Part shown: positions 1 to 10,290 of the stretch, piece by piece
Numbering within the stretch: position 1 is the stretch's first letter
Layout: the number at the start of each line of letters is the position of its first letter
Assembly: GCA_049968235.1 (NCBI GenBank)
Contig: JBMFRC010000039.1
Coordinates: 1-10,290 of the forward strand
Direction of reading: 5' to 3'
DNA length: 10,290 nt
Source: Candidatus Hydrogenedens sp.
GTDB lineage: Bacteria > Hydrogenedentota > Hydrogenedentia > Hydrogenedentales > Hydrogenedentaceae
Program-made: the position numbers and the translations under genes
The notes under the pieces: model-generated
Database searches by the model: none
What the model was told of the DNA's origin: nothing
What the model saw: only the letters and a program-made list of their open reading frames with translations

Positions 1-110
1 CTTCCACAGAACCTTCACCTTCAACAATACCTTCATGCACGCCTTCCGCAATGCCTTCATGCACGCCTTCCGCAGAACCTTCACCTTCAACAATACCTTC
101 TTGTTCCCCG
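1..110 (-). repeat. In-frame coding tandem repeats in the acidic tail of the GLUG protein. A 24-nt unit (8 aa, EGVHEGI[AV]) is nested in a 66-nt unit; the repeat may extend beyond the window edge.
   Basis: The identical 26-mer 'gaaccttcaccttcaacaataccttc' occurs at 10-35 and 76-101. The identical 20-mer 'cttcatgcacgccttccgca' occurs at 31-50 and 55-74. Both were read directly from the sequence. Confidence 0.7.
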
Positions 111-2110
111 TCAATATATCCTTCGCCTTCACAATTATCTTCACCTTCTAACTCACCTTCATAATCTCCCTGCCATCTCAATACCGGATATTCCAGCCCA
201 CGGCGCATATACCATACACTTACAAAATCCCAATTCATATAAAAAGTACTGCATTTCATTTCCTTCGTCATTAGCCCATATCCGCCATCAGAATTTTTTT
301 GCGTAGAGACATCCATATCCCAATAAACATTGGTATATGTTCCCTTCATATTGTAGCCATTAAATCCACCTACTGTTTGTAAATCCGTTCCTGTAGAAGT
401 CCCTTTTACAACACCCGCCGAGTAACATTTCGAAATATTTCCGGAATTTATACCCGAAAAACCTCCGGCATAGGCATAGGCTGTAACATTTGTAGTCGTG
501 TAGCAATTTGTGATTGTTCCTGCATTATTTCCGACAAAACCACCTACCATTTGTGAACCTCCAGAGTTTATAGTCCCCAAAGAGTAAGATTCCGAAATAG
601 AACCTTTACTCTGTCCTCCGACAAGTCCTCCAATATTAAAATCACCAACAATTTGAGCGTTTGTGCTACATGCAATTATAACTCCTCCTGCATTCTGTCC
701 GAGCAACCCGCCGATGGTGTCATAACCTTCTATCGTTCCCGCAAAACTGCAAAGAGATATAGAACCATTATCACTCCTTCCAATCAAACCACCGATATAT
801 ACATTCCCTCTAACCTGTCCACCAATCACCTTACAATTTTCGATAGTTCCCCCTTCGTTTCTTCCAACAATACTACCAACTTTCCAGTCCCCGGTTATTT
901 GGCAATCTTCAAATTGAAGCGAAGTAACCTTTCCCCCTGATACCAATCGACCTATCAGCCCAACATTATCCATGTCAGGACGATTAATATACAGACCTGT
1001 AATCTTATGTCCATCACCATTTATCTTCCCACAGAACTCAGAGATAGGTTCAAAACCTTTCTCCGAATTCAATAATTTTGTAGGACCTGCATCAATATCC
1101 GCTACAATTGTGTAATTTCCAAACCATGGATAATCCAGACTCTTACCAATTTGTTGTAACTCTTCCATAGTAGAGATAGAAATATTTTCTGGCTCCGGAA
1201 ATGTTACAGGGCCCAATACTTTTAGATAAGGATAATTGCTGGCTTTTGCCAATTCCCATATATTTACAAAATCCCAATCCTCATAGGTCGTTTCTCCTCC
1301 CATTTCTGTTGTTGTTTTCCCACTTCCTCCCGATGATGAACTCAAACCCGACCTATCTTTATCCCAATAACTTGATATAACCGTACCACTGTTGTTAACT
1401 CCTATCAACCCCCCATAACGAATAACACCTGCAACTTTTCCAACTGCATAAGTATTTTCAACTCTCCCCCCTTCATTTCTTCCGATTAAACCGCCAACCC
1501 ATGTATCGCCCTTAATATAACTCATCGAAAAACTATTCGTCACTTTTCCTTGATTTAATCCAATAAGTCCACCAACACTGTTAACCGCTTCTAAAATACC
1601 TCTGGAATAACACTTCTCTATCTTTCCTAAATTTTTACCTGCAATTCCACCGGCTTGTTCATTTCCAACAATTACATAATCCTCTACACCTAAATTTTCT
1701 ATTACCCCCGAAGTTCCAACCACTCCAAAGATACCGATATTACTTTCATCGGGACGATTTATATACACACCTCTTATTTTATGTCCATTGCCATCAAACT
1801 TGCCTGTAAAAGGTAAGAGATTATTCCCAACAGGTTCATAACCTTTCCCGTCATTCCATGTCTCACTTTCACTCAAATCCAAATCTGTATTAAGTATGTA
1901 ATTCCCGTTCAGGGGAAAATAGACTTCTTTACCTATCTTTAAAAATTTCTCAACAGTATCTATCAATATAGAATCATATAAAACTTGTGTCCTCATAAAC
2001 TGGTCTATCGTATTCAGACCTATCAAATCGGCATACGCAACTGAACTTATCAATGCTGTTATCAAAAGAAATAACAGAGTACTAAAACGGGAAAGGACAA
2101 ATTTGTTCAT
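1..2110 (-). CDS. Secreted GLUG motif-containing repeat protein (5' end and start codon at 2110; C-terminus continues past the window start). N-terminal Sec signal peptide, two tandem GLUG modules, acidic Glu/Gly-rich repeat tail.
   Basis: Manual reverse-strand translation from ATG at 2110 is open all the way to base 2 (about 703 codons). That explains the absence of any >=60 aa minus-strand ORF in the track, since the ORF is partial with no in-window stop. The N-terminus MNKFVLSRFSTLLFLLITALISSVAYA|DLIG has a positive n-region, a hydrophobic h-region and an AYA cleavage motif, so it is a Sec signal peptide. Two modules each begin with the GLUG hallmark: 'GYEPVGNNLLPFTGKFDGNGHKIRGVYINRPDESNIGIFGVVG' and 'GFEPISEFCGKINGDGHKITGLYINRPDMDNVGLIGRLVSG'. 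Each is followed by iterated GG(L/F)(I/V)G motifs (VGGLIGLNQG, WVGGLIGRNEGG, YGGLIGVNNSG, YIGGLIGRSDNG, IGGLLGQNAGG, IGGLVGGQSKG, VGGFVGNNAG, YAGGFSGINSG). Each ends in W-D-F-V..W...YPxL (YEDWDFVNIWELAKASNYPYLK; MNWDFVSVWYMRRGLEYPVLRW). The tail reads ...GDYEGELEGEDNCEGEEGYIDGEQEGIVEGEGSAEGVHEGIAEGVHEGIVEGEGSVE... A likely SD AAGGG sits about 11 nt upstream of the ATG. Confidence 0.82.
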   Translation of the reverse strand, partial: MNKFVLSRFSTLLFLLITALISSVAYADLIGLNTIDQFMRTQVLYDSILIDTVEKFLKIGKEVYFPLNGNYILNTDLDLSESETWNDGKGYEPVGNNLLPFTGKFDGNGHKIRGVYINRPDESNIGIFGVVGTSGVIENLGVEDYVIVGNEQAGGIAGKNLGKIEKCYSRGILEAVNSVGGLIGLNQGKVTNSFSMSYIKGDTWVGGLIGRNEGGRVENTYAVGKVAGVIRYGGLIGVNNSGTVISSYWDKDRSGLSSSSGGSGKTTTEMGGETTYEDWDFVNIWELAKASNYPYLKVLGPVTFPEPENISISTMEELQQIGKSLDYPWFGNYTIVADIDAGPTKLLNSEKGFEPISEFCGKINGDGHKITGLYINRPDMDNVGLIGRLVSGGKVTSLQFEDCQITGDWKVGSIVGRNEGGTIENCKVIGGQVRGNVYIGGLIGRSDNGSISLCSFAGTIEGYDTIGGLLGQNAGGVIIACSTNAQIVGDFNIGGLVGGQSKGSISESYSLGTINSGGSQMVGGFVGNNAGTITNCYTTTNVTAYAYAGGFSGINSGNISKCYSAGVVKGTSTGTDLQTVGGFNGYNMKGTYTNVYWDMDVSTQKNSDGGYGLMTKEMKCSTFYMNWDFVSVWYMRRGLEYPVLRWQGDYEGELEGEDNCEGEGYIDGEQEGIVEGEGSAEGVHEGIAEGVHEGIVEGEGSVE

Positions 2111-2173
2111 ATATAATACCCTTTTTATAGTTAACAAAAATTACTTTATTTCCAAATTTATTTTACACTTATT

Positions 2174-2203
2174 ATTATCTATCCTGTATGAAAGAAATTT
2201 CAA
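2174..2203 (-). promoter_or_regulatory. Candidate sigma70-like promoter for the GLUG gene (minus-strand -35 TTGAAA, 18-nt spacer, -10 GATAAT).
   Basis: The plus-strand hexamer 'tttcaa' at 2198-2203 is TTGAAA on the minus strand, and 'attatc' at 2174-2179 is GATAAT on the minus strand. They are 18 nt apart and about 65 nt upstream of the ATG at 2110, inside a 198-nt AT-rich divergent intergenic region. This is pattern-based only. Confidence 0.3.
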
Positions 2204-2210
2204 AAAATTT

Positions 2211-2246
2211 TTGACAGAATGAGAGCAAATTCAGAAGTATTATAAT
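2211..2246 (+). promoter_or_regulatory. Candidate promoter elements for the OppD-like gene. TTGACA and TATAAT are both perfect consensus hexamers, but the spacing is non-canonical.
   Basis: TTGACA at 2211-2216 and TATAAT at 2241-2246 (within tattataat) are 24 nt apart, whereas a canonical sigma70 spacer is 16-19 nt. The pairing is therefore uncertain, and either hexamer may pair with an unrecognised partner. The -10 lies about 62 nt upstream of the ATG at 2309, and an RBS-like AGG sits 6 nt before the ATG. Confidence 0.25.
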
Positions 2247-2308
2247 GGAAAAACATAAAAATGTTGTAAAATGATTACATAAACCTATCCGAAACATTCA
2301 GGATTCAT

Positions 2309-3316
2309 ATGAGTACAATTATTCAAAAACAAAAAAAATTGCTATCCATTAAAAATTTTACTATATGTCTCCATACAAGGCATGGAGATATTTTTCCTGT
2401 GCAGAATATTTCCTGTGGGATTGAAGAATATGAAATAATTGGAATTGTAGGAGAGTCCGGTTCCGGAAAAAGTGTCTTTGCCTTATCGCTTGCTTCCCTA
2501 TTACCTGAAGAGATGGTTCACATTGAAGCAGACGAAATAAAATTTTCCAAATACGATTTGAAAAAACTTTCTAAAAGGGAATGGCAAAAAATTCGGGGAG
2601 CAATGATAAGTTACGTTTTCCAGGATTCTTTGGTTGCACTCAATCCACACCTCACAGTAGGTTATCAGTTAATAGAACCCCTGCAAATCCATTATAACTA
2701 CTCTTCGGAAAAGGCAAAACAAATAGCAATAGAATATCTAAAAGCGGTGCAGATTCCCGACCCTGAATTACAGATAAGACGCTACCCGCATCATCTCTCC
2801 GGGGGAATGCGTCAGCGCATTGCAATAGCCATGGCTCTTATCTCAAAACCTAAACTTCTGATTGCTGATGAACCCACTACCGCTCTGGATGTTACTTTAC
2901 AAGCACAAACATTAAATTTGTTCAAAAAATTACATGAAGAAAAACCGTTTACAATGATAATTATCACTCACGACTTAAGTCTTGTTGCGGGACTTTGCCA
3001 TCGTGTCTGGATTATGTATGCAGGTAAAATTCTGGAAACTGCTCCTGCAGATAAACTCTTCCTGCATCCCCTTCATCCTTATACCCATGCTTTGCTTTCA
3101 TTAAAACGAAACATGGGTTCTCGTAAACGGTTGCAAAGTTTAGTCGGAAAACCACCCGATTTAAAAACTTTAACAACAAGATGTCCCTTTGCGGAGCGTT
3201 GTCCTTATGCTGTTGAAAAATGTTATGTTCAACCTTTTATCAGTACGGAGATGGAACCTCTCCATTCTACATCATGCTGGCGTATCATAAATCACGAAAT
3301 TGAGTTGGAGGTATAA
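2309..3316 (+). CDS. Oligopeptide/dipeptide-type ABC transporter ATP-binding protein (OppD/DppD family) with the Cys-containing oligopeptide-transporter C-terminal domain.
   Basis: 335-aa ORF. Walker A GESGSGKS; Q-loop region YVFQDS; ABC signature LSGGMRQR; Walker B LLIADEPTTALD; H-loop ITHDL. The C-terminal extension ...HPYTHALL...TTRCPFAERCPYAVEKCYVQ...STSCW is typical of the OppD/OppF C-terminal domain. The N-terminus (LLSIKNFTICLHTRHGDIFPVQNISCGIEEYEIIGIVGESGSGKS) fits the family. Confidence 0.88.
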   Translation: MSTIIQKQKKLLSIKNFTICLHTRHGDIFPVQNISCGIEEYEIIGIVGESGSGKSVFALSLASLLPEEMVHIEADEIKFSKYDLKKLSKREWQKIRGAMISYVFQDSLVALNPHLTVGYQLIEPLQIHYNYSSEKAKQIAIEYLKAVQIPDPELQIRRYPHHLSGGMRQRIAIAMALISKPKLLIADEPTTALDVTLQAQTLNLFKKLHEEKPFTMIIITHDLSLVAGLCHRVWIMYAGKILETAPADKLFLHPLHPYTHALLSLKRNMGSRKRLQSLVGKPPDLKTLTTRCPFAERCPYAVEKCYVQPFISTEMEPLHSTSCWRIINHEIELEV

Positions 3317-3352
3317 CTCCTCTGAAATTATTGCTCATCGGGCTGGTTATTT

Positions 3353-3373
3353 ATAGATATACACCATATCTAT
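3353..3373. terminator. Weak AT-rich hairpin in the convergent intergenic region between the OppD-like and DUF4340 genes. It is a possible, not convincing, bidirectional terminator.
   Basis: 'atagatat' (3353-3360), loop 'acacc', then 'atatctat' (3366-3373) form a perfect 8-bp inverted repeat. The stem is almost all A/T and there is no clear U-tract on either strand. Confidence 0.2.
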
Positions 3374-3407
3374 GATAAACCGCAGAATATATCCTAAATA
3401 CAACGGA

Positions 3408-5465
3408 CTAATTAGATATTCCTATAGGGACTTCTACCGATTTCGTTGTATTATCTGTGGACGGCTGTTGAGAAGGTTGTTCTACGGGTGGAGATGCAGT
3501 TCCTTCTTGAGGTTTTTGTTCGCTCTGCTGTTCGGTCCCTGCTGGAGATGCAGTCTCTTCTTGCGATTTCTGTTCGGTCTTCGTTTCTTCGGGTCGAGGC
3601 TCTCTTGCTTTATTTATATCATTTTTGATTTGTTCCCAACGTTCCTGAGCAATTTGAATAATGGCTTTATGTCGTGGAACAGTCGCAACTATTTTATCGG
3701 CTGGACCCTGTCCTATAGAAAAGTCCAGAGGTTCTGTATCGGTAATATTTATTCTCATAGTATATGTCGGGGTAAATGATTTCCAGTTCAGGTCAGGTCG
3801 AATATCTTCACCTTGTAGTCCACTGAGCCTACTTAACAAATCCATAACATTTGTATTTATCAGTTTCGTCTCTTTTCCATCTTGAGCTACCAATATCCAA
3901 TCGCCACCTTCTCCTTTCTTTAATGTTTGAACAACATCCCCTTCCTTTATCTCTACAGAAGTAACTTTATCGGTAGCAAAATCCAGAATCTTTAGTTCGT
4001 ACACATCACGAGGTTTTAACAAAATTTTATTTGCATCAATCCGATTCATTACCAATCGTATAGGTTTATCGTCAAGCGTTGCATACACACCATCAATAGA
4101 ACGGGCTGTTCCTGCTACCTTGAAAGTATGTTCTTCTTCACCTGCCTTAAACACGATTTTCTTATTAAATTCACCGACATCCACATCATTATCCGCATAA
4201 TCCGATGCCTTCCATGATGCTAACGCAGAAGTTAAAGTGTTCAATGTAGTTGCCTGAACATTCAAATCTATCACAGGTTCAATAACTTTCCAATCATTCC
4301 CGTCCTTTTGCACCACAACTTTTCCTTCAGGTTGTTCGATAGTAACTTGCTGGATTTTATCTTTATCAAGATTCAAAGAGGGTAGGTCAAATAAATCCTG
4401 TCCCTTCGGGAAAATTTGTTCAAATGTATATTTACTAACTTCATACACAATATCTTCAGAGTTACTGGCTACACGAATATAACCGTTTTGAGCAGGATTG
4501 GGTCTGCCGGCTTCTAAAACAACATCCGATTCCGCCTCTCTTGAAATCGTCAATTTAAATGTGGGCGTTTCAAGTCCCCAATCCGCTTTCTTTGCAGGGT
4601 CAACAATCGAAGATGCTGTCAGATTTGCAAAGCGTCCTAACAAATTTTGTAGACCTGTTTCTTTATGTTTTTCACCAGTCCCTCCCTGTACAAGAACCCA
4701 TTCATATTCCTTTTTCTTCGGTTGTGGTTCCCCTTCTTTAGAACCTTCTTTTGCCCCTTCGTTTGCATTCTCCGAAGTTTGTTCCTGAGGGACTTCTTTT
4801 TCTTTTCGTTCAAAAATTAATTTTTTATCGGGCATTTCATAAGCGAGCCGTGTAATCTTATCCTTTTCGACTTTCAATATATCTTTATCCAACCAGCGGT
4901 CAGGACCGGGTGCTTTACTTGTATCATCCCCATAGATACCTGCCTCCTGCCGGAAATTAACACCTCCATCATAAATCTTTCGTTCTCCAGCCTTACGAAC
5001 GAATGTCAGTTGATAATTTGGAGATTTACCTACTAACAGTCTTAAAGCAGGTTCCCCTTCAGCAGATGTGAAGACATCCAGATGAAATGCCTGGTCATCC
5101 TTCAAATTATAATCAGCCAATGCATCATCGGTCGGTACCTCTGCACGCATTTCACCTTGAAGTTTAACTATTTTATCCAGATAATCTTCTACCGTTTCCT
5201 TTTTCGCCGGTGAGTTAAAATGAGTGCTGACGCGCCATTTATCTCCCTCTTTTTTAAGGGTAACTTTTTCATCTATTTTCGCACCGGTATACAGGTCTAT
5301 ACGGACAATGTTATCGATTTTTAGACTTTCAGGTATTAGTTTTTCAAATTTTGCTTGCTCGATAATAGAAGGTCGTTCTGCCTTTTTTGCTTGCTTCATA
5401 AAAACAAGTGCTCCAAGAACAACAAGGATTACTACAAGGATTAAAATCATCTTTTTAATATCCAT
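3408..5465 (-). CDS. DUF4340 domain-containing protein, the N-terminally membrane-anchored third gene of the GldA/GldFG-like ABC operon, with a low-complexity Q/E/P/T-rich repeat C-terminus.
   Basis: 685-aa ORF. The N-terminal single TM anchor MDIKKMILILVVILVVLGALVFMKQAKK is followed by a long soluble region with periodic 'D/N-W...V' strand-like segments typical of DUF4340 proteins encoded directly downstream of GldG-family genes. A perfect SD AGGAGG sits 7 nt upstream of the ATG at 5465. The gene begins 50 nt downstream of the GldFG stop, on the same strand. Confidence 0.8.
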   Translation of the reverse strand: MDIKKMILILVVILVVLGALVFMKQAKKAERPSIIEQAKFEKLIPESLKIDNIVRIDLYTGAKIDEKVTLKKEGDKWRVSTHFNSPAKKETVEDYLDKIVKLQGEMRAEVPTDDALADYNLKDDQAFHLDVFTSAEGEPALRLLVGKSPNYQLTFVRKAGERKIYDGGVNFRQEAGIYGDDTSKAPGPDRWLDKDILKVEKDKITRLAYEMPDKKLIFERKEKEVPQEQTSENANEGAKEGSKEGEPQPKKKEYEWVLVQGGTGEKHKETGLQNLLGRFANLTASSIVDPAKKADWGLETPTFKLTISREAESDVVLEAGRPNPAQNGYIRVASNSEDIVYEVSKYTFEQIFPKGQDLFDLPSLNLDKDKIQQVTIEQPEGKVVVQKDGNDWKVIEPVIDLNVQATTLNTLTSALASWKASDYADNDVDVGEFNKKIVFKAGEEEHTFKVAGTARSIDGVYATLDDKPIRLVMNRIDANKILLKPRDVYELKILDFATDKVTSVEIKEGDVVQTLKKGEGGDWILVAQDGKETKLINTNVMDLLSRLSGLQGEDIRPDLNWKSFTPTYTMRINITDTEPLDFSIGQGPADKIVATVPRHKAIIQIAQERWEQIKNDINKAREPRPEETKTEQKSQEETASPAGTEQQSEQKPQEGTASPPVEQPSQQPSTDNTTKSVEVPIGISN
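3486..3592 (-). repeat. Imperfect 54-nt (18-aa) coding tandem repeat, two copies, in the 3' tail of the DUF4340 gene.
   Basis: 'ggagatgcagttccttcttgaggtttttgttcgctct' at 3490-3526 matches 'ggagatgcagtctcttcttgcgatttctgttcggtct' at 3544-3580 with a 54-nt period. On the minus strand it encodes ...TEQKSQEETASPAG / TEQQSEQKPQEGTASPPV... The same repetitiveness creates the spurious antisense ORFs 3372-3779 and 3446-3628. Confidence 0.65.
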
Positions 5466-5515
5466 AATTCAACCTCCTGAGACTGATTATCTAAATATTG
5501 TTTATTAACGATTTA

Positions 5516-8047
5516 TTAACGATTTGATTCCGCAGATGCGATTTGTGCCATCGTATATGCGAGACGGGAACGACGACGGATAAAGTAAACCGCCAATCCC
5601 ACACAGATTACAATTGCATTCGATAAGGTATAATTCACTGTCCGCCATAGCATTTTTTGACTATCTGTCGGTTTCTCAATAGTGCGGTCAATCGGCTTAC
5701 GACCTCTCACATTCACGAGGTCTTGAGTGAGCGAAACCGCATCAACACAGTTCAGGAACAAATCAAGATTGCCTGCCTGCAAGAAGTTTTTACGAAACAT
5801 TTCAGAACAACCCAACAAAATCATCTTGGCGGGTTTCGGCTCAATATTCCCTGCGGGAGGTTCCGGTTCCGAATCATCAGGTGGTGCAGGTTCACCCGGA
5901 CGCGTTTGTGGTTTAGGCCAGGCAGGTCTTTCTTTTCCTGCAAAGGCGTCCGGGAATTGCCCTTCTAACATTACCATTAAGGGATACTTCTTCCGTGCTG
6001 TTAGAGAGGGAGGTTCAAATGATTTCGCAGATAGTTTCTCATTTCCCGGAACTGTCCACGCTTTTTCACTGGTAAACATTAAAGGTTTATAGGTCAGCCC
6101 CAATTCTTTTAACTTTTGCTCATTTATCTCCAGATGCGTGCCCCATAGGTAAAACACAGCGGAGAGCCGATTGGTTATGGATGTCTCCTGGTCCATAGAT
6201 TCATGGGTTACTAAGATATGCATCGGTAAACGGAAGGGCTGTCCCACCAATTGAGACATCAGGTCTCCTCCCCCCTGAACATTCAGGGTAACGCTATTCT
6301 CATCCATCAGAATATCTTCACTTACTTTTAAGCCATAATTTTCAAGTAATGGATTAATTTCAGGCTTTTCCTCACGCTTGGACACCGTATTCCCACGAGG
6401 AGTTGCTCGATAATCCCATTCATAGGTCTGAACCGCAAGAACTACGGACTTACCGGAACGCAATGCCCGATTTATCTCCCAGCGTTGGCGGTCATTAAAA
6501 CTACGAGGATTTACAACAACTAATGTATCGTATTCCTCCGGTAAGGGACTTTCTTTCGTTAGCTCTACGCGACGAACATCATACTTCTCCTGTCGCAATA
6601 TTTCTTCAAGATATACATACGGGTCTTCACTCTGCGGGATTTGTTGCCCCATCTGCTGTAGCATCTGTCGCATCTGTGGGTCTATATTAATCGCCTCTTT
6701 TGGAGCCACTAATGCCACTATCGGTGCTTTCGTGCGGGTGAGTTTATACACGGTGCTCACTATGCGATATTCCAATTCCTGTATATTTTCCGGAACAATC
6801 TGAGGGATTATCTCTTCAGGTTTATCTTTATACGCTACGCCTATGGCAGAATAAACCAACTTATTCGTTACTTCATCCTGACTGATGGCACGAACATTGA
6901 ACGGCTTTACGCCTTTATCTAAAAGTCGCCGTTCTACGGTCTCTTCTTCCGTTTCATTCTTCTTCTTTTCCTGTGCAAATATCTCATCCTGGTCCGAAAA
7001 TAGATTAGACACATCCAGATAAATCGTTTTATAGTTTAATTTCCCGCCTGCAGAAATTTTTAATTCTTCAAGTTTATCTTTGATATTCTGTTCCATATCT
7101 TTCATTGCAGTGGGCATGCTTTCCTGTGGACTTATATAAACATTTACCTGCACAGGCACCTCTACCTGTCTTAATATCTTTGCAGATGATTCGGAAACCG
7201 TGTAGATTTTATCTTCGGTCAGGTCAAAACGCTTTAAACTTGTTCCTACCATTAAAAAGTTGAACATTAATCCAATAGCCACGCAAACTGCTACCGCTAC
7301 GGTAAACATCATTTTGGCACCAGGACGGTTCCTCTGGTCAATATACATAATATTCAATACAAGAAATAACACCGTCCAGACGAAGAAAAATATCACATCC
7401 GCAAGGTCAATTACCCCTTTGGTAAATGACCCAAAATGCTTAAAAACGCCTAAAAGATTAGAAAATAACGAACCCAGCCCGGGCAGTTTGTCATCAATAT
7501 AGGATGCAATAAAAGAAGTCCCTAATAAGAAAAGAAGCAAACAGGTCAGCAGGGTAATAACAAAGGCTACTATCTGGTCCTTACAAAAACCGGAGAAGAA
7601 AATACCCAGAGCAAGGAAACAACTTGCTAACAGTAATGTTCCAAAATAACCCCCAATAATAGCACCCATATCCGGATTGCCAAGGTTCTTTAACATAATG
7701 GGAACTGTGAAAGTCATCGCCAGTGAAATTGCAAACACTGTTAATGCGGATAAAAATTTTCCCAAAACCAGTTCACTGGCTTTCATGGGAAAAGTTAATA
7801 GCATCTCCCAGGTGTTTTCCTTGCGTTCCTCTGCCCATAAACGCATCGTTATTGCAGGGATAAATACACAAAGGATTAATGGGAGATTTTCAAAATAAGG
7901 ACGCATATCGGCTACCGGGAAACTGAAAAACGAAGTGATATACAGTCCCACACTGATAGTGATAAATACAATGATAAAAATATATCCAATAGGTGAAGTG
8001 AAATAAGAGGCTAAATCTCTACGATATATACATAAAATATTACGCAT
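5516..8047 (-). CDS. Fused ABC-2 family permease (GldF-like, about 6 TM, N-terminal ~260 aa) plus GldG-like ABC auxiliary component ('ABC-type uncharacterized transport system'), with a C-terminal TM anchor.
   Basis: 843-aa ORF. The N-terminus RDLASYFTSPIGYIFIIVF... is followed by multiple hydrophobic helices typical of ABC-2 permeases. Next comes a large, mostly soluble region, and the C-terminal hydrophobic segment WRTVNYTLSNAIVICVGLAVYFIRRR matches GldG topology. SD AAGGAGGG sits 6 nt upstream of the ATG at 8047. The start overlaps the upstream ATPase gene stop by 8 nt (ATGCGTAA), indicating translational coupling. Confidence 0.82.
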   Translation of the reverse strand: MRNILCIYRRDLASYFTSPIGYIFIIVFITISVGLYITSFFSFPVADMRPYFENLPLILCVFIPAITMRLWAEERKENTWEMLLTFPMKASELVLGKFLSALTVFAISLAMTFTVPIMLKNLGNPDMGAIIGGYFGTLLLASCFLALGIFFSGFCKDQIVAFVITLLTCLLLFLLGTSFIASYIDDKLPGLGSLFSNLLGVFKHFGSFTKGVIDLADVIFFFVWTVLFLVLNIMYIDQRNRPGAKMMFTVAVAVCVAIGLMFNFLMVGTSLKRFDLTEDKIYTVSESSAKILRQVEVPVQVNVYISPQESMPTAMKDMEQNIKDKLEELKISAGGKLNYKTIYLDVSNLFSDQDEIFAQEKKKNETEEETVERRLLDKGVKPFNVRAISQDEVTNKLVYSAIGVAYKDKPEEIIPQIVPENIQELEYRIVSTVYKLTRTKAPIVALVAPKEAINIDPQMRQMLQQMGQQIPQSEDPYVYLEEILRQEKYDVRRVELTKESPLPEEYDTLVVVNPRSFNDRQRWEINRALRSGKSVVLAVQTYEWDYRATPRGNTVSKREEKPEINPLLENYGLKVSEDILMDENSVTLNVQGGGDLMSQLVGQPFRLPMHILVTHESMDQETSITNRLSAVFYLWGTHLEINEQKLKELGLTYKPLMFTSEKAWTVPGNEKLSAKSFEPPSLTARKKYPLMVMLEGQFPDAFAGKERPAWPKPQTRPGEPAPPDDSEPEPPAGNIEPKPAKMILLGCSEMFRKNFLQAGNLDLFLNCVDAVSLTQDLVNVRGRKPIDRTIEKPTDSQKMLWRTVNYTLSNAIVICVGLAVYFIRRRSRLAYTMAQIASAESNR

Positions 8048-9017
8048 GGGTCGCCCTCCTTCTTTCTGTAAGTTCCACTTCGGGTTTCTCCTTTTCTGTT
8101 AAGGTAAGGAAGGTTTCTTCCAAACTCAGAGGTTTTTCAGATAATTCTTTAATAGCCCAACGCTGATTCTGAGCTAACTCATTCAATTCACGCCATATCG
8201 ACACACCTAACTTGCTAATAACAATAAATGAGGAAAATCCATCCTGACTATTTATAAACTGGACCCTCTTTACACCACTAATTCCAGAAATATACTTTTG
8301 AACTTCATTCTGCTCACCTGACACTGTAAACAGATACCGTTCCGAATCTTTGGCTCTATTTCGAAGTTCTTCAATAGTGCCATCTCCGACAATTTTACCC
8401 CGATTAATAATCACTATTCGGTCTGCTGTGGCTTCTACCTCCTGCAAAATATGTGTGGAAAGAATAACAGTTTTATCTTTGGCAAGTTCATCAATAAGAT
8501 GCCGTATTTCTAAAATCTGATGGGGGTCCAAACCGGAGGTAGGTTCATCAAGAATAACTACTTCCGGATCATGAATTAATGCCTGAGCCAGAGCAGTTCG
8601 CTGACGATATCCTTTGGATAATTCACGAATTATCTTACGGAACATCGGTTTTAGCCCACAGGTCTCCACAACCAATTCCATACGATGATTCAACCGGGCT
8701 CCACTTAATCCTCTCGCCTGCCCCACAAACTTCAAATAGGAACTAACTTCCATATCCATATAAAGGGGCAACACTTCAGGAAGGTAGCCAATTACCTGCC
8801 GAACCTTCAATGGGTCCTTGGTTACATCATAACCTGCAACAACAGCCTTACCTGCTGTCGGATACAGATATGTAGTTAATATTTTCATTGTGGTTGATTT
8901 ACCTGCACCATTTGGTCCCAGCAGACCCACAACCTCGCCCTTTCGAACCTCAAAGGAAATGCGGTCTAACGCCACGACAGGACCGTAGTGCATTGTTAAG
9001 TCTGTAACTTGTATCAT
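8040..9017 (-). CDS. ABC transporter ATP-binding protein of the ABC-2 (GldA-like) type with a C-terminal accessory domain; first gene of the operon.
   Basis: 325-aa ORF. Walker A GPNGAGKST; Q-loop YLPE; signature LSKGYRQR; Walker B VVILDEPTSGLD; H-loop LSTHIL. A roughly 100-aa C-terminal extension is typical of GldA/CcmA-like ABC-2 ATPases. SD GGGAG sits about 10 nt upstream of the ATG at 9017. Confidence 0.88.
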   Translation of the reverse strand: MIQVTDLTMHYGPVVALDRISFEVRKGEVVGLLGPNGAGKSTTMKILTTYLYPTAGKAVVAGYDVTKDPLKVRQVIGYLPEVLPLYMDMEVSSYLKFVGQARGLSGARLNHRMELVVETCGLKPMFRKIIRELSKGYRQRTALAQALIHDPEVVILDEPTSGLDPHQILEIRHLIDELAKDKTVILSTHILQEVEATADRIVIINRGKIVGDGTIEELRNRAKDSERYLFTVSGEQNEVQKYISGISGVKRVQFINSQDGFSSFIVISKLGVSIWRELNELAQNQRWAIKELSEKPLSLEETFLTLTEKEKPEVELTERRRATHA

Positions 9018-9081
9018 ACCTTGATACTCCCGTCATTTAGGTTTTGGGATGAAAAAAACAAACTATAAAAATTACTAAAAG

Positions 9082-9124
9082 GAACCTGTCCATCAACACT
9101 TGTCCCCGAAATATACAGGTTCCG
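9082..9124. promoter_or_regulatory. Perfect 9-bp inverted repeat (ggaacctgt ... acaggttcc) with a 25-nt spacer in the promoter/5'UTR region of the ABC operon. It is a candidate operator or RNA stem-loop.
   Basis: 'ggaacctgt' at 9082-9090 and 'acaggttcc' at 9116-9124 are exact reverse complements. The element lies 65-107 nt upstream of the GldA-like start codon on the transcribed (minus) side. Confidence 0.35.
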
Positions 9125-9784
9125 TAATAATAACAAAACATTTTTTAGTAGCAGTCTATAATAATTGATGATAAAAAATATCACATTCCTTTTCATCTCT
9201 TCAAACTTCTATTTACCTTAAACCTTAAATATTTACGCAGTTTCCCTGCCCTAAAACACGATTACCTTAAAAAACGATACTCCCTTATTTAATGTTTACA
9301 AGAAAATCATATTTAACGATAAATTGCATTACTCACCTGTAAACTTATTATCATACCACCTGCCAAAAACCTTTCGATTTATCCCCTCTTATTCCGCCAG
9401 ATTATATCTATCAAACCATGACATTCAATTTATACATCTAAATAAGTCATACTTGTTAGGCAACATTAAGAAGGGGGGTGAGAAAAAGAAGAAACGAGAA
9501 GAGAAACTATTGAGAGTTAAATAGCAAAGCAAAGAAAAACAAAAAATGAAAAAAAAGGTCCGCGATGTAAGGTAAAAGAGATAGAGCAAACAAGTTTTAT
9601 AGATTACGAATTGCCCCATCAGAAACCGACCCGTCGTAGTTGTTTTTTAAGACAGATGCAAGAGGTGATACCAGAGAAAGAATTTGAGCAGAGGTGCATA
9701 GAGAAAGGAGTATATAAACTGAACTGGGGAGAGCGGAAACTTCTGTCCTTACTATTTTTTGCATTGTTGAGCAGTGTATGATAA

Positions 9785-9955
9785 TTTCTCTGTGTTCTCT
9801 TTGCAGGTAATTTGAACGGCGGCGGTAGAACGAATTTTTTTCTCCGTGTATATCTGCGTTCTCTGTGTTTGATTATATTTTTTTCACTACAGAGGACACA
9901 GAGAGGCACGGAGATATTTTTTCTTTTCACTACGGAGAACAAGGAGAGGAGTTAA
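9785..9955. repeat. Cluster of direct and nested inverted repeats built on CTCTGTG/CACAGAG and TCTCCGTG/CACGGAGA cores, inside a >1 kb ORF-less region.
   Basis: Direct repeats with about 4 mismatches over 26 nt: 'ttttcactacagaggacacagagagg' (about 9881-9906) and 'ttttcactacggagaacaaggagagg' (about 9924-9949). Nested inverted repeats: tctccgtg (9841-9848) with cacggaga (9907-9914), and ctctgtgt (9861-9868) with acacagag (9896-9903). There is a further ctctgtgttctct at 9788-9800. Confidence 0.5.
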
Positions 9956-10290
9956 TGAGTTCTTATTTTTGTTTTTTAGCATTTTTGGGTAGAGGGAAAG
10001 TAGCAGGAGGGGAACATTTTAGATAAATAGGATGATTTGAATTGAAATTTATTCTGGTGCATTTCCATACATGCGTGGATTGGGTGTGTCGATAAAAACC
10101 GCCCGTCTGGCAGGACTTTCTATCTGTGTTTTTGTAGATATGGATTTTGCAAATGAATGCGAAGGATTTTTTCATCTATCAATTCTTTTTTTCTGTCTCT
10201 CTGGTCCCATAATACGGATACGATAGTTATACACATATTTGCCCCCATGGAGGACAGTATTAATTAAACCTTTGTTTCCTGTTTCCCCCC

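What the first reader, a model, noticed from the sequence alone, without database searches (positions are those of the whole stretch)
1..2110. Unannotated-by-track, edge-truncated secreted two-module GLUG protein with an acidic EG-repeat tail
The supplied ORF track shows no minus-strand ORF over 2.1 kb. Hand translation nonetheless gives a continuous 703-codon reading frame with a clean signal peptide and two complete GLUG modules, each with a 'F-x-G-x-(F/I)-(D/N)-G-(N/D)-G-H-x-I' start, iterated GGLIG motifs and a 'WDF..W...YP.L' end. GLUG domains have no established biochemical function; they occur in IgA1-protease-like and other surface/adhesin proteins. The C-terminus switches to an acidic (E/G/V/H) tandem repeat that runs off the window. 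This suggests a long, possibly length-variable, negatively charged stalk or cell-surface tether. The gene is transcribed divergently from a solitary OppD-like ATPase.
Basis: partly seen in the sequence, partly recalled or inferred. Interest (0 to 1): 0.55.

Follow-up and report, generated by a model that had tools for sequence, protein, structure and literature searches.

The report
Anchored two-module GLUG envelope protein
This is a real but fairly ordinary exported "GLUG" beta-helix protein of an uncultured Candidatus Hydrogenedens bacterium. Its acidic tail is a short flexible stalk leading to a conserved cysteine-containing membrane anchor that several other exported proteins of this lineage share and that no domain library describes.

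Summary
Window 1-2110 (minus strand) is an open 703-codon frame with a signal peptide, two GLUG modules (Pfam Glug, E 1.9e-27) and a Glu/Gly-rich end. It was missing from the ORF track only because it runs off the contig edge. GenBank already lists it as "GLUG motif-containing protein, partial" from Candidatus Hydrogenedens sp.

AlphaFold2 predicts two beta-helices (pLDDT above 90). The best structural matches are BACOVA_03286 (3N6Z) and the N-terminal beta-helix of streptococcal IgA1 proteases. There is no protease domain.

The acidic tail is not a long repeat array. A contig from another MAG is 100% identical over 1379 nt and supplies the missing 67 residues. The full protein is 770 aa: an 83-aa EG linker (net charge -25), then K-C-G-C, a short spacer, a hydrophobic helix with a conserved Asp and Gly, and KKK.

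The same 40-aa tail ends other exported Hydrogenedens proteins: PASTA/cohesin/dockerin giants, a metalloprotease and a 239-aa protein. Pfam and NCBIfam have no model for it. It resembles the Cys-containing tripartite sorting signals (MYXO-CTERM class) but has a spacer that those lack.

Verdict: an ordinary GLUG envelope protein carrying a probably undescribed, lineage-specific anchoring or sorting module. Processing of the tail is inferred, not shown.

The parts
1..2110 (-). Edge-truncated gene for the GLUG protein: codons 1-703 of 770. Base 1 is the first base of codon 704.
   Evidence: Open frame. Identical to GenBank MGC8739768.1. L019 is 100% identical over window 1-1379 and continues 203 nt further to the stop codon.
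2030..2110 (-). Sec-type signal peptide, residues 1-27, with predicted cleavage after A-Y-A.
   Evidence: Basic n-region, a 12-residue hydrophobic core with Kyte-Doolittle 2.56, and the -3/-1 Ala rule. The signal-peptide-like N-terminus is conserved in orthologues. Judged by rules of thumb only; no SignalP was available.
1217..1975 (-). GLUG module 1, residues 46-298: a small N-terminal cap subdomain, a right-handed beta-helix and a YWD...WDF...YPYL C-terminal cap.
   Evidence: Pfam Glug stretches. AF2 pLDDT 89-98 with regular three-strand rungs. Motifs located.
1187..1216 (-). Short inter-module linker, residues 299-308 (LGPVTFPEPE).
   Evidence: pLDDT below 50 at residues 296-302. 40-90% conserved across the aligned relatives; Pro305 and Pro307 are invariant.
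167..1186 (-). GLUG module 2, residues 309-648: cap subdomain, a longer beta-helix and a C-terminal cap ending in YPVLRWQG.
   Evidence: Pfam best stretch at 411-430. phmmer hit to S. pneumoniae IgA1 protease 6xja/6xjb/7jgj, E about 1.5e-5, over residues 320-543. AF2 pLDDT 90-98. Foldseek matches 3n6z and 6xja.
2..166 (-). First 55 residues of the 83-residue polyanionic (E-G-x-x)n linker; the contig ends inside it.
   Evidence: Composition E 0.31, G 0.25, net charge -20. Tandem repeats. pLDDT 24-41. The remainder of the linker and the C-G-C/TM/KKK tail are read from L019 and P0148.
2111..2308 (.). AT-rich (about 30% GC) divergent intergenic region between the GLUG gene and the OppD-like gene.
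   Evidence: Composition. Sigma-70-like hexamers occur on both strands but no more often than in shuffled sequence, so promoters are not demonstrated.
2309..3316 (+). Divergently transcribed solitary OppD/DppD-type ABC ATPase; a conserved neighbour whose functional link is unknown.
   Evidence: Pfam ABC_tran plus oligo_HPY. NCBIfam OppD 295 bits, below the cut-off. Adjacent to the GLUG orthologue in loci at 81, 62, 59 and 51% identity, but not at 44%.

Best explanation
The gene encodes a 770-residue cell-envelope protein of a diderm Candidatus Hydrogenedens bacterium.

Shown:
- An N-terminal signal-peptide-like sequence.
- Two tandem GLUG modules, each predicted to be a capped right-handed beta-helix. 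They belong to the same fold family as BACOVA_03286 and the substrate-binding N-terminal domain of M26 IgA1 proteases, but no catalytic domain is attached.
- An 83-residue intrinsically disordered Glu/Gly-rich stalk with net charge -25.
- A roughly 40-residue C-terminal module: K-C-G-C, a 6-14 residue hydrophilic spacer, a helix with a hydrophobic core carrying a conserved Asp and Gly (LLDFITIGLLLSLMSGMY), then KKK.
- The same stalk and tail also end unrelated exported proteins of the same lineage.

Inferred:
- The protein is exported by Sec and held in the cytoplasmic membrane by the C-terminal helix, with KKK in the cytoplasm.
- The conserved tail is recognised by a common, still unidentified partner. 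By analogy with MYXO-CTERM and myxosortase, this would involve modification at the Cys pair, cleavage, and transfer to the cell surface.
- There the acidic stalk holds the two beta-helices away from the envelope as non-catalytic binding (adhesin-like) modules.
For: Architecture:
- Open frame and Pfam Glug E 1.9e-27.
- AF2 models: mean pLDDT 81.8 for the window protein and 77.7 for full-length orthologue P0003. Both show two beta-helices at pLDDT above 90, a disordered linker and, in P0003, a C-terminal helix at 747-775.
- Foldseek: 3n6z at E 3e-6 and target TM-score 0.60; 6xja, 6xjb and 7uvk at E 2e-4 to 5e-4. phmmer against PDB hits IgA1 protease at E 1.4e-5.
- No HExxH motif and no Peptidase_M26_C hit.

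Missing C-terminus:
- L019 is 1379/1379 nt identical to the window and continues to a stop codon. P0148 and P0121 give the same 66-67 residues.

The tail is a shared module:
- Ten full-length relatives at 36-81% identity all end in it.
- A 49-position tail profile searched against 1.84 billion representatives found 28 proteins at E<=1e-3. In 27 the match lies at or close to the C-terminus (in fragment P0141 it is followed by 36 further residues). The 28th, P0143, matches five internal repeats and looks spurious.
- The carriers have different passengers: GLUG only, PASTA x7 plus cohesin, dockerin and EF-hand, and an NF038122-type metalloprotease. A 239-aa protein next to that metalloprotease also carries it.
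- In a 37-tail alignment the Asp and Gly of the helix are invariant. The Cys motif is C-G-C in 35 tails and C-C-G-G in two; four further tails excluded by the filter read C-G-G-C, G-C-F or C-E-C.
- Every named carrier is Ca. Hydrogenedens or Hydrogenedentota. The genome scan found 6 loci, with two per MAG in two MAGs.

Positional equivalence to known sorting signals:
- Homologues of the tail-bearing metalloprotease outside this lineage end in a Cys-containing, TM plus RRR tail of myxobacterial type (P0178) or another TM plus RR tail (P0177).
- GLUG relatives elsewhere end in T9SS C-terminal domains or dockerin-like modules.

Diderm envelope: LptE, BamD/YfiO and ExbBD genes occur in Hydrogenedens loci.

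Surface-like evolution: the GLUG gene is the fastest-evolving gene of the locus, at 80.5% identity against 86-97.5% for its neighbours.

Precedent: MYXO-CTERM often has two nearby Cys residues, is cleaved by the CPBP protease MrtX in a Cys-dependent way, and directs proteins to the surface.
Against: - No experiment or proteomic data exist for any carrier, so cleavage, lipidation and surface exposure are pure analogy.
- The known Cys-containing tripartite signals have no spacer between motif and TM. This tail has 6-14 residues, uses Lys as often as Arg, and matches none of the NCBIfam or Pfam sorting-domain models.
- No candidate sorting enzyme (CPBP, rhomboid or exosortase family) was seen next to any tail gene, and whole genomes could not be profiled.
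- Most carriers contain GLUG modules, so part of the tail's spread could be paralogy rather than modular reuse.
- The ligand of the beta-helices is unknown.
- The signal peptide was judged by rules of thumb only.
Confidence: 0.6

Rival explanations
1. Plain tail-anchored periplasmic protein. The C-terminal helix is a permanent, uncleaved inner-membrane anchor. The acidic stalk lets the beta-helices reach into the periplasm or peptidoglycan layer. The C-G-C pair forms a disulfide or binds a metal, and no sorting enzyme exists.
For: The spacer between C-G-C and the helix, and the amphipathic start of the helix (FFEDLWQR...), are unlike intramembrane-cleaved signals. No sorting protease was seen nearby. 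PASTA domains, which share the tail, are peptidoglycan-facing modules in other bacteria (established knowledge). A fully extended 83-aa linker would be about 30 nm, roughly the scale of a periplasm (inference).
Against: A simple anchor does not need an invariant Cys motif, Asp and Gly conserved across unrelated passengers. Cohesin, dockerin and GLUG passengers are typically extracellular. Homologous passengers elsewhere carry genuine surface-sorting signals such as T9SS C-terminal domains or MYXO-like tails.
Confidence: 0.28
2. Carbohydrate-active enzyme or glycan-binding partner. The beta-helices bind or cleave a polysaccharide and work with the co-directional downstream gene for a DUF4964-DUF5127-GtaA six-hairpin protein.
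For: The GLUG gene is followed 70-130 nt downstream by the GtaA-like gene in every orthologous locus down to 51% identity. Right-handed beta-helices are the fold of pectate, alginate and fucoidan lyases and polygalacturonases, which appear as weaker Foldseek hits at E 5e-3 to 0.1.
Against: Those hits have query TM-scores of only 0.1-0.2 and rmsd above 12 A, so they reflect the generic fold only. The specific matches (3n6z and the IgA1 protease N-terminal domain) are non-catalytic. No CAZy-type family hit appeared in Pfam or NCBIfam. The residues invariant across orthologues are mostly Gly, Asn and aromatic structural positions. The synteny is confined to one genus-level clade and is lost at 44% identity.
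Confidence: 0.1
3. IgA1-protease-like (M26) metalloprotease or another protease.
For: Weak Peptidase_M26_N hit at E 0.0081 and 15.9 bits against a cut-off of 27.7. Weak ZmpA/ZmpB NCBIfam hits. Structural similarity to the IgA1 protease N-terminal domain.
Against: The similarity covers only the non-catalytic beta-helix. There is no HExxH, no Peptidase_M26_C, no G5 domain and no C-terminal LPXTG. The whole 770-aa protein is accounted for by the signal peptide, two helices, the linker and the tail.
Confidence: 0.01
4. Pseudogene or assembly artefact.
For: The gene is cut by contig ends in two MAGs, and the first 63 nt of L019 do not match the window.
Against: There is an uninterrupted frame of 703 codons. 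The sequence is 99.7-100% identical in three independent MAGs. Full-length conserved orthologues exist with conserved synteny. The contig breaks coincide with the internal repeats.
Confidence: 0.01

Closest known systems
GLUG-motif beta-helix proteins (Pfam PF07581), structurally represented by BACOVA_03286 (PDB 3N6Z)
   Same: Significant Glug HMM match and the same capped right-handed beta-helix. Foldseek gives E 3e-6 and target TM-score 0.60. The module boundaries follow the same motifs (F-x-G-x-F-D-G-N-G-H-x-I ... YWD ... WDF..W..YP.L).
   Different: There are two modules in tandem, followed by a polyanionic EG stalk and a C-G-C/TM/basic tail. In the homologue list, relatives outside this lineage end in T9SS C-terminal domains, dockerin-like modules or nothing recognisable, and some archaeal ones in plain TM-plus-basic tails.
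N-terminal domain of M26 IgA1 metalloproteases (S. pneumoniae IgA1P/ZmpA, PDB 6XJA/6XJB/7JGJ; G. haemolysans 7UVK)
   Same: Homologous small subdomain plus beta-helix: phmmer E 1.4e-5 and Foldseek E 2e-4. In IgA1P this domain binds the substrate Fab and gates the active site, which shows that a GLUG helix can act as a protein-binding module (PMC7695701).
   Different: No middle or C-terminal catalytic domains, no HExxH, no G5 domain and no LPXTG. The organism is an environmental diderm anaerobe, not a mucosal Gram-positive.
[quoted passage not shown]
   Same: It lies at the extreme C-terminus and has a short motif with a conserved Cys (usually two Cys one residue apart, as is frequent in MYXO-CTERM), then a TM helix, then a basic cluster. 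It occurs on several unrelated exported proteins of one lineage, is preceded by a low-complexity linker, and the host is a diderm.
   Different: There is a 6-14 residue hydrophilic spacer between motif and TM, where the known ones have none. An Asp and a Gly are conserved inside the helix. Lys is as frequent as Arg. The linker is acidic EG rather than Ser/Thr/Gly. There is no HMM match and no identified CPBP-type enzyme. Nothing has been tested experimentally.
LPXTG/sortase, PEP-CTERM/exosortase and T9SS C-terminal-domain signals
   Same: The general logic is the same: an N-terminal signal peptide plus a C-terminal sorting or anchoring element. LPXTG signals also have a spacer before the TM.
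   Different: There is no LPXTG at the C-terminus (the only LPxTG-like string, LPFTG at residue 99, is internal to module 1). There is no P-E-P motif and no Por_Secre_tail beta-sandwich.

Membership tests
GLUG motif-containing proteins (Pfam PF07581) | Glug HMM match above the gathering score, in repeated copies | tested here: met
   94.1 bits against a cut-off of 20.5, E 1.9e-27, in 5 stretches. Eight GG[LIFVM]xG rungs.
GLUG motif-containing proteins (Pfam PF07581) | Right-handed beta-helix fold as in 3N6Z and the IgA1 protease N-terminal domain | tested here: met
   AF2 pLDDT above 90 over both modules. Foldseek matches 3n6z at E 3e-6 and target TM-score 0.60, and 6xja at E 2e-4. This compares a predicted structure, not a solved one.
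M26 IgA1-specific metalloprotease (ZmpA/ZmpB/ZmpC) | HExxH zinc site within the Peptidase_M26_C catalytic domain | tested here: not met
   No HExxH in the 703 or 770 residues. No Peptidase_M26_C hit. ZmpA/ZmpB models score 13-23 bits against a cut-off of 3000.
M26 IgA1-specific metalloprotease (ZmpA/ZmpB/ZmpC) | Peptidase_M26_N region above the Pfam threshold | tested here: not met
   15.9 bits against a cut-off of 27.7, E 0.0081.
[quoted passage not shown] | Located at the extreme C-terminus of proteins that have an N-terminal signal peptide | tested here: met
   Reconstructed C-terminus. 27 of the 28 profile hits lie at or close to the C-terminus. Tails listed.
[quoted passage not shown] | Signature motif with an invariant Cys | tested here: met
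   C-G-C in 35 of the 37 aligned tails and C-C-G-G in two. Four tails excluded by the filter read C-G-G-C, G-C-F or C-E-C. At least one Cys is always present.
[quoted passage not shown] | Hydrophobic TM helix followed by a basic cluster at the end | tested here: met
   19-residue window hydropathy of 1.8-2.5. AF2 helix at 747-775 in P0003. The tails end in KKK, KRK, RRRR or similar.
[quoted passage not shown] | Signature motif abuts the TM segment with no spacer | tested here: not met
   6 residues lie between C-G-C and the start of the helix, and 10-16 before the hydrophobic core. Haft states that the known ones have no spacer.
[quoted passage not shown] | Match to a curated model (TIGR03901, TIGR04564, TIGR04288 or the JDVT-CTERM model) | tested here: not met
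   No sorting-domain model hit for 7 tails at E<=10 in NCBIfam or for 4 of them in Pfam. There were only sub-threshold hits of linker plus tail to two MYXO-CTERM-anchored full-length families.
[quoted passage not shown] | Present on multiple unrelated proteins within one genome | tested here: inconclusive
   At least 2 per MAG in two MAGs, and two adjacent carriers on one contig. At least 4 passenger types occur lineage-wide. No complete genome could be scanned, and most carriers contain GLUG.
[quoted passage not shown] | Co-occurring cognate CPBP/Rce1-type intramembrane protease | not testable with these tools
   No PF02517, rhomboid or exosortase gene was found in any of the loci fetched.
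[quoted passage not shown] | Cys-dependent C-terminal cleavage and surface attachment | not testable with these tools
   This needs experiments. The precedent is only for MYXO-CTERM and MrtX (PMC11980579).
LPXTG / PEP-CTERM / T9SS C-terminal domain | The respective C-terminal motif or domain | tested here: not met
   No C-terminal LPXTG or PEP motif and no Por_Secre_tail or VPEP Pfam hit on the tails or on the 703-aa window protein; Pfam was not run on a full-length orthologue.

The most novel reading that the evidence does not exclude
The EG-stalk/C-G-C/spacer/TM/basic module is a previously undescribed protein-sorting signal specific to Hydrogenedentota. It would be a fifth Cys-containing C-terminal signal with an unusual spacer and an intramembrane Asp. 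A dedicated, still unidentified enzyme would process it to display GLUG, PASTA-cohesin-dockerin and metalloprotease proteins on the outer surface of these uncultured syntrophs.
Probability: 0.4. Interest if true: 0.55.

Novelty: new variant of a known kind. Interest (0 to 1): 0.38.

Why it matters
The GLUG protein itself adds little. Thousands of such proteins exist, and this one is already named in GenBank.

It is a conserved, unmodelled C-terminal module that marks a small set of exported proteins in Candidatus Hydrogenedens, an uncultured lineage known mainly from anaerobic digesters.

If the module is a true sorting signal, it would extend the recently established family of Cys-dependent C-terminal sorting systems (MYXO-CTERM and myxosortase) to another phylum. 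It would also give a simple sequence tag for predicting the cell-surface proteome of these organisms, including cohesin/dockerin/PASTA giants that may mediate cell-cell or cell-substrate contact in syntrophic consortia.

A new HMM for the tail would improve the annotation of these MAGs.

Tried and rejected
- **Exact look-up of the 66-aa fragment P0121 for its contig:** not on record. The C-terminus was recovered instead through cluster member P0148 and locus L019.
- **Word-indexed search with the tail profile:** returned only 2 proteins, so it was too insensitive for a 49-position profile. The exhaustive HMMER search over the representatives gave 28.
- **The search for related loci with the tail alignment on genomes:** It was replaced by a hand-made degenerate DNA pattern (W-K-[YH]-x2-D-x4-G-x5-M-S-G-M), which by design misses many variants, including this gene's own W-Q-R form.
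- **NCBIfam and Pfam scans of isolated tails at E<=10:** no sorting-domain model matched.
- **Search for a neighbouring sorting enzyme in about 20 loci:** none found.
- **Literature searches for GLUG or Hydrogenedentes surface proteins:** nothing specific.
- **Rfam, tRNA and promoter/terminator scans of the window:** nothing relevant.
- **Link to the GldA/GldF-GldG/DUF4340 ABC cluster:** considered and rejected, because that adjacency is absent in orthologous loci at 59% and 51% identity.
- **Protease and pseudogene readings:** considered and rejected (see rival explanations).
Full report
**Observation.** Translating window 1-2110 on the minus strand gives 703 sense codons with no stop. The ORF lister does not show this frame because it omits ORFs that run off the source. 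The 'missing from the track' point is therefore a rule of the track, not biology. The window is a complete 10,290-bp contig of a Candidatus Hydrogenedens sp. MAG. Its 703-aa product is already in GenBank as MGC8739768.1, 'GLUG motif-containing protein, partial'.
- F-x-G-x-[FI]-[DN]-G-[ND]-G-H-x-I at residues 101 and 359
- Y-W-D at 248 and 596
- WDF..W..YP.L at 279 and 627
- eight GG[LIFVM]xG rungs

Pfam Glug scores 94.1 bits (cut-off 20.5, E 1.9e-27, five stretches). The N-terminus has basic residues, a 12-residue hydrophobic core and an A-Y-A|D site, with no lipobox. This fits a Sec signal peptide, judged by rule of thumb only.

**Structure of the two modules.** AlphaFold2 with a 12-sequence alignment gives mean pLDDT 81.8 and pTM 0.76. 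It predicts two separate, regularly rung beta-helices, at residues about 46-298 and 309-635, both mostly above pLDDT 90. Each has a small N-terminal cap subdomain and a short helical C-terminal cap. The signal-peptide region and residues 630-703 fall below pLDDT 50.

Foldseek against the PDB ranks BACOVA_03286 first (3N6Z; E 3e-6, target TM-score 0.60). Next come the streptococcal and Gemella IgA1 metalloproteases 6XJA, 6XJB and 7UVK (E 2e-4 to 5e-4). Generic beta-helix enzymes follow only at E above 5e-3 with TM 0.1-0.2. Sequence search of the PDB independently hits the IgA1 protease N-terminal region with module 2 (E 1.4e-5).

In S. pneumoniae IgA1P that region is a small subdomain plus a beta-helix. 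It binds the IgA1 Fab and gates the active site (PMC7695701). The protein here has no HExxH, no Peptidase_M26_C and no G5 domain, and Peptidase_M26_N is below threshold. It shares the binding module of those proteases, not their chemistry.

**What lies beyond the contig edge.** Full-length relatives at 39-81% identity are 704-794 aa long (P0018, at 36%, is 889 aa) and all end the same way. An E/G-rich linker leads to K/G-C-G-C, then a short hydrophilic stretch, a hydrophobic helix and a basic end.

For this very gene, a contig from another MAG supplies the rest (GCA_049969095.1, locus L019). It is identical to window 1-1379 over 1379 of 1379 nt and continues 203 nt to a stop codon. The missing residues are GVHEGIREGGNEGIVEGEGEGTSGPDNKCGCNGSGGNIFDNLWQRLLDFITIGLLLSLMSGMYRKKK. 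A 66-aa partial protein, MGC8739540.1, has the same sequence. Its accession lies in the same series as the window's protein, so it is probably the other side of the assembly gap in the window's own MAG (inference).

The complete protein is therefore 770 aa. The linker is 83 aa with 23 Glu, 23 Gly and net charge -25. It is not a long array. In the ten full-length relatives analysed (36-81% identity) the linker is 78-102 aa, with net charge -19 to -30. Two MAG contigs, the window itself and the 3,406-bp contig L004, break inside this region. This matches the 24-nt and 66-nt DNA repeats found there. An AF2 model of the full-length orthologue P0003 shows the linker disordered (residues 625-746) and a C-terminal helix at 747-775.

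**The tail is a shared module.** I searched a 49-position profile of the tail against 1.84 billion representative proteins. It found 28 proteins at E<=1e-3. In 27 of them the match lies at or close to the C-terminus. The 28th, P0143, matches five internal repeats and looks spurious. The carriers are:
- one-, two- and multi-module GLUG proteins
- 1,200-1,700-aa proteins with up to seven PASTA domains plus cohesin, dockerin and EF-hand domains
- a protein with an NF038122-type metalloprotease domain

Orthologues of that metalloprotease carry a shorter-spacer variant of the tail. Directly upstream of it lies a 239-aa protein of unknown fold. It ends in (EG)7-...-KGCGC-spacer-TM-RERK.

In an alignment of 37 tails the Asp and Gly of the helix are invariant. 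The cysteine motif is C-G-C in 35 tails and C-C-G-G in two. Four further tails that the filter excluded read C-G-G-C, G-C-F or C-E-C. The consensus is C-G-C-x(7-14)-K-[YF]-L-L-D-F-I-L-x-G-x-L-x-x-L-M-S-G-M-basic.

Every carrier with a source name is Candidatus Hydrogenedens or Hydrogenedentota. A degenerate DNA pattern scanned over 185,579 species genomes hit six loci, with two loci per MAG in two MAGs. Two of the six sit in a MAG labelled 'Nitrospirales', which nevertheless has Hydrogenedens gene order at 72-77% identity. Neither NCBIfam (June 2026) nor Pfam has a model that matches the tail, even at E<=10.

**How it probably works.** The layout is a signal peptide, a passenger, a low-complexity linker, a short Cys motif, a TM helix and a basic end. 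This is the layout of the Cys-containing tripartite sorting signals that Haft described: MYXO-CTERM, Synerg-CTERM, CGP-CTERM and JDVT-CTERM. [quoted passage not shown]

For MYXO-CTERM, the CPBP protease MrtX cleaves the tail in a Cys-dependent way and is needed for surface display (PMC11980579). Loci from this lineage encode LptE, BamD/YfiO and ExbBD, so the cells are diderm. A protein with a signal peptide and a C-terminal TM helix would then remain on the inner membrane unless it is processed.

Three lines of evidence argue that the tail is recognised by a common partner:
- Polar residues inside the helix are conserved across unrelated passengers.
- Homologous passengers in other phyla end in MYXO-like tails, other TM/RR tails, T9SS C-terminal domains or dockerin-like ends.
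- The GLUG gene is the fastest-evolving gene of the locus, at 80.5% identity against 86-97.5% for its neighbours.

Three points argue against simply filing it with the known signals. There is a 6-14 residue spacer where the known signals have none. No model matches it. No CPBP, rhomboid or exosortase gene appears in any locus I could read.

My estimates are as follows. About 0.6: an exported envelope protein held by this module, with the beta-helices acting as non-catalytic binding modules on an acidic stalk. About 0.4: the module is a true processed sorting signal. About 0.3: it is a permanent inner-membrane anchor.

**Genomic context.** Divergent from the GLUG gene is a solitary OppD/DppD-type ABC ATPase. 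Downstream, beyond the window, is a gene for a DUF4964-DUF5127-GtaA six-hairpin protein. This three-gene order persists in orthologous loci at 81, 62, 59 and 51% identity and is lost at 44%. That leaves open a glycan-related role for the beta-helices, but nothing else supports it.

The GldA / GldF-GldG fusion / DUF4340 cluster at window 3408-9017 is adjacent only in the closest relative. I do not consider it part of the feature.

**Verdict.** The gene is an ordinary, already annotated member of the very large GLUG family (more than 1,660 homologues at E<=1e-3). The 'mysterious' acidic tail is an 83-aa stalk. The one thing that appears new is the lineage-specific C-G-C/TM/basic module it leads to, which lies just outside the window.

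Noticed in passing
window 9314-10290: Homology to the syntenic Hydrogenedens SAG locus stops at window 9313 (blastn). The last ~1 kb has stops in all six frames, gives no Rfam or tRNA hit, shows a GC-skew sign flip at 9501-10000 and contains only weak repeats. It appears to be non-coding or decayed DNA at the contig end. In the relative, a 968-aa gene lies at the corresponding position.
   Followed up: partly
window 3408-9017 (minus strand): Operon-like cluster: a GldA-like ABC ATPase (8040-9017; TIGR03522, 332 bits), a fused GldF-GldG-like permease/auxiliary protein (5516-8047) and a DUF4340 protein (3408-5465). All score below the equivalog cut-offs. It is 86-97.5% identical to the SAG relative but is not next to GLUG orthologues at 59% or 51% identity.
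   Followed up: partly
window 2309-3316; L004 182-1197: A solitary OppD/DppD-type ATPase with no permease or binding-protein gene nearby is conserved divergently next to the GLUG gene. In MAG GCA_049971155.1 the same gene is called in two pieces of 272 and 62 aa, which suggests a frameshift or assembly error there.
   Followed up: no
proteins P0016, P0019, P0020, P0023, P0046, P0176 (related loci, not in the window): A second, different C-terminal module follows EG-rich linkers in other GLUG proteins and in a metalloprotease homologue: D-W-x-I-S-L-S-E-L-L-R-x-I-Q-F-F-N-x-G-G-Y-H-x-C-P...E-D-G-Y-C-P-G, sometimes duplicated. Pfam and NCBIfam have no model beyond a weak EF-hand_6 hit. It may be a dockerin- or EF-hand-like alternative anchoring module.
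   Followed up: partly
L012 9272-11341 (also L013, L014): Two adjacent genes both end in the EG-linker/C-G-C/TM/basic tail. One encodes a 239-aa protein of unknown fold and the other a 446-aa NF038122-type metalloprotease.
   Followed up: partly
L005, L010, L011 (CAZJTZ01 contigs): A MAG deposited as 'uncultured Nitrospirales bacterium' has the Hydrogenedens gene order OppD-like | GLUG | GtaA-like at 72-77% amino-acid identity and two tail-bearing genes. The taxonomic label looks wrong, or the bin is mixed.
   Followed up: partly
L019 1-63: The first 63 nt of the 4,992-bp contig that supplies the C-terminus do not match the window, although the next 1379 nt are identical. This is probably a chimeric contig end caused by similarity between the two GLUG modules.
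   Followed up: no
window residue 99 (nt about 1802-1816, minus strand): An internal LPFTG string fits the LPxTG pattern. It is part of the conserved P-F-T-G module-start motif, far from the C-terminus, so it is not a sortase signal.
   Followed up: yes
proteins P0007, P0172 (related, not in the window): The linker-plus-tail regions give weak sub-threshold hits to the C-terminal parts of two myxobacterial MYXO-CTERM-anchored families. NF045523 hits at E 1.6e-4 and 0.078, and NF045638 at E 2.7e-3. This may be low-complexity bias or a faint sign of relatedness.
   Followed up: no

What the first reader, a model, noticed from the sequence alone, without database searches (positions are those of the whole stretch)
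9200..10290. More than 1 kb ORF-less region with a purine-rich tract and a repeat cluster: possible ncRNA, regulatory or origin-like element
The coding density elsewhere in the window is high, yet there is no credible ORF from about 9200 to the window end. The ORFs in the track here are low-complexity (K/R/F/L-rich), lack RBSs and overlap one another. The region contains a 100-nt purine-rich (+ strand) tract at 9465-9560 with G6, A7 and A8 runs. It also has a nested pair of 8-bp inverted repeats at 9841-9914 that could fold into a long imperfect hairpin. Two roughly 26-nt direct repeats about 42 nt apart (9881-9906 and 9924-9949) are built on the same CACAGAG/CGGAGA cores, with further ctctgtg copies at 9788 and 10123. 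Taken together, the repeat cluster points to structured RNA, iteron-like protein-binding sites or a decayed element rather than neutral spacer.
Basis: seen in the sequence. Interest (0 to 1): 0.5.

Follow-up and report, generated by a model that had tools for sequence, protein, structure and literature searches.

The report
Decayed IS5 remnant carrying a palindrome
The "empty" kilobase is mostly the wreck of a small, non-autonomous jumping-gene copy (IS5 family) inserted upstream of a transporter operon. It is ordinary genomic debris, except that its hairpin is built from a 21-base word that also occurs in intergenic palindromes of at least 13 bacterial phyla.

Summary
The window is a whole 10,290-nt contig of a Candidatus Hydrogenedens MAG.

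- **9018-~9320:** the conserved upstream region of the ABC-transporter operon, 78-90% identical in relatives.
- **~9327 onward:** strain-specific. Relatives carry the stop codon of a conserved 960-970-aa gene at this point.
- **9437-9954:** a decayed copy of a MITE-like internal-deletion derivative of an IS5-family insertion sequence.
  - The purine-rich tract is the IS 5' leader.
  - 9546-9779 (+) encodes the first ~77 codons of the transposase. BLASTP against a 343-aa DUF772+DDE_Tnp_1 transposase gives E 5e-31. The frame is broken here by an A8 run.
  - The CACAGAG/CACGGAG repeat cluster is a nested palindrome sitting exactly at the deletion junction.
- **Other copies:** two more copies in a sister MAG share this junction, and one of them is complete (688 nt, terminal inverted repeats, TACA duplication).
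- **Assembly breaks:** three sister assemblies all break inside the element.
- **Rejected readings:** no Rfam family matches, DnaA boxes are not enriched, and there is no iteron array.
- **Unexpected result:** It usually forms intergenic palindromes beside unrelated genes. I found no description of this family.

The parts
8040..9017 (-). ABC-transporter ATPase gene, first gene of a GldA/F/G-like ABC operon. It anchors the synteny comparison.
   Evidence: Pfam ABC_tran E 1e-28. Orthologues at 84-100% identity in Candidatus Hydrogenedens contigs.
9018..9320 (-). Conserved upstream region (promoter and leader) of the ABC operon. It includes a conserved hairpin at 9081-9123 followed by a U run on the - strand. 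The 60-codon ORF at 9014-9196 is open in all relatives but does not evolve like coding sequence.
   Evidence: 78-90% nucleotide identity to L002-L008 and L012-L015, ending at window 9301-9326. Alignment. Variable sites by codon position are 23/17/16.
9327..9436 (.). Strain-specific spacer of unknown origin between the conserved region and the IS left end. It contains TACA at 9433-9436, the same tetranucleotide that flanks the complete copies.
   Evidence: No match in any fetched Hydrogenedens locus. A promoter-like site on the - strand (9428->9401, 10 of 12) is a consensus match only.
9437..9545 (+). Left end of the IS derivative. It comprises a degenerate terminal repeat (TCTAAATAAGT, against TGAGAGTTTTGAATAAGT in the complete copy) and the purine-rich 5' leader of the IS.
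   Evidence: nhmmer with the complete copy L153:4783-5478 aligns positions 12-418 to window 9437-9810, E 2e-53. Window 9477-9504 matches L152 67-96, upstream of the transposase ATG of the near-full-length IS. Alignment A2.
9546..9779 (+). 5' fragment (about 77 codons) of an IS5-family transposase gene. It is a pseudogene, frame-shifted in this contig by A8 at 9549-9556 where the sister assembly has A6.
   Evidence: The sister-assembly ORF P0121 against the 343-aa transposase P0123: 64% identity over 77 aa, E 5e-31. P0123 has DUF772 and DDE_Tnp_1. Profile search E 1.6e-27. nhmmer against L152, E 4.5e-24.
9782..9954 (.). Nested palindrome built of CACAGAG/CACGGAG units at the internal-deletion junction of the IS. 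Outer arms are 9782-9803 / 9926-9954 and inner arms 9841-9867 / 9883-9914. Relative to the two other copies, each arm is present twice in the window (about 64 and 43 nt apart).
   Evidence: The same junction and palindrome occur in L016 and L153. Window 9883-9903 is an exact instance of the pan-bacterial word.
9955..10098 (.). Unassigned sequence. The first ~30 nt resemble the start of the transposase 3' fragment that follows the palindrome in L153/L016. The rest has no detectable relative. The IS right end (3' fragment plus terminal repeat) is missing.
   Evidence: nhmmer with the 3' part of L153/L016/L152 finds nothing in 9955-10290. No right-end repeat with up to 3 mismatches. Local alignment is not above shuffles.
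10099..10113 (-). Terminator-like hairpin CTGCCAGACGGGCGG followed by TTTTT on the - strand. The same 14-15-mer recurs upstream of a 9-nt tandem array in relatives L002-L004.
10176..10290 (-). A 38-codon open frame running off the contig end. It may be the divergent 3' end of the conserved 960-970-aa gene that precedes the ABC operon in all relatives. This is unproven.
   Evidence: frame. A sister MAG carries that gene, cut by a contig end 30 codons before the expected stop. The frame ranks first of 27 six-frame pieces against a C-terminus profile, but E = 0.32.

Best explanation
Window ~9437-9954 is a fossil copy of a small non-autonomous transposable element.

**Origin of the element.** It derives from an IS5-family insertion sequence that lost about 720 nt of its transposase gene. 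What remains is the left end, the purine-rich leader, the first ~77 codons, and (in intact copies) the last ~100 nt of the gene plus the right terminal repeat. A palindrome of CACAGAG-type units sits exactly at the deletion junction.

**Mobility (inferred).** Copies of this kind can only move if a full-length IS of the same family supplies transposase in trans.

**State of the window copy.** It can no longer move. Its outer left repeat is degenerate, its coding remnant is frame-shifted, its palindrome has been duplicated into a nested form, and its right end is not detectable.

**Location.** It lies in a strain-variable slot between a conserved 960-970-aa gene and the promoter region of an ABC-transporter operon. 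9018-~9320 is simply that operon's conserved upstream region.

**Why the contigs end here.** Because the element is repeated in the genome, short-read assemblies break inside it. This explains why the contig ends here and why the region looks 'gene-less'.

**What is shown and what is inferred.** Shown: homology to the transposase, the shared junction in three copies, multiple copies in one genome, and absence from the orthologous position in relatives. Inferred: mobilisation in trans, the order of events (deletion versus palindrome acquisition), and any effect on transcription of the neighbouring operon.
For: - **Transposase fragment.** One search found a second ORF copy (P0122, 71% aa identity) in a sister MAG. 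One search, a profile search of 1.84 billion representatives, hit a 343-aa protein over its first 76 residues at E 1.6e-27. One search shows that protein is DUF772 + DDE_Tnp_1 (IS5 family). One search gives BLASTP 64% identity, E 5e-31.
- **Leader.** One search aligns window 9551-9779 to the 5' end of the IS gene and the purine tract to the IS leader.
- **Shared junction.** Searches show that three copies (window, L016, L153) share the junction ...ALLSS / CTCTGTG-loop-CACAGAG. In L016 and L153 this is followed by the last ~100 nt of the transposase gene (E 1e-14 to 3e-16 by blastn).
- **Complete copy.** L153 carries a complete 688-nt copy bounded by TGAGAGTTTTGAATAAG...TTCAGAGGTCTCA with TACA on both sides.
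- **Window copy.**: nhmmer of the complete copy against the window gives E 2e-53 (9437-9810) and 1.4e-6 (9851-9951).
- **Assembly breaks.**: contigs of three sister assemblies end at window 9740, 9903 and 10290, and two further contigs start inside a copy or its palindrome.
- **Synteny.**: homology stops at 9301-9326, where the neighbouring gene ends in L005-L008 and about 20-36 nt past the DUF4276 gene in L002-L004, L012 and L014.
Against: - The right end of the element (3' gene fragment and terminal repeat) cannot be found in the window.
- The left terminal repeat is only a degenerate match, and its exact boundary (9430-9437) is ambiguous.
- About 440 nt (9327-9436 and 9955-10290) remain unassigned, so the region is a mosaic and not one clean insertion.
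- Pfam, NCBIfam and tblastn against plasmids all failed to recognise the 77-aa fragment directly. The assignment rests on one full-length relative plus several short ones.
- A palindrome without the adjacent transposase fragment exists at the start of L154, so the palindrome may be an independent module and not part of the IS.
Confidence: 0.85

Rival explanations
1. The palindrome (9782-9954) is not part of the IS. It is an independent, widely distributed palindromic DNA element, REP- or MITE-like and possibly acting as a transcription stop or insulator. It invaded the IS, or was captured when the IS lost its middle. The IS remnant is then merely its carrier here. This complements the main explanation and does not exclude it.
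For: - The exact word TTCACYACAGAGGACACAGAG (window 9883-9903) occurs in at least 120 stretches of GTDB representative genomes. About 0.5 are expected by chance from 596 Gb (my arithmetic).
- The hits cover Acidobacteriota, Planctomycetota, Bacteroidota, Chloroflexota, Pseudomonadota, Thermodesulfobacteriota, Gemmatimonadota, Verrucomicrobiota, Lentisphaerota, Chlamydiota, Cloacimonadota, Nitrospirota and Clostridia. They include complete genomes of Bacteroides hominis and Limnoglobus roseus and a draft isolate genome of Shewanella metallivivens.
- The word also occurs in 15 IMG/VR contigs of 42-70% GC.
- 85 of the hits have an inverted partner with at most 6 of 21 mismatches within 300 nt, giving elements of 64-276 nt.
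- Many start 2-16 nt after a stop codon.
- Neighbouring genes are unrelated housekeeping genes.
- A palindrome of this type without the IS fragment sits at the start of L154.
- The full-length IS (L152) has no such palindrome.
Against: - In about 216 kb of Hydrogenedens DNA fetched, clustered units of this type occur only in the IS-derivative copies, at the L154 contig start and as a short remnant in L007/L008. In this lineage it is therefore not a high-copy stand-alone repeat.
- In the IS derivative the TTCAC ends face the loop. That arrangement is rare among the pan-bacterial hits: 3 of the 132 genome hits by a strict pattern.
- No target-site duplication or associated enzyme was identified.
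- No run of T follows the window palindrome on either strand, as the sequence shows.
Confidence: 0.35
2. The region encodes a functional structured non-coding RNA: a long hairpin sRNA, or a cis-regulatory leader of the ABC operon extending to about 9950.
For: - The fold is strong and significant (z about -6 on either strand).
- The conserved part of the upstream region (9018-9320) has a conserved hairpin with one compensatory pair.
Against: - No Rfam family reaches threshold. The only hits are generic hairpin matches to eukaryotic miRNA precursor models below their cut-offs.
- The palindrome region is absent from the orthologous position in all relatives.
- It folds equally well on both strands.
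- Across the wider family, G-T and A-C mismatches are balanced (51 against 56). That is what a DNA palindrome gives, not a strand-specific RNA.
- The sequence is part of a repeated mobile-element derivative.
Confidence: 0.06
3. The region is a replication origin or a plasmid-type iteron array.
For: - The GC skew changes sign near 9400.
- The sequence is AT-rich with repeated motifs.
Against: - DnaA-box matches are not enriched: 6 against 3.7 +/- 1.9, with only two one-mismatch sites in the region.
- No dnaA, dnaN or rep gene is nearby.
- Only two direct copies exist, and they are palindrome arms.
- The skew change coincides with the change from - strand genes to the purine-rich + strand IS.
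- The segment is missing at this position in relatives with the same flanking genes.
Confidence: 0.01

Closest known systems
IS5-family insertion sequences (IS5 group; transposase with DUF772 N-terminal domain and DDE_Tnp_1 catalytic domain)
   Same: - The N-terminal 77 residues align to an IS5-family transposase.
- The leader upstream of the ATG is homologous.
- The terminal repeats contain GAATAAG, as I recall for the E. coli IS5 inverted repeat (recalled from memory, not tested).
- The complete copies carry a 4-bp flanking duplication.
   Different: - No catalytic domain is present.
- The reading frame is broken.
- The right end is missing in the window.
- A palindrome replaces the middle of the element.
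MITEs, i.e. non-autonomous internal-deletion derivatives of insertion sequences (reviewed in PMC3184786, which I saw only in a search listing and did not read in depth)
   Same: - Small size (688 nt in the complete copy).
- No transposase.
- Terminal inverted repeats and a target duplication in L153.
- Several copies in one genome, all sharing one deletion junction.
- A ~300-nt relative with the same ends and TACA flanks in L002-L004.
   Different: - The window copy lacks one end, so it is a fossil and not a mobilisable MITE.
- Copy number in a complete genome is unknown.
- Mobilisation was not shown.
REP/BIME-type extragenic palindromes
   Same: The palindrome's wider family consists of short intergenic imperfect palindromes. 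They often sit just after stop codons, next to unrelated genes, with several per 8 kb in Bacteroides.
   Different: - To my knowledge REP families are lineage-specific and tied to a RAYT transposase. Here the same 21-mer is shared across at least 13 phyla and viral contigs, and no associated enzyme was found.
- The arms are tandem arrays of 9-10-nt units whose number varies between copies.

Membership tests
IS5-family insertion sequence (autonomous) | Intact DDE transposase (DUF772 + DDE_Tnp_1, about 320-350 aa) | tested here: not met
   Only codons 1-77 are present at 9546-9779, frame-shifted by A8. Pfam finds no domain in any ORF of the region.
IS5-family insertion sequence (derived from) | Sequence homology of the remnant to an IS5-family transposase gene and its leader | tested here: met
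   BLASTP E 5e-31. Profile search E 1.6e-27. Pfam domains of the full-length relative. nhmmer E 4.5e-24.
IS5-family insertion sequence / MITE | Terminal inverted repeats at both ends | tested here: not met
   In the window the left repeat is degenerate (9437-9446) and the right repeat was not found with up to 3 mismatches. The feature is met in the complete copy L153 4787-5474.
IS5-family insertion sequence / MITE | Short target-site duplication flanking the element | tested here: inconclusive
   TACA precedes the left end in the window (9433-9436), but the right end is missing. TACA/TACA flanks L153 and the 300-nt element in L002.
MITE (non-autonomous derivative) | Several copies in one genome sharing the same internal structure | tested here: met
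   Sister MAG GCA_049969095.1 carries the window locus (L011), L016 and L153. Contig L154 also starts in the palindrome.
Known structured RNA families (Rfam 15) | Covariance-model match at or above the gathering score | tested here: not met
   There are 0 hits in the window. Only sub-threshold miRNA-precursor hairpin matches appear. No family overlaps the palindromes in 20 other loci.
Chromosomal replication origin | Cluster of DnaA boxes, conserved position next to replication genes, skew switch | tested here: not met
   DnaA boxes 6 against 3.7 +/- 1.9 expected. Flanking genes are transporter genes. The segment is absent in relatives.
Iteron array | Three or more regularly spaced direct repeats of about 17-22 bp next to a rep gene | tested here: not met
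   Two copies only, 83% alike, and each is the arm of a palindrome. No rep gene is present.
REP/BIME elements | High-copy lineage-specific extragenic palindromes with a cognate RAYT transposase | not testable with these tools
   No complete genome of this organism was available. No RAYT gene was seen in the loci fetched.
CACAGAG-unit palindromes (family delimited here, no published name found) | Arm beginning TTCACYACAGAGGACACAGAG followed by further CAC(A/G)GAG units, with an inverted partner nearby | tested here: met
   Exact word at 9883-9903, with an inverted partner at 9841-9867. The difference is that the TTCAC ends face the loop.

The most novel reading that the evidence does not exclude
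The repeat cluster is one instance of an undescribed, sequence-conserved family of intergenic DNA palindromes built from 9-10-nt CAC(A/G)GAGG units and ending in TTCACC...GGTGAA. The family is present in at least 13 bacterial phyla and in viral contigs.

Sharing an identical 21-mer across such distances would imply one of two things. Either a very promiscuous mobile palindrome exists, or a universal host factor selects this sequence.

The Hydrogenedens IS5 derivative would have captured one such module, which now travels with it.
Probability: 0.3. Interest if true: 0.65.

Novelty: new member of a known kind. Interest (0 to 1): 0.3.

Why it matters
For this window, the result removes a false lead. 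The gene-less kilobase is a promoter region plus transposon debris in a strain-variable slot, not a new RNA or an origin. The finding also explains why assemblies of this organism fragment here.

The palindrome is the one point of wider interest. Its exact 21-base arm recurs in intergenic palindromes from Bacteroides to Planctomycetota, Acidobacteriota, Shewanella and viruses. It has no Rfam family, and I could find no paper on it.

If that family is truly uncharacterised, it would be a rare case of a short non-coding DNA element conserved in sequence across bacterial phyla. It is testable with existing Bacteroides transcriptome and Term-seq data.

Tried and rejected
- **Known RNAs.** Rfam at gathering and E-value thresholds and tRNA/tmRNA search found nothing real.
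- **Phage and plasmid collections.** blastn of 9320-10290 found nothing in phages. In plasmids it found only two 50-nt Bacteroides hits, which led to the palindrome family.
- **Exact 22-mer from 9607-9628.** Absent from JGI metagenome contigs and from GTDB representative genomes, so the contig could not be extended.
- **Direct recognition of the ORFs.** Pfam and NCBIfam on all ORFs of the region, and tblastn of the 77-aa ORF against plasmids, gave no hit. The IS5 link came only from the exhaustive HMMER search.
- **IS right end in the window.** Not found.
- **The - strand frame at the contig end as the C-terminus of the neighbouring 960-970-aa gene.** It ranks first but is not significant.
- **The 60-codon ORF at 9014-9196.** It is open in all relatives but has no third-position excess, so it was rejected as a gene.
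- **The palindromes as ends of GxxExxY or four-helix-bundle gene cassettes.** Only 2 of 94 neighbouring ORFs are GxxExxY, so this was rejected as a general rule.
- **Strand-specific RNA function of the palindrome family.** Wobble mismatches are balanced between strands.
- **Literature searches.** Searches by sequence string and by keywords found no description. The triplex/BoxC repeats of PMC4666352 are a different motif.
- **Origin reading.** DnaA boxes are not enriched.

Full report
**Context.** The window is an entire 10,290-nt contig of a Candidatus Hydrogenedens MAG. The ATPase encoded at 8040-9017 (-) is 100% identical to an NCBI protein whose longest contig is 10,290 nt. The genes are:
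- a large Glug-repeat protein running off the left end
- an oligopeptide-type ABC ATPase (2309-3316, +)
- on the - strand, an operon of ABC ATPase, a fused ABC-2 permease/ABC_transp_aux protein and a DUF4340 protein

No long ORF follows from 9018 to the end.

**The observation.**
- The purine tract is real: 82% purine over 96 nt, the most extreme stretch of the contig.
- The inverted repeat is larger than reported, with 26-nt arms at 9841-9866 / 9889-9914.
- An outer pair at 9782-9803 / 9933-9954 encloses it. The 181-nt segment folds with z about -6 on either strand.
- The two direct repeats (29 nt, 83%) are the right-hand arms of the inner and outer palindromes. Their left-hand partners are the repeat pair 9789-9803 / 9853-9867.
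- CACAGAG/CTCTGTG occurs three times, all here. The copy claimed at 10123 is not exact.

**Synteny.**
- I fetched the ATPase locus from relatives at 84-97% protein identity.
- In every one, the roughly 300 nt upstream of the ATPase are conserved with window 9018-~9320 (78-90% identity). Homology then stops at window 9301-9326.
- At that point relatives have the stop codon of a conserved 957-968-aa gene without Pfam domains. In several of them an AAA_15/AAA_21 ATPase plus DUF4276 gene pair lies in between.
- Window 9327-10290 has no counterpart there. The slot is therefore strain-variable, and 9200-~9320 of the finding is just the operon's conserved upstream region.
- That region contains a conserved hairpin followed by a U run (9081-9123, - strand).
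- It also contains a 60-codon frame that stays open in all relatives. Its variable sites are spread 23/17/16 over the codon positions, so it is not evolving as a gene.

**Identity of the strain-specific part.**
- A sister assembly that is 99.9% identical (L001) calls a 77-aa gene at window 9546-9779 (+). In the window an A8 run (A6 in L001) breaks the frame.
- Pfam, NCBIfam and tblastn against plasmids did not recognise it.
- A word-indexed search of 5.8 billion proteins found only one relative, P0122 (71% identity). It lies at the end of another contig of a sister MAG.
- An exhaustive HMMER search with the two-sequence profile then hit the first 76 residues of a 343-aa protein at E 1.6e-27, plus shorter fragments.
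- That protein has DUF772 and DDE_Tnp_1, the IS5-family architecture. BLASTP gives 64% identity over all 77 residues, E 5e-31.
- Its 1,209-nt contig (L152) aligns with window 9551-9779. Upstream of the ATG it also aligns with the core of the purine tract. The purine-rich tract is therefore the leader of the IS.

**A family of deletion derivatives.**
- Two further copies come from sister MAG GCA_049969095.1: L016, at a contig start, and L153, inside a 21-kb contig between queC and a chorismate mutase/prephenate dehydratase gene.
- They align with the window at 82-84% identity over 9505-9803 (L153) and 9567-9803 (L016), and again over the palindrome.
- All three leave the transposase gene at the same codon (...ALLSS) and continue with CTCTGTG-units, a loop and CACAGAG-units.
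- In L016 and L153 the last ~100 nt of the transposase gene follow, and then a right terminal repeat.
- The L153 copy is complete: 688 nt, with ends TGAGAGTTTTGAATAAG ... TTCAGAGGTCTCA and TACA on both sides.
- A ~300-nt element with the same ends and TACA flanks lies upstream of the 968-aa gene in L002-L004.
- nhmmer with the complete copy matches window 9437-9810 (E 2e-53) and 9851-9951 (E 1.4e-6).
- The number of units in the arms differs between copies. The window has each arm twice, which produces the nested palindrome.
- The window copy lacks a recognisable 3' gene fragment and right end. Its outer left repeat is degenerate.
- Contigs of the three sister assemblies end at window 9740, 9903 and 10290. 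Two other contigs start inside a copy or its palindrome. This is the expected behaviour of a dispersed repeat in short-read assemblies.

**The right-hand 340 nt.**
- 9955-10290 could not be assigned.
- On the - strand there is a terminator-like hairpin with a T run at 10113-10099.
- A 38-codon frame runs off the contig end with its stop at 10176.
- The sister MAG has the conserved 960-970-aa gene in the usual upstream synteny, cut by a contig end 30 codons before its expected stop.
- The window frame would fit as the divergent C-terminus of that gene, followed by its terminator. The similarity is not significant, however. I leave this open.

**Rejected readings.**
- No Rfam family matches.
- No tRNA is present.
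- DnaA boxes are not enriched.
- The GC-skew change near 9400 coincides with the switch from - strand genes to the purine-rich sense strand of the IS.
- Two repeat copies that are palindrome arms do not make an iteron array.

**The palindrome beyond this genome.**
- The only plasmid-database hits were two Bacteroides finegoldii records. There TTCACCACAGAGGACACAGAGG...CCTCTGTGTCCTCTGTGGTGAA hairpins follow gene ends.
- The word TTCACYACAGAGGACACAGAG (window 9883-9903) occurs in 15 IMG/VR contigs of 42-70% GC.
By my arithmetic about 0.5 would be expected by chance in 596 Gb.
- The hosts span at least 13 phyla. They include complete genomes of Bacteroides hominis and Limnoglobus roseus and a draft isolate genome of Shewanella metallivivens.
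- 85 hits have an inverted partner with at most 6 of 21 mismatches within 300 nt, giving elements of 64-276 nt.
- Many start 2-16 nt after a stop codon.
- Neighbouring genes are unrelated housekeeping genes. Only 2 of 94 are GxxExxY proteins.
- Wobble-type mismatches are balanced between strands, 51 against 56. This fits a DNA palindrome better than a strand-specific RNA.
- No Rfam family covers them, and text searches found no description.
- In the IS derivative the TTCAC ends face the loop, a minority arrangement.
- In about 216 kb of Hydrogenedens DNA, such clusters occur only in the IS derivatives, at the start of L154 (there without the transposase fragment) and as a remnant in L007/L008.
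- The palindrome is therefore probably an independent module that this IS derivative acquired. What it does, and how it spreads, I could not establish.

**Verdict.** The finding is real as a set of sequence features, but its main explanation is ordinary. It is a conserved promoter region followed by a decayed, non-autonomous IS5-family copy in a variable intergenic slot. It rates low-to-moderate interest, kept above the floor only by the unexplained pan-bacterial distribution of the palindrome's arm.

Noticed in passing
L032-L151 (genome-contig hits), L017-L031 (viral contigs), L009/L010 (Bacteroides finegoldii): The exact 21-mer TTCACYACAGAGGACACAGAG occurs in intergenic palindromes of at least 13 bacterial phyla and in viral contigs of 42-70% GC. 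The arms are tandem 9-10-nt CAC(A/G)GAGG units and the outer ends read TTCACC...GGTGAA. Nested copies occur (for example L124). There is no Rfam family and I found no paper.
   Followed up: partly
L002 669-979, L003, L004 ~230-400: A tandem array of about 35 copies of a 9-nt unit (ATGGGACAA/ATGGGACGC) lies upstream of the 968-aa gene in 97%-relatives. It is preceded by one or two copies of TCTTGCCAGACGGGCGG, the same word as the terminator-like hairpin at window 10099-10113. A gene caller turned the array into a 101-aa ORF.
   Followed up: partly
L002 ~995-1293 (also L003, L004): A ~300-nt MITE-like element has the same terminal repeats as the IS5 derivative (TGAGACCTATGAAC ... TTCAGAGTCTCA) and TACA on both sides. 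It carries a pyrimidine-rich tract but no palindrome.
   Followed up: partly
L004 3767-5664; also L002, L003, L012, L014: An AAA_15/AAA_21 ATPase plus DUF4276 gene pair is inserted between the 968-aa gene and the ABC operon in some strains only. PADLOC matches HEC-01A/mad3 (E 4e-46) and, weakly, mad4 (E 1e-8). This is a candidate defence pair occupying the same variable slot as the IS remnant.
   Followed up: partly
window 9018-9320 (- strand), hairpin 9081-9123: The ~300-nt region upstream of the ABC ATPase is as conserved as coding sequence across Hydrogenedens relatives. It contains a hairpin GGAACCUGU...ACAGGUUCC followed by UUUU, with one compensatory pair among 6 sequences. It may be an attenuator or leader. 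The 60-codon ORF at 9014-9196 overlaps the ATPase start (ATGA) but shows no coding-type substitution pattern.
   Followed up: partly
window 9549-9556: A homopolymer length difference (A8 here, A6 in the 99.9%-identical sister assembly L001) decides whether a 77-aa ORF is called. It is either a real polymorphism or a sequencing or assembly error.
   Followed up: no
L002 1338-4244 and orthologues; L154 2989-5803: The 957-968-aa protein next to the ABC operon has no Pfam domain. It has more than 1,000 relatives at E <= 1e-100 in Hydrogenedentota, Armatimonadota, Acidobacteriota, Lentisphaerota and Planctomycetota, and a few relatives carry PF03425. It is a large uncharacterised family. Its C-terminal ~30 residues vary strongly between close strains.
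   Followed up: no
window 18-83: A 24-nt tandem repeat (2.8 copies, 85% matches) lies inside the C-terminal part of the Glug-repeat gene on the - strand. It encodes EG(I/V)xEG-type repeats.
   Followed up: no
L004 150-185: The short palindrome GGTAGGGGCAATTGACCAATCGCCC lies next to the 9-nt array. It resembles palindromes I recall from other environmental genomes (from memory, not tested).
   Followed up: no
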